Source: Nitrosopumilus sp.
Lineage (GTDB): Archaea > Thermoproteota > Nitrososphaeria > Nitrososphaerales > Nitrosopumilaceae
Assembly (NCBI GenBank): GCA_965203315.1
Contig: OZ241857.1
Span: 1,280,001-1,344,000 of the forward strand
Direction: 5' to 3'
Length of the DNA stretch: 64,000 bases
The translations under genes and the position numbers were made by a program. Below, piece after piece: positions 1 to 64,000 of this stretch (positions within the stretch are counted from its first letter, which is position 1; each line of letters starts with the position of its first letter). The notes under the pieces are model-generated. The model saw only the letters and a list, made by a program, of their open reading frames with translations, was not told the origin of the DNA and made no database searches.

Positions 1-230
1 CTAATCATGCAGATCGACATGAATTGCATACGTTATCTTGCTCAAAACACCACAAGATCGTTGTCAGCCTAACCGCTTACACTTTATCAATTCAAAAGTA
101 TATTAAAACAAGTTCGCATCTATGATTCGTAATTCTTTTATACAAGTGGTATGTGAATGGCTGATTTGTTATGAAATGTACGAGTTAGATACCCTCGTAC
201 ATTTAATTAAATGTTAGAATATTATGTTAT

Positions 231-1673
231 ATGAAAAGAGAACTAGCCTCTGCACTAAATTATGCATTAACCAAAGGGGTACAGATACACCCCAACGCAT
301 TTAAGATCTTGGAGAGTGTGGATGCAAGGCAGTTAGACAAGATCATCAAGGATGTTGTTAGAGAGAAGACTAGTAAGAGACTATTCCAGATAGGTCAGGA
401 TGATCTAGAATCGTATCTAGGAATTAAAGATGATATTCTACTACAAGCAGACGCACGAGTCTTGGTAGATCCTACTGACAAGATCACAACTGGTGAAGGT
501 GTTGAAGGCTTTTCGTCACTCTTTGTTAGTAGGTTCAATAAACTGAAGCGAGTTGTATCTGAACGACCAGAAGCAAAGATGCTAAAGGGGATCAATCACA
601 CCAAGAACGTAAAGACCAAGGATGATATCTACGTCTGTGGATTAATAACAGATAGAGTTGTGAATCAAAACTTTACAAAACTGGTCATTGAGGATCCTAC
701 AGGAGTCTTTGAGGGGAACATATTTGATGGTGATCTACAAAGAATGGCCGACGGACTACTCTTGGATCAGTTTGTTATGTTAAGGGTAGGAACTACCAAG
801 AATGGGTTTGTGATCAAAGACGTAATTCTGCCAGATATACCAGATCGGAGCGTCAATCATGCAGAGAGTGATGTGTTTGCTGTACTTCTCTCAGATCTGC
901 ATATAGGAAGTAGATACTTTATGGAGGAAGAGTTTAGTGAGTTTATCGATTGGATATCTAGTCCGGATCCCATTGCTCGAAAGATACGATTTGTACTCAT
1001 ATGTGGTGATCTGATAGATGGTGTTGGAATATATCCAAACCAGAATAAAGAGTTAGTTTATGATACAGTTGAAGAACAACTAGCTAGAACAGAAGAGTTG
1101 TTGGCCAAGATCCCAACGAATGTCAAGATCATAATTATGCCTGGCAATCACGATCCTGGTAGACGAGCATTGCCACAACCAGCAATACCAGAAAAATATA
1201 ATCAGGGTCTATGGCATAGAGAGAATGTCATAATGGTTGGTAACCCAGCTCTAGTCTCGCTCAATGGTGTAAAGATTATGCTATTTCATGGTCAAAGTAT
1301 AGATGATATTGTAAAGACTACGCCTGGTCTCAGCTACAAAAACCCCACAGGCGTTATGAGATATCTCTTGAAAGCAAGGCATCTAAGTCCTATCTACGGT
1401 AGTCAAACACCAATAGCACCAGAGAAGGAGGATCATATGGTAATAGAGCACATACCAGACATCTTTCATGTAGGTCATGTACATAGAGCAGAAGTAGATA
1501 GATACAAGGGCATCTTGTTGATCAACTCTGGTTCATGGCAACTACAGACTCCATTTCAGTCCAGTGTTGGGATGGTTCCAAATCCTGGTATCGCCATTAT
1601 GGTGAACTTGAAGACATTTCAAATATTACACCAAAACTATAACCCCGATCTAGACAATGTCTTGCAGAGTTAG
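231..1673 (+). CDS. polB: DNA polymerase D small subunit DP1 (proofreading exonuclease)
   Basis: OB-fold region plus calcineurin-like motifs SDLHIGS, GDLIDG, PGNHD, FHGQS, GHVH. Confidence 0.95.
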   Translation: MKRELASALNYALTKGVQIHPNAFKILESVDARQLDKIIKDVVREKTSKRLFQIGQDDLESYLGIKDDILLQADARVLVDPTDKITTGEGVEGFSSLFVSRFNKLKRVVSERPEAKMLKGINHTKNVKTKDDIYVCGLITDRVVNQNFTKLVIEDPTGVFEGNIFDGDLQRMADGLLLDQFVMLRVGTTKNGFVIKDVILPDIPDRSVNHAESDVFAVLLSDLHIGSRYFMEEEFSEFIDWISSPDPIARKIRFVLICGDLIDGVGIYPNQNKELVYDTVEEQLARTEELLAKIPTNVKIIIMPGNHDPGRRALPQPAIPEKYNQGLWHRENVIMVGNPALVSLNGVKIMLFHGQSIDDIVKTTPGLSYKNPTGVMRYLLKARHLSPIYGSQTPIAPEKEDHMVIEHIPDIFHVGHVHRAEVDRYKGILLINSGSWQLQTPFQSSVGMVPNPGIAIMVNLKTFQILHQNYNPDLDNVLQS

Positions 1674-2879
1674 ATCGCTCTGGAATGATCTCTTTACTAT
1701 CTCTGTCGATACCATGAGTGTGTATTTTTTTGTACGACCGTGAACACCTTGGCTCATCAACCTCCCACTTATAATCCCAGAGAGTTCAATATCTCCCAAT
1801 ATCTGGGTTATTCGTCTGGATGTTAGAGCGTCTCGTGCAACTGTCTTGCAGATGTTCTTATAAGATCTGTATACCTCACCCGTCATAGAGTTATTTGCTT
1901 TGAGAATAGCTAGAATCACTAATTTTTCGTGTAGAGGAAGTGAGCGGAGTAGAGTCTCTTCTTTATTCTCTTCGATCTTTTTAAATGCAGTGCGTATATG
2001 ATGATCATTTACTTTGTTTGATTGTTCGCGTTCTGCCACTTCACCTGCAACACGTATCAAATCAATAGCTCTACGAGCATCGCCATGTTCTTGTGCAGCA
2101 AGTGCAGCACATAAAGATAGAGCAGCGTCTTCTACTGCATTCTCAACAAAGGCATCATTTACCCTTGTTTTGATTATCTTGTGTAGTTGGTCGACATTAT
2201 AACTCTCAAAGACAAGCTCTTCTTCGCCGAGCGTACTGATGACTCTGGGGTCTAATCTCTCTTTAAATGTGAGATCATTAGATATGCCAACTAGGGTTAA
2301 AGAGCCCGAGCCCAGTCTCTCATTTGCTCGTGTTAGTTGATACAAGATATCTTTGTTAGTCTTTGAGACTAGTTGTGTAAGATAGTCGATCTCATCTATA
2401 ACAAATATCGCATTAATATTCTCAGACTCTATCTTGGATAATAGACGTTTAAAGATCTCACTTATTGAAAGACCTGTAGGTGGAAGTCTCTTCTCATCTA
2501 GATCTAATTGTCTACCAAAACTTACTAACAAACCAGACAGAGTCGTCTCATTCTTAGAGTTTGTGTATACTAGTTTGATTGGAAAGTTTGAGGATTCAAC
2601 TTTTTCTTGAATTTTGGATATAATCTTCTTCACTACAAGAGTCTTACCAGTGCCAGGTTTACCATATACAAGAAGATTTGATGGACGGGATTGTTTGAGG
2701 ATTGGTAGTAATGATTGAGTTACCTCTCTCTGTTCTTCATCACGATGCTCTATCATATTAGGTATGTATGTAGAATGTAAGATATCTCTATTCTTGATGA
2801 GTGATGTTCCAGACTCGACAGTGGCAAGCATTGCATCTACTGGATCAACCTGTTCATTCACTACATTACTCATACCCAC
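1650..2879 (-). CDS. cdc6: Orc1/Cdc6 replication initiator (likely start ATG 2873)
   Basis: Walker A GKPGTGKT, Walker B IDEID, sensor-2 GDARRA, C-terminal wHTH with HGRT. Confidence 0.97.
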   Translation of the reverse strand: MGMSNVVNEQVDPVDAMLATVESGTSLIKNRDILHSTYIPNMIEHRDEEQREVTQSLLPILKQSRPSNLLVYGKPGTGKTLVVKKIISKIQEKVESSNFPIKLVYTNSKNETTLSGLLVSFGRQLDLDEKRLPPTGLSISEIFKRLLSKIESENINAIFVIDEIDYLTQLVSKTNKDILYQLTRANERLGSGSLTLVGISNDLTFKERLDPRVISTLGEEELVFESYNVDQLHKIIKTRVNDAFVENAVEDAALSLCAALAAQEHGDARRAIDLIRVAGEVAEREQSNKVNDHHIRTAFKKIEENKEETLLRSLPLHEKLVILAILKANNSMTGEVYRSYKNICKTVARDALTSRRITQILGDIELSGIISGRLMSQGVHGRTKKYTLMVSTEIVKRSFQSDLTLQDIV

Positions 2880-3330
2880 ACACCCATGTTTCCACTCCAG
2901 AATATCAGATATAGTGTATAATGTATGAGGTTAATTTTGTTTAGTTTCTAATTAATTATTTTAATTCTTTTTAAAAAAATTATAGAAAGAAGTGGAGTGG
3001 AAATGAAGGTGTGTGGGTCAGGTTTAGGACTAGTTAACACCAAAGTTAAGATCATGTTAATCTGATGGGCAAATATGGTATTTTGACCCCTTCATTTCCA
3101 CTCTAGGCGTTAAGATCGCTATTAACACAGTTAACGACCAGATTTGACCCCTTCATTTCCACTCCACGCATGGATCTTGCCAGATCTGACCATCTGTGCC
3201 CAAAACTCATGTTAACTTGTTGGGTGATCTTGGGTCAGATAGGCGTGAAAATTAGTCAATATTAACAAAGTACTTTGTTAACACTTTTCTAAAGATCAAT
3301 TAATTTGTTAAAGGATTATTCATTAGATCC
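2870..3330. promoter_or_regulatory. Replication origin (oriC): four ORB elements and an AT-rich DUE
   Basis: ORBs of consensus GAGTGGAAATGAAGG(G/T)GT at about 2874-2899 (-), 2993-3018 (+), 3085-3104 (-) and 3146-3166 (-); AT-rich tract about 2930-2985; directly upstream of cdc6. Confidence 0.9.
3262..3281. promoter_or_regulatory. Perfect 20-bp palindrome TTAACAAAGTACTTTGTTAA, candidate operator
   Basis: Self-reverse-complementary; about 50 bp upstream of ORF 3333. Confidence 0.55.
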
Positions 3331-3332
3331 TG

Positions 3333-3719
3333 ATGGCGCGAAAGCAGATACGGATAAACATGGAGGATGATAATGGCACAAAATATGATATCAAACTAGA
3401 TGGTAACGTTACCCGAGACAGCGTCTTAAAGATCTTTGAGGTGATGAATCTGGTAAATGTTGAAGAAGAGTTGCCTTCTACCAATATAGACTCTACAGGC
3501 TCTAAGATCTGGCATATTGTAGAAAAGTACTATCCAATTGGCAAGTTTACATCAAATAACATACTAGAAAAGTATGAGGATGAGTTCAATGAACCGATCA
3601 AACTCAGCATAATCTCAACATATCTCTCACGTTTTTCATCAAAGAATCGTATCAATAGGGTCAGAACAGGACGTGAGTGGACATATCAGATCATCAAAAT
3701 TCATCAAGGGCAGACCTAG
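3333..3719 (+). CDS. Origin-adjacent hypothetical protein with probable C-terminal winged helix
   Basis: LSIISTYLSRF...INRVRTGREWTY resembles a wHTH recognition helix and wing. Confidence 0.65.
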   Translation: MARKQIRINMEDDNGTKYDIKLDGNVTRDSVLKIFEVMNLVNVEEELPSTNIDSTGSKIWHIVEKYYPIGKFTSNNILEKYEDEFNEPIKLSIISTYLSRFSSKNRINRVRTGREWTYQIIKIHQGQT

Positions 3720-4120
3720 GTTATTACAATCTTGTGTATAATCAACCGATCTCCACTCAAAACCATCTTAACATATTCACCTTTTTGAATATCCATATGT
3801 CTTCGAAATTGTTTCGGTATGGATATAGTTCCTGCAGATGTGATCTTGACCAAGACCTCATTCTTCTCAACAGACATGATAATATTATAAGTTATAGATA
3901 TTTATAATTTCATAAAGTATCTTTTTATTAATAAATAACAAAATCTCACTTAAACAGGTTGGAATATGAGATATCCGGCCGAGTTCATGGATTGATATCA
4001 GGTATATCGGGCATATCAGACCATTTGATCACCTGTAATTTGGTATGCAGATGTTGTGGATTTGCATTGGAGAGGAAGCAGTAAAACCAACACACATCAT
4101 TAGATGCAACAGATCAGTTT

Positions 4121-4738
4121 CTACACTGGCTGAATATTGGTCTCTAAGCGCCTAATCCTCTCCAAACCCTTTTCAGCGATAGAGTATGTAAATGGTCTAG
4201 TATCTTCATGTCTTTGGACATATCCTTCCTCGAACATCTTTTTCATCAATCTGGACGTATGTTCCCTACTCTTAGATAGTGTGATTTGAATATCACGTGA
4301 TGTCATTCTCTTATCTGTGATTAAATGCAACACAATATCAATGGGATTTGTGTGATGTGATATGTCTATTTTAGGCACAGATTGTGGTCTCTCTGGAACT
4401 ATCTCCGACTCAATCTTTATCGGATCGGGCTTGGTGTGCGTAATCTCTTTCTCAGATCCTGCTAGAGCGTGTTGAGACTCTAACTCTTGAGTATTGGGTA
4501 GCAAATCTCCTTGTTTTGGCTCGTCATTCTGCATCTCCATAGCATCTAGGCGTATCTTTATGTCTATCAACTGCTTCTCATAGTACTCTAAACGTTCAGA
4601 ATTCGTCGGCTCTGTTGATCTAGTCTTTGATCTAATGAGTGGATAGACCTTTAAGAGTAGAAACAGACCGCCCAGTCCTGCAATAAAGGCAACAACTACA
4701 CTCAAGATCAGTTCAAACTCTGAGATCTCCAACACCAT
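4121..4738 (-). CDS. Membrane-anchored winged-helix protein (N-terminal TM, coiled coil, wHTH); ORF track extends to 4822
   Basis: Hydrophobic LILSVVVAFIAGLGGLFLLL; coiled coil ERLEYYEKQLIDIKIRLD; MTSRDIQITLSKSREHTSRLMKKMFEEGYVQR is a wHTH pattern. Confidence 0.75.
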   Translation of the reverse strand: MVLEISEFELILSVVVAFIAGLGGLFLLLKVYPLIRSKTRSTEPTNSERLEYYEKQLIDIKIRLDAMEMQNDEPKQGDLLPNTQELESQHALAGSEKEITHTKPDPIKIESEIVPERPQSVPKIDISHHTNPIDIVLHLITDKRMTSRDIQITLSKSREHTSRLMKKMFEEGYVQRHEDTRPFTYSIAEKGLERIRRLETNIQPV

Positions 4739-4852
4739 CACATATCTATGATATAGGTGTGATTTATCATAATAGGACAAATTTATTTCACAAATTGGGT
4801 AAAATCTCACACACAAAATCACGGATTATGCTACATGAAATATCATTGTCTA

Positions 4853-5245
4853 TCACATATTACATGCCTGTTTAACATACCTGTCCATCACACTTATCAC
4901 ATCATCGACTGATTCAACAGTAATATCACTCTCATTTATCACACTAATCTGTTCTGCAAGCTTTGTTATCACATCAATATCATCGGGTAATAGTATGCCT
5001 AGACCACGTAAGAGAGCGATAGAATAGAACAATCTTACCAATTTCTCTCTAGATTGCCCAACCTGTCTATAGTACGCACCAGGCGTTATAGGAAACTCTG
5101 CCTCGACAAGTCTCTTGTAATTTAAAATAATTTCAATTTGTCGTTCAGTAAATAGAGATTTTTTGATGATTTGGCGTATAATTTCATTAAAATTATATTT
5201 TTCAGAGTCCGTCATAGCTATACAGATCTGTATATGACTCCTCAA
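4853..5245 (-). CDS. Conserved hypothetical protein, possible HTH
   Basis: SLFTERQIEII...ITPGAYYRQVGQSREKL resembles a LuxR/sigma4-like HTH. Confidence 0.6.
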   Translation of the reverse strand: MRSHIQICIAMTDSEKYNFNEIIRQIIKKSLFTERQIEIILNYKRLVEAEFPITPGAYYRQVGQSREKLVRLFYSIALLRGLGILLPDDIDVITKLAEQISVINESDITVESVDDVISVMDRYVKQACNM

Positions 5246-5279
5246 TTAAACTTTATAGTGTCATATACAAACAACACTT

Positions 5280-6032
5280 GTGTCTAAACTAAAGGTAGAA
5301 GAGTACCTATCTAAAGAATTAGAGAGAAAGAGCGCACTAGTCTTTGTTCTAATCGACTCTGAAACATCAGATCGAAAGTCGTCAGCTAAACTGGCGCGAG
5401 ATGTTGAAAAGGCAGGCGCCACAGCTATTCTAGTAGGCGGTTCTTCTGCAACCGATCAGTTAGAGATGTCGCAACTAGTACGACATTTGAAAGAAGAGAT
5501 CGAGATTCCGATAATTCTGTTTCCAGGAAATATTACGGGTGTTGTTCCAGACGCAGACGCGATCCTATTCAGCTCGTTGATGAACTCGGAGAATCCATAC
5601 TTTATAACACAAGCCCAAGCTCTCAGCTCACTAAACGTACTAAAGTTCGGTCTAGAACCACTACCTACGGCATATCTTGTTGTGGGTGATGGAACCTCGG
5701 CGTGGTTTGTAGGTTCAGCTAGAGGAATTCCATTTGATAAACCAAAGATAGCTGCTGCATACTCTCTTGCCGCAAAGTTTCTTGGAATGAGGTTTGTGTA
5801 TCTAGAAGCAGGTTCTGGTGCCAAGACCAGTGTCACACCAGAGATGGTAACGGCGGTACGGAGTGTATTTGACGGTTTTCTTATAGTTGGAGGAGGGATA
5901 CGAGACGCCGAGACCGCGAGATCCCTAACTAGAGCCGGCGCCAATGCTCTTGTTGTTGGTACACTACTAGAGCAAGGTGACAATATGCGTAAACTTGAAC
6001 AGATAGTAGAGACGATTCACTGTGATGCATAA
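5280..6032 (+). CDS. Geranylgeranylglyceryl phosphate synthase
   Basis: LIDS, ILVGGS, ILFPG, YLEAGSGA and VGGGIR motifs. Confidence 0.93.
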   Translation: MSKLKVEEYLSKELERKSALVFVLIDSETSDRKSSAKLARDVEKAGATAILVGGSSATDQLEMSQLVRHLKEEIEIPIILFPGNITGVVPDADAILFSSLMNSENPYFITQAQALSSLNVLKFGLEPLPTAYLVVGDGTSAWFVGSARGIPFDKPKIAAAYSLAAKFLGMRFVYLEAGSGAKTSVTPEMVTAVRSVFDGFLIVGGGIRDAETARSLTRAGANALVVGTLLEQGDNMRKLEQIVETIHCDA

Positions 6033-9000
6033 TGTCTCAAGACGATATAGTCTCTAGAATTCAGGACATTCCAATGCCTGACTATTATCTACAATACTAT
6101 GATGACCTCTCATCTGGAACTAGTACTATATTTGAGAAGGCAAGAGCTGCAAAGTCTAGTCTAGTCGACTCGTCTGATACGATTGAACCAAAGATGGCGT
6201 TTGACCTAGCAGATCGAGTGGCAAAGATGCACGAGATTGATATCGCCGAACCATTACGCAACTTGCTGAAAGAGAAGCCTAAAGAGTTAACTGCATTAAC
6301 CCTAGCAAAAGAGATTGCGTTAGGTAAGTACTCTGATGCTGATACGCCTATGGAAGAGAGGCTAGATCTCGCAGTGCGCGTAGGTCTCGCAATAGTTACT
6401 GAAGGTGTCACAATTGCTCCTCTTCAAGGGATAAACGAAGTAAAGATCAAAAAGAACAAGGACGGTAGTGAGTACCTCTCTGTATCCATTGCAGGTCCAA
6501 TGCGATCAGCTGGAGGAACAGAGTCGGCAGTAACGATGTTGATTGCAGATTATGTAAGAAAGGCGGTTGGACTGGCAAAGTATCAAGCCAACTCGTTTGA
6601 TGATGAGACAGGCAGGTTTGTCGAAGAACTACGCATATACGAGAGAGAGGCCAGTAGTTTTCAATTTCATATTCTAGATGAAGATATCATACACGTGATA
6701 TCGAACATTCCAGTAGAACTTGATGGAGTAGATACAGATCCGTACGAGGTTGTCAACCACAAATCTATGGCACGCATCAAGACAGATAGAGTACGAGGTG
6801 GCGCACTCCGTGTATTGAATGATGGTCTCATCGGCAGATCCAAGAAACTACTAAAGAGGATCGAGATGTATAATCTAGATGGATGGGCTTGGCTCAATGA
6901 TCTCAAAGGTGCTGTCCAGACAGCAAACCAAGAGGACGCAGCAACCAAGAGGATGAAAGAGGTGATTACAGGTCGTTCTGTACTCTCCATGCCCAACAAA
7001 CTCGGTGGATTTCGACTCAGATATGGTCGTGCATGTAATACTGGTTTTGCAGCTGTAGGACTACACCCGGTGATCGCTGAGATACTTGATCATACAGTTG
7101 CAGTTGGAACACAGATCAAGATCGATATACCTGGCAAGGGCGCAACTGTCGCATTTGTGGATTCTATCGAGACACCGACGGTGCTTCTAAAAGATGGTAG
7201 TGTAGTACGGATCCGTGATGTCAAACATGGAATCGAGATTAAGCATAGTATCAAACGAATCCTACATCTTGGCGATATCTTGATATCGTTTGGTGATTTT
7301 CTAGAGAACAATGCACAGTTGGTCCCAACTGGATATGTTGAAGAGATGTGGGTTGAGGAACTACGCGCAAAGATCGATGGACAAAGTACAGACACTGCAA
7401 GATACCTCACAGAGACACCGTCCCTTGACACTGCACTATCAATATCACATAATCTAAAGATGCCACTATATCCGCAATTTCTTTACTTTTGGGACATGAT
7501 CACGCCAACAGATCTAGGTAAACTGCTAGAGCCCACAAAAACCGACTCTGATACAATCTGGTATGATATACAGTACAAGTCGATCCTCGAGCGACTTGGT
7601 GTCCCACATATAGTAAGAGATGCATCACTAGTTCTGCAAGGGATAGATGCCAAGATATTTTGGAATCTAATTCTTCGAGTCAAACCCAAGATAAATGATG
7701 ATACAGTACCAAACATAATCACAGCCTCGTCTGGCATTGAGATCAGACCCAAGTTCTCAACCTCCATAGGCGTCAGGATTGGTAGACCAGAGAAAGCGGC
7801 ACCTAGGCAGATGAAGCCACCCACACACGTACTGTTTCCAGTTACTGACAAGGGTGGTCCATCACGTGACATACTCAAAGCTGCACGAACAGAGCACTTT
7901 TTTACAAATATCTTTAGTCGTACATGTCCTAAATGTAATGCATCGTCAATTGGAATAAAATGTACAATGTGTGATATAGAGACGGTTGTATTAAAGACAT
8001 GCCAAGTTTGTCGTAATGAGACCACCGATTCGTACTGTCAGCGTTGTAAACGTAATACGATTGCACACTCTTATAGAGAGTTTCCACTAAAGTCAAAACT
8101 CTTGTCTGCACAACAGTTGGTTGAGATCCGTGCTCAAGAACCACTCAAGGGTGTTAAAGATCTGATAAGCCAAGACAAGATCGCCGAGCCTTTGGAGAAA
8201 GGAATAATTCGACAAAAGTTTGGCTTGACCATCTTCAAGGATGGGACGACTAGATTTGATGCTACAAACTCACCATTAACTCAATTCAAACCAGCATGGA
8301 TCGGTACATCAATATCTAAACTCTATGATATGGGGTATACACATGATATCGATGGTAAACGACTAGATGATCCAGAACAGATAGTTGAGTTGCGAATGCA
8401 AGATGTGATAATTCCATACGAGTCTGGCAGATATCTGGTTGCCGTATGCAAGTATGTTGATCAACTCTTGACAAAGTTTTACAAACATAGTGCGTTTTAT
8501 AACGTTAAAGATATTGATGATCTAGTAGGACATTTGATTGTTGGCCTAGCACCTCATACCTCTGTTGGAATAGTAGGTAGAATAATTGGATACACAGAGA
8601 CACATGTGTGTTTTGGTACACCAAACTGGCACTCTGCAAAGCGAAGAGATGCAGACGGCGACGCAGACTCGATAATGTTATTGATGGATATCCTGCTAAA
8701 TTTTTCAAGACTCTTCCTCTCTGATCGAATTGGTGGATTGATGGATGCCCCACTTTTAGTACAACCGTTGGTGCTACCACACGAGTCACAACCCCAAGCA
8801 CACAACCTAGAAGTTGTAAAAAATTTTCCTCTAGAGTTCTTTACAAACACATTTGAGCAAATAAAAGCGTCTGCAGTCAGATCAGTAGATGTAATCAAGT
8901 CACGATTAGACAGCGAACAACAGTTTTGTGACTATCACTTTACACACAAGACCTCTACACTAACCACCACTAAATCACGTAGCGCCTACTCGACGTTAGG

Positions 9001-9397
9001 TTCTATGTTGGACAAGTTTGATATGCAGATAAGAAACGCCGAGATGATAGATGCTGTCAATACGTCCGAGATTGTATCTAATGTAATCTCTACACATCTT
9101 GTTCCTGATATCATGGGAAATCTACGATCATATGCCAGACAAAAGTTTCGTTGCACAAAATGTAGCAGATCGTATCGTAGGGTGCCACTTGTACAGCATT
9201 GTTATTGTGGTAATGCACTAATACCTACAATATCAAAGAGATCGGTAGAAAAGTACCTGAAACTTGCAAAACGATTAACAGACAAGTATGATGTAGGTAC
9301 ATATCAGAAAGGAAGAATACAGACTCTCTCAGATGAGATCGAGTTGGTATTTGGCAAGAATCAAGGCGATCAATCTCTACTTACCGATTATACCTAA
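6032..9397 (+). CDS. polC: DNA polymerase D large subunit DP2
   Basis: GGFRLRYGR, catalytic RRDADGDAD, Zn fingers; no intein. Confidence 0.97.
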   Translation: MSQDDIVSRIQDIPMPDYYLQYYDDLSSGTSTIFEKARAAKSSLVDSSDTIEPKMAFDLADRVAKMHEIDIAEPLRNLLKEKPKELTALTLAKEIALGKYSDADTPMEERLDLAVRVGLAIVTEGVTIAPLQGINEVKIKKNKDGSEYLSVSIAGPMRSAGGTESAVTMLIADYVRKAVGLAKYQANSFDDETGRFVEELRIYEREASSFQFHILDEDIIHVISNIPVELDGVDTDPYEVVNHKSMARIKTDRVRGGALRVLNDGLIGRSKKLLKRIEMYNLDGWAWLNDLKGAVQTANQEDAATKRMKEVITGRSVLSMPNKLGGFRLRYGRACNTGFAAVGLHPVIAEILDHTVAVGTQIKIDIPGKGATVAFVDSIETPTVLLKDGSVVRIRDVKHGIEIKHSIKRILHLGDILISFGDFLENNAQLVPTGYVEEMWVEELRAKIDGQSTDTARYLTETPSLDTALSISHNLKMPLYPQFLYFWDMITPTDLGKLLEPTKTDSDTIWYDIQYKSILERLGVPHIVRDASLVLQGIDAKIFWNLILRVKPKINDDTVPNIITASSGIEIRPKFSTSIGVRIGRPEKAAPRQMKPPTHVLFPVTDKGGPSRDILKAARTEHFFTNIFSRTCPKCNASSIGIKCTMCDIETVVLKTCQVCRNETTDSYCQRCKRNTIAHSYREFPLKSKLLSAQQLVEIRAQEPLKGVKDLISQDKIAEPLEKGIIRQKFGLTIFKDGTTRFDATNSPLTQFKPAWIGTSISKLYDMGYTHDIDGKRLDDPEQIVELRMQDVIIPYESGRYLVAVCKYVDQLLTKFYKHSAFYNVKDIDDLVGHLIVGLAPHTSVGIVGRIIGYTETHVCFGTPNWHSAKRRDADGDADSIMLLMDILLNFSRLFLSDRIGGLMDAPLLVQPLVLPHESQPQAHNLEVVKNFPLEFFTNTFEQIKASAVRSVDVIKSRLDSEQQFCDYHFTHKTSTLTTTKSRSAYSTLGSMLDKFDMQIRNAEMIDAVNTSEIVSNVISTHLVPDIMGNLRSYARQKFRCTKCSRSYRRVPLVQHCYCGNALIPTISKRSVEKYLKLAKRLTDKYDVGTYQKGRIQTLSDEIELVFGKNQGDQSLLTDYT

Positions 9398-9414
9398 AGA
9401 CGTAAACGCTATAC

Positions 9415-10776
9415 CTAACGCAACTTGATATACTCGTAGGCACCTAACTTTTGATCGAAACAAAACTTGACTTTTTGATAGTCTCTTCTAAATGATCTGA
9501 CTTTGCTCAACACTCGTTTTGGGTCTTGTTTGTCGATGATGACACATTTGATATAGGACGCGATCTCTCTCATCTCAGACTCTTTCATTCCCAATCTAGT
9601 TATCTCTGATACTCCTAAACGTATGCCACCCGGATGGAAGTAATTTCGCCCTGCTTTGATATCACCTGGAATCAACTGTCTGTTTACTATGATGTTCGCC
9701 TGTTCCAAGTCAGCTTCAACTTTACCACCATCAGAATAGTCCAAGACGTTTACTGCAATCTGGTGCGACTCTGTAAATCCACGATTTGATCCAAGTACTT
9801 TAAAACCAGCAGCACTTAGTGCTTCTGCTAGAGCCTTTGCGTTCTTTAGTACTTGATCTGCATATTTACGTCCAAACTCTAACGCTTCTGCAAACGCGAC
9901 GGCCTTTGCTGCTACGTGATGTATATGATGGCTACTAGTTAAGCCAGGAAAGATCGCTTTTTTGATCGACTCTTCATGCTCTGACGATCCCAACACAAGT
10001 CCTCCTTGTGGTCCAAATAATGTCTTGTGTGTACTCATTGTCATTGTATCTGCACCCTCTCTTAATGGATCCTGAAATCGTCTACCTGCTATCAGACCTG
10101 CTACATGTGCGGCATCATAATTGATATGTATTTTATAACTCTTCATAAAATCTGATAACTCTTTTACAGGATGAGGAAAGAGAAACAACGAGCCACCAAA
10201 CATCGCCAACCTTGGTAGTCGTCCCTCTCGCTTGAGAGTTTTGATCTTCTTTTTTGTTGCATCGATATCGATGGTCATCTCTTGTGCATCAAATGGATAA
10301 AACTCGATCTCTAGTCCATGAACTAATCCAGCTGTTCCAGAATGCTCCTTCTTTCCATGTGATATGTGACCTCCTGCTGGAATTGATGGTGCAATCATCA
10401 CATCGCCTGGATCGGTAAATGCTGAATAGACAGCTAGATTCGCAACAACGCCAGAGATCGGTCTAACATCTGCAAACTTGGCTCTATACAACTTTGTAGC
10501 CAACCGCATACACTCAAACTCGACATTGTCGATGAACGTACAACCTGCATACACTCGCTCACCAGGCCAGCCTTCGGCATATCTGTTCCCAAAGTCTGAT
10601 GCTATCGCCTCACGTACAGCTGGACTAGGTACATTCTCACTTGCAATTAGTGGAATCGAGTCTGCAAACCACTTGTGATGATCTCTGAGATTCTTAAAGA
10701 TCATATCATACGACTTGCGGTTATCAGGCTTTACCATAAGTCCAAGAATATACCTCCGACTTAAAAACACTTTCAA
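9415..10776 (-). CDS. glyA: Serine hydroxymethyltransferase (likely start 10738)
   Basis: LIASEN, YAEGWPGERVY, STHKTLFGPQGG. Confidence 0.96.
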   Translation of the reverse strand: MKVFLSRRYILGLMVKPDNRKSYDMIFKNLRDHHKWFADSIPLIASENVPSPAVREAIASDFGNRYAEGWPGERVYAGCTFIDNVEFECMRLATKLYRAKFADVRPISGVVANLAVYSAFTDPGDVMIAPSIPAGGHISHGKKEHSGTAGLVHGLEIEFYPFDAQEMTIDIDATKKKIKTLKREGRLPRLAMFGGSLFLFPHPVKELSDFMKSYKIHINYDAAHVAGLIAGRRFQDPLREGADTMTMSTHKTLFGPQGGLVLGSSEHEESIKKAIFPGLTSSHHIHHVAAKAVAFAEALEFGRKYADQVLKNAKALAEALSAAGFKVLGSNRGFTESHQIAVNVLDYSDGGKVEADLEQANIIVNRQLIPGDIKAGRNYFHPGGIRLGVSEITRLGMKESEMREIASYIKCVIIDKQDPKRVLSKVRSFRRDYQKVKFCFDQKLGAYEYIKLR

Positions 10777-10899
10777 ATTATTAAAACATCTGACGTTAAC
10801 GGTCTTTGGTGATTGTTAGATCTCTGTCTCTGAATGGTAAAGTTGTACAAAAGATATGATGATCTTGTTAACATACCATGTGCAGAAAAAGTTTACATT

Positions 10900-11316
10900 A
10901 GTATCTATCCATCAAGACTATTCTTGACTAGTATCTGGTAATGCCCAGACAAGGCTATTTAGAAAAGCTAAACGAGTTGCAAAGACAGTACCAAAAATAT
11001 TAGTATCTGATTCATCACGTTCATTTGCTAAAGCATTTAGAAAAGAATTCCTTGAGAAAAATCCTACAAACAAATATGTCAAACATAGAAAAGTGTTTTA
11101 ATGTATGGCTCCAAGACAATTTTAAAGTACAGAGGTATGAAAAAATCGGACAGTACAATTATTTCTGGAATGATGATAACTCGAAATTTTATTACACGGC
11201 ATATGGGTTTAGACTGTGAAATACCTTGTACCATGGCAGGAATTGTAATACTTGGAGACAAAGTGGAACACATTAATTCAAAATTCAAGTCTAAAAAAAT
11301 GATTTTTAAACTCTAG
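10900..11316 (+). pseudogene. Fragmented DDE transposase C-terminus (IS6-like/integrase-core), boundaries approximate
   Basis: Frame-broken pieces LVSDSSRSFAKAF and RGMKKSDSTIISG..ITRNFITRHMGLDCEIPCTMAGI resemble the archaeal motif YNF.RPH.GL...TP...AGI. Confidence 0.6.
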
Positions 11317-11460
11317 TTGATAAATAAACTCTAGTTTGATAAATATCCAACATATTGTTAATTTTGTGTTTGAATTTAGATGAAAACAATTTGAGAAATT
11401 TAGAAAATTTTGTTTGATAAAACCACCACCCGCCAAGTTTACAGAATCGTTGATTTTCGT

Positions 11461-11607
11461 CTAGCACCAACCTAGCGACTTGCCCCAATATATGATGTCA
11501 GTACCACCAAGATCACCATACCCACAAAATACATCAAGTCCGACCCAAGCCCAAAATGCAGCAGCTAGACCTAGAGGAACACACAATACAGCCAACCACG
11601 TCTTCAT
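11461..11607 (-). CDS. Unannotated 48-aa hydrophobic peptide MKTWLAVLCVPLGLAAAFWAWVGLDVFCGYGDLGGTDIIYWGKSLGWC
   Basis: ATG 11607 to TAG 11461, 18 bp after the protease stop on the same strand; one TM-like stretch. Confidence 0.55.
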   Translation of the reverse strand: MKTWLAVLCVPLGLAAAFWAWVGLDVFCGYGDLGGTDIIYWGKSLGWC

Positions 11608-11625
11608 CTTTCAACATTCCTACAT

Positions 11626-12807
11626 CTAGTTCAATACCGGAGATACCCTCATATGTGCAGTTATTTGGTCAACTGGAGCATGATATCTGCCCCATACGTC
11701 ATGTGTAATGAGTATTCCATACAAGTTACCATTATCATCACGATCAAAGACAGTTCCACCACTATCTCCATGTCCTGCATGTATGTTTGATCTTACTAGG
11801 TGTTTTATATACTGTCCATAAATTATATCTATTACACTTACATTAATTGCCGACACGATACCGTGTTGGTAGCTACCAGTTAATTGACCTGATTTAGTGA
11901 TCCGATCATTTTGTTGTTGAGAAGCCTGTGTGATCTTTGTTACTGTGGGACTAATCGATTGCTGTTTATTTAGCTGTATGTATATTTTATTATCTACTAC
12001 TGTTGGGCTAGCAACGATAAATGCACAATCACATGAAGTTCCCCACTCGAATTTTTCTTCATATACAGTCCCAAGTACATTTCCATCAAAGTCCCTCACA
12101 AGAGAATTTCTACTACCATCAGCACAATGACCTGCAGTGATAAATCCCCACAAACTACCTCGTTTAGCCTGAAATCCATAACTACATGGTGCGTTTCCGT
12201 CAACTCTGATCTGATTACCTCCAATTACTGGGGTACATTTTTTTTGGTTACATGATATAGATTCTGCTACATCTGAATAAACTATGTGCCATGCTGTTTT
12301 AGGCATGAGTTGTTTTATTATATCGATTATAAAGTCTTCATTAGTTTTATTTACGATGTTTTGGTTTAATCCCACTTGAATCTCTTTACTATCAATATCT
12401 ATACCGATACTAGTAACAAATTCTAGTACTTTGGAGTCTAGCAATCTAGTTTCAAATATTTCTTGATCACCAATCAGCTTTTCTAAAAGTGCTTGTGGAA
12501 TGTCTCGTTGGTGAAGTTGTTTCTCAATTTCATCTACTTTTATCTCAATTTCATCGATCTTTTTCTGCATATATTTTTTGTCGGCACCATCTAGTTCAGA
12601 TTTGAGATCTCTTTCTAACTCATCTTTCTCCTTGTCGAGAGTGACTAGATCATTTAGTATCTTTTCTCGTTCAGCCTTGCTTTGTAATAGTTCTGGAGTT
12701 TTATCTTTAGGATTTCGTTCACCATCCATTTCTGCTAGACTAATAGTGGGAAATAACATAATTAAACCAACAAGTCCAAGCATAATTATTACATGCATTG
12801 TCTTCAA
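11626..12807 (-). CDS. Secreted trypsin-like (S1, alpha-lytic type) serine protease with pro-region
   Basis: Signal peptide; TAGHC, CDCAF and GDSGG catalytic motifs. Confidence 0.88.
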   Translation of the reverse strand: MKTMHVIIMLGLVGLIMLFPTISLAEMDGERNPKDKTPELLQSKAEREKILNDLVTLDKEKDELERDLKSELDGADKKYMQKKIDEIEIKVDEIEKQLHQRDIPQALLEKLIGDQEIFETRLLDSKVLEFVTSIGIDIDSKEIQVGLNQNIVNKTNEDFIIDIIKQLMPKTAWHIVYSDVAESISCNQKKCTPVIGGNQIRVDGNAPCSYGFQAKRGSLWGFITAGHCADGSRNSLVRDFDGNVLGTVYEEKFEWGTSCDCAFIVASPTVVDNKIYIQLNKQQSISPTVTKITQASQQQNDRITKSGQLTGSYQHGIVSAINVSVIDIIYGQYIKHLVRSNIHAGHGDSGGTVFDRDDNGNLYGILITHDVWGRYHAPVDQITAHMRVSPVLN

Positions 12808-13013
12808 TACAACCTAGATATTAATAACCAATCCGTATCTTTGATACGCAAGTATTTTATAATAGGATTATTTCTGCTCAAAATCTCTGTTATTTTGAAT
12901 CGTCTATGGCGTGGTAATCTCTATTTAGTACTATGGCGAACGTTTTGGTGATTTGGCATAGATTTGTGGAGACATCAAACGATCAGATAGGCGTACAAAT
13001 TCTATTAATTTGC

Positions 13014-14114
13014 TGTGTAGTACAAAAAGTCGTTCACCCATAGCCAAATGGCTAGGTCAAGCAGACAATCCGAGTTGCAATGGAAATGAAGGTGTGTGGA
13101 TTCGCTCAGATCGGCGTTATATCGACATATTGCAAATAGAATCAATGAAACTAGATGAAACTAAAGTACGATACATCGTACTAGAGAAAAAGAAAGGAAC
13201 CAAGAATGCAATAATTGCAGAGCGGATGGACATATCGGTTCGCTGGATTCAAAAGATATGGGCTCGATACAAGAACATAAAACCAAGCCAGATAGTATAC
13301 CCAAAACCTATGGGCAGACCAAAGAAGAGTCTTCCAGGTAGACTAGAACACTCTACTATCTTGTATGCACACAAGCATTGTTATCTTGCCACAACACGTC
13401 TCAAAAGGCAGATAAAAAAGGCCACAGGAATAGATATCTCACACAATACCATATACCGCATATTGTAAGATGAATGTCTGTCTAGACGAGAACCAAAGAA
13501 GAGCCAACAACGCAAATGGGTACGATATGAGCATGAATTCACCAATTCACTATGGCATGCTGACTATAAACTACTAGATGACGGTAGATGGTTAATCGCC
13601 TATCTGGACGATGCTTCTAGGTTTATAGTTGGATACGGAGTGTTTGATCATGCAACAACAGAGAATGCACTTGCAGTATTAGATGCAGCAATCAAAAATC
13701 ACGGAAAACCAAAAGCAATACTCACAGATCGTGGAGCACAGTTCTATGCAAACAAGTCAGAGGTCAAGAAAAAGGGAATATCCAAATTTGAGATGAGACT
13801 GGCAGAACTGGGAATCAAACACATTCGTGCCAGAGTTGGACATCCACAGACCAATGGCAAGATAGAGAGATGGTTCGGTGAAGTTCAACACAAATTGCCT
13901 TTGCAGCAATTATGCAGAGTCAGTGATCCAGTAGACCTATTCGTACACAACTACAATTACGAACGACCGCACATGTCTCTTGGAAAAGGTGGGTACGAGA
14001 CGCCACATGAAGCATTTAATCGAAAAATGCCAAAAGAAGGAACAGTTATTGACGAGTCGTCAGGAGATGAACATCATGTCAAATGAAGGGGTGAACGACT
14101 TTTCATATCCCACA
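13014..14114 (+). mobile_element. IS481-family element, subfamily 1, copy A (full length)
   Basis: TIRs TGTGTAGTACAAAAAGTCGTTCACCC and TGTGGGATATGAAAAGTCGTTCACCC (21/26 identical); no TSD seen. Confidence 0.9.
13145..14086 (+). pseudogene. IS481 transposase with one in-frame TAA (13466-13468)
   Basis: Reading continues in frame through the stop: HTH, then WHAD, LTDRG, QTNGKIERW (DDE). Confidence 0.88.
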
Positions 14115-14163
14115 CAACTCATTGGATAGTAATTGTTAATAACCTTGGATTTTAAAATAACAT

Positions 14164-14301
14164 ATGATCAAAGAGAGTACTGTTAAGCGAGCTCTAATTT
14201 CATTTACTATAGGAATATGGGTTCTTACTATCAGTTATGTAGTTGTCGGAATATATCTAAAATACGGAACATGTGCGATAAATATTTTGGAGACGTGTTA
14301 G
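14164..14301 (+). CDS. Unannotated 45-aa single-TM peptide MIKESTVKRALISFTIGIWVLTISYVVVGIYLKYGTCAINILETC, copy 1
   Basis: Clean ATG to TAG; basic N-terminus, hydrophobic helix, C-x7-C tail. Confidence 0.6.
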   Translation: MIKESTVKRALISFTIGIWVLTISYVVVGIYLKYGTCAINILETC

Positions 14302-14433
14302 TCTATGATTGTCTAGTAATAATCTTATGGTGTGTTACACATAACATGTCAAATGAAGGGGTGAACGACTTTTCATATCCCACACAACTCATTGGATAGT
14401 AATTGTTAATAACCTTGGATTTTAAAATAACAT

Positions 14434-14571
14434 ATGATCAAAGAGAGTACTGTTAAGCGAGCTCTAATTTCATTTACTATAGGAATATGGGTTCTTACTA
14501 TCAGTTATGTAGTTGTCGGAATATATCTAAAATACGGAACATGTGCGATAAATATTTTGGAGACGTGTTAG
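14434..14571 (+). CDS. Same 45-aa peptide, copy 2
   Basis: Identical copy within the tandem duplication. Confidence 0.55.
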   Translation: MIKESTVKRALISFTIGIWVLTISYVVVGIYLKYGTCAINILETC

Positions 14572-14626
14572 TCTATGATTGTCTAGTAATAATCTTATGG
14601 TGTGTTACACATAAAATACTAATTAT

Positions 14627-15524
14627 GAATAGGCCTACTGGATCACTGACTCTGCATAATTGCTGCAAAGGCAATTTGTGTTGAACTTCACCGAACCATC
14701 TCTCTATCTTGCCATTGGTCTGTGGATGTCCAACTCTGGCACGAATGTGTTTGATTCCCAGTTCTGCCAGTCTCATCTCAAATTTGGATATTCCCTTTTT
14801 CTTGACCTCTGACTTGTTTGCATAGAACTGTGCTCCACGATCTGTGAGTATTGCTTTTGGTTTTCCGTGATTTTTGATTGCTGCATCTAATACTGCAAGT
14901 GCATTCTCTGTTGTTGCATGATCAAACACTCCGTATCCAACTATAAACCTAGAAGCATCGTCCAGATAGGCGATTAACCATCTACCGTCATCTAGTAGTT
15001 TATAGTCAGCATGCCATAGTGAATTGGTGAATTCATGCTCATATCGTACCCATTTGCGTTGTTGGCTCTTCTTTGGTTCTCGTCTAGACAGACATTCATC
15101 TTACAATATGCGGTATATGGTATTGTGTGAGATATCTATTCCTGTGGCCTTTTTTATCTGCCTTTTGAGACGTGTTGTGGCAAGATAACAATGCTTGTGT
15201 GCATACAAGATAGTAGAGTGTTCTAGTCTACCTGGAAGACTCTTCTTTGGTCTGCCCATAGGTTTTGGGTATACTATCTGGCTTGGTTTTATGTTCTTGT
15301 ATCTGACAAACAATTTTTGAACCCAACGAAGAGTTCTTGGTTCCTTTGCTCTTTTCTCGTACAATGTATTGTACTTTTTGTTGATCTAATTTACTCATTC
15401 TTCGAATTCGCTTCTTGCCTACATATTTCCACCTCTCATCATAGCTGCGTACACGCTTTTGACTGGATCTGGAACTTGCGCCTACACTCTTGATTGAGGG
15501 GCGAACTACTTTCCGGATCTTACA
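14627..15524 (-). mobile_element. Chimeric, truncated IS481 copy B (subfamily-2 left end fused to subfamily-1 body)
   Basis: 14627-15303 is a near-identical inverse of 13266-13942, including the same TAA; 15304-15524 matches the 55.4-55.67 kb element; left TIR TGTAAGATCCGGAAAGTAGTTCGCCCC. Confidence 0.88.
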
Positions 15525-15576
15525 GTTACCAGAACCGATCTGTAAGATATAAAAAGGGAATTTTCTCCAGCGTAAA

Positions 15577-17290
15577 TATGACAATGCAAGCAACATCGAA
15601 AGGTACGATGCCTGTTGTATTACTAAAAGAAGGCGGATCTGAGACCAAGGGTCGTGATGCTCAAAAGAACAACATTGCTGCATCAAAGATTATTGCCGAG
15701 ATCGTTCATACCAGCCTTGGTCCACGAGGTATGGACAAGATGCTTGTAGACTCACTAGGAGATGTTACAATTACAAATGATGGAGCAACAATTCTGAAAG
15801 AGATCGATGTTCAACACCCAGCTGCAAAGATGTTGGTAGAGATATCAAAGACTACGGACAACGAAGTCGGTGATGGAACCACATCAGCTGTAGTATTGGC
15901 AGGTGCTCTACTAGAGAACGCCGAATCGCTCATCGATCAGGATGTTCACCCCACAATTATCGTTGATGGGTATAGAAAGGCGGGAAAGATGACTAAGAGT
16001 TTTCTTGAAGAGATCGCCGACGAGATATCGCCTAACAATAAGGATATTTTGACAAAGATCGCCAAGACCTCAATGCAGACCAAACTAGTCAGAAAGGACT
16101 CGTCACAACTAGCAGATATTATCGTAGACTCTGTTTTGGCAGTATCTGAGAGTGATGGTGAGACGAGTAGTGTTGATATAGATGATATCAAAGTTGAGAA
16201 GAAGGCTGGTGGTTCGATCAAAGACTCTATGATCATTCAAGGAATAGTCTTAGACAAAGAGATCGTTCATGGTGGTATGCCAAGAAAGATTACCGACGCA
16301 AAGATTGCGTTGATCAATACTGCACTAGAGATAAACAAGACCGAGACCGACGCAAAGATCAATATCTCTAATCCACAGCAATTAAAGTCATTTTTAGATG
16401 AAGAGAATCGAATGTTAAAGACTATGGTTGACAAAGTGATGGCATCTGGTGCCACAGTTGTCTTGTGTCAGAAAGGAATAGATGACATGGCGCAACACTA
16501 TCTAGCAAAGGCTGGAATTATAGCCGTGAGGAGAATAAAAGAGAGTGATCTCACAAAACTGGCTAGAGCTACTGGCGCACGAATCGTTACAAACTTGGAT
16601 GATCTATTTGAAAAAGATCTTGGAACAGCTGATCTAGTAGAAGAACGAAAGATAGAGGAGGACAAGTGGGTCTTTGTAGAGGGATGTAAACACCCTAAAT
16701 CTGTAACACTACTACTCCGTGGTGGTTCACAACGAGTAGTCGATGAAGTAGAACGTTCTGTTCATGATGCATTAATGGTTGTAAAGGACGTGATCGAGCA
16801 CCCATCCATCGTAGCTGGTGGTGGAGCTCCTGAGACCTTTGCTGCAACTAAACTACGCAATTGGGCCAAGTCATTAGAGGGTCGTGAACAATTAGCTGTT
16901 GAAAAGTTTGCTGACTCTTTAGAGTCTATTCCACTAACTCTTGCAGATAATGCAGGAATGGATCCTATAGATACATTGACCCAACTCCGTTCAAAGCAGA
17001 TAAAGGGCGAAAAATGGACTGGAATCGATGTCATGAAAGGCAAGATTGCTAGTATGAATTCTAGTGATATTATAGAACCACTAGCTGTTAAACTTCAAGT
17101 CGTCTCTGCTGCTACTGAAGCTGCATGTATGATACTACGAATTGATGACGTTATTGCGACACAAAAATCTGCCGGCGGTCCACCAGGAGGAGCTGAAGGT
17201 GGAATGCCACCAGGAATGGGTGGCATGGGCGGCATGGGTGGAATGCCACCAGGAATGGGTGGCATGCCAGACATGGGCGGCATGATGTAA
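15577..17290 (+). CDS. Thermosome (group II chaperonin) subunit; the ORF-track extension to 15494 lies in the IS end
   Basis: [18 protein letters not shown]-repeat tail; TATA-like TATAAAAA about 25 bp upstream. Confidence 0.96.
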
Positions 17291-17310
17291 AAAGCTTTTT
17301 TTACAACCGT

Positions 17311-17604
17311 GTGGGCAATCGAACATTGATCAAACTCTCATCTAACACAATAACGAGCTTCAAGTATGTGTACATTATAGTATTCTTTGCATTACTATCT
17401 GGACTCTTTTATCCAATCATCAACAACTTTGGCTATGATAGATTGATCCAAGGTGTTGCCACTCTAATCTTGGGTCTAATTGGTGGGATCTTGGTATATC
17501 GATCAGCTACCAACAGATCATCAAGTTTTATCTTTTTATGCATAGGTCTGCTTTTAATTGGACTATCTCTAGCAATGATCTATGGAATGATCGGCGCACT
17601 CTAA
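17311..17604 (+). CDS. Small 3-TM membrane protein
   Basis: Three hydrophobic segments; start uncertain. Confidence 0.65.
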   Translation: MGNRTLIKLSSNTITSFKYVYIIVFFALLSGLFYPIINNFGYDRLIQGVATLILGLIGGILVYRSATNRSSSFIFLCIGLLLIGLSLAMIYGMIGAL

Positions 17605-19061
17605 ACATCAAAGTATAGATAAAACTCGTGCGGATGTGGCCTGATCGAGATCTCGCGTTGATCTCTTCGTTCCAAATCTATTATCTTATCTAACACATCC
17701 TTTGAAAAAATAGGTAATAGAAACTTTCGATCACTCTCTAACTCGTCTAATGCCTCACCAAGACTCTTTGGTAGAACACCAATTCCTCGTTTCTTTCGAT
17801 CACTCTTTGTCATCTTGAATATATCATCACGAATCTGCTCACCAGGATCTATCTTTCGTTTTACACCGTCCATACCGGCAGATGTTATTGCAGCAAATGC
17901 CAAGTATGGATTTGATGATGGATCTGGCGCACGAAACTCTAGTCGTTTTAGGTGAGCATATCTTTCACCTTTTAGATGTTTTGGGACACGGACTATTGCC
18001 GAACGATTTCCAGAGCTCCATGCAATGTATGCTGGAGCCTCATACCCAGGAACTAATCGATGATACGAGTTGGTAGTGGGGTTACATATGGCAGATAATG
18101 CCTTTGCATGATTGATTATCCCACCGCAAAAGTATCTTCCAATCTGACTCAACTCATTCTCAGCATCTGGATCAAAAAAGTTGTTTCCTCCATCTTTCCA
18201 TAAACTCACATTGACATGCATTCCGGATCCGGAATCCATAGCGATGGGCTTTGGCATCATAGTTGCAACCTTGCCATATTTCTGCGCGACGTTCCTGATT
18301 ACATACTTGTACGTCTGTGCAGCATCAGCTGCATTTGTCAGATAGTCATATTTTATATCAATCTCACACTGTCCTGCAGTCGCAACCTCGTGGTGATGAT
18401 TGTCACACAGTATTCCAAAATTTCTATTCAATATATTGACACACTCGTTCCTATACGGAGTTAGTGTATCTGATGGTGTACTTGGATAGTATCCTTCTTG
18501 CAAACCCATCGGATAACCATTCCCCTCTTGACTCCATGGTGCTTCCTTTGATTCGATCGAGTACGACTGTCCTTTGTATGGCGTTAGAACATCCCAATTT
18601 ACTTTATCAAATACAAAAAATTCGACCTCTGGCCCCCACGTACTGTAATCGAACCCTTGACTCTTGATGTACTCTTCAGCTCTCTGCGAGATGCCTCTAG
18701 GATCTCGCGATAGGCGACCACGATCCTCGCCCCAATACACATCACACAACAATCTTGCAGTCTTGTTCTCTGTCATCCATGGTATTACAGCAAACGTATT
18801 TGGATCGGGTTTTAAGATCAGATCAGAGTCATCGATACTAGTAAACCCAACTATAGATGAACCGTCTAGTTTGGGTAGACCATCTCGCATCTGTTCTGGT
18901 GTAAATGTATCTGCCGAGATGGTTGTATGATGAAAGTGACCAGTAAGGCCTGTAAACTGAAGATCAATAAACCTGATGCCCTCGTGCTGTATGATCGAAA
19001 ATACCTCGTCAGGAGAGTATGTGACTTGGATAGCTTTACCATCACTAACTTTATACGGCAT
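17601..19061 (-). CDS. glnA: Glutamine synthetase type I
   Basis: LDGSSI, GPEVEF, HHEVA, GSGMH, LVPGYEAP, RLEFR. Confidence 0.96.
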   Translation of the reverse strand: MPYKVSDGKAIQVTYSPDEVFSIIQHEGIRFIDLQFTGLTGHFHHTTISADTFTPEQMRDGLPKLDGSSIVGFTSIDDSDLILKPDPNTFAVIPWMTENKTARLLCDVYWGEDRGRLSRDPRGISQRAEEYIKSQGFDYSTWGPEVEFFVFDKVNWDVLTPYKGQSYSIESKEAPWSQEGNGYPMGLQEGYYPSTPSDTLTPYRNECVNILNRNFGILCDNHHHEVATAGQCEIDIKYDYLTNAADAAQTYKYVIRNVAQKYGKVATMMPKPIAMDSGSGMHVNVSLWKDGGNNFFDPDAENELSQIGRYFCGGIINHAKALSAICNPTTNSYHRLVPGYEAPAYIAWSSGNRSAIVRVPKHLKGERYAHLKRLEFRAPDPSSNPYLAFAAITSAGMDGVKRKIDPGEQIRDDIFKMTKSDRKKRGIGVLPKSLGEALDELESDRKFLLPIFSKDVLDKIIDLERRDQREISIRPHPHEFYLYFDV

Positions 19062-19110
19062 TTCGCTTCAAACAAACACAAATAATACCAAGATTTAAGC
19101 ATATACTAAA

Positions 19111-19659
19111 ATGCCTGAGACAAAGATGGATATCAACTCACTGTATAATCTAGTTCTACGAGAGACGGAGAGCGACATACTGACAGAGTTGGACTCTGAC
19201 TTTTACCAAGTTCTCGCAGCCTTTATCGGTGATCTACACAAGCAAGAGTATGATGGAGTCGAGAGTAAGATAAAGGACAGGCTGATCGAGATGGCTACAG
19301 AACTAACACGACTGCTTTTAAAATTTCGACTCGAAAAGGCTACATTACAAGGTCAAACTTTGAGTCTACTAGATGAGGAGAAATACATTCTAGATTCACA
19401 TGAGCAACAACTAGAACGAACTGAGAAGATACTCAATGCCACAATACAAGGCAAGTCCAAGTTTCTTGCCATGATCTCAAACAGACATAGAACAAAAAAG
19501 ATGACTGTTAGATTTTTACAAGACGTGGATGAACTAGTAGGAGCTGATCTTGAAAAGTATGGACCATTCAAAGCTCAAGACGTTGCCACGATCCCATACG
19601 AGAACGCACATGCTCTATTTACAAAAGACGCTGCAATAAAGATAAACTGGGAAGACTAG
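19111..19659 (+). CDS. GINS complex subunit (Gins15/51-like)
   Basis: Helical A-domain and B-domain VRFLQDVDELVGADLEKYGPF..DVATIP. Confidence 0.85.
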   Translation: MPETKMDINSLYNLVLRETESDILTELDSDFYQVLAAFIGDLHKQEYDGVESKIKDRLIEMATELTRLLLKFRLEKATLQGQTLSLLDEEKYILDSHEQQLERTEKILNATIQGKSKFLAMISNRHRTKKMTVRFLQDVDELVGADLEKYGPFKAQDVATIPYENAHALFTKDAAIKINWED

Positions 19660-19690
19660 CTAAAAATTATACCACAAATAATCTAGTACA

Positions 19691-19975
19691 ATGAGTCATA
19701 CTGGAGTAGATGTAATCGACTTTCTATTTTACACGATATATCCAGTTGTGGGAATCTTTGTAATCGAAGGCATCAGTAGAATAGTTAAATTTCCTAAATG
19801 GTCAAAACTTTGGGCACAGGCAATTCTATGTATAGGATTTGGTATATACTATTGGTTTATTCTACCGGTACCTCAAAACTTTCCACTAACTGCATTGGTT
19901 CTGTTTGCGCTTGCTATCGCATTGATATATCAAGGACGGCGCGCAAAGATATCGCCTGACAAGAGCCCTTACTAA
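19691..19975 (+). CDS. Small conserved membrane protein
   Basis: Three TM segments. Confidence 0.7.
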   Translation: MSHTGVDVIDFLFYTIYPVVGIFVIEGISRIVKFPKWSKLWAQAILCIGFGIYYWFILPVPQNFPLTALVLFALAIALIYQGRRAKISPDKSPY

Positions 19976-20193
19976 AATCTTCCAAACAATCTCTTAAAGA
20001 TATTTGGCTTGTTACGTCCCCCGTCTCTAATTACTCGCTGTTGCCCAAACCTCTTTGCTCGTATCTGACTCAATTTTACACACCGATGTTCTTCGGGTAG
20101 TCGATGCTCTGCACAGAAAGGATCCTTGCAATAGTTGCATTGAAATGGCAGATCGGTAGTATCACCACAGTAGGCACAGTTTTCAGGTTTCAT
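19972..20193 (-). CDS. AN1-type zinc finger protein
   Basis: CxxC..CxxC...C.EHRLPEEH.C. Confidence 0.85.
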   Translation of the reverse strand: MKPENCAYCGDTTDLPFQCNYCKDPFCAEHRLPEEHRCVKLSQIRAKRFGQQRVIRDGGRNKPNIFKRLFGRF

Positions 20194-20259
20194 GGTGTAT
20201 GATTCGTCTCCACTTTTAATAAAGCTGTATGATAATATCTTTCCCACCCGCGTGGAGGC

Positions 20260-21006
20260 TCAACCCAATTCTTCGTCTGCCCATTTGGGATCTGCTCTAA
20301 TCTCCGCACTAGCTCGTTTTGCCCTAAACGCCATAAGTGGCGTTTCACCATTATCAATGTCTAGAGAAAAGTGCAATCTGGACTCATTATAATAGTCGAC
20401 ATACTCGCTTATGCGATCACAATGTTCAATCTCTGTTTCAAAGGTTCCAAAGAATCTCTTTATTTTGTTGATAGTGCGTGGATAGTTTATCTTTGCAACC
20501 AAATGAACTATACCTAACCTATCCAACTCTTCCTCAAATAATGTGCGGTTTCTGGGCCCCTCTCTTGATCTTTGAAGAGATGTAAACTGAACCCCTTGAT
20601 CGGACAGTATCTGTGCTGGTGCACCAAATCCCTTGATAGCTTCTTCTAGTGCATAAACCGTATTCTCTGATGTTGGATATTGGTACATATCACAGCACGT
20701 AATACATCTAGATGCGTCATCCATGTAACAGATCAACCACAAATCTTCCCATCTAGGATCTTCTATCACATGCCAGTCCACATACCACATGGCATTAGAG
20801 TATCTTCGTTCATGTTGGACCCATTTACGACCTTTTGCATGTAGAGTCACTATTACATGTTCATTATTTTGTAAATTTAATCTATCTGTGCGATATGGTT
20901 CTGTTAGATTGTAGTGGTGGGCATCTAGAAAATTTTTTAAAAAATTAGCATTGATGAGAGTCTGTTGCATATGTCGTAAATTATAACCAAAAGTATACTC
21001 GTGCAA
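20260..21006 (-). pseudogene. IS481-type integrase core lacking the HTH; catalytic Glu replaced by Lys
   Basis: Close to the 47390 transposase from RKW..ERRYSNAMW onward; TINKIKRFF versus TNGKIERFF. Confidence 0.75.
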
Positions 21007-21114
21007 GTTTTGAGTTATCTTTGACTTGAGAATAAAAATATCCTAGTCAAAACTTTCAAGTTTTTCTCCAAACCATTTATCACTCGACAACAGAATCCTC
21101 TAAACATTTTTACA

Positions 21115-21873
21115 ATGCCTAGATTGATGATATTCAAGTTGATTAAAGACAAAGTTGCAATAGTGACAGGAGCCAGTAGTGGTATAGGATATGCCACTGC
21201 ACTTGCACTCTCAAAGGCAGGAGCAAAGGTTGCAGTAGGAGCTAGACGCATAGATCGTCTAACTGCACTAGCTGATGAGGTTGCTCCCAACGAGATACTG
21301 TACCAAAGACTAGATGTGACACAGCGATCCGATTGTGACAACTTTGCAAAGTCAGTATTAGAAAAATGGGGCTCAATTGATATTCTTGTAAATAATGCAG
21401 GATTGATGCCACTCAGCTTTGTTAAAAATCTCAAAGTAGATGAATGGGATAGAATGGTTGATGTAAACATCAAAGGTGTCCTATATTGTACAGCAGCTGT
21501 AATCTCTCACATGAAAGAGAGAAAGTCTGGTCATATTGTAAATATCTCATCCGTTGCAGGACGGATAGTGTTTCCTGCAGGGAGTGTCTATTGTGCTACA
21601 AAACATGCCGTCACTGCATTTAGTGAAGGGTTACGTCAAGAGTTTAGCACCAGATCCAACATTCGAGTTACCACAATAGAACCAGGAGTCGTTGCAACAG
21701 AATTAAATCAATCAATAACAGACGAGTCTCTTGCAGGATTTGTAGAGAACACCAAAAAGATGCAATCACTTCAAGCAGAGGATATTGCAAATGCAATATT
21801 GTTTGCGGTCGATTCTCCACAACACGTCAATGTCAACGAGATTCTAGTCAGACCTACAACCCAAGAGCGTTGA
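21115..21873 (+). CDS. Short-chain dehydrogenase/reductase
   Basis: TGASSGIG, NNAG, YCATK. Confidence 0.93.
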   Translation: MPRLMIFKLIKDKVAIVTGASSGIGYATALALSKAGAKVAVGARRIDRLTALADEVAPNEILYQRLDVTQRSDCDNFAKSVLEKWGSIDILVNNAGLMPLSFVKNLKVDEWDRMVDVNIKGVLYCTAAVISHMKERKSGHIVNISSVAGRIVFPAGSVYCATKHAVTAFSEGLRQEFSTRSNIRVTTIEPGVVATELNQSITDESLAGFVENTKKMQSLQAEDIANAILFAVDSPQHVNVNEILVRPTTQER

Positions 21874-21877
21874 GTCA

Positions 21878-23020
21878 ATGTCGACTCCACACGTTCTAAT
21901 TCTAGGTGGTGGATTTGGAGGTCTTGCAGCTGCAAATGAGATACGTAACTCGTTCTCTGTAGAACAAGTTAGAGTTACAATCGTTGATAAAAAAGACTGG
22001 TTTATGGTTGGATTCACAAAGCTATGGATAATGAATGGAACACGAACCTTTGAAGACTCGACAGTCTCCCTACAAAATCTCATAAAATATGATATCGACT
22101 TTATCCAAGAAGAGGTTGTCTCGATAGATTTTACAACACATAGAGTTCACACTACAGAACAGTCTATTCGTTATGATTTTTTATTGATAGCTATGGGGGC
22201 TACAATGAAACCAGAACTGATCTCAGGACTAGAAGAGAATGGTCTAAATCTATATGATCATAAACATCTACTAGAGATACGCCGACGCATATTGGGGATC
22301 AACTCTGGACAGATCGCAATATGTATAACATCTATGCCATACAAATGTCCACCAGCTCCGTTTGAGGCAAGTCTACTTGTTGCAGCAATGCTTAGAGAAC
22401 GAAACATACGTGACGCGGTAGAGATTCACATCTACTCTCCTGCGCCAATAACTCTTCCTGTGGCAGGAGACGCTCCTAGCGCGCAGTTGTTAGATATGAT
22501 ACATGCTGAAGGAGTGATATTTCATCCATCATCTAAACTACAAATGATCAAACCAAACGAGTTGATCTTTGAGAATAAATCTGCCAACTTTGATCTTCTC
22601 CTAGCTGTTCCACCACATACTGCACCAAAAGTCATACATGAATGTGGTCTAGCAGGTGATCTAGGATTTATCAAGATCGATCGTGACTGCAAGACTGCAC
22701 ACGAGAATGTCTTTGCGGTAGGTGATGTAACGACCATGACAGCCATAGACTCGATCGCAGTTCCCAAGGCTGGTGTCTTTGCAGAGGGGCAAGGGCTAGT
22801 GGTAGCAAAGAACATCATATCTAGCATAAGATCACAAAATACCTCTCAAGTCTTCGACGGACGAGGAGGGTGCTTTATCGAGTCTGGGCGAGATACTGCA
22901 GCTGTTGTCCAAGTAGACATGTTTGCAGACAAACCAAAAACCGAGATAACCGAATCCACAAAATCGAATCTAGAGAAAAAGATCGAGTTTGAACTAGAGA
23001 GATTAAAATGGTTAAGATGA
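21878..23020 (+). CDS. FAD-dependent oxidoreductase, sulfide:quinone reductase-like
   Basis: GGGFGG, KCPPAPFE, FAVGD, PKAGVFA, distal GCF. Confidence 0.85.
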   Translation: MSTPHVLILGGGFGGLAAANEIRNSFSVEQVRVTIVDKKDWFMVGFTKLWIMNGTRTFEDSTVSLQNLIKYDIDFIQEEVVSIDFTTHRVHTTEQSIRYDFLLIAMGATMKPELISGLEENGLNLYDHKHLLEIRRRILGINSGQIAICITSMPYKCPPAPFEASLLVAAMLRERNIRDAVEIHIYSPAPITLPVAGDAPSAQLLDMIHAEGVIFHPSSKLQMIKPNELIFENKSANFDLLLAVPPHTAPKVIHECGLAGDLGFIKIDRDCKTAHENVFAVGDVTTMTAIDSIAVPKAGVFAEGQGLVVAKNIISSIRSQNTSQVFDGRGGCFIESGRDTAAVVQVDMFADKPKTEITESTKSNLEKKIEFELERLKWLR

Positions 23021-23215
23021 GTCTTTCTCTCTTACCAGATGCTCCAAGACCGCCTTGATCGTTACATCGAGATCAGAGTCTTTAGCAATATCGAGTTTCT
23101 CAGGTAGACTCAACTTTGTATCGATATCTTCAAACTCTATCCTTCGTCTCTGTATACAATCAATATGATCTTGGTCCGTACCTGATACTCTATTACATAT
23201 GCTACAAACTTTCAT
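23012..23215 (-). CDS. Small hypothetical protein (CxxC..H..C)
   Basis: ORF with possible Zn ligands. Confidence 0.6.
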   Translation of the reverse strand: MKVCSICNRVSGTDQDHIDCIQRRRIEFEDIDTKLSLPEKLDIAKDSDLDVTIKAVLEHLVREKDSS

Positions 23216-23270
23216 CTAGTTATCACAAAACACTACGGTTTAATAATTTCATTCAATAGTAAATCCTTTA

Positions 23271-23344
23271 GGGATTGTCGTCTAGCTTGGTATGATACTA
23301 GTCTGGGGGGCTAGTGGTCGCAGGTTCAAATCCTGCCAATCCCA
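23271..23344 (+). tRNA. tRNA-Pro(GGG)
   Basis: Acceptor GGGATTG/CAATCCC; anticodon arm CTAGT-CTGGGGG-GCTAG; T-arm GCAGG-TTCAAAT-CCTGC. Confidence 0.93.
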
Positions 23345-24121
23345 CTATAACTTTAAAGTCTTCAAGAGATGCGAAAAATTGGTCCGAGTTGGTTGCTGCT
23401 TGTATATCTTGAGCGCAGTAATAATATTTGATTTGGGAGGTAATGTATAGATTCGTTGCACCCTCTTTGATATGTTCGATCCTATGAATATCGCTTGTGT
23501 AGCTGATGTGATGTTTGATGGCTTACGTTTTGTACTGGCACTCTCGAAATCGATCAATGCTGTATTGTTACCGACCAGTACGTGTTTGGATATGTTACTC
23601 AACTCACCATGATCAATACCTGCCTGATCCAGTACATAACAGTCATTGAGTACCTTTCGAATTACATCCTTTAACCTCTTTACACTTCCTGTACCCTGAA
23701 TATCTCTGATCCACTTACTGATCTTTATTCCATCTATGTACTCCATCACAACAAAGTTTGTACTCGCAGCAAACAACTTTGGTCCCACTCTTGACTCGTT
23801 TACCAATTTGAGGATCGTAGCTTCATGTTCTAATCCTTCTCGTGGTGAGTCTGTCCTCCGTATCTTGAGAGCTGCTATCTTGCCATTTAGTCGTGCTAGT
23901 ACAACAACACCGACATACCCTTTTCCAAGTATAGGTATATTTCCAATCAATGTCGGTCCTGTAAATGCTATCGAATTTACACCCAACTTTTGCAACTCGG
24001 TAATCCTTGATCGGAGTTGATGTTTCGTAGCTCTCGGATATCCAAGAATGTTCGAGTATGGTGGTTCAATCAGATCTGCTATCGCGATAAAAGATATGTT
24101 CATCAGTTGAGATGATCTCAC
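23345..24121 (-). CDS. RIO-like Ser/Thr protein kinase
   Basis: LGKGYVGVV, ALKIRR, HGELS, IDFES. Confidence 0.85.
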   Translation of the reverse strand: MRSSQLMNISFIAIADLIEPPYSNILGYPRATKHQLRSRITELQKLGVNSIAFTGPTLIGNIPILGKGYVGVVVLARLNGKIAALKIRRTDSPREGLEHEATILKLVNESRVGPKLFAASTNFVVMEYIDGIKISKWIRDIQGTGSVKRLKDVIRKVLNDCYVLDQAGIDHGELSNISKHVLVGNNTALIDFESASTKRKPSNITSATQAIFIGSNISKRVQRIYTLPPKSNIITALKIYKQQPTRTNFSHLLKTLKL

Positions 24122-25388
24122 TTATTGCCTCTTTAATTGATTTATCCACTTTTGGCTCACCCATAAATATATCAAATCCACGCTTAAAGTCTCTCTGGAG
24201 ACCATTGGGTATTCCTCTCTTGAGATTATTTCGTAAAAAGTCTCTCATAAACAGATCTGGTCTGGTGAATCGCCGCCTCTTTAATGACATTATGTTACCA
24301 TCTTCTCCTACCCATACCATCTCACTAGATCGATTCTTTTCTACAAATGTCTTTGAACTCTTTATTCTAAAAAAGTCTGGTCCACGTTTTGTAAAGATAT
24401 CAGAGATCTCTGTACTCTCTAGTAGAAAGAACACAAACAACTCATCATTACTCACAAATGATCCACTACGTATAACATTAAATCCTGCTAACCCTAGTTG
24501 TCTTACAAGTGACGTACAGGCACGCTTGGTCTGTGCCCAAACAACATCGGGACTACGACTCTTGTATCTGGTCTTGACTGTAAGGACGTTCTTCCAGTAT
24601 CTCTTACTAGTACGTATCTTTGATCGAAACATTGATATCTTGGGGTTGGTCCTATATGCCCTACACGCCAACACAAACTTGGCAATATTTTTTAGTGATA
24701 TTGCGGCTGCCAAATTTCGATTCTCATCTATAGGATCTATTATCACTATTGGTGTATCAAATTTTTTACCGGGACTACCAATTACTAACGTATCGTTGAT
24801 CTCTGATATTGCTCGTGCAACCTTTGTAAACGTATGATAATGATAGATCAGTACCTCTGTCACATAGCCACCAAAACCCTGTCTTGCAATCTCTGCGCCA
24901 TAGATATCATTTACTTTAAGAAATTTTTTGAGGACTCGGACTTCGTCACGCATCTTTGGAGTAAGTGACTCTTTCATAAACTTTGTATGATGTATAGAAC
25001 GATCAGCAGAGCTCTGCCATTTGCCAATACCTACATCATAACAAGGAACTACGTTTATCTCTGTACCACGGATATCCGCTTTAACATATGGATGCTCTGA
25101 GTAACTCGTATTTGGTGAATACTCTTTCAATGCTGTGAAACCAATCTCTAATACGACATCTTCCATCTCATCTGATCTAGTAGTGGTTTTGAATTTAACA
25201 AAGATATCGACATCTGCATTATCCAACCATGTTCCTTTTGCGAGTGATCCACCAATCTCTATACCAACGATTTGAGGATACTTGCCAATCAGATCATTGA
25301 CTAGATTGTATGCAACGTCTGCAATCTCTCTTTTTATTGTTATAGTCTTTGCTGATGGCTTGACAGCCTTTCTAATCTCTGTTATCAT
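24066..25388 (-). CDS. cca: CCA-adding tRNA nucleotidyltransferase (class I)
   Basis: GGSLAKGTWL..ADVDIF, EHPY, IDPID.NRN. Confidence 0.93.
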   Translation of the reverse strand: MITEIRKAVKPSAKTITIKREIADVAYNLVNDLIGKYPQIVGIEIGGSLAKGTWLDNADVDIFVKFKTTTRSDEMEDVVLEIGFTALKEYSPNTSYSEHPYVKADIRGTEINVVPCYDVGIGKWQSSADRSIHHTKFMKESLTPKMRDEVRVLKKFLKVNDIYGAEIARQGFGGYVTEVLIYHYHTFTKVARAISEINDTLVIGSPGKKFDTPIVIIDPIDENRNLAAAISLKNIAKFVLACRAYRTNPKISMFRSKIRTSKRYWKNVLTVKTRYKSRSPDVVWAQTKRACTSLVRQLGLAGFNVIRSGSFVSNDELFVFFLLESTEISDIFTKRGPDFFRIKSSKTFVEKNRSSEMVWVGEDGNIMSLKRRRFTRPDLFMRDFLRNNLKRGIPNGLQRDFKRGFDIFMGEPKVDKSIKEAISEIISTDEHIFYRDSRSD

Positions 25389-25924
25389 GTTGCGACAACC
25401 TCGTGGAGATCTAGATATCCTGATACTTTTGGTACAAAACTCTCTTTGAGTTTTATACTATTGACATGTTGTACTCCAAAGTCTTTGGTCTTGTACGGTT
25501 CCAACTCTCTGATCATATTTGATGTACTATTTTTAATTCTAAATACTGTAACGTGTGGCACAAACTCTTCCGGCACAAACTCTTCACGGATCAGCCCAAG
25601 TGGTTTTAAAGCATTGTGTATCTTACCTGCTAGCTCTGATACTCTCTTTTGTCCCTGATCATCAGTGCCAATCCAAATGACGCTTGGTCTCTTTCTAGAA
25701 AAGACACACATTCCGACCAATCTCATATCAAATCTAGAAAATTCTAGATCTGCTAAAACATCTACCAATCTCTTTGTGATATCTCTGTTGATATTACCTA
25801 GAAAACATAGTGTAAGATGAATCTTTGTTAGGTCTGTGGCTCTCGCATTAATCTTTGATTGAATAGCATGTATAGATTCAATTATATCAAGATCTGTGAT
25901 ATCTATACCAACAAATACACTCAT
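25385..25924 (-). CDS. thpR: RNA 2',3'-cyclic phosphodiesterase (2'-5' RNA ligase)
   Basis: Two HxT motifs, HLTL and HVTV. Confidence 0.9.
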   Translation of the reverse strand: MSVFVGIDITDLDIIESIHAIQSKINARATDLTKIHLTLCFLGNINRDITKRLVDVLADLEFSRFDMRLVGMCVFSRKRPSVIWIGTDDQGQKRVSELAGKIHNALKPLGLIREEFVPEEFVPHVTVFRIKNSTSNMIRELEPYKTKDFGVQHVNSIKLKESFVPKVSGYLDLHEVVAT

Positions 25925-26121
25925 ACTTGTATCTCATTCATATGTTATTAAAAGTCTCGATTACTCTCTAACTTTTCGTGTAATGTATAGATGAATCTAA
26001 AACATTTATCAAAAGTAGCCAACCATAAATACGATAATTATATAATGGAGGACAGAAAAAAGTTTACACCAGTCTCCATGATTTCCTATTACATCTAGTA
26101 TTTTACCTCCATCAACTATAT

Positions 26122-28176
26122 TCATGTCTCTAATACACTTGGATCTTCAAAACGTTCATCATACAACGTATCTGGATATGGATTTGGAACCTTTACTGTC
26201 AATGGTTTTAGAGGAGCTTGTCCATTGAAATCCAAACCAGTATCTATACAAAATAAAGCCCGTCTAACTCTCTCATTCAATGGTATGTCTGCAAAACCGT
26301 ATCGCTTATTCATGAATTTTGTCATCTGAGGTGTAAGTCCTGTATACTTACCAGATGGACTAATGGTACATTCAAGTGTATCTGCTTTGTAATACATCTC
26401 TCCATATCTAATCTCCATCTCTGGAGTCATATCAGAGTCTCGTAATATTGGTAGTACGTAATTAATATTATCTGCTAACAATCTACGCATTTTTTGACCA
26501 GTAATTCTACTAGTTCCAATATCCATCGCTGATATACCGTAGATAGTTTTGTATGTTATGCTTGGGAATCCACAAAACATATTCACACGATCTTCTTTAA
26601 AACCCCAAACACGTCTTCCGATTTCAGATTCTGATCGATCTTGATCCGAGTCTGATATGCTTTGTAAAACATCGATCAAATTATCATCTTGAACATACCA
26701 CATCCTGCGCTCTCTATCATGCCAACAATTGTTGTAGATGTCTTTCTGTTCTATATGATCTGGTGTTGTAAAGTATGCAATTGTTGTACGGTTTATGTCC
26801 CTATCTTTTAATCTATTTTTTAGGTAACAATGTCCCAAATAACTATCAACAAGAGGTGTGTGCCCTTGATGAGTGTCTAATCTTCTCAAAAGATAATTGA
26901 TCCACTCATCATCATACTCGTCTGTAAAATCTTGTAAAAGATTATTCTTACACCACATTCTGTACATTACAACGACACGTTTGTCATAATATCGTAGTGA
27001 CTCAGCTCTCATCTTGTTAACATTTCTTATAGAATCTATCACCTCTGGACTCTTGTCTTTCATGTTTTGCATCTTGGATTCCATGCTTCGATCTTTTGGA
27101 TCATCTACAATACGTTTAATGGAAAGTCCTGAACCATCGTTGGCCCATTTGTCTGCTATCTCCATACTGAGATATCCGTATCTTACAGCGAATATACGTC
27201 GTTGCAGTTCTTCATCGGTCATGTTATCTAACCACTGATACCTATATCCCTGTAACCTACATGCCAAGTATAATTTTTTTTCTGCATCGGTAAATTCAGG
27301 AGATGGATGTCCGTGATGAAGTCTTGAAAGACATAAAAGATAATAATCTAGATCTTCATCGTTACCTAGAGCAAGGTTATATGTCTCCTTAAAACTTGTT
27401 GAAGAAAAATATATGTCCAAACCAAAGAATTTGTCGTCTGGTTCAAGCTCTGCAAATTCATCTCTAATTGCCACAATTGCAAATTCTTGATCACTAAAGT
27501 TTGATAGAATTAGATCAGAAGAGAATATAGGAGCATCAAGAGCCGATACATTATACTCCCAAATTATTCTAATTGTATTTTCATCAAGAAATTCACTGTA
27601 TAACAATTGATCAAAACTCATATCCATAGATATTCCAGCATCTGTCTCGTGAACAATTCTTATGTTTGTGACGTACAGCAAACCGATATCGTTATTCAGC
27701 TGTACATCTTCAAATACTTCTCTGACACGTTCATGTGGTTTGATATATACAAAGCCGTTAATATTATGTTGTATTATTTCTAGATTGATTAATTCACGCA
27801 TAATTTTATCGCATAAATCTAATGATGTAAACTTGTAAGCATCGGTTAATTCGTATGTTACATTATCAAGCTTTAACGGATTAGATTCTTTTGTTCTATA
27901 ATATATGCGGATACCTCTACCTTTCGTTGGAGTAATACCTATAATTTGTTCAATTGATGTTGTAAATATGACTCTTTTAGAGTTGTAAACTTTGATCCTT
28001 TTATTGGTAACTTCTAATCTGCCGTTTGCTAACGGAATATTCATAATTTTAATTTCAGTACCGTCTCTTTCCATAACAAAATCATACAATAGTGTAATTT
28101 TAATACATCGTGTCAGATCGTTGACCCTTACACTACTAATTGGGTTATTGAAATTAGTTGCATAGCGTTCTAACAT
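26122..28176 (-). CDS. 684-aa orphan with two N-terminal PH/GRAM-like segments
   Basis: GRLEVTNKRI and GLLYVTNIRI, each followed by a beta-rich run; AT-rich; start uncertain. Confidence 0.6.
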   Translation of the reverse strand: MLERYATNFNNPISSVRVNDLTRCIKITLLYDFVMERDGTEIKIMNIPLANGRLEVTNKRIKVYNSKRVIFTTSIEQIIGITPTKGRGIRIYYRTKESNPLKLDNVTYELTDAYKFTSLDLCDKIMRELINLEIIQHNINGFVYIKPHERVREVFEDVQLNNDIGLLYVTNIRIVHETDAGISMDMSFDQLLYSEFLDENTIRIIWEYNVSALDAPIFSSDLILSNFSDQEFAIVAIRDEFAELEPDDKFFGLDIYFSSTSFKETYNLALGNDEDLDYYLLCLSRLHHGHPSPEFTDAEKKLYLACRLQGYRYQWLDNMTDEELQRRIFAVRYGYLSMEIADKWANDGSGLSIKRIVDDPKDRSMESKMQNMKDKSPEVIDSIRNVNKMRAESLRYYDKRVVVMYRMWCKNNLLQDFTDEYDDEWINYLLRRLDTHQGHTPLVDSYLGHCYLKNRLKDRDINRTTIAYFTTPDHIEQKDIYNNCWHDRERRMWYVQDDNLIDVLQSISDSDQDRSESEIGRRVWGFKEDRVNMFCGFPSITYKTIYGISAMDIGTSRITGQKMRRLLADNINYVLPILRDSDMTPEMEIRYGEMYYKADTLECTISPSGKYTGLTPQMTKFMNKRYGFADIPLNERVRRALFCIDTGLDFNGQAPLKPLTVKVPNPYPDTLYDERFEDPSVLET

Positions 28177-28393
28177 GATATCAGATCGTTGAACATCGTT
28201 GTCTCGATATCATAACACAAATGTGTCCTCAACCACCTCACTCTTCTCAGATGTAGTATATTGACACTACAGAGTAATATCATCTCAACACGTCCTAGGT
28301 ATGATATCTAAAAACAGCTAGATGTACACCATGTACACCTTGTAATCTGACAAGTACACGTTAGATTCATAGAGATGATCCAACAAACCATAC

Positions 28394-28948
28394 ATGTTGG
28401 TAAAACTGATCGTGTGCCTTACTGGAATGCCTGGTGCAGGCAAGTCTACTATCGCTTGTGGATTAGCCGAACAACATGACTATCAAGTCATCAATATGGG
28501 TGATGCCGTAAGAGCAGAGGCAAAACGTAGAGATATCGAGCCAACTAGAACAAATCTAGGTAGATTGATGTTGGAGCTACGAGAGAGGGACGGACCGGGA
28601 GCAATAGTCGAATTGATTCGTGATGATATTATATCCTCACAATCTGATGTGATCATAATAGATGGTATTCGTTCTAATGATGAAGTCGAGGCATTACGTA
28701 AAATTGGGCTAGTAAAACTCTTGGCAGTACATGCATCTACAGATATTAGATTCGGTTTTCTAAAAGAGCGAGGAAGATCAGATGATCCACAAACCAAGGA
28801 ACACTTTACTGAACGAGACGATCGTGAGTTAAGAGTTGGGATCAGTACTAGTATTGCACTATCAGATGATACAATATCAAACACCAATTCGACAAAACAA
28901 GATCTGATATCTACTGCATATTCTATAATCAAAGGTTGGATGAGATGA
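28394..28948 (+). CDS. Dephospho-CoA kinase-like P-loop kinase
   Basis: GMPGAGKS, MGDAVR, IDGIRS, RGRSDD. Confidence 0.85.
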   Translation: MLVKLIVCLTGMPGAGKSTIACGLAEQHDYQVINMGDAVRAEAKRRDIEPTRTNLGRLMLELRERDGPGAIVELIRDDIISSQSDVIIIDGIRSNDEVEALRKIGLVKLLAVHASTDIRFGFLKERGRSDDPQTKEHFTERDDRELRVGISTSIALSDDTISNTNSTKQDLISTAYSIIKGWMR

Positions 28949-29337
28949 TCCCTGATATACAATGCGAGATCAAAGTTGTAGCTCCATTATATCCATCAGA
29001 AGATCCTACAAAGGTTGCTGATGCGATCCAGAGAATATTTGTAAATGTTGACACGGTATCAAACAACTCTTCTATATCTGCCAGATCTACAGATCTTGCT
29101 GTCTTGAGTACCATATTTGATGCAATTCACGCAAAGAGATCTCAACGAGTTTATATGAAGAATCTAAAAAGGAATCTACACGATAATACTACGTGGTTTT
29201 ATCTAAACAAACAAGCCGCCTTTGTAGGCAAGACTGTGATATGTGCCGAGTCTGACGAGTCTCCACTAGGTCCAATCAAGGTATCTATTAGTTCTCCTGA
29301 TATAGATGATATAGTAGAGTGGTTGGTATCTAGCTAA
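28936..29337 (+). CDS. DUF54/UPF0201 putative RNA-binding protein
   Basis: PSEDPTKV, LNKQAAFVG, SPLGPI. Confidence 0.85.
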   Translation: MDEMIPDIQCEIKVVAPLYPSEDPTKVADAIQRIFVNVDTVSNNSSISARSTDLAVLSTIFDAIHAKRSQRVYMKNLKRNLHDNTTWFYLNKQAAFVGKTVICAESDESPLGPIKVSISSPDIDDIVEWLVSS

Positions 29338-29406
29338 CAAAATTCATTCAATTTACAATCTTTTTTAACCTCGAGTTTCAAATCTATCTCTCTCCAAGTC
29401 TAAAAT

Positions 29407-29730
29407 ATGTTGATAAAACTGGGCATAATTGCTGGCGTTGTAATTCTTGGTACGATGATAGTTCTCAATGAGACTAGTCTCTTTCCACAAGCATCAACTC
29501 AATTACACAATACGCTAGATGACACAAAAAATGCAACTCTAACTGCAACTGATGCTCTAGAGTATGCCATCAATGATACTGTATCAAATGTGATGAATGC
29601 ATCTACGAAGGTAGGTCACCAAATCACAGACGAGATCGGTCATGTTACTGAACAGTCCAAGAGTACTATTGAGTCAAGTATAGAGGACTTTAATCCACTC
29701 GAGTCTGTTCAAGACGTATTTGATCCATGA
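29407..29730 (+). CDS. Hypothetical membrane-anchored helical protein
   Basis: N-terminal hydrophobic segment. Confidence 0.6.
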   Translation: MLIKLGIIAGVVILGTMIVLNETSLFPQASTQLHNTLDDTKNATLTATDALEYAINDTVSNVMNASTKVGHQITDEIGHVTEQSKSTIESSIEDFNPLESVQDVFDP

Positions 29731-29731
29731 G

Positions 29732-30451
29732 TCATGTAAATATAGAGACAAGTTTAGGTAAAGCAGACGCGCTAGTATCTCTTATTATGATATCCATCTC
29801 TGGAGACATTGGAGTCTCATCTGGATTTATCTCAACAAGAATAGCACCATTCTGTTTTGAGACAGCTGGTAGCATATTCGCAGGCGAGACTACAAGTGAC
29901 GTTCCAACAATTATCATCATATCACAATGACTCGAACGTGCGATCGCAGTATTCCAGATATCCTGATCCAATGGCTCACCAAACCAGACAACATCTGGTC
30001 GTAAAAGATTTGTACATTTACAGATGGGAGGAACTTTGGTTATCTGTATATCATCTGTGATAAAATCACAGACGGTGCATCGCACTCTGGTAATATTTCC
30101 ATGCAGTTCGACTATATCATAACTACCTGCTCTCTGATGAAGACCATCGATGTTCTGCGTAATTACATGTACATCGATTAATCTTGACATCTCGGCGATA
30201 GCCACGTGACCTGCATTTGGTGTAGCAGCAACTATATTTTCTCGTCTCTCGCAATACCATTCCCACACCAGCTTGGGATTTGTATAAAATGCATCTATTG
30301 TAGCAAGCTGTTGTGCATCATAGTCTCTCCACAACCCATCCTTTCCTCGAAACGTTGGAATTCCACTCTCTTGCGAGATCCCAGCTCCTGTTACAAACAC
30401 CACTCGTTGAATACTATCTCGTATATCGCGGATACGATCAAACGGACTCAT
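29732..30451 (-). CDS. cobB: NAD-dependent deacylase (Sir2 family)
   Basis: GAGISQESGIPTFRG, TQNIDGLH, HG, CxxC/CxC. Confidence 0.94.
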   Translation of the reverse strand: MSPFDRIRDIRDSIQRVVFVTGAGISQESGIPTFRGKDGLWRDYDAQQLATIDAFYTNPKLVWEWYCERRENIVAATPNAGHVAIAEMSRLIDVHVITQNIDGLHQRAGSYDIVELHGNITRVRCTVCDFITDDIQITKVPPICKCTNLLRPDVVWFGEPLDQDIWNTAIARSSHCDMMIIVGTSLVVSPANMLPAVSKQNGAILVEINPDETPMSPEMDIIIRDTSASALPKLVSIFT

Positions 30452-31344
30452 ATCTCAATCTCTAATAGATCTCGTGCTGCAACTACAGACTCGTGTACCT
30501 CACTTGCCTCTCTAAGATGTTCTATCTCATCCTTGTAACGGGCCGAAAAGTGAGTTAGTATGAGATTCTTTACACCAGCATTCTTTGCAAGAGTCGCTGC
30601 CTGCCTAGCTGTAGAGTGACATGTATCGAGAGCTTTCTGTTGTGTTGCATCTAGAAATGTTGAATCAAATACTAGATAGTCACATCCTTTAAAGAAGGAC
30701 TCTAGCTCAGCAGACGGCATAGTGTCTCCTGAGACTCCAATCTTTTTACCAGCTCGGCTAGGACCTAGAACTTGATCTGGTCGTATATCTGTACCATTTA
30801 TGGTAATGTTATCTCCTTGTTGTAATTTGCTCCAGAGTCTTCCTTTTGGAATACCTAACTCTAATGCCTTTGCAGTATTAAATCTCCCAGCTCTTGGCTT
30901 CTCTTCAAATCTATATGCAAAACAAGTAATTGAATGATTAGCTTTGACGGCATGAATTGTATATTCTTGCTCGTCACATATCATACCGTTATCTACTATA
31001 CCGATAAAGATCGGAAACGATAATCCAAAGTTTAAAATTTTAATATTTGCAGATATGAACTCTTCAATTCCTTTAGGTCCAAATATCTCAATCTTTTCTG
31101 TTCTTCCATGTAGTGACATAGTTTGTAGTAGACCCAGTATTCCAATACAGTGATCTCCATGTAGGTGTGTTACTAGAATCTTCATCTTTTTATTCCAACC
31201 AAATCCAGATCTCATAAAGGCCATCTGAGCTGCTTCGCCTGCATCAAACATTAGAATCTCACCGTCTCGTTCTAGACATATGCACGACAGACCTCGTTCT
31301 TTGGTGGGATGTGCTGCAGACGTTCCCAAGAATACTAGTCTCAT
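30448..31344 (-). CDS. rnz: Ribonuclease Z
   Basis: THLHGDH, flexible arm GIPKG, THFSARY. Confidence 0.95.
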   Translation of the reverse strand: MRLVFLGTSAAHPTKERGLSCICLERDGEILMFDAGEAAQMAFMRSGFGWNKKMKILVTHLHGDHCIGILGLLQTMSLHGRTEKIEIFGPKGIEEFISANIKILNFGLSFPIFIGIVDNGMICDEQEYTIHAVKANHSITCFAYRFEEKPRAGRFNTAKALELGIPKGRLWSKLQQGDNITINGTDIRPDQVLGPSRAGKKIGVSGDTMPSAELESFFKGCDYLVFDSTFLDATQQKALDTCHSTARQAATLAKNAGVKNLILTHFSARYKDEIEHLREASEVHESVVAARDLLEIEI

Positions 31345-31347
31345 GTA

Positions 31348-32271
31348 TTATACATCCATCAATCTCTTATGCTTGCATAATTTAGATATTGCAGATAGGA
31401 TCGAGTCAGAGACATCAACTTGTGATGTATCTCTAGGAATTGTATTGGCACTAATTATCTTGGTTACTCCGGCCTTTCGCATCTTGGTCTTTGCTGAACC
31501 AATCAACAATGCATGTGTACATACAACATAGACTCGTTTACAACCCAACCTCTTAAGAAACTCTGTGGCCTTGATGATACTGCCACCAGTACTTATCATA
31601 TCATCTACTAGTACTACATTCTTACCAACTACCTTGTTGCTACTCTTCGTCACTATCTCTACTAGTCCAGTCTCTCTATCCCGCCTCTTTTGTAGTATCA
31701 AATATTCCGTATTGATCAAGTCTGCAAACTCTATCGCACGTTCCCTCCCTCCATGATCTGGAGATACAACGACTACATCTTTGATGCACAACTTTGTAAA
31801 ATACTCAGCAAGGACCGGAACTGCGGTGACATTTACAACCTTGATTGGAATGCATTGTAATCCAACCATACTGTGTATGTCTACTACGATTATGTTGGAT
31901 ATACCTACACTCTTGAAGAGCCTTCCAAGAACTTGGAGCGTTACGACTTCGCCTTGTAGAAATGCCCTATCTTGTCGTGCATATCCCATATATGGAATAA
32001 CTACAGTTATTGTCTTTGCACTCTCTCTGACCTTTTCAGACATAGATAGCAACTGAACGATATTTGTGTCGACTGGTGGGTAAAGTGACTGTACTATGAT
32101 ACAATGTTCTTTAGGCAATGTACCAGGAATCGTAATCTTGTTCTCTCCATCAGCAAAAACTTTGAGTTTGGATTGTATGATCTTGGCATCTAACCCTTCT
32201 GCTATTTTAGTCGCTAGCTCTGGCATATTACCAGAAATTACTGATACATTCAATATTGGATCATATTGCAA
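31348..32271 (-). CDS. prs: Ribose-phosphate pyrophosphokinase
   Basis: FADGE, YARQDR, VDDMISTGGS. Confidence 0.95.
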   Translation of the reverse strand: MQYDPILNVSVISGNMPELATKIAEGLDAKIIQSKLKVFADGENKITIPGTLPKEHCIIVQSLYPPVDTNIVQLLSMSEKVRESAKTITVVIPYMGYARQDRAFLQGEVVTLQVLGRLFKSVGISNIIVVDIHSMVGLQCIPIKVVNVTAVPVLAEYFTKLCIKDVVVVSPDHGGRERAIEFADLINTEYLILQKRRDRETGLVEIVTKSSNKVVGKNVVLVDDMISTGGSIIKATEFLKRLGCKRVYVVCTHALLIGSAKTKMRKAGVTKIISANTIPRDTSQVDVSDSILSAISKLCKHKRLMDV

Positions 32272-32291
32272 TGGGTATCTTAAGTTTTGAG

Positions 32292-34031
32292 CTAGTCGTC
32301 TACTCCGCCGCGCGAGATATCACCTAAACCATACTCATTCAACACGTCGTCTCTATCTCTATCTAGTCTAGCAATCTCTTCTTCTTCTCGTTTTTCATCG
32401 CCTTGATATATGGTTCTGATGGGCCATGGGATCCTAATATCATATCGCTTAAACTCTTCATACATGATCATTCTCAGATCAGTCTTTGTCTTAAACTGCC
32501 CTCCATAATCTCGCACATATACCCACATCGAGAAATCAAGCGACGAGTCGTTAAAGTTGTCAAATCGTACCACGGGCTGAGATATATCTACAATTAGATC
32601 TTTGTCGCAACCACAACTCGCTTTATTTTTATCTAAAAATGGACATCGACTCTGTCTAATTATGTGCCGTCCTTTATCATCCTTTATCTCTCTCATTCCA
32701 CGTCTACCAACCTTTACTAGAATTGATGCTACCTGCTTTGGATCATTAAGATACGATACACCAACCTTTACAACAGCTGGTACGAGCTTGTTCTCTTTGG
32801 TATAGTTTACAATCTGTGCTGTAATCAACTGTCTAGTTGGAATAACGGCAATCGACTCATACAATGCATCTCTGATATATGTGACTCTTGGTGTAATTTT
32901 ATGTACATATCCATTGTATCCGGTGTCGAGTTTTACTCTATCTCCTTCAACAAAGATCTTGTCCTTTTTGATCATAATATACGCAAAATAGTTTTGCATA
33001 GTCTCTTGCAGTGCTAGTCCCAAACCAATAGAAAATCCACCGGTCGCAGTAGCGAGCACAAACAAGTCGACTCCCCACCATGCCATAACTCCTAGAATCA
33101 CAGCTATGAAAATTCCTATAGGAAGTATCTGTTTTGTAGATTTAGGCACACCCTTATTCTTCTTCTTTGCATAACCTGGCGGCCGTGAGCTCGGAATTAT
33201 AGGTTCATATCCATGCGAACGTTTCTCTTCGCGCCATGTATCTATTGGAAAGATCTCAGTCGGTGTCGCATTGGGTCTGAGCTTTATACCAGATTGATTA
33301 TTGCCTGTTATACAATTTTGATAATATTTCTTGTACTTTTTACGTTCAGACTCTTTCCATTCTTCGAATGGGTCATCCATCAATTTTTCAAATCCACCAA
33401 TTGGATTTCCCTTTGTGGTACGAAACTCTTCTAAATACTTTATACCTTCTTTGGTCTTTAATTTTGCTTGAAATTCCTCTTCGGTAATATCTTCCGGGGT
33501 GATCTTTGGAGGTACCCATTTGTAGAGCTTGTGAAATAGATCACCATCATCATCAACAAAACCACGCATCTCAAACCATGCATTAAAGTCCTGTTTCTCT
33601 TGTAACGACTTTTCACGTTTAGTAAGTATGATTGGAATGAGATATGCGATTGTATAACCGATCACTAGAATATCAAACGTGTTGAGAATCTTTGCAAACG
33701 TATCATGCGCTGATATTCGTTCATCCCCACTAAGTATATCTTCATCTACCAGTACGCCAGTCTGCGTATGTATGTTCAATGCAGTGATTAACGCAATCGC
33801 AAAGACTGGTAGTACCGCTTGCCTGATGAATCTTGAAATGTGAGGACGTTCATAGTAAAACTTTTGTGATCTTACCCATGATGAGAACTTGCGATATGCC
33901 ATAGCTATGCCTATTATGCCTATGATCATCATGGAGAATATTATCTGAATCTGCTCTGAAGCAGCTAAGAGGTGAGATACTGCCTCAAACTCTCCAGCTG
34001 ACATCTGTGCAAGTTGCTCCTCTTGAACCAT
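32292..34031 (-). CDS. MscS-family mechanosensitive channel with a large soluble insert
   Basis: IGLGLALQETMQN, GDRV, GVSY, IPWP. Confidence 0.88.
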   Translation of the reverse strand: MVQEEQLAQMSAGEFEAVSHLLAASEQIQIIFSMMIIGIIGIAMAYRKFSSWVRSQKFYYERPHISRFIRQAVLPVFAIALITALNIHTQTGVLVDEDILSGDERISAHDTFAKILNTFDILVIGYTIAYLIPIILTKREKSLQEKQDFNAWFEMRGFVDDDGDLFHKLYKWVPPKITPEDITEEEFQAKLKTKEGIKYLEEFRTTKGNPIGGFEKLMDDPFEEWKESERKKYKKYYQNCITGNNQSGIKLRPNATPTEIFPIDTWREEKRSHGYEPIIPSSRPPGYAKKKNKGVPKSTKQILPIGIFIAVILGVMAWWGVDLFVLATATGGFSIGLGLALQETMQNYFAYIMIKKDKIFVEGDRVKLDTGYNGYVHKITPRVTYIRDALYESIAVIPTRQLITAQIVNYTKENKLVPAVVKVGVSYLNDPKQVASILVKVGRRGMREIKDDKGRHIIRQSRCPFLDKNKASCGCDKDLIVDISQPVVRFDNFNDSSLDFSMWVYVRDYGGQFKTKTDLRMIMYEEFKRYDIRIPWPIRTIYQGDEKREEEEIARLDRDRDDVLNEYGLGDISRGGVDD

Positions 34032-34205
34032 ATTCTAGTCCTCGTCTTACCGCCATAAAGCGTTTATTATCATACTTGCAAATACAAGCCTCAAACTCTC
34101 CTGTATGAAGATCAATTATAATACGTCTAAACACGGTGGCAATCCTACATACCAAAATCCTCCCAGTTATGTAACATTTAACAACAAGTATAATCTAGTC
34201 AATTC

Positions 34206-35564
34206 ATGGCAAGTCAAGAGTCAGTTTGGGATGGATCTCCATCACTACGCTCATACACACTTACAAACTTTCGTGATCTCGAACCCATCCAAAAGCTCGA
34301 TGAAGAGAAAAAATTTGAGATGGAGGTAGTTGGAAACGTACTGCCTTTTAAGGCTAATAATTATGTGGTTGAGAACCTCATCAATTGGGATGATATTCCA
34401 AATGATCCCATGTTTGTATTGACCTTTCCTCAAAAGGGCATGTTGTTACCAGAACATTATGCAAAGATGGAGTCTACACTAAAAAACACATCTGATAAGA
34501 AAGAGATTGCAGCAGTTGCAAACGAGATTAGATTACAGCTCAATCCTCATCCAGCTGGTCAGATGGAACTTAATGTTCCTACATTAAAAGATGGAACCAA
34601 ACTCTACGGAATGCAACACAAGTACAAAGAGACATGCCTCTTCTTTCCTAGTCAGAGTCAGACATGCCACGCATACTGTAGCTTTTGTTTTAGATGGCCA
34701 CAGTTTGTAGGAATGGATGAGATGAAGTTCGCAATGCAAGAAGGAGAACAACTTGTACAGTATGTCTCTGAACACCCTGAAATATCTGACGTATTATTTA
34801 CAGGCGGTGATCCAATGATCATGAAAGCTAGAATATTTGGCAAGTATGTTGAGGGATTGATCGATGCCAAACTACCAAACCTCAAAACTATCAGAATTGG
34901 TACCAAGGCATTATCGTACTGGCCATACAAGTTTCTTACAGACTCTGATTCTGAAGAGATGTTGAGTATACTACAAAGGATAACAGATAGTGGAATCCAT
35001 GTTGCACTTATGGCACATTTTAATCATATCAATGAAATGCCCACACCTGCACTCAAAGATGCAATAGCTCAAGTAAGAAAGACTGGAACACAGATTCGAA
35101 CACAGTCTCCGTTGTTGGCGCACATCAACGATGACTCAGACATGTGGGCAAGAATGTGGTCAAAACAAGTCCAAATGGGTTGTATTCCATATTACATGTT
35201 TGCTGTACGCGATACCGGAGCTCAACATTACTTTGGCGTTCCATTGGTTAGAGCCCACAAGATCTTTAGATCTGCATATTCGCTAGTCAGTGGATTAGCA
35301 CGAACAGTTCGCGGTCCTAGCATGTCAGCTACACCAGGTAAGGTACATGTTATCGGAACTACAACTATAGGTGATCAAAGAGCCATAGTCTTAGGATTCT
35401 TACAGGGAAGAAATCCAGATTGGGTACAACGACCATTCTTTGCAAAATATGATGAGAATGCAGTTTGGCTAGATGAACTCAAACCATTCTCAGGAGAAAA
35501 ATTCTTCTTTGAGGATGAGATGAATGCATTCAAATCTCAACGTAAATCTGAGATGAATCAATAG
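34206..35564 (+). CDS. KamA-family radical SAM 2,3-aminomutase
   Basis: CHAYCSFCFR, LFTGGDP, IRIGTK, IPYYMF, PGK (PLP Lys). Confidence 0.88.
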   Translation: MASQESVWDGSPSLRSYTLTNFRDLEPIQKLDEEKKFEMEVVGNVLPFKANNYVVENLINWDDIPNDPMFVLTFPQKGMLLPEHYAKMESTLKNTSDKKEIAAVANEIRLQLNPHPAGQMELNVPTLKDGTKLYGMQHKYKETCLFFPSQSQTCHAYCSFCFRWPQFVGMDEMKFAMQEGEQLVQYVSEHPEISDVLFTGGDPMIMKARIFGKYVEGLIDAKLPNLKTIRIGTKALSYWPYKFLTDSDSEEMLSILQRITDSGIHVALMAHFNHINEMPTPALKDAIAQVRKTGTQIRTQSPLLAHINDDSDMWARMWSKQVQMGCIPYYMFAVRDTGAQHYFGVPLVRAHKIFRSAYSLVSGLARTVRGPSMSATPGKVHVIGTTTIGDQRAIVLGFLQGRNPDWVQRPFFAKYDENAVWLDELKPFSGEKFFFEDEMNAFKSQRKSEMNQ

Positions 35565-35731
35565 ATAATTTTTTTACATTAATAATAACAATCATGTTGA
35601 TTTCAGGCAATATTTCATAATAATTCAAACAAAAGAAGCTCAAACATGAACTACAAAACAATTGCATCTGGTAGAAACAAACTGCTTTTATGATATACGA
35701 TCATATTTTTTATCTATAGTCTACAAAAACT

Positions 35732-37231
35732 ATGATAAATTATCTACACATACTATTAATAACTCAACATAGAAACAAATGTAAATTGGATGTAAAACAA
35801 ATATTTCAAACCATTGAAGACCAACATATATCGTTTATTGATTTCTGGTTTGTTGATATCTTTGGTGAGTTACATAACGTGGGAATGCCAAGCTATTCAA
35901 TTGATGAACAAAACTTTGTAACCGGACTAGAAAAATTGGACGCGAGTTCGATTGTTGGATTCAAATCAGTAAACCAATCTGATATGATATTGCTACCAGA
36001 TCCTAGTACGTTTAAAATTTTACCATCAGATTATGATCCAGGTCAAAGAAAGAATGCCAGAATATTTTGTGATCTATATGACGGTAGTGTCACACCTTCT
36101 GATAGGTACAACAGGGATTCTAGGAGTATTGCATTTAAGACATCTGAGAAATTAAAAGAGTTTGGAGTCACCAGTACAAAATGGGGTCCAGAGATCGAGT
36201 TTTTTGTATTTGATGCAATCAATGTATATCCCTCTCCATACGCAGCAACTCACTCATATGGTGGTTCTGGATACTCTATCGAATCTAAAGAGTCACCATG
36301 GTCAAAAGGAAATGTCAGCACGGCGATTGGTATCAAAGAAGGATACTATCCATCTCAACCAAAGGACACTTTGGAGGGATTTAGAAAGGATGTATGTGAT
36401 GATCTACATAACTACTTTGGAATAAATATTGAAGCTGAACATCACGAAGTTGCCACATCTGGACAATGTGAGATCAACTTGGTATATGGTGAGATGATTC
36501 CTACTGCCGACAATGTAATTGCTGTAAAGAATCTAGTAAAAGTAAAAGCGAAACGAAAGAACAAAGTTGCAACGTTTATGCCAAAACCACTCTTTGGTGA
36601 TAATGCATCAGCTATGCATACACATCAAAGTTTGTGGAATGGTACTACAAATGTAATGTATGATGAAAATGACGGTGTTGCACAGATTAGTCAGACTGCT
36701 AGGTATTATATTGGTGGAATACTAAGTCACGCGTCTGCATTATGTGCAATAACCAATCCTACAACAAACTCGTACAAGCGTCTTATTCCCGGATTTGAGG
36801 CGCCCGTAAACGTATGTTGGGGAATGGGAAATCGATCTGCTGCTATCCGTGTTCCAATGTATGCTAGAAACCAAGAGAAAAGTAAGAGAATTGAGTATAG
36901 AGTTCCTGATCCTACATCAAATATCTATCTACTCGAATCTGCATTGCTTTTAGCCGGTTTAGATGGAATAAAGAACAAGATTGATCCAGGCGATCCTGTA
37001 GAAGAGAATGTATACAAACTCTCACCTGAGAAGAAACGAGAGTACAATATAGGCTCACTACCTGTATCTCTCAAAGGTGCACTAGACTCGCTTGGCAGCG
37101 ACTCGAAATTTTTAGAAAGCATCTTTACTAGAGATTTTCTTGATGCTTACATCGATCTAAAATACAAAGAGTATACAGCATTTGCACAGACCCCAACAGC
37201 TTGGGAAGTATCAATGTATGCAGATGCTTGA
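35732..37231 (+). CDS. glnA: Second glutamine synthetase type I paralog (start may be TTG near 35786)
   Basis: LDASSI, GPEIEF, HHEVA, AMHTH, LIPGFEAP, RIEYR. Confidence 0.92.
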   Translation: MINYLHILLITQHRNKCKLDVKQIFQTIEDQHISFIDFWFVDIFGELHNVGMPSYSIDEQNFVTGLEKLDASSIVGFKSVNQSDMILLPDPSTFKILPSDYDPGQRKNARIFCDLYDGSVTPSDRYNRDSRSIAFKTSEKLKEFGVTSTKWGPEIEFFVFDAINVYPSPYAATHSYGGSGYSIESKESPWSKGNVSTAIGIKEGYYPSQPKDTLEGFRKDVCDDLHNYFGINIEAEHHEVATSGQCEINLVYGEMIPTADNVIAVKNLVKVKAKRKNKVATFMPKPLFGDNASAMHTHQSLWNGTTNVMYDENDGVAQISQTARYYIGGILSHASALCAITNPTTNSYKRLIPGFEAPVNVCWGMGNRSAAIRVPMYARNQEKSKRIEYRVPDPTSNIYLLESALLLAGLDGIKNKIDPGDPVEENVYKLSPEKKREYNIGSLPVSLKGALDSLGSDSKFLESIFTRDFLDAYIDLKYKEYTAFAQTPTAWEVSMYADA

Positions 37232-37290
37232 TTGGTACAAATATCAAATACCGCCTAACCTTTTTAAAATATATTCAAGAATTTTTTTAT

Positions 37291-38010
37291 ATGAAAGTAC
37301 ATGCTATACTGATTTTATTTGTTGTTGGATTTGTCGGCGTAGCACACGCACATACAGTCGACTCTGTAGGTGAGTATAGAGTTGAGATAGGGTGGTTGAA
37401 TGAGCCAGTAGTATCTGGCGAGACAAACGCAATCGAGTTCTTTGCGAGCCCATTAGAACCATGTCCAGATATCAAAGATCGTATAAAATGTGCAGAATCA
37501 CAACCATTCGAGGATGGCATAGCTGGTCTAGAGGATACAGTCAAGATGAAGCTGTTATTCAAAGGCAAGACCATAACACTTCCACTAGTGGCCGATCATA
37601 ACACAATAGGTCAATATCATGCATTTGTCACCCCTACAGTATCCGGATTCTATCAAGCAAACATAATTGGTACGATACAAGATACTCCAATAAGCTTGTC
37701 CATGCATCCACCAAAGGTTGAAGAGAGAGCATACATCGAGTTTCCTGAACCCATAGATCTAGCAACAATCCAACTCCTTGATAAACAAGAGTTGATTGAT
37801 AGTAACATCACATCGATCACAGATGATGTTACATCTCTAAAAGTGACTATCAATGATCTACGCGACGAGGTGGAAACTCTCAGACAAGTCATGGATGCAT
37901 CTGACACTCAAGATATGTCGGCTTTTGGCAGTATAGGTACTGTACTTGGATCAGTAGGGGTTGCACTAGCCATCTTTGCAATAATTCGCTCAAGACAAAA
38001 TACTCGCTAG
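37291..38010 (+). CDS. Secreted, C-terminally anchored hypothetical protein
   Basis: Signal peptide ending AHA-H, coiled coil, C-terminal TM. Confidence 0.7.
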   Translation: MKVHAILILFVVGFVGVAHAHTVDSVGEYRVEIGWLNEPVVSGETNAIEFFASPLEPCPDIKDRIKCAESQPFEDGIAGLEDTVKMKLLFKGKTITLPLVADHNTIGQYHAFVTPTVSGFYQANIIGTIQDTPISLSMHPPKVEERAYIEFPEPIDLATIQLLDKQELIDSNITSITDDVTSLKVTINDLRDEVETLRQVMDASDTQDMSAFGSIGTVLGSVGVALAIFAIIRSRQNTR

Positions 38011-38064
38011 GTAAATATCGTTAATAAACTAAAAGTATAGGATTACCAAAATTGAATTGGCAAG

Positions 38065-39195
38065 ATGGTAGAGAGTAATTATGACATACTAGGCATCGTC
38101 GAAGGTTCAACTGAAGCAGAGATTAGAGATGCGTTTAGACAACTCGCACTCCAGTTCCATGCAGATCGTGGTGGTGAGAATGAACAGTTTATCAAAATAA
38201 AACAGGCATATGAAGATCTCAAAATTGGAAAAAAGTATCCTGACACTGATATTGAGAGATTAAAGAATTCACGTGTATATGCTGACGAGAATGATGCAGA
38301 CGTACGTAGGAGAAACCAGATCTTTGGACAACAGATATCAAAAGATATGGCTACTGCTCAAGAGTGGGCAGCCGCATTAAATCGTTCAAGCGCAACTGCG
38401 TCTAGGCTATTTGGTTCAAAGACACTTGGTGAGATTGAGATAGAACGCAAAGCAAACGGTGCACTATCCATAAAAGGAAACTTTATGGCAGGCAGCTTTC
38501 GATATGACGGTCCAATCATAATGCAAGGAAATATCTCTAGTCCTTCTTGGACACAAGAGTATCAGACTAGTATTGAGATCACTATGGGCGACTTTAAGTT
38601 TGTTGAACCTATAAAGAACAAGTACAAGATCGATAATGGTGCTCGAATAGTAGCACATGACGGTAATATCTTTGTTGGTAATATCTTTGGTAACAAGTTT
38701 CGTGTTGCAGATCCAGAAGGCCGAGTTGGAGTGTATCATATCATAGAACATAGAACATTTGTTGCTGCACCAAAAGGAAAGATAATAGCTGATAATGTAG
38801 TCAATACCGTCCATCTAGTAGCCGATACCATAATGCTTTATAACGCGGAAGATAACGTAATACTCGAAGCACGTGATATTCTATTTTATGGTAACAAGCT
38901 TACCTACGATTGTGTCATCAAACTAAAACAAGGCGGTTCCATACGATTCTTTGAGACATTCTCTATTCAAGGACTTAGCGGTGACGCAATAATTGAGTTA
39001 GATAATGGCAAGAAGATACGATTGTTTAATCTAAAGACCAAAAAGATTCGTGATCTTGCAGACGAGTTTGTACAAAACAAGGATTATGAAAAAGACGCAA
39101 CTATGGTTGGGGGCGGATTTACGATCACATATGATATGTTAGATAGTTTCTACAAGAAGCCTAAACGTAGATGGGGATTTGGTCGTTCAAATTAA
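38065..39195 (+). CDS. J-domain protein with HAD instead of HPD and a beta-rich C-terminus
   Basis: YDILG..IRDAFRQLALQFHADRGG..FIKIKQAYE. Confidence 0.8.
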   Translation: MVESNYDILGIVEGSTEAEIRDAFRQLALQFHADRGGENEQFIKIKQAYEDLKIGKKYPDTDIERLKNSRVYADENDADVRRRNQIFGQQISKDMATAQEWAAALNRSSATASRLFGSKTLGEIEIERKANGALSIKGNFMAGSFRYDGPIIMQGNISSPSWTQEYQTSIEITMGDFKFVEPIKNKYKIDNGARIVAHDGNIFVGNIFGNKFRVADPEGRVGVYHIIEHRTFVAAPKGKIIADNVVNTVHLVADTIMLYNAEDNVILEARDILFYGNKLTYDCVIKLKQGGSIRFFETFSIQGLSGDAIIELDNGKKIRLFNLKTKKIRDLADEFVQNKDYEKDATMVGGGFTITYDMLDSFYKKPKRRWGFGRSN

Positions 39196-39275
39196 TCTTC
39201 TCGATCAACTACCGATTCCAACTCTGACTAGATACAAAACTGTAAATTGCTTATTTTTGATTGTGAACTAACCAG

Positions 39276-39393
39276 GGATCTCTTCGGTTTACGTGGGATA
39301 AAATGGTCACAGAAAAAGCACTACAAGATTCTGTGGGAGAAAATTATGGAAAAAGTCTTACGAAATTCCATCACACGTAAATCGAAGAGATCC
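39276..39393. mobile_element. MITE, 118 bp, copy 1
   Basis: TIR GGATCTCTTCGGTTTACGTG / CACGTAAATCGAAGAGATCC; homologous to 62124-62240. Confidence 0.85.
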
Positions 39394-39952
39394 TAGTGGA
39401 GATATCACTTTAAAAAAGCAGTGATATTATAAAAACTTGGAAAAGATGAAGAACTATTGTTGAAACGTATTCCAAAAGTAAAAGAAAGTCTAGAAAAGGA
39501 TTTAAGAAAATAATCGATTAATTATTTCTTCTTTGGTCTAGAACTTACAGGTATCTCATCATTTGTTGTACTAGATACCTCTTGTCTACTACCTATTAGA
39601 TTTGTGTACTGTGCGGATTCGTTTTCCGTTCTACTCCGTTTTGGATGTTCATCTACCATATGATACGTTACTCTCTTGAACTATTTGAGTTTTGTCCAAT
39701 TGACGGAGGTTGATATTTTCTGCACAAAATTTTCGAAAAATTTTACAAAATATGGAAACGATCTCATATTGGATATCGTAAATCTGCTGTTTTGAGTCTC
39801 ATATTGTAAGTTCATTGAGATAACACCATCACGATCTCAACCCTCGCCAATTGAACAGAACCTAAATTTTTCAAGAACTGGTACATTATGTCACAAAACT
39901 AGGTACCACACGTAGAGTATCACTTTTAAAAATAAGAAAAAAGAGATCTAGT

Positions 39953-40252
39953 CTAGTCGACTAGTTCAGTCCAACCTTTTACGAAGACGGAGTTTTTGTA
40001 GAGTGGAACTGGTTGTCCAACAGTAAAGTCCATTGGTCTCATCCAAAAGATTGCCTTTGTTGGGCATACGCCGATGCATGCACCATCAGAGATACAACGC
40101 TCTGGGTAAAAGACGAATGCTTTACCTCTCTTCCAGCCTTCAACTGGTTTTACTCGAAGTACATCTGGACCCAAAGTTGTACAAATCTCTACACATAGTG
40201 CACAGCCTATACACATTTGTTCGCTGATGTCCGGAATAATTCCTACTGGCAT
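39953..40252 (-). CDS. 4Fe-4S dicluster ferredoxin
   Basis: CIGCALCVEIC and CISDGACIGVCP. Confidence 0.92.
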   Translation of the reverse strand: MPVGIIPDISEQMCIGCALCVEICTTLGPDVLRVKPVEGWKRGKAFVFYPERCISDGACIGVCPTKAIFWMRPMDFTVGQPVPLYKNSVFVKGWTELVD

Positions 40253-40326
40253 AACAGATTCAAGTTCGTTATACATCATTAATATAATTTACCCAAGATC
40301 TTTCTACTATAACGCCGTTTGAGATA

Positions 40327-40929
40327 TTATAACGCCGTTTTTATGTTGTCTAAACTAGTTCGCATCATAAACGAACCATCGTTACCGATCTCATATATTG
40401 TAAGATGATCGTCTTCTCTTCCAACATGATACGTGCCTGTCAGATCGCAATTGATCAACTGCCTTCCTCCTGGAGCTAGCACCCATTCCTTCTCTCTCTT
40501 TCTTGCCATACAAGTAACCATGATCGACGATCCGTTATCTCTCCCCACAACAGCTAACATCATTATACATGCATTTACTAGTCGTATCGAGTCTAGATCT
40601 AGACTACTATACAGTCCATTTAGCGAGTCGACTATGACATGCGTTCTCTTGCTTACAACTCTTCTCATAATCTCTGCAAACTTTATTCTCCAATCTCCTA
40701 TACTTGGACAGACTATGGAGACAAAGGGCTGTGTCTTGATCATATGTGATCTTGTATATCCAGAGTAAAGCAGATCCATATCCACAAAGATTACTGGGTC
40801 GGTAGATGAGTCGATCATATGGCTGAGAAATGCCATCTTTGAGAACGGTTCATCGCATAGTATTACACTAAGAACGTCTCGATCAAACTTGTCAAAGATA
40901 TCTCTGCTCTTAGGATTTTTATCCAACAC
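40327..40929 (-). CDS. Hypothetical protein, degenerate RecA/KaiC-like fold
   Basis: VIFVDMD, VIVDSLNG; no intact Walker A. Confidence 0.6.
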   Translation of the reverse strand: MLDKNPKSRDIFDKFDRDVLSVILCDEPFSKMAFLSHMIDSSTDPVIFVDMDLLYSGYTRSHMIKTQPFVSIVCPSIGDWRIKFAEIMRRVVSKRTHVIVDSLNGLYSSLDLDSIRLVNACIMMLAVVGRDNGSSIMVTCMARKREKEWVLAPGGRQLINCDLTGTYHVGREDDHLTIYEIGNDGSFMMRTSLDNIKTAL

Positions 40930-40952
40930 ATGTCAAACTCCATTAGATATTA

Positions 40953-42101
40953 ATGAATTTACATAAAGATATTATCGATGACTTTCCCCATGCGGGACAA
41001 ATCTATCTGAATAATGCGTCAACATCTCTGATGCCCTCACAAAGTATCACAGCTATGAACGAGTTTCTCATAGAGTACAACTCACTAGGTCCAGATTCTA
41101 CTAAATCAAATGCCTATGTCGTCGAGAAGCTACAGAGTGTCAGAAAGCTCATAGCAAAAATTATTGCATGTCAACCAGACGAGGTTGTTCTAACTCAGAG
41201 CACTACAGATGGCGTCAATATAGTCGCAAATGGCATCATACTTGACTCTAACTCTAATATTATAATTAGAGGAATGACACACGAGCACCACTCGAATCTC
41301 TATCCGTGGTTAAATTTATCCAAGAGATCTCTGATCAAGAGTTTGCCAATCGATAAAGATGGATTCTTTAACATCGATGATCTAAAAGAGCAGATTGATG
41401 ACAACACCAAACTTGTAACTCTAAGTCACGCATTATACAATACTGGAACAGTTCTACCAATAGAAGAGATTGCTTCTGTTCTTCAAGATACAACTCCATT
41501 CTTTCTCGATAGTGCTCAAACGGTTGGATGTATGGGAATGCTCGATGTATCAAAACTTGGGTGTAACTTTATGTCATTTAACGGATCAAAGTGGCTTTGT
41601 GGTCCTATGGGTACTGGTATATTTTACTGCAGCAGACGATCAAGTGATCTGCTGAAACCTACAACTATTGGTGGCGAATCTGCACTATTGTACGACGCCA
41701 CAAACTTGGCGTTCAAAGATCTTCCCGACAAGTTTCAGACCGGATTTAGAAACTATGTCGGTATGGTCGGTCTAGAGTCTTCCATAAACTATCTCTTAAA
41801 ATTTGGAATGGATAACATACGTCAAAAGAATATGCGACTAGCTAATCTCTTACGCGATGAGCTGATCAAGATTCCAAATATAGTCGTGTATGGTCCTGAT
41901 GATCCAAAACAGAGAACTAGTATTGTATCATTTAATGTTACAGGCACCGATCCTCGAGCCATTGTTGATAGATTGGAAGAGCAAGGAATCATCTTAGCAG
42001 TTCGTGAGATTTATGATCAAAAGATTGTGCGTGTAGCACCGCATTTCTTCAATCGTGAATCTGATATGATGAGACTAGTCGATGCGATAAGATGCCTATA
42101 G
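40953..42101 (+). CDS. Class V PLP-dependent aminotransferase / C-S lyase
   Basis: YLNNAS, EHHSN, LDSAQ, GSKWLCGP. Confidence 0.88.
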   Translation: MNLHKDIIDDFPHAGQIYLNNASTSLMPSQSITAMNEFLIEYNSLGPDSTKSNAYVVEKLQSVRKLIAKIIACQPDEVVLTQSTTDGVNIVANGIILDSNSNIIIRGMTHEHHSNLYPWLNLSKRSLIKSLPIDKDGFFNIDDLKEQIDDNTKLVTLSHALYNTGTVLPIEEIASVLQDTTPFFLDSAQTVGCMGMLDVSKLGCNFMSFNGSKWLCGPMGTGIFYCSRRSSDLLKPTTIGGESALLYDATNLAFKDLPDKFQTGFRNYVGMVGLESSINYLLKFGMDNIRQKNMRLANLLRDELIKIPNIVVYGPDDPKQRTSIVSFNVTGTDPRAIVDRLEEQGIILAVREIYDQKIVRVAPHFFNRESDMMRLVDAIRCL

Positions 42102-42353
42102 GTTATCTTGTTCATCTATAACCATCATGGTAAGTGTAGATTGAACTTTGGTGATTCTTCGTATCTTATTCGTAATTATTCCACGTAGCTTTTCTGCGTC
42201 TTTTGATGTTATCTTTAGCATAATATCATAGATGCCATAAACCCCTTGAACCTCATACAAAATATCTTCACTTGCTAGTAGCGTTCTGATCTCGTTAATT
42301 ATTGACTCATCTGAACCCAAATCAGAGTTTATCAATACATATGCAGTTGGCAC
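42096..42353 (-). CDS. Stand-alone Lrp/AsnC ligand-binding (RAM) domain
   Basis: AYVLIN..VYGIYDIMLKI..IRRITKVQSTLT. Confidence 0.88.
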   Translation of the reverse strand: MPTAYVLINSDLGSDESIINEIRTLLASEDILYEVQGVYGIYDIMLKITSKDAEKLRGIITNKIRRITKVQSTLTMMVIDEQDNL

Positions 42354-42403
42354 ATGCAGATTTTGATCAGACAGTATTTAACCTTTGATTTTACACTTGT
42401 TGG

Positions 42404-43057
42404 ATGTTGAACACGGAGAGATATATCGATCTTACCATTGCAGTATCGCCTAATACTCCTACATTTCCAGGTTCACCAACTCCTCAATTCATTCCTTGGG
42501 CTGATCTGAACACAGATGGCTATAATCTGGAACTAGTCTTCTTTAGTTCGCATACGGGAACACATTTGGACTCTCCATATCACTTTGATAAGGACGGGAT
42601 CAAGGTAGATCAGATCCCCATAAAACGTCTGATCGGCTCTGGCATCCTAATTCAAGTTCCTAAACCGTCTAAAGGCAAGATTACCAGATCTGATATCTCC
42701 AACTTTGAGAAAGAGTTTGGAACAATCCCGCCCGACTCGTCCATATTCTTTCACACTGGATGGGATAAACGTCTAAAGAGATCCAACTATTTTACAGAGA
42801 ATCCTGGTCTTGATACATCCGCAGCAAACTATCTAAAATCAAAGAGAGTGAGTCTAGTTGGAATAGACTCACCTAGTATAGATGTAGGAGTTGCAGCCTT
42901 TCCTGTACACAAAATACTCTCAAAGAACAATATTCTAATCGTAGAGAATCTTACAAATCTAGATAAGATTAGAACACATAGATTTGATTTTACATTATTG
43001 CCACTCAAACTCAAAGATGCTACAGGTTCACCAATAAGAGCGATCGCCTCACAGTGA
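42404..43057 (+). CDS. Cyclase family / kynurenine formamidase-like hydrolase
   Basis: HTGTHLDSP, GIDSPS, IVENL, GSPIRA. Confidence 0.9.
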   Translation: MLNTERYIDLTIAVSPNTPTFPGSPTPQFIPWADLNTDGYNLELVFFSSHTGTHLDSPYHFDKDGIKVDQIPIKRLIGSGILIQVPKPSKGKITRSDISNFEKEFGTIPPDSSIFFHTGWDKRLKRSNYFTENPGLDTSAANYLKSKRVSLVGIDSPSIDVGVAAFPVHKILSKNNILIVENLTNLDKIRTHRFDFTLLPLKLKDATGSPIRAIASQ

Positions 43058-43135
43058 TCTAAAACCGTACACTGATCTGTAAGATTGTATGGTAAAATTG
43101 TATAGTAAAAATATGACCAATTATATTATCAACAT

Positions 43136-43639
43136 GTGAGCAAACCTGGAAATCTCTGGCGTAAGATACATGGCACAATTACTAAAAAACCTACAAACTT
43201 TTCATGGCTGATCGATTCGTCACTAGCTGGTTCAGGCATTCCAACAACCTTTGACGAATTTACATGGATTCGTGATCAAGGAATTAAATCAATAGTAACT
43301 ATGACAGAAGAACCACTTCCTCAAAATTGGATCAAAGAGATAAACTATCTACACATCCCAACAGCTGATATGACTGCTCCCGATCTAGATTCGATAGACT
43401 CTGCTGCTGATTTTATCAATGAACAGATCAGTCGAGAGCAACCTGTGATGGTTCACTGTGCTGCAGGATTGGGTCGTGCAGGAACTATACTGGCCTGCTA
43501 TTTTATAAAATACAAGAGACTATCTGCAACCGCAGCAATTCAAAAGATTCGAGATGAACGACCAGGATCGATTCAATCTCTAGTCCAAGAGACAGCGATA
43601 TATCTATACGAGAAAGAACTAGGATCAAACAAACGTTGA
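43136..43639 (+). CDS. Dual-specificity protein phosphatase
   Basis: VHCAAGLGRAG (CX5R). Confidence 0.92.
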   Translation: MSKPGNLWRKIHGTITKKPTNFSWLIDSSLAGSGIPTTFDEFTWIRDQGIKSIVTMTEEPLPQNWIKEINYLHIPTADMTAPDLDSIDSAADFINEQISREQPVMVHCAAGLGRAGTILACYFIKYKRLSATAAIQKIRDERPGSIQSLVQETAIYLYEKELGSNKR

Positions 43640-43771
43640 TACAAGTTTACCATCTTTGACCTCTATCTTCAAGACTTTATTCTCTTGAAATATCAGAGTT
43701 AGACCACCATCTTTATCTGGATCCTCGACCTTTACAAGCTCGAGCATCTTTATAGAATCAAACTTTTCCAT
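43625..43771 (-). CDS. Unannotated 48-aa protein MEKFDSIKMLELVKVEDPDKDGGLTLIFQENKVLKIEVKDGKLVSTFV
   Basis: ATG 43771 to TGA 43625; paralog of the neighbouring ORF. Confidence 0.75.
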   Translation of the reverse strand: MEKFDSIKMLELVKVEDPDKDGGLTLIFQENKVLKIEVKDGKLVSTFV

Positions 43772-43777
43772 GATATA

Positions 43778-43930
43778 TCACTCTGGAATCGAGACCGTCT
43801 CGATCTTGCCGTCAACTGCTTTGATAAACATAAACCGATTATCTTTAAAGATAAAAGTTATTCCACCTTCCTTGTCAGGCTCTTCAACCTCTAGAACGGG
43901 TTGCCCCAAGAGACCATCATATTTTGCCAT
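43778..43930 (-). CDS. 50-aa protein MAKYDGLLGQPVLEVEEPDKEGGITFIFKDNRFMFIKAVDGKIETVSIPE
   Basis: Shares the motif VExPDKxGGxTxIFxxN...DGK with the downstream ORF. Confidence 0.75.
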   Translation of the reverse strand: MAKYDGLLGQPVLEVEEPDKEGGITFIFKDNRFMFIKAVDGKIETVSIPE

Positions 43931-44029
43931 ATACTTGACAGTTATCTCCTTGTATATATCCATAATCTATACTGATTATGCCCCTGTGCCGACATTATGA
44001 TTATGTATGCCAACTATCCAATGTTGAAC

Positions 44030-44572
44030 CTAACTCTGATCGGATATCACGACATCGATCTCTTTGGAGTTATTTTTGAGACTATCTTGTTCGGTATAGT
44101 CGTGCTTTTGCCATCCGGCAAAGACCTCTGCAGATAACTTGTGCCGGCCCTCACCCAAATCCGATCCCTTGAATACAAACTTTTCTTCAAAATCAAATAA
44201 CTCTTGGCGAACCTCCTCTTCTGTAAGTCTAATAAAAGGCTCAAAGTTTTTGGCAACCTGAACCCAGATCCTTCTATCTTTCATTGGATTTACAAGTTTT
44301 GGATTTCTAGTCCAAAATATCGATGCCTTTCTATAGGTGTTTATTGTCCTTCCCAACTCTTTCTTCCTAAATCCACCAGTTAACAGTTTTACACCATACT
44401 TTAACTTGAACGAGACATCATTCTTGTCGTATGCAGCTGTCCATCTCTCCTCATTGAATGCAGATCTAATATCTCCTTGTATTGAGAACCGTACACCTAT
44501 CTCCACATTGGAGTATGTAGTATAGGTGTCGCTGTGACTGATCACCTCAATATCAGAGATAACATTCGACAT
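44030..44572 (-). CDS. Conserved hypothetical protein
   Basis: Clean 180-aa ORF. Confidence 0.7.
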   Translation of the reverse strand: MSNVISDIEVISHSDTYTTYSNVEIGVRFSIQGDIRSAFNEERWTAAYDKNDVSFKLKYGVKLLTGGFRKKELGRTINTYRKASIFWTRNPKLVNPMKDRRIWVQVAKNFEPFIRLTEEEVRQELFDFEEKFVFKGSDLGEGRHKLSAEVFAGWQKHDYTEQDSLKNNSKEIDVVISDQS

Positions 44573-44616
44573 GCTTACAATGATTTATAACTACAATAAG
44601 TTCTTTTTCTGAATAC

Positions 44617-44895
44617 ATGCAAGCGCAAGTGATCAGTTCTAAACCTCAAGAGATCAACATCTCACTGACTGAGGCGGATATCGGAATCTTGTATATCATA
44701 CAACATGAGCTACTGAATGATACTGCTATTGATTTTGCAGGAGTTATTGTAAAACATCCATTGACCAATGAATGTTGGATAAAGATCAATTCTAAAACTA
44801 AACCTCTCGATGGTATCAAAAGGGCGACCGACTCTGCAATAGAGATAACTAATCAATACAGACAGATATTCGAATCAAAGATTCAGGTACAGTAA
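44617..44895 (+). CDS. rpoL: RNA polymerase subunit L (Rpo11)
   Basis: IDFAGVIVKHPLT; adjacent to tfs. Confidence 0.85.
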   Translation: MQAQVISSKPQEINISLTEADIGILYIIQHELLNDTAIDFAGVIVKHPLTNECWIKINSKTKPLDGIKRATDSAIEITNQYRQIFESKIQVQ

Positions 44896-44896
44896 A

Positions 44897-45205
44897 TTGA
44901 AGTTTTGTCCCAAATGTGACACCAAACTAAAAGAGATGAACTCTAATCTCCAATGTTTAAAGTGTGGATATTTAGAGGGCGAGCAAGATAAAAGACCAAA
45001 AGAGTCTAACGATTCACTCTCAAACGACTTTAATGTATTTGAAGATGAAGGAGAGACATCTCATCCTACTATAAAGATGCAGTGTGAAAAGTGTGAGAAC
45101 GACAAAGCAATCTGGTGGATGCTACAGACACGAAGTGCAGACGAACCCACGACTAGATTCTATCGTTGTACAAAATGCAACTATACGTGGCGTGACTACT
45201 CTTGA
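44897..45205 (+). CDS. tfs: Transcription factor S
   Basis: Two Zn ribbons; QTRSADEP. Confidence 0.94.
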   Translation: MKFCPKCDTKLKEMNSNLQCLKCGYLEGEQDKRPKESNDSLSNDFNVFEDEGETSHPTIKMQCEKCENDKAIWWMLQTRSADEPTTRFYRCTKCNYTWRDYS

Positions 45206-46211
45206 ATCAAACGAGTAAAACCATCAACCGTCTAGGTCACATCTTGTGTACATTGAGACATTGGTGTCGTCTCGTACCTAGATCTCTACCTCTAGTATGT
45301 GTCGATCAGTCTGTGATGACTAATTCTGGTTTGTGGAATATGAAAAGTCATTCGCCCCTTCATTTGACATGATGTTCATCTCCTGACGACTCGTCAATAA
45401 CTGTTCCTTTTTTTGGCATCTTTCGACTAAATGCTTCATGAGGTGTCTAGTACCCACTTTTTCCAAGAGACATGCGTGGTCGTTCGTAATTGTAGTTGTG
45501 TACGATAGGTCTATTGGATCACTTGTTCATTACATGTATCCTGCAAATACTGGAAATTTGCGTTCAACCTCTCCAAACAATCGTTCTACTTTACCATTGG
45601 TCTGTGGATGATTTACTCGTCCAAGAATATGTTGTATTCCTAACTGCTAATCTTGCCTCAAACTTGGATGTTCCTTTCTTCCTATTCTCAACTGCATTGG
45701 CGTAAAAACTGCGTTCCACGATCTGTGAGTATTGCTTTTGGCTTTCCGTATCTTTTAATGGCAACTTCTAGTACTACAAGTGTATTCTCTGTTGTTGCAT
45801 GGTCAAATATGCCATATCCAACTAAAACCTAGAAGCGTCGTCTAGATAGCTATTAACCATCTGCCATCATCTAGATCGACCTTCATCTCGCAATATGCGG
45901 TATATGGTATTGCGTGAGACATCTATTCACATGGCTTTTTTATCTGCCTTCTGAGACGTGTTGTGGCAAGATAACAATGCTCGTGTACAGGCAAGACAGC
46001 AGAATGTTCTAGTCTACTTGGAAAACTCTTCTTAGATCTGCCCATGTGTCTCGGATATATCATCTGCTTTGGTTTTACATTCTTGTATCGAGCCCACATA
46101 TTTTGAACTCAGCGAGTCGATGCTGGTTCTTTTAACTTATCGGGGGATTAAGATTAAGATGCAGGTATTTCAAGAAACGCCCTGTATGCAATTTAAAACA
46201 GTAATAATCTT

Positions 46212-47118
46212 GGCGATTGCTCATTTCGAGCCCCTAAGCATGTATTGTACCAATAAATCAAACAGATCGCATTCTCGGTTATTGTATCGCCACTCCATCT
46301 CCTTGAGATACAGTAAGAATTTCTTTGAACTCACACCTCGATACTTTGCCAAGTTCAATTTAGCAAAGCCCCAGAACCCTTCCATTCCATTGATGTGAAC
46401 ATCGCCTTTTGCGAAGCTCTTTTGATGATTAACTGATTCTCGATCATATCCATGAAAGATCAAGGTGTCATACCCTTTCCACTTGTCCGTGTATATCATG
46501 CTGCCCTTCTTTACTTTCTTGATCGTTGATTCAAGCAGAGTTTTAGCTGTGACGTCTGGTACAATGTCAACACGTACCTTGCCACCTCTCTGCAATATGC
46601 CAAAAACGATAGTCTTATTTCCGGCGCCGCGGCCTCGTTTTCCTTTACGTTTACCCCCAAAATACGACTCATCTGCTTCGATTTTGCCCTTTAATGTTCG
46701 ATATTCGTCATTTAGTTGCATTAGAATCACGCTCCTGAAAATATCAAAAGCTTTGAGTGCCGTATTGTAAGACAATCTTGCTTGTTTTGCAGCAACTCTT
46801 GCAGATACAGCTAGTTCAAACAATTTGACAAGTACCAGCCATTTTGAATATGAGATTTTGAGTGACGAAAATCTGGATTTGTTAAACGGTCTGAAATCTT
46901 TTTTGCATAATTTACAACGTAACCGATCTCTGTTTTTCATGTAATGGTATTGATCGCACTGACAAAATTTACAAACGATCTTGTCTGAACTATGAGATTC
47001 CAAATATTTCATTATTGCATACCCATCATTTCTCATCTCAAGAAGAGATATCAAATCCATCAAGACTTGCGTCTAAATTTAGTCATATTTAGTTAGGGGC
47101 TCGAAATGAGCAATCGCC
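46212..47118 (-). mobile_element. IS1595-family element
   Basis: Perfect 26-bp TIR GGCGATTGCTCATTTCGAGCCCCTAA; flanks TAATCTT / TAATCTG. Confidence 0.92.
46221..47063 (-). CDS. IS1595 transposase (intact)
   Basis: Zn ribbon, EADESYFGG, GKRGRGA, YTDKWKGY, HINGMEGFW. Confidence 0.93.
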   Translation of the reverse strand: MMDLISLLEMRNDGYAIMKYLESHSSDKIVCKFCQCDQYHYMKNRDRLRCKLCKKDFRPFNKSRFSSLKISYSKWLVLVKLFELAVSARVAAKQARLSYNTALKAFDIFRSVILMQLNDEYRTLKGKIEADESYFGGKRKGKRGRGAGNKTIVFGILQRGGKVRVDIVPDVTAKTLLESTIKKVKKGSMIYTDKWKGYDTLIFHGYDRESVNHQKSFAKGDVHINGMEGFWGFAKLNLAKYRGVSSKKFLLYLKEMEWRYNNRECDLFDLLVQYMLRGSK

Positions 47119-47333
47119 TAATCTGCAATGGGCAATCTAACCATTTTTCATAACTTGTAAAATTTTTAGAGAATATTGCGTGAAAACTATCGACCCCCCG
47201 TTAAGTTAAAAGAACCCCAATCTGAGCGAACCCACACACCTTCATTTCTACTGCAACTCAGATTGTCTGCTTGACCTAGTCATCTGGCTAGGAGTGAACA
47301 ACTTTTTGTACAACATACATAGAACACAAGATC

Positions 47334-48331
47334 TGTCTTAGACGGAAATCATTTCATATATAAACTCGAAATAAAACCATTGGTAAAGGATGCTGAATGA
47401 AAAACAAATAGCGTATATAATTAGAGAAATGCGTAAAGGCACAAGCTCATCCATCATAGCAGAGAGAATGAAGGTAACTCCCAGACGTGTGTATCAAATT
47501 TATGAATATTATATTCAGACAGGTTCAGTTCCAAAACAGCTCAATGCAGGAAGACCAAAGATAGAACCAACACCAAAACAGATTCAAATTGTAACTGCAG
47601 CATACAATGATGATCCTCGAGGTGCTATTTTTATTGCAAAACATCTGCGCTCTGCCCGCATACAAATAAGCTACAACACTGTAAAGAAGATCATGAAAGC
47701 AAAAGGTTTAGCATCTCCAGCATCTACAAACCGAACGCGTCACAAATGGATTCGCTTTGAACGAAAGTACTCTAACGCAATGTGGCATGTAGACTGGCAT
47801 GTCATAAAAGACTCCAGATGGCAAAATCTATACCTAATTTGCTACCTAGATGATGCATCCAGATGTATTACGGGCTTTGGAGTCTTTCAACATCCCACAA
47901 CAGAGAATGCACTACTTGTATTAGACAAAGCAATTAAGACGTTTGGAAGACCTGCACAGATACTATCTGATCATGGCCCCCAGTTTACATCTAACAAAGA
48001 ACCAAAGAAAGGTAAAAAGAAACCTACGCACTTTGAAAGAGCTTTACAAAAGCGTAAAATTACTCACATACTTGCAGGAGTGGGTCGTCCACAAACCAAT
48101 GGTAAGATAGAGAGATTCTTTGGAACATTTGAAAATGAGGTTGAACATCATGCCAGAATTGATGAATACATTAGTCATTACAATGAAAAAAGACCACACT
48201 TTGCTCTAGATATCGATAACGGAGAAACACCGCTTATTGCTTTTAGAGCAAAACAAGCTAGTGCTGAGATTAGAAAAAACCCAAAATGGGCAGATCTTGA
48301 CTTATATATGAAATGATTTCCGTCTAAGACA
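47334..48331 (+). mobile_element. IS481 subfamily 3, intact, with 16-bp flanking direct repeat
   Basis: Perfect 30-bp TIR TGTCTTAGACGGAAATCATTTCATATATAA; CATAGAACACAAGATC at 47318-47333 and 48332-48347. Confidence 0.95.
47390..48316 (+). CDS. IS481 transposase (intact)
   Basis: HTH, WHVDW, SDHG, QTNGKIERFF. Confidence 0.94.
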   Translation: MLNEKQIAYIIREMRKGTSSSIIAERMKVTPRRVYQIYEYYIQTGSVPKQLNAGRPKIEPTPKQIQIVTAAYNDDPRGAIFIAKHLRSARIQISYNTVKKIMKAKGLASPASTNRTRHKWIRFERKYSNAMWHVDWHVIKDSRWQNLYLICYLDDASRCITGFGVFQHPTTENALLVLDKAIKTFGRPAQILSDHGPQFTSNKEPKKGKKKPTHFERALQKRKITHILAGVGRPQTNGKIERFFGTFENEVEHHARIDEYISHYNEKRPHFALDIDNGETPLIAFRAKQASAEIRKNPKWADLDLYMK

Positions 48332-48381
48332 CATAGAACACAAGATCACAATTGTTTTATAATATGTTATAGTTCGGCGTA

Positions 48382-51300
48382 TTGTTGTATAAGAAAAATC
48401 ATACGTTGGTTCTTGTACTTGCATTATTTGTAATTGTACCTAGTATAGTCTTTGCTCAAAATACAGATAATCTAGAATCGTCTGTTGTACCTGATATTGA
48501 ACCCACCGATAATACAATTGGTCCTGTTGCAAATGTTGGTGTCGAGTACAAGTTCGATGATGGTTTTTACCAAAAAATTCAGGATCTGAGCAAAGAGACT
48601 CCTCAAGAAGGCGATCCCGGTGTATATGACGGTACCAGATACTATAGTGTAATACTAGTTGTGAATCGAGACGATGGTGACGATAGAACAGGTGACGAGA
48701 CCGCGAAGGAGAACAAAGGTGCTCTTGTAAAGCGACTGGAACTATTAGGAGCTCGAGATATCCTTGCAGCAGAGTCTCTCTCTTTTGTAACTGCTTCTAT
48801 ACCTGTAGGAGAAGTTCCTGGCTTTTCGTTACATGATGAGGTATTTCAGTTAGGTGATGGTGAACTACCCATATTTCCTGCTGTGGATATTGCTAGAAGA
48901 ACGATCAATGCCATGCCTGAAGATCTATCTAGAATAAATAATCAAAATCTTACTGGTAGCGGTATAGTCGTTGCGGTTGTAGATACAGGAATAAACAGCA
49001 TATATCTAAATGATAAAGTTCGTGAGAGGATATATTGTCCAGACAGAACTTGTTGGGCAGAAAATGGTTTGATCATGGGACAATCTACCCTTGAACTCGG
49101 TTTACTGAATACCACAGATTCTACACATGGTACACGCGTTGCGCAAGTACTTGCAGCTTCTGGAATGTCAAATCACAATGGAATTGCGCCAGGGGTCACA
49201 TTGTTGGACGCAATGTATGGTAGTCAATCTTTAATTGGGAACGTTGTTTTCCACAATCCAGACAGTACTTTCTATGTCCATGCAATTGACTGGGCGTATA
49301 AACAAGGTGCAAACATATCAAATCTTAGTGCAGGTTACGATATATGTGACAACTTTTTTGATATTGTTTCGTACAACTTGATTGTGAATGAAGCAGTAGA
49401 TAAAGGAATGATAGTTGTCAAATCAGCAGGAAATCGAGGTTTTAATAATACTGCACAAACCGCATCTTATAATTCTATAACTAATCCAGGATGCGCAAAT
49501 AACGTAATTACCGTGGGAGGCATCGATGATCGTTCTTCTAGCGAAAAAGAAATGTATACTAATTCAAGCCGAGGACCATCAACCGACAACACTCCCGTAT
49601 TGAAACCAGAGATAGTTGCTCCCGCTTATATGATTCAAACACTTAATAACACTCTAAATGATGATGCCGGTCCTCGTTCGGGTACAAGCTATGCAACACC
49701 TCAAGTAAGTGCAGCAGCTGCATTGATGTTAGAAGCAGAGCCAAGCCTTACTCCGATAGAAGCAAAGGCACTGTTATTACTAGGGGCAAACTGGCAGGGT
49801 CCAATTCCGTGCACATCTACTCAATACGAACGAAACAATCCAACTAACGATTGCTCTTTTGCAAGGCAGCCAGCAGATCCAGATACAGCTAATAATGCTG
49901 ATTCACTAAGCATACTAAACAATGTTGGATTTGGCATACTCGATGTAGGACAATCAGTCGTATATTCATCACGTGCTCTATCTCATGTTATGTCAGATCA
50001 TCTTGATCCTCTGGGCATAACATCCAAGGGATATACATTTACAGTAACCAATACATCAGAGCCTGTAAAGATAATTCTTACGTGGCTTGTACATCCACAT
50101 GGCGGCATATTGGAACAGGATAATCGTAACACTGCTGCTCCAGTAGCTGATCTAAACTTTACAGTAAGATGTAATGGCGGTCAAACTATCTCTGCCACAT
50201 CATCACATCAAACAAACGAGTTTGTAGTGTTTAGACCTTCACAAACTGGAACTTGTACTATAACTGTTACGGGCTCTGGACTAGATACCATAAACAAACC
50301 TGTACAAAACTATGCTCTTGCAAGTACACGTCCACTAACTACCGTACTGCCATCCAACAACTTACCGAGTGCAACATCTGATTCTTTTATCGTCAGTCCA
50401 GGAATGCCATCCACAGTATACTTTACTGGACGAGATGCTAACGGTGATTCCATATCGTTTAGTGTAACACGCGATCCAACTCAAGGCATAATAACCACGG
50501 ATGAGTTTATCACAAAGACTCACTCCCGAGCAATGTACACGCCATATGACAACTTTACAGGAAGAGACACATTTCAGATTACGCCATCTGATGGTGTAAA
50601 TCAACGAGGTATTCCTGCAACCATAACTCTGATAGAAGAGACACTGCCTCCAAACTCACAAAAGGCTACTACAAGATCTGACAATGTACGTGATTGGGAC
50701 ACTAGCATATTTTCCTCAAACACGCCATTGACTACATCTAGTAAGACATTTACCGGCCCAACATATCCAGTATCTGCAATTCATATAGGCTCTGTAAATG
50801 TGGAGGGCGGACTTGCCACATTTACAACATCAGATGGCAACACATATCGAGCTGTTGTACCGCCGAGTGGTGCCAGAATGATAGAGTTTCCATCATCCAT
50901 AATGATTAGAACGATGGAACTTGCTTCAGAGTGGATAGATGAGGAATCAATACACAACACAACGAAAAACATACCTACCGACATTCGAATCTTTGCAGGA
51001 TATGTACCTAGTTCATGTGTATCACTATCTGGATCAAGCGGTGCCAACTCTTGTCCTGCACATACGACACACTTGTTTAGTTCATCTCCAAATCTTGCAA
51101 TTCCAGACAACGCAGACAATCAAGACACAACTGACACTATTCGCATATCTGAGAATGGCACAATAAGAAAGATTACTGTATCTCTGGATATAACTCACAC
51201 ATTCATTGGTGATCTCAAAGTTATACTTACACCACCTAGTGGCAAACCCATAACGTTACATGATCGAACAGGCGGAAATCAAGATGACCTCAAGAGATCA

Positions 51301-53151
51301 TATACGTCAGAGATATCTTCTCTCATCGGTACCCATCTTGCAGGCGATTGGGTCTTGTCAGTCGGTGATTATGCAGGTAGCGATGTAGGACGAATAAATT
51401 CGTGGTCTATAAGTACAGAGTCTGCTTTCACAGATGCTCCTGTTACGTCGCCAACCGTCCCATCTACGCCTAGACCCACAAACACAACAATATTCTCTGA
51501 CAACTTTGAGTTATCCCTCTCTGACAAGTGGACCGAATCTGGCGAGAGTGATTGGAGAATTACAACACCCAGCGCTCACTATGTTCCAAATGTACCTGGT
51601 TCATCTCCAACAAACAAGATATTACATGCCGACAATTGTGATACTGGTTGTACATTAACACTAACCAATTCAATAGACCTATCTGGATACACCTCAGCAA
51701 CACTCTCTTTTTGGCGATTTGTTGATTCGTCTCTAGATGATGATGAATATCTCAAAGTTGAACTGTACAACGGCAGAACATGGAATACGATATATCATTG
51801 GTCAGATAACTTGGATAATGATGATGGTCGATGGAATTTAGAGTCATACAATTTACAATCGTATCTGGTATCAAACTTTAAGATGAGACTGGTAACTCAA
51901 CAGAGTTCTACCACTGAAGACGTACAGATAGACGATATCAAGATAACTAGTGGTTCTACAACCACATCTAGACCGACTGTACCATCTACAACTCAATACT
52001 CGATATATGTGGCAGATACAGACGATGACGAGATTGCCGTATTCTCTTCTGCCGGTACATTTGTTGGCAATATCATTCCTCGAGGATCAGGGGATCTAGA
52101 TTATCCAACCGATCTAGTATTTGACACAAATGGAAACATCTATGTCTCTGATTTCATAAACAACAAGATTCGCAAGTATTCCAGTACTGGATCAGTACTA
52201 GACAAAACCTGGGCTACAACTGTAGGATCTCCGCACGGGATGACATGGAATGGAGACACACTATACGTTGCAACGGCACGTGGTGTGGAGCGATTTTCAC
52301 TGTCTGGTTCTTCTCTAGGATTATTTGGTGATGCTGTTCAAGGAACTAACCCATCACATACGAATAAACTATCCACACCGAGCGATGTAATATTCTGCAA
52401 CAACAAAATGTATGTTGCAGATAGTGGTTGGGGTAAAATATTCTACTATTCTACTTCTGGTTCTCTGTTAGGTACAATCTCACCGGGTACAAATAATCCA
52501 AACACCCAACATTCTAGGGGACTAGAGTGTGGTCCAGCAATAATCGGTAGTGGCACTAGTCTATATCAGAGTGGTGGTGATGCTGGAAGAGTAAATGAGA
52601 TAAACTATCGTACAAATTCCTTGATACGCGAGTTTACATCAGATGTTGATGAGCCACATCGTATGGATATGGATAGTCTAGGTAATCTCTATGTCGCAAA
52701 CAAGGACGATGATAATATAATAATGATCAACCAAACAGGTGTAACAGAGGTTGCAGATTATAGACTTGATGATCCACGCGGTGTACAGATAGGGCCTGTA
52801 TACAGATCAATATCCGGTTCTTCTGGACAGGACATACCCGATAATGATCAACCCGAGTTTGACGTATTATTGCAAAACGGTACACGTGCTAGTACACCAC
52901 TGTTCATGACATCAAACAGCTCTATCACATTATACGTGAACGCAACTGACCCACAAGACGATCCAATTACAATTGGTATCATACCTGAACTTATACCAGA
53001 ATCTAGTTTATTATTCATAGATAACAAGAATGGCACAGCTAGTGTTACTATAGACACCATAGATTTGGATGCTGGTAACTATCTGTTCTGGATTAAAGTA
53101 TCTGATGATACAGAGTTTGATCAGTCGCCATTTCTAGTGAGTGTTCAATGA
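48382..53151 (+). CDS. Large secreted S8 subtilase with Ig/cadherin-like, proprotein-convertase P, jelly-roll and NHL-like repeat domains
   Basis: VVDTG, HGTRVA, AGN, GTSYATP; P-domain ITHTFIGDL..L..P.G..GDW.L.V.D..D.G.INSW; repeats such as P.DLVFD..GNIYVSD. Confidence 0.9.
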   Translation: MLYKKNHTLVLVLALFVIVPSIVFAQNTDNLESSVVPDIEPTDNTIGPVANVGVEYKFDDGFYQKIQDLSKETPQEGDPGVYDGTRYYSVILVVNRDDGDDRTGDETAKENKGALVKRLELLGARDILAAESLSFVTASIPVGEVPGFSLHDEVFQLGDGELPIFPAVDIARRTINAMPEDLSRINNQNLTGSGIVVAVVDTGINSIYLNDKVRERIYCPDRTCWAENGLIMGQSTLELGLLNTTDSTHGTRVAQVLAASGMSNHNGIAPGVTLLDAMYGSQSLIGNVVFHNPDSTFYVHAIDWAYKQGANISNLSAGYDICDNFFDIVSYNLIVNEAVDKGMIVVKSAGNRGFNNTAQTASYNSITNPGCANNVITVGGIDDRSSSEKEMYTNSSRGPSTDNTPVLKPEIVAPAYMIQTLNNTLNDDAGPRSGTSYATPQVSAAAALMLEAEPSLTPIEAKALLLLGANWQGPIPCTSTQYERNNPTNDCSFARQPADPDTANNADSLSILNNVGFGILDVGQSVVYSSRALSHVMSDHLDPLGITSKGYTFTVTNTSEPVKIILTWLVHPHGGILEQDNRNTAAPVADLNFTVRCNGGQTISATSSHQTNEFVVFRPSQTGTCTITVTGSGLDTINKPVQNYALASTRPLTTVLPSNNLPSATSDSFIVSPGMPSTVYFTGRDANGDSISFSVTRDPTQGIITTDEFITKTHSRAMYTPYDNFTGRDTFQITPSDGVNQRGIPATITLIEETLPPNSQKATTRSDNVRDWDTSIFSSNTPLTTSSKTFTGPTYPVSAIHIGSVNVEGGLATFTTSDGNTYRAVVPPSGARMIEFPSSIMIRTMELASEWIDEESIHNTTKNIPTDIRIFAGYVPSSCVSLSGSSGANSCPAHTTHLFSSSPNLAIPDNADNQDTTDTIRISENGTIRKITVSLDITHTFIGDLKVILTPPSGKPITLHDRTGGNQDDLKRSYTSEISSLIGTHLAGDWVLSVGDYAGSDVGRINSWSISTESAFTDAPVTSPTVPSTPRPTNTTIFSDNFELSLSDKWTESGESDWRITTPSAHYVPNVPGSSPTNKILHADNCDTGCTLTLTNSIDLSGYTSATLSFWRFVDSSLDDDEYLKVELYNGRTWNTIYHWSDNLDNDDGRWNLESYNLQSYLVSNFKMRLVTQQSSTTEDVQIDDIKITSGSTTTSRPTVPSTTQYSIYVADTDDDEIAVFSSAGTFVGNIIPRGSGDLDYPTDLVFDTNGNIYVSDFINNKIRKYSSTGSVLDKTWATTVGSPHGMTWNGDTLYVATARGVERFSLSGSSLGLFGDAVQGTNPSHTNKLSTPSDVIFCNNKMYVADSGWGKIFYYSTSGSLLGTISPGTNNPNTQHSRGLECGPAIIGSGTSLYQSGGDAGRVNEINYRTNSLIREFTSDVDEPHRMDMDSLGNLYVANKDDDNIIMINQTGVTEVADYRLDDPRGVQIGPVYRSISGSSGQDIPDNDQPEFDVLLQNGTRASTPLFMTSNSSITLYVNATDPQDDPITIGIIPELIPESSLLFIDNKNGTASVTIDTIDLDAGNYLFWIKVSDDTEFDQSPFLVSVQ

Positions 53152-54488
53152 ACAGACTGATTATAATAGCATCCATCATAATCGGTGTATCATCTCTTGT
53201 GGGCATATTGTACGTTACAAACCCCGATATGTGGATACAGATTATAGATCGATCAAACTATGAGCCCAAAGATATTGTATCCATAAACAACGAGTTTGCC
53301 ATAAACTTTTACAAAACCATCTATGACGATCCCAAATACCAAGACAAAAACATCCTTTTCTCGCCGACTAGCTTGATTACGGCATTTTCTATACTGTATG
53401 AGGGGGTAGATGGCGATGCTGCAAAACAGATAGAAAAGGTATTTGGATTTAATCCAGATGCTCAAACTAGACACGAATCGCTAAAAAAGTTATGGTCAAT
53501 TGTAAACAACGACACGAAGCATATGGGAGTTGTCTCTTATAAAGAGTGTTGTGATAAGGACAAACATGGATATTATCATACTAACACAATACAAGTTCAT
53601 GAGAAATGGACAGACATCAATATAATCAACAGTATGTGGATTACAAGGAATGGCAGTTTCACTGATAAATACATCAACAAAATTCAAAACACATTCAAAA
53701 ATCAGGTGAAAATAATTGAGCATTTTAATCACAAAGACATAGATGAAATGAATGAATGGATCAGTACAAACACAAGAGAAAAAATAACGGATGTTTTTTC
53801 ATTGGGCGACTTTAAAAATTCATCTTCGTTACTAGCGAGTAATGCGTATTTTAAATCAGCTTGGGAGTTGCAATTTGAACCACGTTATTTAGAAAAAACT
53901 GTTTTTTGGGCGAGCAGCAAAGAAGTAATAGCAGAAGGGATGATACAGCCTGCATGGAGTGGTTACAAATATGCATATTATGATAACGTACAAGTATTAA
54001 ACATACCATACAAGCAAAAACATCTCTCGATGACAATAATACTACCAAATGATCGAAACGGCATAAAAGAGATAGAAGAGATAATATCTGTAAAGCAAAT
54101 TGAGGAATGGCAAAGTAGTTTAGAACAGACATTCCTGTACGTAGAAGTACCAAAATTCGAGATAAATTATAACTATGATTTCTCTGAGATATTTGAGCAA
54201 TTGGAAATAAAAGATGTATTTAGATCAAAGAATAACCTTCCGGATACAGCAATTCCAGATTCAATTGAAAAAGCATACATCGACAAGTTGTATCATCCAG
54301 TGTATTTCTTATTTGATCAGATGGGTACAGATACAAGATATAGACAACCTACAGTAATATTAGATGATATAGCGTATATGCCAAATCTATACTTTTATGC
54401 TAAACATCCATTCATATTCTTTGTACAAGATAATGACACTGGGCTGATACTATTCATGGGCAAGATAGTCGATCCAACTTTGGACTGA
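53148..54488 (+). CDS. Membrane-anchored serpin with atypical hinge
   Basis: NEFAINFY, NILFSP, YFKSAW..F, VPKF, FYAKHPFIFFV...LILFMGKI.DP; ATGA overlap with the protease. Confidence 0.9.
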   Translation: MNRLIIIASIIIGVSSLVGILYVTNPDMWIQIIDRSNYEPKDIVSINNEFAINFYKTIYDDPKYQDKNILFSPTSLITAFSILYEGVDGDAAKQIEKVFGFNPDAQTRHESLKKLWSIVNNDTKHMGVVSYKECCDKDKHGYYHTNTIQVHEKWTDINIINSMWITRNGSFTDKYINKIQNTFKNQVKIIEHFNHKDIDEMNEWISTNTREKITDVFSLGDFKNSSSLLASNAYFKSAWELQFEPRYLEKTVFWASSKEVIAEGMIQPAWSGYKYAYYDNVQVLNIPYKQKHLSMTIILPNDRNGIKEIEEIISVKQIEEWQSSLEQTFLYVEVPKFEINYNYDFSEIFEQLEIKDVFRSKNNLPDTAIPDSIEKAYIDKLYHPVYFLFDQMGTDTRYRQPTVILDDIAYMPNLYFYAKHPFIFFVQDNDTGLILFMGKIVDPTLD

Positions 54489-54563
54489 TCTAACAACCAG
54501 TCATTTGTATTGTATGAAAGAGGGTTTTAACTTATCGGTGGGTAGTAAATTGACAAATTAGAC

Positions 54564-55667
54564 TGTGGGATCCGGAAAGTAGTTCGCCCCTCGTTTGATG
54601 TGGTATTCTTTTACGAGTCATCGATTTCTACTCCTTTTGGTGGTTGTTTGTTGATAAACGCTTTGTATGGTGCCTCTCTGACGTCAATATTGAGAGACGT
54701 GTGAATGCGTTCATAGTTGTACCATTTCATTGTATTTACTACAAACATGTCTACCGGATCACTTGTTCGTTGCATGTATCCTGCAAATACCGGATATTTG
54801 TGTTCTACCTCCCCAAACAGTCGTTCTACTTTGCCGTTGATCTGTGGATGATTTACGCGTCAGAGAATGTGCTGTATTCCTAGTTCTGCTAATCTCGCCT
54901 CAAACTTGGATATTCCTTTCTTCTTGTTTTCAGCTGCATTGGCGTAAAACTGCGTTCCATGATCTGTAAGAATTGCTTTTGGTTTTCCATAATTTTTGAT
55001 GGCCTCATCCAACACTGCAAGCGCATTCTCTGCTGCTGCGTGGTCAAATGTATCACATCCGACCACAAATCTAGACGCAACGTCCAGATAAGCGATTAAC
55101 CATCTACCATCAGGCAGTTGTTTCCAGTCTACATGCCATAGAGTTGGAATGTTTACGCTCATATCGCACAAATTTGCGTTGATGTTTGCGTTGTTTTTTG
55201 GTTAGACTCTCATCTCGTAGGATCTTTTGTATCATGTATCGTGGAACGCTTATTCCAAGATACTCTACTAGATCACGTTTGAGATTTGCAGCTCCTTGAC
55301 CTGTTAAAGCACGTAGCGTCATTACTGTAGAGTGTTCTAGCCTACCTACTAGACTCTTCTTGGGCCTACTCATGGGTTTTGGGTATACCATCTGATTTGG
55401 TTCTACATTCTTGTATCTGGCAAACAATTTTTGAATCCAACGAACCGATATGCCCATCTGTTCTGCAATTATTGCATTCTTGGTTCCTTTGCTCTTTTCT
55501 CGTACAATGTATTGTACTTTTTGTTGATCTAATTTACTCACTCTTCGAATTCGCTTCTTGCATACATATTTCCACCTCTCATCATAACTACGTACATGCT
55601 TTCGACGGGGCTTGGAACCTGCACCTACACTCTTGATTGAGGGGTGAACTACTTTCCGGATCTTAGA
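54564..55667 (-). mobile_element. IS481 subfamily 2 with frameshifted transposase
   Basis: TIRs TGTGGGATCCGGAAAGTAGTTCGCCCC / GGGGTGAACTACTTTCCGGATCTTAGA; frameshift near 55140 and further lesions. Confidence 0.88.
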
Positions 55668-55703
55668 CTAATTCTAGTTCACAAGGATTAAGTAGTAGAA
55701 AAT

Positions 55704-56468
55704 TTGCCAAATATTGATTTGAGTTTTGGAGCAAAGACAAATGGGTCTGACGACCTAAAGGCGATAATATCTGCAATATCAACTCTAGTAGATGAGGCAA
55801 CTTTTGTTGCTACATCTGAAGGAATAACATTTCGTGGGATGGATCCATCACATGTTGCTTTGATCGATATCTCTTGGCCCAACTCTGCATTTGAAGCGTA
55901 CGAGTGTGATGGTGACATCAAGTTTGGAGTACGAATAGACGAGTTTTCAAAACTGATCAAACGAGCAGACAAGAACGATAGCATTCAGATAAACATCTCT
56001 GATGATAACATGTTATTGGTGACTATTGGCAAGAACAAGAAATACAAGATGCGACTGATCGAGAGTACTGCAACTGATACTCCATTACCCAAGATTCCAT
56101 ACGACTCTAAGATTAGTGTACAACTAGCCAAATTTGACAAGATTATTGGTGATGTCCAAGTAGTATCTGAGTTTTTAACGATTCAGACATCTGGTACAAA
56201 TGCAGTATTCGCTGGCAAAGGCGATAGTGGTGAGGTAAACATCACATTCGAAAAGGACGAGGAAGACGAAGATGAAGAGGTCACCACAAAGGAAGACAGT
56301 TCTGGAACCTACGACCTAGAGTACCTCAACTCCGTCGTCAAGGCAGTACGTAACGCCGCAGGCGTAATCACATGTGAGTTTTCGAGCGCCAAACCTCTTA
56401 GAATAGAGTTCAAGATATCAAATATCGGTAGAATTCACTTTTATCTTGCTCCACGTGTGGAAAACTAA
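55704..56468 (+). CDS. pcn: PCNA sliding clamp
   Basis: LVDEATF, MDPSHVALI, YLAPRVE. Confidence 0.96.
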   Translation: MPNIDLSFGAKTNGSDDLKAIISAISTLVDEATFVATSEGITFRGMDPSHVALIDISWPNSAFEAYECDGDIKFGVRIDEFSKLIKRADKNDSIQINISDDNMLLVTIGKNKKYKMRLIESTATDTPLPKIPYDSKISVQLAKFDKIIGDVQVVSEFLTIQTSGTNAVFAGKGDSGEVNITFEKDEEDEDEEVTTKEDSSGTYDLEYLNSVVKAVRNAAGVITCEFSSAKPLRIEFKISNIGRIHFYLAPRVEN

Positions 56469-56508
56469 AAAGCATTTTTAAAGTATTGACTAGGTTAGAT
56501 AATTTGAA

Positions 56509-57897
56509 TTGAAACTAGTAATCAAGTATGGAGGTAGCTCTATAGCATCTGCTGCTAGCATTCAAAACTGTGCAAAATATATTGCCTCACTATCTGAGAA
56601 CCAGCTCATTGTTGTATGTTCGGCCACGGATGGAACAACCGATGAGCTTATCGAGATATCAAAATCAATAAAGAAAGAGAATAAAAAGAGAGCAGAGCAA
56701 TTCGTAGCAAAACTAATTCGCCATCACAAACAACTAGCCACCAAAACCATCAAGAAAGATACAGTACGTAAACGACTCTTGACTAATCTTGAGAGAGACT
56801 TTGTAGAACTCTCTAATCTGATCGACGGAATGGTTCTACTTGGTGAAGTGACTCAACGAACCATGGACTATCTGCTATCGTTTGGTGAGAGGTTATCAAT
56901 AAAGATCGTCTCAGCCGCACTCGAGGATGCACGCAAACGATCTATTCCCCTAACAGGCAAAGAGATCGGAATAGTAACTGACTCGAACTTTGGAGAGTCA
57001 AGACCTCTATTAGATACAACCAAACTTCGAGTCTCTAAGACCATCGATGAACTATTTGAAAAGGGAGTAATTCCTGTTGTGGGTGGATTCTCTGGTGCAG
57101 ATCAACACGGTCATGTTACAACATTTGGACGTGGCGGTTCAGACTATACCGCAACAATAATTGGCTCATCTATTGCAGCAGATGAGATCTGGTTATTGAG
57201 TGACGTGGATGGCTTGATGACTGCAGATCCAGCGATTGTGAGAGACGCAAAGTTGATCAATGAAGTATCATATACCGAAGCAGTAGAGATGGCGCTGTTT
57301 GGCGCAAAACAGATCCATCCACGTACATTTGAGCCACTATTATCAAAGAAGATTCCGATGCGCATTCGTAGTTCATTCAACCACGAAAATCAAGGGACAC
57401 TGATATCCATGTCACCATCTATATCCACAAAGGATACCATAAAATGCGTAAGTAACATACGAAACAATGGCCTCATCGATATACGTGGTGGTAGTATGGT
57501 GGGAACACCAGGTACCGCAGCTAGAATATTCGCAACATTAGCAAAGGCTGGCGTAAACGTTATGATGATCTCACAGAATCCATCCGAGTCTAGTATTACA
57601 ATTGTAGTTAAAAATGCCGATCTAGACAAAGCAGTCAACGCACTTGAACTCGAACTACTCGGCAGCATAATCAAAAAACTAGAGATTACCACCAATGTTG
57701 CAATAATCGCATTAATTGGTTCTGGTATGCGTGGAACAGTTGGTGTCGCCTCTAAAGTCTTTAACGCAATTGAACAACACAACATAAACGTCTCAATGAT
57801 AACTCAAGGATCATCAGAACTGAATCTAGCATTTGTAGTCAAAGATAGTGATGCACTGACTGCTGTTCGCGCACTACATACTACATTTGAACTATAA
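56509..57897 (+). CDS. lysC: Aspartate kinase
   Basis: KYGGSS, GRGGSDYTA, DVDG, two ACT domains. Confidence 0.95.
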   Translation: MKLVIKYGGSSIASAASIQNCAKYIASLSENQLIVVCSATDGTTDELIEISKSIKKENKKRAEQFVAKLIRHHKQLATKTIKKDTVRKRLLTNLERDFVELSNLIDGMVLLGEVTQRTMDYLLSFGERLSIKIVSAALEDARKRSIPLTGKEIGIVTDSNFGESRPLLDTTKLRVSKTIDELFEKGVIPVVGGFSGADQHGHVTTFGRGGSDYTATIIGSSIAADEIWLLSDVDGLMTADPAIVRDAKLINEVSYTEAVEMALFGAKQIHPRTFEPLLSKKIPMRIRSSFNHENQGTLISMSPSISTKDTIKCVSNIRNNGLIDIRGGSMVGTPGTAARIFATLAKAGVNVMMISQNPSESSITIVVKNADLDKAVNALELELLGSIIKKLEITTNVAIIALIGSGMRGTVGVASKVFNAIEQHNINVSMITQGSSELNLAFVVKDSDALTAVRALHTTFEL

Positions 57898-58081
57898 ATC
57901 TGCATAAACCAAATGATGATCTCTGGGGGGATTGATCTTGTACCACAAGTCTATTAGAAATATGATTATAAAGTGTACACTTTAGGATCATAAAATTCAG
58001 TCTGGTGTCATATGACATATCTAAAACCGACTGTACAAATTAAGCAAAATCATTTATGGGAATATATGCGATGCAATCTAG

Positions 58082-59515
58082 ATGAATAGACTATTTATCA
58101 TATTGATCTTTGGCATCATCATATCTGGGACTCTATCTGTTTCAACAGCTGATCAAATTAGTGATTCTACAAAATTTCATTTCACTCAAACTATCTCATC
58201 CTCACAAGATCTAGGACAGGGATACGAAGAGTATCAGATGGCACTAGTGTTGTCCCCAAATACGACAACCATCTACGACGGCTCTATGACATTTATCTCA
58301 AACAGTCCTGTAACTCCTATCGTATTCCACGAGATAGCAAGCGATGAAATTATAGATCAATCGGTTTGGACTGTTGACGGTAAATCATTCTTTGTTATAT
58401 CAGAGCTTGGTGCACCCAAGACTTCGGCTAGTTTCGAGTTTACTGGAGCTGCATTGGGTCTACGAGCCGAATCAGAATTTTCTGCAACATTAAGTACCAG
58501 TGGATCGATTCATGGTCAACCGGTCGATCTTGTTATACCGCGATTAGATGATAAAGAGATATCGTTACATTTGTCTAGAACCAACATTCCTGTCACGATC
58601 CCAATGCACAAAGGACTGTACAATGGTAGCAACATGTCTTTTATTATTACAGACAGTAGTGATGCCGAGTATGCTAAAATAATCTCTGAGATAAAAGATT
58701 GGCAAGTACAACATGCACCACCATTGAGAGACGCTCCTAACAGCACACTACAAAAACTCTTTGTCTTTAAAAATGGAATCAAAGGGAGTGGTCTATTTGG
58801 TTATCAACCTAATATTCTCTCGTCTATACCATCGGCGTCAAACTATAGTGCCCTCGTATCTGTGATTGAAGTATCTTGGAAGACTGGCCAACGTCCTATG
58901 AAACTTGATACCATATCTAGTATTATGACTACAGCTGATAGTAATCGGATCAAACTCAATGATACTGGTATAGTGCTCAATGCACCTCAAATAACTTGGC
59001 CTGGCGGTCAAATGATGGTTCGCTCTAATGATACAATAACTGATGAAACAGCATATAGTGGCCAGATAGTCGAAATAAATCATGTTGCTATGAACGTTAC
59101 GTTTGTTGCTCATCGAGGATGGGGACCTGATGGTCGAACTGTATACTGCATAGTAACTGATGCCACACCAAAAGGACCTGCAGAGACGATGGGTACTATT
59201 GTATCGCCGACATCTGTAAATTTGATCGCGAGTCCGGTAGCAGCTGATCTATTCCAGTTCAAAAACGGTATCATTGGATCTGGTCCATTAGGATTTCAAC
59301 CATCTATTGCATCTGCAGCGCCTGGTGATGAAGATTATACTCCTATGTGGCGTGTCTACCTAGTGGAATGGAAGGATCCAAAGACTGCCAAAGTCTTAGA
59401 GACGACAACAGACATTGATCACTTTAGATCATCAGAGATGTTGTCAGTTAGTATTGCCAGACCTACAAATCTCAGCTATATTCTCAACTGTCCAATCATT
59501 GATCCATTCCAATAA
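58082..59515 (+). CDS. Secreted hypothetical protein with an internally duplicated domain
   Basis: Signal peptide; two copies of IxTD...FxFKNGIxGSGxxGxQP...Y. Confidence 0.7.
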   Translation: MNRLFIILIFGIIISGTLSVSTADQISDSTKFHFTQTISSSQDLGQGYEEYQMALVLSPNTTTIYDGSMTFISNSPVTPIVFHEIASDEIIDQSVWTVDGKSFFVISELGAPKTSASFEFTGAALGLRAESEFSATLSTSGSIHGQPVDLVIPRLDDKEISLHLSRTNIPVTIPMHKGLYNGSNMSFIITDSSDAEYAKIISEIKDWQVQHAPPLRDAPNSTLQKLFVFKNGIKGSGLFGYQPNILSSIPSASNYSALVSVIEVSWKTGQRPMKLDTISSIMTTADSNRIKLNDTGIVLNAPQITWPGGQMMVRSNDTITDETAYSGQIVEINHVAMNVTFVAHRGWGPDGRTVYCIVTDATPKGPAETMGTIVSPTSVNLIASPVAADLFQFKNGIIGSGPLGFQPSIASAAPGDEDYTPMWRVYLVEWKDPKTAKVLETTTDIDHFRSSEMLSVSIARPTNLSYILNCPIIDPFQ

Positions 59516-59569
59516 CTCGATCATATTCTAATAAACGGATAAATTACTCAATCAGAGATTTACATCAAA

Positions 59570-60337
59570 TTGACCGGTAAACTCTACATCGTTGGTGTCG
59601 GTCCTGGCAGTCATGATCATATGACCTTTCGTGCCAAGGAGGTTATTGCAGAGAGCGATACAATAGTCGGATACGAGACGTATGTTAATCTTGTCCAAGA
59701 CCTGATCGAGGGCAAGACCGTATATCGATATGCAATGACTCAAGAGGTGGAACGAGCGCAACAATGCATAGATCTTGCCAACTCTGGCAAGATAGTCTCT
59801 CTAGTATCTAGTGGTGACCCTGGCATATACGGAATGGCCGGACTGATATATGAGACCTTGGCTGCGGGCAACTGGGATCCAAAAGAGGGACTGACAGTTG
59901 AGATAGTTCCAGGAGTCTCTGCACTCAACTCTTGTGCATCAATCATAGGTTCGCCTCTAATGACCGACTTTGCAGTAGTCAGCATGAGTGATCTACTAGT
60001 TCCATGGGATATCATCGAGCAACGAGTCGAGGCTGCTGCAAAGGGTGATTTTGTAATTGTAGTATACAATCCAGCAAGTAAGAAACGAATTCACCAACTA
60101 AAAGATACACGAACAATACTCCTCAAGTATCGCAAGCCCACGACTCCAGTTGCGATAGTAAAGGGTGCATTTCGTTCATCACAGACTATTGTTCTTACAA
60201 CTCTTGAAGAACTGCCCAACCACTCAGACAAACTCGGTATGATCAGTACGGTCATAATTGGAAACTCTTCTACATATACATACAAAGATCTAATGATCAA
60301 TCCACGTGGATACAAATCAAAGTACAACTTGCAATAG
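59570..60337 (+). CDS. cobJ: Precorrin-3B C17-methyltransferase
   Basis: VGVGPG, SSGDPGIYGMAG, YNP.S, PRGY. Confidence 0.93.
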   Translation: MTGKLYIVGVGPGSHDHMTFRAKEVIAESDTIVGYETYVNLVQDLIEGKTVYRYAMTQEVERAQQCIDLANSGKIVSLVSSGDPGIYGMAGLIYETLAAGNWDPKEGLTVEIVPGVSALNSCASIIGSPLMTDFAVVSMSDLLVPWDIIEQRVEAAAKGDFVIVVYNPASKKRIHQLKDTRTILLKYRKPTTPVAIVKGAFRSSQTIVLTTLEELPNHSDKLGMISTVIIGNSSTYTYKDLMINPRGYKSKYNLQ

Positions 60338-60339
60338 AC

Positions 60340-61374
60340 TCAACCCTTGTTTATAATCGCAAAGAGTTCGTCGCTCATATGTAGACTATCTCTTATCGGC
60401 GATACTATCTCAACTAGACTGTCTCCTATTGCTCGCTTTAGATCACTTGGATGTAGATCTCTATTGGCAAAGTCTCTTTCGAGATCTAGAAAACTAGTAT
60501 ACGTTATATCTCCTCCAAACTTTTCTGGTCGTTCTATATTTAGCTCGTTAAACTTTGTAAATATTATATTCTCTGCCATTGCCAATAGTGGGTTGTTTTG
60601 TATATCTCCCTCCTCACACCACGCCTTGTTGATCTTGCGGCGTATCTCATCATCAGTGTTGTGAATGAATATACCAGAGTTTGGATCTGATTTGCTCATC
60701 TTTTCTATCTCTTGCTTAGGACTATGGTTCTTTACCAGACCTGGTAATAGTCTGTGATGTACAGCTATTGGAACTTTCCATCCCATCTTTGGGAAAATCT
60801 CTCTAACAAGCATATGGATCTTGCGCTGATCCATCCCTGCATGTGCAATATCTACATCTAGTGAATGTATATCGACTGCTTGCATTGCAGGATAGAATAG
60901 TTTTGCTAGATCGATCTTGTCACTCTCACTTCTTCCCATAATTGTCAATGCACGTAGCGTTCTTGCAAGCGACATATGCTTTGTAAACTCGATTAGATTG
61001 GTCCAATACTCTGTCTTATCTTGGTACAGCTTTGAGCCTAGAACAATATCTGCTGATGGGCAGACCAATTCGAATGCATCTCTGTAATACTGTACAACCT
61101 TGGATATTGTATCCCAACTACCACCTAATTTGTCGTTGATCACTGTGTGCCAATCTGCAAGAAATATTGTGCACTTGACACCAGCTTTGATAAAATCGTT
61201 TACCTTAAACCCAGTACTGATCAAACTACCTAGATGTAAAAATCCAGATATCTCCAATCCGATATAGTGTTTTGGAGACGAGTTTGTCTCAAACAACTTT
61301 ACTAGATCATCATCTGTTACTATCTCTTGTGTGGGTGGACGCTTGACCAGCCTTACCTTCTCATGTACATCCAA
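60340..61374 (-). CDS. tyrS: Tyrosine-tRNA ligase
   Basis: HLGS, YPAMQAVD, GMDQRK, KMSKS. Confidence 0.94.
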   Translation of the reverse strand: MDVHEKVRLVKRPPTQEIVTDDDLVKLFETNSSPKHYIGLEISGFLHLGSLISTGFKVNDFIKAGVKCTIFLADWHTVINDKLGGSWDTISKVVQYYRDAFELVCPSADIVLGSKLYQDKTEYWTNLIEFTKHMSLARTLRALTIMGRSESDKIDLAKLFYPAMQAVDIHSLDVDIAHAGMDQRKIHMLVREIFPKMGWKVPIAVHHRLLPGLVKNHSPKQEIEKMSKSDPNSGIFIHNTDDEIRRKINKAWCEEGDIQNNPLLAMAENIIFTKFNELNIERPEKFGGDITYTSFLDLERDFANRDLHPSDLKRAIGDSLVEIVSPIRDSLHMSDELFAIINKG

Positions 61375-61475
61375 ACTAGAACAATTCCTCGACTGTAAAC
61401 CTATAAAGCTATTCTCACTCTACCGAGATTCACATCACAACAGTTTAACCATAAACGATAACCACATGATAAACA

Positions 61476-62093
61476 CTAGTCTAATCGCTTTCTCGGTTTT
61501 GTACTTAGATAGAATGCATGACTACTGATTATGAATGTGCATAGAAAGATCTTTGTCGCAAATACTAGATTCCACGGTCGTTCTGGATCTGGATACGCTA
61601 CATACAATCGATCAATATCTGGAACCATTCCATCTATTGTACCAGCCACTATCTGAGCATTTAGAAGTGTAAAGTTGTAGATGACCTCATACAATGTAAT
61701 TATAGAAAAACCCAATAACATGAGTCGAAGTAGGGCCATCCTTGTACCCACTATCTTTTCTCCAGCTGTCCTCTTCCAACCTATCCTTGATACACAGTAC
61801 CATCCAATGATGGTTGAGAAGAATATCCAAGTTGACAGTCTAGCAAAGTTCTCAAATGGGATCTCTGTGTTGTGTATAGCTTCGCCCATGACGTAGATTC
61901 CATTCTCTAACCACTCCTCTGTTGTAATGTATACGCCGTATACAAGTGACGATACCATGATAAACGAACATAGATAAAATATGTACAGGTAGACCTTGTA
62001 CGCTAGATCGGTCTTTTCAAGATGACCTGACTGCATTATACGAGATTGCCAAATCTTGAAATATAAAAATTCATGTATGTGACTTTTGTCCAA
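61476..62093 (-). CDS. 4-TM hypothetical membrane protein (start uncertain)
   Basis: Four hydrophobic segments. Confidence 0.65.
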   Translation of the reverse strand: MDKSHIHEFLYFKIWQSRIMQSGHLEKTDLAYKVYLYIFYLCSFIMVSSLVYGVYITTEEWLENGIYVMGEAIHNTEIPFENFARLSTWIFFSTIIGWYCVSRIGWKRTAGEKIVGTRMALLRLMLLGFSIITLYEVIYNFTLLNAQIVAGTIDGMVPDIDRLYVAYPDPERPWNLVFATKIFLCTFIISSHAFYLSTKPRKRLD

Positions 62094-62123
62094 CGAGCAT
62101 TTTGGTGAATGAATAACTAGGAT

Positions 62124-62240
62124 GGATCTTTTCGGTTTATGTGGGATGAACGTTTACAGAAAAAACACTACAAGATTCTACAAGGGAAAATTGTGGAAAA
62201 AGCCTTACGAAATTCCATACCACATAAATCGAAAAGATCC
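62124..62240. mobile_element. MITE, 117 bp, copy 2, with 8-bp TSD ACTAGGAT
   Basis: TIR GGATCTTTTCGGTTTATGTGG / CCACATAAATCGAAAAGATCC; TSD at 62116-62123 and 62241-62248. Confidence 0.9.
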
Positions 62241-62359
62241 ACTAGGATATGTATAGAAACATCGTTGATCAGAGATGCAATTTTATGCATATTTGTTGTA
62301 GAGTCATACATGATTGATATCTTAGAGAGTTTTATATCTCGATATAGAGTTACAATCTG

Positions 62360-63442
62360 ATGAACATTCCGATCAACATTCCACTGATCAGTAAAGATGA
62401 GATAAGAGCTGTAATGTCTGTCTTGAGAGATGGTACTTTAACATCAGCTGCAAATAGTGGAGGAGAACGTGTAAGGGAATTTGAGGATACAGTATCTTCC
62501 TTTGTAGGATCAAAGTATACCGTTGCTGTAAACTCTGGAACAGCTGCTTTACAAGCAGCATTATATGCTCTTGATATTAAAGCAGGTGATCAAGTGCTAG
62601 TTCCGTCATTTACATTTGTTGCAACAGCAAACGCAGTAATGTCCGTAGGCGCAAAGCCGATATTTGTTGACATACGCAGAGAGAATTATACAATCGACTG
62701 TCAAGATCTGATAAAAAAGATTACCAAAAAGACGCGAGCAATAATCCCTGTACATCTGTACGGTAATATTGCTAATATCGAACAACTAGCAGAAATCTCA
62801 CATGCTCATAACATTCCTATAATCGAAGACGCTGCACAGGCTCTGGGCTCTACATACAAACAGAGACACGCAGGAACATTCTTTGAGATGGGATGCTTTA
62901 GTATGTATCCTGCAAAAGTTATGACTGCGGGTGAAGGAGGCTTTATCACGACAGACAACAAAAGACTCTATCAGAGTCTACGGATGATTCGTAATCATGG
63001 AATGATAAAGGGGTACGACACTAAAGTATTCGGTCTAAATCTAAGACTTGGTGAGATTGGTGCAGCTATAGCCACAGTTCAGATGAAACGTCTCCCAAAG
63101 TTTCTAGTGACACGAAGACGAAATGCCAAATTATTCACAAAACTGCTCTCAGATCTAGACATAACTCTTCCATCACCACGCGAGAACGAAGAACCGAACT
63201 GGTACCTGTACACCATATCATCATCAAAGAGAAACAAGATTCAAAGACACCTAAACAGACTTGGCATTGGCGCAGCACCGTACTATTCTACTCCTGTACA
63301 CAAGACACCATTGTACAGTTCCACTTTGAAACTTGTTGTGACAGATTGGGCAGCAGAACATGTATTGTCACTACCTATTCATCCCAAAGTTACTATACAA
63401 AATGTACAATACATCGCAGATTCTATACATGATGCACTATGA
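62360..63442 (+). CDS. DegT/DnrJ/EryC1/StrS sugar aminotransferase
   Basis: NSGTAAL, PVHLYG, EDAAQ, SMYPAK..GEGG. Confidence 0.93.
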   Translation: MNIPINIPLISKDEIRAVMSVLRDGTLTSAANSGGERVREFEDTVSSFVGSKYTVAVNSGTAALQAALYALDIKAGDQVLVPSFTFVATANAVMSVGAKPIFVDIRRENYTIDCQDLIKKITKKTRAIIPVHLYGNIANIEQLAEISHAHNIPIIEDAAQALGSTYKQRHAGTFFEMGCFSMYPAKVMTAGEGGFITTDNKRLYQSLRMIRNHGMIKGYDTKVFGLNLRLGEIGAAIATVQMKRLPKFLVTRRRNAKLFTKLLSDLDITLPSPRENEEPNWYLYTISSSKRNKIQRHLNRLGIGAAPYYSTPVHKTPLYSSTLKLVVTDWAAEHVLSLPIHPKVTIQNVQYIADSIHDAL

Positions 63443-63915
63443 ATCTCTTGGGCGAGACCATGGGTCATATATGTAAACTACTCTTACCAATATCAGAAGA
63501 GTACTATGTGGGAGATCCAAAATCCACCATTGCGGTATGTACTCTAGCTAGTATCGATCTACTACGTCGATTCAAAGACTCTGATATCATCGATCGAGTT
63601 CATGTTGCAGGTAGACTCTTGTCAGAGAACAAGGGTATCGATAGAATACTCAACTTTGTATACGATACACCACAGATCCAGACGCTTGTAGTATGTGGTA
63701 GTGAGGTTTGGGGTCATCGAGCAGGACACTCTCTATTTGCATTATATCACAATGGAGTCGATACAAATAATCGAATCATTGGGTCTTGTAGCCCAGATCC
63801 ATATCTGACTGTATTGCACAGTCATGTTGCATACTTTCAAACCAGAATACATCTCATAAACATGATACACGAGACAAACTTTGAGTTGATATGCGACAAG
63901 ATCAAGAATCTCTAA
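63439..63915 (+). CDS. mtrA: Stand-alone MtrA-like corrinoid protein
   Basis: VGDP.S.IAVCTL.S, ENKGI, VCGSEV.GH.AG. Confidence 0.82.
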   Translation: MNLLGETMGHICKLLLPISEEYYVGDPKSTIAVCTLASIDLLRRFKDSDIIDRVHVAGRLLSENKGIDRILNFVYDTPQIQTLVVCGSEVWGHRAGHSLFALYHNGVDTNNRIIGSCSPDPYLTVLHSHVAYFQTRIHLINMIHETNFELICDKIKNL

Positions 63916-64000
63916 TAACCAGTCCTCTGTCGCTCTCTGTTTATTTCATTCTTTCGTGTATACTCGTCTACAATATCATCTGGTGATAATCCGAGCTCTA
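63912..64000 (-). CDS. C-terminus of a probable dimeric dUTPase (partial, runs off the window)
   Basis: ...ELGLSPDDIVDEYTRKNEINRERQRTGY* fits KNxxNxxRQxxGY. Confidence 0.7.
   Translation of the reverse strand, partial: ELGLSPDDIVDEYTRKNEINRERQRTGY

Follow-up and report, generated by a model that had tools for sequence, protein, structure and literature searches.

That transposition can be linked to host replication is well established for bacteria, as with DnaA at the ends of Tn5 and Dam at IS10. In IS10/Tn10, Dam methylation restricts expression of the transposase to the brief period that follows passage of the fork. The archaeal initiator is Orc1/Cdc6, which archaea have in common with eukaryotes. 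For Tn5, excerpts of one article state that the ends hold a DnaA site and list DnaA among the host factors co-opted by transposons (PMC3347997, citing Yin & Reznikoff, 1987). On the archaeal side, excerpts of PMC1904270 describe origin recognition boxes (ORBs) and mini-ORB repeats in Pyrococcus, and excerpts of PMC9738581 present Orc1-2 of the Sulfolobales as an Orc1 paralogue that is a transcription regulator. No ORB inside an insertion sequence (IS) was reported in the excerpts covered by our literature search, which included PMC6563490, PMC3528665 and PMC5797428; DnaA is not mentioned in PMC2632911, and no earlier report of an archaeal equivalent of the transposon-replication link was found in the literature searched.

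Here we describe an archaeal IS that, like Tn5/IS50, appears to carry a site of the host chromosomal replication initiator. The Tn5 site is part of the 19-bp terminal sequence bound by the transposase, whereas the IS box lies ~66-140 bp in, at the start of the transposase frame. The putative initiator is also a different one, Orc1/Cdc6, whose DNA recognition is unrelated to that of DnaA; the IS belongs to another family, and our comparison is made from sequence alone. The logic that we propose resembles that of IS10/Tn10, in which a host signal linked to replication acts at the 5' end of the transposase gene, but the signal would be a bound initiator rather than a methylation state, in archaea rather than bacteria and in another IS family. 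Orc1-2 shows that Orc1-type proteins can regulate genes through sequence-specific sites; unlike that dedicated non-initiator paralogue, the candidate regulator here is the single Orc1/Cdc6 of the genome.

The origin and the IS copies in the window

The DNA analysed, referred to as the window, is a stretch of 64,000 nt from Nitrosopumilus sp. (assembly GCA_965203315.1, contig OZ241857.1, positions 1,280,001-1,344,000, forward strand); the complete genome, of the family Nitrosopumilaceae, is 2.47 Mb. The single oriC of the genome falls within the window and comprises orc1/cdc6 and four ORBs, with the following features.

1650..2873, minus strand: orc1/cdc6 gene (Pfam Cdc6_lid, Cdc6_C, AAA), ATG at 2873-2871
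2874..2899, minus strand: ORB1, type-1, TGGAGTGGAAACATGGGTGTGTGGGT, directly abutting the cdc6 start codon
2900..2993, no strand: AT-rich DNA that separates inverted ORB1 and ORB2, presumed unwinding element, from sequence
2994..3018, plus strand: ORB2, type-1, GGAGTGGAAATGAAGGTGTGTGGGT, the site copied in the IS, from sequence and pattern match
3080..3103, minus strand: ORB3, type-2, GAGTGGAAATGAAGGGGTCAAAAT, from sequence and pattern match
3141..3164, minus strand: ORB4, type-2, GAGTGGAAATGAAGGGGTCAAATC, from sequence and pattern match

The Orc1/Cdc6 protein scored 360.8 bits against NCBIfam TIGR02928 (cut-off 181.3) and has no other homologue in its genome (one match, E<=0.001). Scanning the genome with a bipartite pattern returned one ORB cluster. 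We take the stretch at 2900..2993 to be the unwinding element from the standard layout of archaeal origins. The arrangement is a general one: an inverted pair of type-1 ORBs around an AT-rich stretch beside cdc6 was found in 16/16 hosts, and a G-string followed by ATG, as at ORB1 and cdc6 here, in several other hosts.

Two box-bearing copies of the IS lie in the same window, together with rearranged and inserted sequences.

13014..14116, plus strand: IS481-like element, copy 1, 1103 bp, left end TGTGTAGTACAAAAAGTCGTTCACCC, right end (reverse complement) TGTGTGGGATATGAAAAGTCGTTCACCCC
13080..13101, plus strand: ORB-like box of copy 1, ATGGAAATGAAGGTGTGTGGAT; its translation in the frame of the transposase is N-G-N-E-G-V-W-I
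13145..14086, plus strand: transposase body, HTH and rve/DDE (Pfam HTH_32, rve, rve_3; NCBIfam IS481 is the best match)
14075..14617, plus strand: two tandem 273-bp copies, each opening with the terminal ~40 bp of the right end of the IS
14624..15330, minus strand: incomplete second copy of this IS in inverted orientation, matching 13239-13945 at 98% identity, lacking the left end and the box
45332..46121, minus strand: remainder of IS copy 2, decayed transposase
46221..47063, minus strand: IS1595-family transposase (Pfam DDE_Tnp_IS1595, 7e-36) of the element that interrupts IS copy 2
47213..47315, minus strand: left end of IS copy 2
47230..47251, minus strand: ORB-like box of copy 2, GTAGAAATGAAGGTGTGTGGGT

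The two copies in the window are dead, copy 1 because of an in-frame TAA (13466-13468) and a rearranged right side, and copy 2 because it is split by the IS1595-family element. Assignment to IS481, made in the initial annotation, is supported as far as NF033577 (IS481) is the best NCBIfam model: four intact relatives cover positions 2-284 of its 284 with E values of 1e-52 to 1e-56, at scores of 176.6-190.1 bits that fall below the curated 224-bit cut-off. The element is called IS481-like here. The transposase fragments of the window scored 154.5 and 29.4 bits. A single uninterrupted transposase frame of 291-339 aa is present in 73 of 79 homologous loci. The ends start with TGT and share ..AAAGTAGTTC(A/G)CCCC, and direct repeats of 15-16 bp flank the copies in four multi-copy families; in a fifth family (family A) the repeat is 14 bp long and does not line up exactly with the inferred left end. 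Flanking repeats of 15-16 bp are at the upper end of the IS481 range (ISfinder).

The box matches the ORBs of its own genome

The initial annotation had pointed to a 19-bp identity between copy 1 and an ORB at oriC and to a 23/25 match of copy 2, and both were confirmed. Positions 13081-13099 (TGGAAATGAAGGTGTGTGG) equal 2998-3016 within ORB2 at 19/19 bp (22/25 over the full 25 nt), and copy 2, read from 47254 to 47230 on the minus strand (GCAGTAGAAATGAAGGTGTGTGGGT), agrees with ORB2 at 23/25 positions. A scan of the genome for co-location of the ORB with the IS, which had been proposed as a check, placed the 12-mer TGGAAATGAAGG exclusively at oriC and in left ends of this IS: it occurs exactly seven times in 2.47 Mb, three times at oriC and four times in IS left ends. 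Three further left ends have it with one mismatch, such that the box is present in 7/7 left ends of this IS genome-wide. Since a random 12-mer is expected ~0.3 times (exact matches, both strands, uniform composition), the likeness of box and ORB is, by this count, more than chance. With a looser bipartite pattern, seven matches were obtained, two at oriC and five in IS left ends.

Two other stretches of this genome were considered as boxes and rejected. In a second subfamily of the IS, which has no full box, GGTGGAAATATGTAGG could be taken for a degenerate one; it encodes a conserved R-W-K-Y-V-G upstream of M-S-K-L-D. At the right end of copy 1, AAATGAAGGGGT (14082-14093) equals 12 nt of ORB3/4 and was judged not to be a box because it is without the GTGG half and is made of the last codons plus the terminal repeat.

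In five close copies, all dead, the box has changed at 7/105 positions and its flanks at 29/335. Because the box decays about as fast as its surroundings in these copies, the host evidently does not maintain it.

The box is conserved in one clade of the family

A DNA search with the left end (13014-13300) against the own genome and 40 relatives gave matches in the own genome only (1/41). The element has diverged too far at the DNA level, and homologues were therefore collected by protein searches. By regular expression, the same bipartite box, GTGGAAA followed by a 4-nt spacer opening with Y-R and then a G-rich string, was found in 60 of the 79 homologous loci from other Nitrosopumilaceae; two more loci have near variants. 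An unbiased census of 7-9-mers upstream of the gene in 22 lineages returned the two box halves and the terminal repeat as the most widely shared words, and in an unanchored MAFFT alignment of 17 sequences the box was the only conserved block. The expectation that the box is conserved beyond its flanks is thus borne out across IS lineages by the census and the alignment, but not among the dead copies of this genome, which decay at about the flank rate.

We compared profiles of 31 type-1 ORBs from 16 hosts with those of 22 IS lineages, whose relatedness means that counts over lineages overstate their independence. At the untemplated positions -1, +7 and +8 the two sets agree closely: A at -1 in 31/31 and 22/22, T or C only at spacer position 1 in 22/22 IS lineages and 30/31 host sites (one G), and A or G only at spacer position 2 in 22/22 and 30/31 (one C). 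Together with the 19/19 identity, the matching profile marks the box as a true look-alike of the host ORB, as had been claimed. Departures were seen at position -2, which is G in 29/31 host sites versus C9/G9/T4 in the IS, and at position 3 of the G-string, where C occurs in 6/22 IS lineages versus 0/31 host ORBs; the affinity of Orc1 for the IS box may therefore be lower. Comparison of each box with the ORB variant of its own host gave a weak hint only (G-richer boxes in hosts with G-richer ORBs), and the check can discriminate poorly, since the hosts examined all have nearly identical ORBs. Host-matching of the 4-nt spacer was likewise discarded, as the spacers of an IS and of its host did not agree consistently and had only the Y-R rule in common.

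The pattern GGAAANNNNGGYGKGKGGG had 37 matches in five other hosts, and its reversed control had 0. Eight of the matches are at oriC, one is 1.5 kb from oriC, 26 are in left ends of IS481-like elements and two lie elsewhere. One 2.7-Mb host has 12 IS boxes versus one exact pattern match at oriC; the orientation of 12 copies in one host, compared by hand with the direction of replication, showed no bias, in a sample of too few copies. Five genomes of the same genus without the IS had 0-1 matches each, four in total, of which three were verified at ~155-160 bp from cdc6 and the fourth was placed there by wrap-around. A separate scan of viral contigs found the same single box on circular contigs of ~4 kb, a family without a recognisable replication gene. 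Apart from this family, the box is restricted genome-wide to oriC and these IS. No box was found in 15 homologous elements from six other families of the order plus three more elements from the same family, where the best match has 6-9 mismatches out of 18, equal to the null of 99 control segments. An initial set of five genomes had yielded no homologue.

The box lies within the transposase reading frame

The initial annotation had placed the box in a spacer between the left terminal repeat and an ATG at 13145. This placement did not hold up: the frame is open and has a coding signature from the box onward, ATG 13145 is probably not the true transposase start, and, judged by the reading frame, the box is inside or at the start of coding sequence and not in upstream non-coding DNA. 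Depending on the clade, it lies 2 to ~25 codons after the likely start. The stretch GGCGTCATATAGG before the 'ATG', a candidate TATA box, was rejected on the same grounds, as synonymous codon changes show that it encodes W-R-H-I-G.

Two frames are used by different clades. One gives [S/T]GNxG[V/G][W/G]V and is found in the window copy as well as in 14 external lineages; the other gives VEMKVCGS and is found in six other lineages and one decayed copy of the own genome. In the [S/T]GNxG group, GGA encodes Gly in 13/13 and GTG encodes Val in 11/11, whereas the third positions of conserved G, V and R codons slightly downstream vary freely. T-to-G changes in the G-string cause radical W-to-G and V-to-G replacements and keep the G-rich run. 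The frozen synonymous sites and the use of two frames therefore show that selection acts on the DNA itself; in the larger frame group, coding constraint could account for some of the conservation. The same observations leave next to no room for the idea that origin DNA was captured once, long ago, and that the box persists without function. In favor of that idea, its distribution on the transposase tree is most simply explained by one gain, but the box is kept where transposases are down to ~45% identical and the surrounding DNA cannot be aligned, with its synonymous sites frozen and in both frames.

Overlap with the likely translation start raises the question of whether something other than Orc1/Cdc6 reads the box, be it the transposase, another host protein acting at oriC or the start region of the mRNA or of translation. 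Several details speak for this: an ATG stands 2-3 codons ahead of the box in seven of the phase-2 lineages, a stop codon immediately precedes ATG-GAC-box in L072, in-frame GTG or ATG codons occur within the box, GGTG in the G-string resembles a ribosome-binding core, and position -2 is unlike that of host ORBs. We nevertheless consider a different reader improbable. Type-1 ORBs are present at oriC in IS-free genomes as well, and their reader is therefore a host protein, which the inverted arrangement beside cdc6 in all 16 hosts suggests to be the initiator. RNAalifold found 0 conserved pairs in 17 sequences, and a translation signal would need neither the GTGGAAA half nor the Y-R spacer rule of the ORB.

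Position of the box and its possible use

Within the element the box lies interior to the ~25-nt terminal repeat and is always oriented toward the gene. Its distance to the transposase body is 65-84 nt in 21/22 lineages; from the IS tip to the start of the box it is ~66 to ~140 nt. The long clade has a second, direct-oriented mini-ORB, gcgGAGTGGAAAtg, in 6/6 lineages versus 0/17 others, 75-102 nt past the stop codon and ~105-110 nt from the right end; like the mini-ORB it consists of the dyad half only. Short elements have a single box at one end.

Like the ORBs of archaeal origins, the IS box has the bipartite sequence that the hosts have beside cdc6. Unlike them it is single, located off-origin (at least 10 kb from oriC), without an inverted partner or a neighboring AT-rich unwinding stretch, and embedded in a coding frame. 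As a single box in the transposase frame away from oriC, it is therefore called ORB-like here and not an origin ORB. The closest parallel is ORB1. Both are of type 1 and, as the initial annotation had noted, both face their gene; ORB1 is oriented toward cdc6 and abuts its ATG in this genome and several others. A coding signature starts right after the IS box, but while ORB1 ends exactly at the cdc6 ATG, the IS box overlaps the first codons. Autoregulation of cdc6 through ORB1 is inferred from other archaea.

Three uses had been proposed for the box, and the notion that scattered copies act as dormant origins or as sinks titrating Orc1 finds little to recommend it; we regard it as very unlikely. 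Multi-copy families do add at least 10 boxes to some genomes (12 in one), but short elements provide no inverted ORBs around an AT-rich stretch, the two boxes of the long clade are direct and not inverted, and the genome has only the one orc1/cdc6. The constraint goes with intact elements, and decay of dead copies at the flank rate argues against host selection for IS boxes.

A role in the transposition reaction deserves more weight, although on balance we think it rather unlikely. Orc1/Cdc6 would then bind the box as an architectural factor or would load MCM and the replisome for copy-out, a step thought to be used by IS3/IS481-type elements. Everything that marks the box as a selected ORB look-alike applies equally here, and the mini-ORB after the gene in the long clade is hard to explain by promoter control alone. 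The ~4-kb circles with their single box hint that one box may suffice to exploit the initiator, and the DnaA site at Tn5 ends offers a bacterial precedent (excerpts of PMC3347997). Against this use, the box keeps its distance to the gene and not to the IS tip, whereas sites for end synapsis are usually at a fixed distance from the end. Short elements have a box at one end only, and no AT-rich unwinding stretch accompanies it.

Gating or repression of the transposase gene fits best among the three uses, because box and gene are separated by a conserved distance, unlike box and tip, and because the layout parallels that of ORB1 and cdc6. As the long clade is the only one with an evident TATA box (TATATAAGTA, following the left repeat), the argument for repression is one from position. 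We give about an even chance to the explanation that we favor, in which the box is a working copy of the host type-1 ORB at which Orc1/Cdc6 binds and holds transposase transcription down. Selection on the DNA would have kept the box in the first transposase codons of one IS481-like clade of the Nitrosopumilaceae. The single Orc1/Cdc6 would bind it as it presumably does ORB1 beside the cdc6 start codon and, positioned at the 5' end of the gene, would hold transcription down. On this account, production of transposase would be confined to times at which the initiator has left the DNA, such as upon fork passage or when Orc1 is inactive. Both the binding of Orc1 and the repression or gating that would follow from it we infer from the sequence comparisons above.

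Implications

Origin predictors that rely on ORBs would report these IS copies as origins, which matters for annotation in IS-rich Nitrosopumilaceae, where IS boxes outnumber exact pattern matches at oriC by up to 12 to 1. We put forward tentatively, at somewhat less than even confidence, a broader account in which this IS clade wrote an Orc1/Cdc6 site into its first transposase codons, with a second site after the gene in a sub-clade. Such a site may license transposition once per replication cycle or load the replicative helicase for copy-out, and its presence on the ~4-kb circles would make a single type-1 ORB a portable 'handle' with which mobile DNA of several kinds hijacks the host initiator in ammonia-oxidising archaea. 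If Orc1 binds the box, it would be a natural origin-recognition site working outside an origin, and an instance of overlapping codes in which a protein-binding site is maintained within coding sequence in two reading frames. It would also serve as a natural test case for the effect of a single ORB, be it repression, recruitment of MCM or nothing.

Host origin and the ORB-like box in an insertion sequence

The host, placed in the Nitrosopumilaceae by the names of homologues, has a single Orc1/Cdc6 gene, beside which lie two type-1 origin recognition boxes (ORB1, ORB2) and two of type 2 (ORB3, ORB4). These features and the insertion sequence (IS) studied here are as follows.

1650-2879: Orc1/Cdc6 frame, 409 aa, ATG at 2873-2871 (Pfam Cdc6_lid and Cdc6_C; TIGR02928 above cut-off)
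2874-2899, minus strand: ORB1, immediately preceding the Orc1/Cdc6 ATG
Between ORB1 and ORB2: AT-rich stretch of 94 bp
2994-3018, plus strand: ORB2
3080-3103: ORB3
3141-3164: ORB4
13014-14116: IS copy 1; ends TGTGT..., HTH-plus-rve transposase
14075-15330: rearranged right side of copy 1, a near-palindromic structure adjoining the thermosome gene (15494-17290)

In crystal structures, Orc1 recognises the GTGGAAA half and the G-string of an ORB through its winged-helix and AAA+ parts. We compared the cdc6 region of this genome with those of 15 other hosts and found the same origin plan in 16/16. Each region has two type-1 ORBs, GAGTGGAAA-yrnn-GGTGTGTGGGT, inverted relative to each other, and one or two type-2 ORBs, GAGTGGAAA-trar-GGGGTC; the cdc6-proximal type-1 ORB often has a degenerate left half and is directly followed by the ATG. 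For N. maritimus, a review gives one mapped origin (PMC4010727).

The initial annotation had noticed that 13081-13099, in the left end of IS copy 1, is identical over 19 bp to 2998-3016, and that the box of copy 2 (47254 to 47230, minus strand) matches ORB2 at 23/25 positions. Both observations were confirmed. Within the 2.47-Mb genome the 12-mer core TGGAAATGAAGG has seven occurrences, of which three are at oriC and four in IS left ends, and three further left ends of the IS have it with one mismatch. A looser bipartite pattern was found at seven sites (two at oriC, five in IS ends), and the canonical form with GGGGT matched only ORB3 and ORB4.

Two other repeat families on contig C1 (430610, 579025, 1018437, 1925156 and 348319, 504270, 510828, 524887) carry TGGAAATGTAGG, which differs from the core of the box at one position and has no G-string; they are probably unrelated repeats to which most one-mismatch matches can be ascribed. 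The sequence AAATGAAGGGGT at 14082-14093, comprising the last transposase codons and the inner right terminal repeat, is identical over 12 nt to ORB3/ORB4 and was considered as a possible box. Because the GTGG half is missing, this likeness probably arose by chance where the stop region meets the GGGGTGAAC repeat.

Element copies and distribution of the box

IS481 was the best family model for copy 1 and for four intact relatives, in every case with full-length coverage and a score below the NCBI cut-off. The transposase frame of copy 1 has one in-frame TAA. After the element, whose boundaries come from copy comparison and are accurate to a few bases, there is first a 273-bp tandem duplication starting with the final ~40 bp of the IS and then an inverted partial IS copy 98% identical to 13239-13945. 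Copy 2 is interrupted by an IS1595-family element, and all seven box-bearing copies in this genome are broken or solo ends. Relatives elsewhere are alive: they form multi-copy families with identical copies and 15-16-bp target duplications, and the transposase frame is uninterrupted in 73/79 homologous loci.

The dead copy 2 stands back to back with a different, intact IS481-like element that has a 308-aa transposase (47390-48316, plus strand). This second element has four near-identical genome copies (the others at C1:134k, C1:568k and C5:258k) and no ORB-like box; its left end is TGTCTTAGACGGAAATCATTTCATATATAAAC. The genome is rich in decayed IS481-like copies and, at 2.47 Mb, larger than any other listed for its genus; those range from 0.7 to 2.2 Mb, although many are incomplete assemblies, and only 5/31 of those sampled have a transposase homologue.

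About 20 other Nitrosopumilaceae assemblies supplied 79 homologous loci in which to examine the distribution of the box. A regular expression found it in 60/79 loci, with near variants in two more. Among 22 distinct lineages, which are related and hence not independent trials, the best match to 18 specified positions had 0-5 mismatches (median 1-2), versus 4-9 (median 8) for 99 control segments of the same loci. In a template-free census upstream of the gene, the most-shared 7-9-mers came from both halves of the box and from the terminal repeat, and the box was the only conserved block in an unanchored MAFFT alignment of 17 sequences. In a quick maximum-likelihood tree, box-bearing rows fill one clade (99% SH-aLRT), except for four box-less rows that also have stop codons and one decayed, unscored copy from this genome. 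One box-bearing row sits at the tree base, and the fewest state changes are five. The other branches are box-less relatives with a short left end. The 15 elements obtained from another six families of the order are likewise of this kind, the box being found in 0/15 (best match, 6-9 mismatches). A transposase homologue was present in 39/301 genomes, a tally that includes one flagged unpublished (G147), on which no other result depends.

Literature searches outside subscription journals and supplements found no paper on an ORB inside an IS. The accessible text of a thaumarchaeal mobilome paper names Orc1 solely among the genes that integrated elements carry, with IS481 and ORBs unmentioned there (PMC6563490), and that of a haloarchaeal origin paper describes transposases near origins and no ORBs within IS (PMC3528665). 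The closest analogue is Tn5, the ends of which are described as having a DnaA site (PMC3347997).

Nucleotide constraint within a coding frame

The box resembles an ORB, lies at the 5' end of the transposase gene and is under selection at the nucleotide level. The ATG at 13145, first taken as the transposase start with the box in a spacer before it, is unlikely to be the start, since the frame is open upstream through the box in 21/22 lineages. In 12 close pairs, which are not independent, substitutions between the box and an M-K-K-L motif numbered 35/36/73 at codon positions 1/2/3, a coding signature; upstream of the box the counts were 165/144/175. Gene callers place starts at M-S-SGNTGVWV, M-R-SGNEGVWV or M-WVW in some relatives, and in one lineage (L072) a stop codon immediately precedes ATG-GAC-box. 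In a sub-clade of longer elements (the long clade), TATATAAGTA follows the left repeat; an ATG comes 25 nt further on, and the N-terminal peptide that runs into the box is conserved.

Among the external lineages, 14 read the box as [S/T]GNxG[V/G][W/G]V and six others as VEMKVCGS; the window copy has the first reading and one decayed copy of this genome the second. Four-fold sites are frozen in the [S/T]GNxG group (GGA 13/13, GTG 11/11); a few codons downstream, Gly, Val and Arg use three or four synonyms. T-to-G changes produce W-to-G and V-to-G replacements and preserve the G-run. The frozen synonymous sites, the two frames and the preserved G-run thus indicate a constraint on nucleotides, overlaid on the coding frame. 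No conserved RNA structure was found at the box by RNAalifold. Its distance to the gene body is 65-84 nt in 21/22 lineages, its distance from the IS tip ranges between about 66 and about 140 nt, and its orientation toward the gene, as initially described, is fixed across lineages.

The proposed comparison with flanking sequence came out two ways. Only with two diverged subfamilies included does the box stand out (9/147 positions changed vs 95/469 in the flanks); in the five close dead copies of this genome it decays like its flanks (7/105 vs 29/335), which argues that selection belongs to the live element and not to the host.

Likeness to host ORBs

A position-by-position comparison of 22 IS boxes with 31 host type-1 ORBs revealed invariant bases common to both. 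Position −1 and spacer positions 1 and 2 had no part in finding the boxes. An A precedes GTGGAAA in 22/22 IS boxes, 31/31 host type-1 and 29/29 type-2 sites; spacer base 1 is T or C (22/22 IS boxes, 30/31 host sites, one G) and base 2 is A or G (22/22 and 30/31, one C). The two sets differ at position −2 (G in 29/31 host sites vs C9/G9/T4 in IS boxes) and at G-string position 3 (C in 6/22 IS boxes vs 0/31 host sites). As to whether elements carry their own host's ORB variant, the lineages with G-richer strings (L048, L053, L058, L060) all reside in two hosts, G043 and G044, with G-richer type-1 ORBs; this is only a hint because both genomes also look GC-richer.

Pattern GGAAANNNNGGYGKGKGGG had 37 matches in five other hosts and none when reversed. 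Eight lie beside cdc6 and one 1.5 kb from it, 20 fall in IS loci already sampled, six more precede an IS481-like transposase and two have neither neighbour. In all, 26/37 matches lie in IS481-like ends. In five complete same-genus genomes that lack the IS, the pattern has 0-1 matches per genome, four in all; by coordinates three are 155-160 bp from cdc6, and the fourth is on a circular record that has cdc6 at its start and the match at its opposite end. The type-1 ORB is thus a host feature independent of the IS. A reader other than Orc1 or a translation signal is an unlikely explanation, since the box is also retained at oriC by genomes that lack the IS, and since IS boxes and ORBs have in common the GTGGAAA half and the pyrimidine-purine rule.

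Possible roles of the box

We favour, at roughly even odds, a model in which Orc1/Cdc6 would bind the IS box and, once bound, block or gate transposase transcription. It is suggested by the fixed orientation, the conserved distance to the gene and the parallel with ORB1, the closest natural counterpart of the IS box, whose end adjoins the start codon of cdc6. Orc1/Cdc6 could instead serve a step of transposition or replication, a less probable reading with some points in its favour. Copy-out by elements of the IS3/IS481 type is believed to depend on host replication, and the long clade has a second, mini-ORB (dyad half only). This gcgGAGTGGAAAtg lies 75-102 nt after the transposase stop in 6/6 long-clade lineages (L031, L033, L046, L048, L053, L060) and 0/17 others, near the right end of the ~1.43-kb IS. 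It is in direct orientation, the same as the box, and lacks a G-string, and its flanks differ between sub-clades. In L031, 20 nt (catgcgtggagtggaaatga) equal ORB4 plus flank in the window (3150-3169, minus strand). Dormant origins or titration sites fit poorly and are improbable, and a functionless relic, also a poor fit, is more improbable still.

Twelve related IMG/VR contigs (L152-L163; 3.9-4.3 kb, GC 34-37%) also have exactly one full type-1 box each, set in homologous intergenic DNA and with an AT-rich stretch behind it. Their ends are direct repeats of 50-127 bp in 12/12, as expected of circular assemblies. On the partial loci searched, tblastn gave no match to the transposase or Cdc6, and the ORFs tested gave no convincing Pfam or PHROG family. 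The contigs may be tiny replicons dependent on host Orc1, and if they are replicons, they may have no replication signal other than this one ORB.
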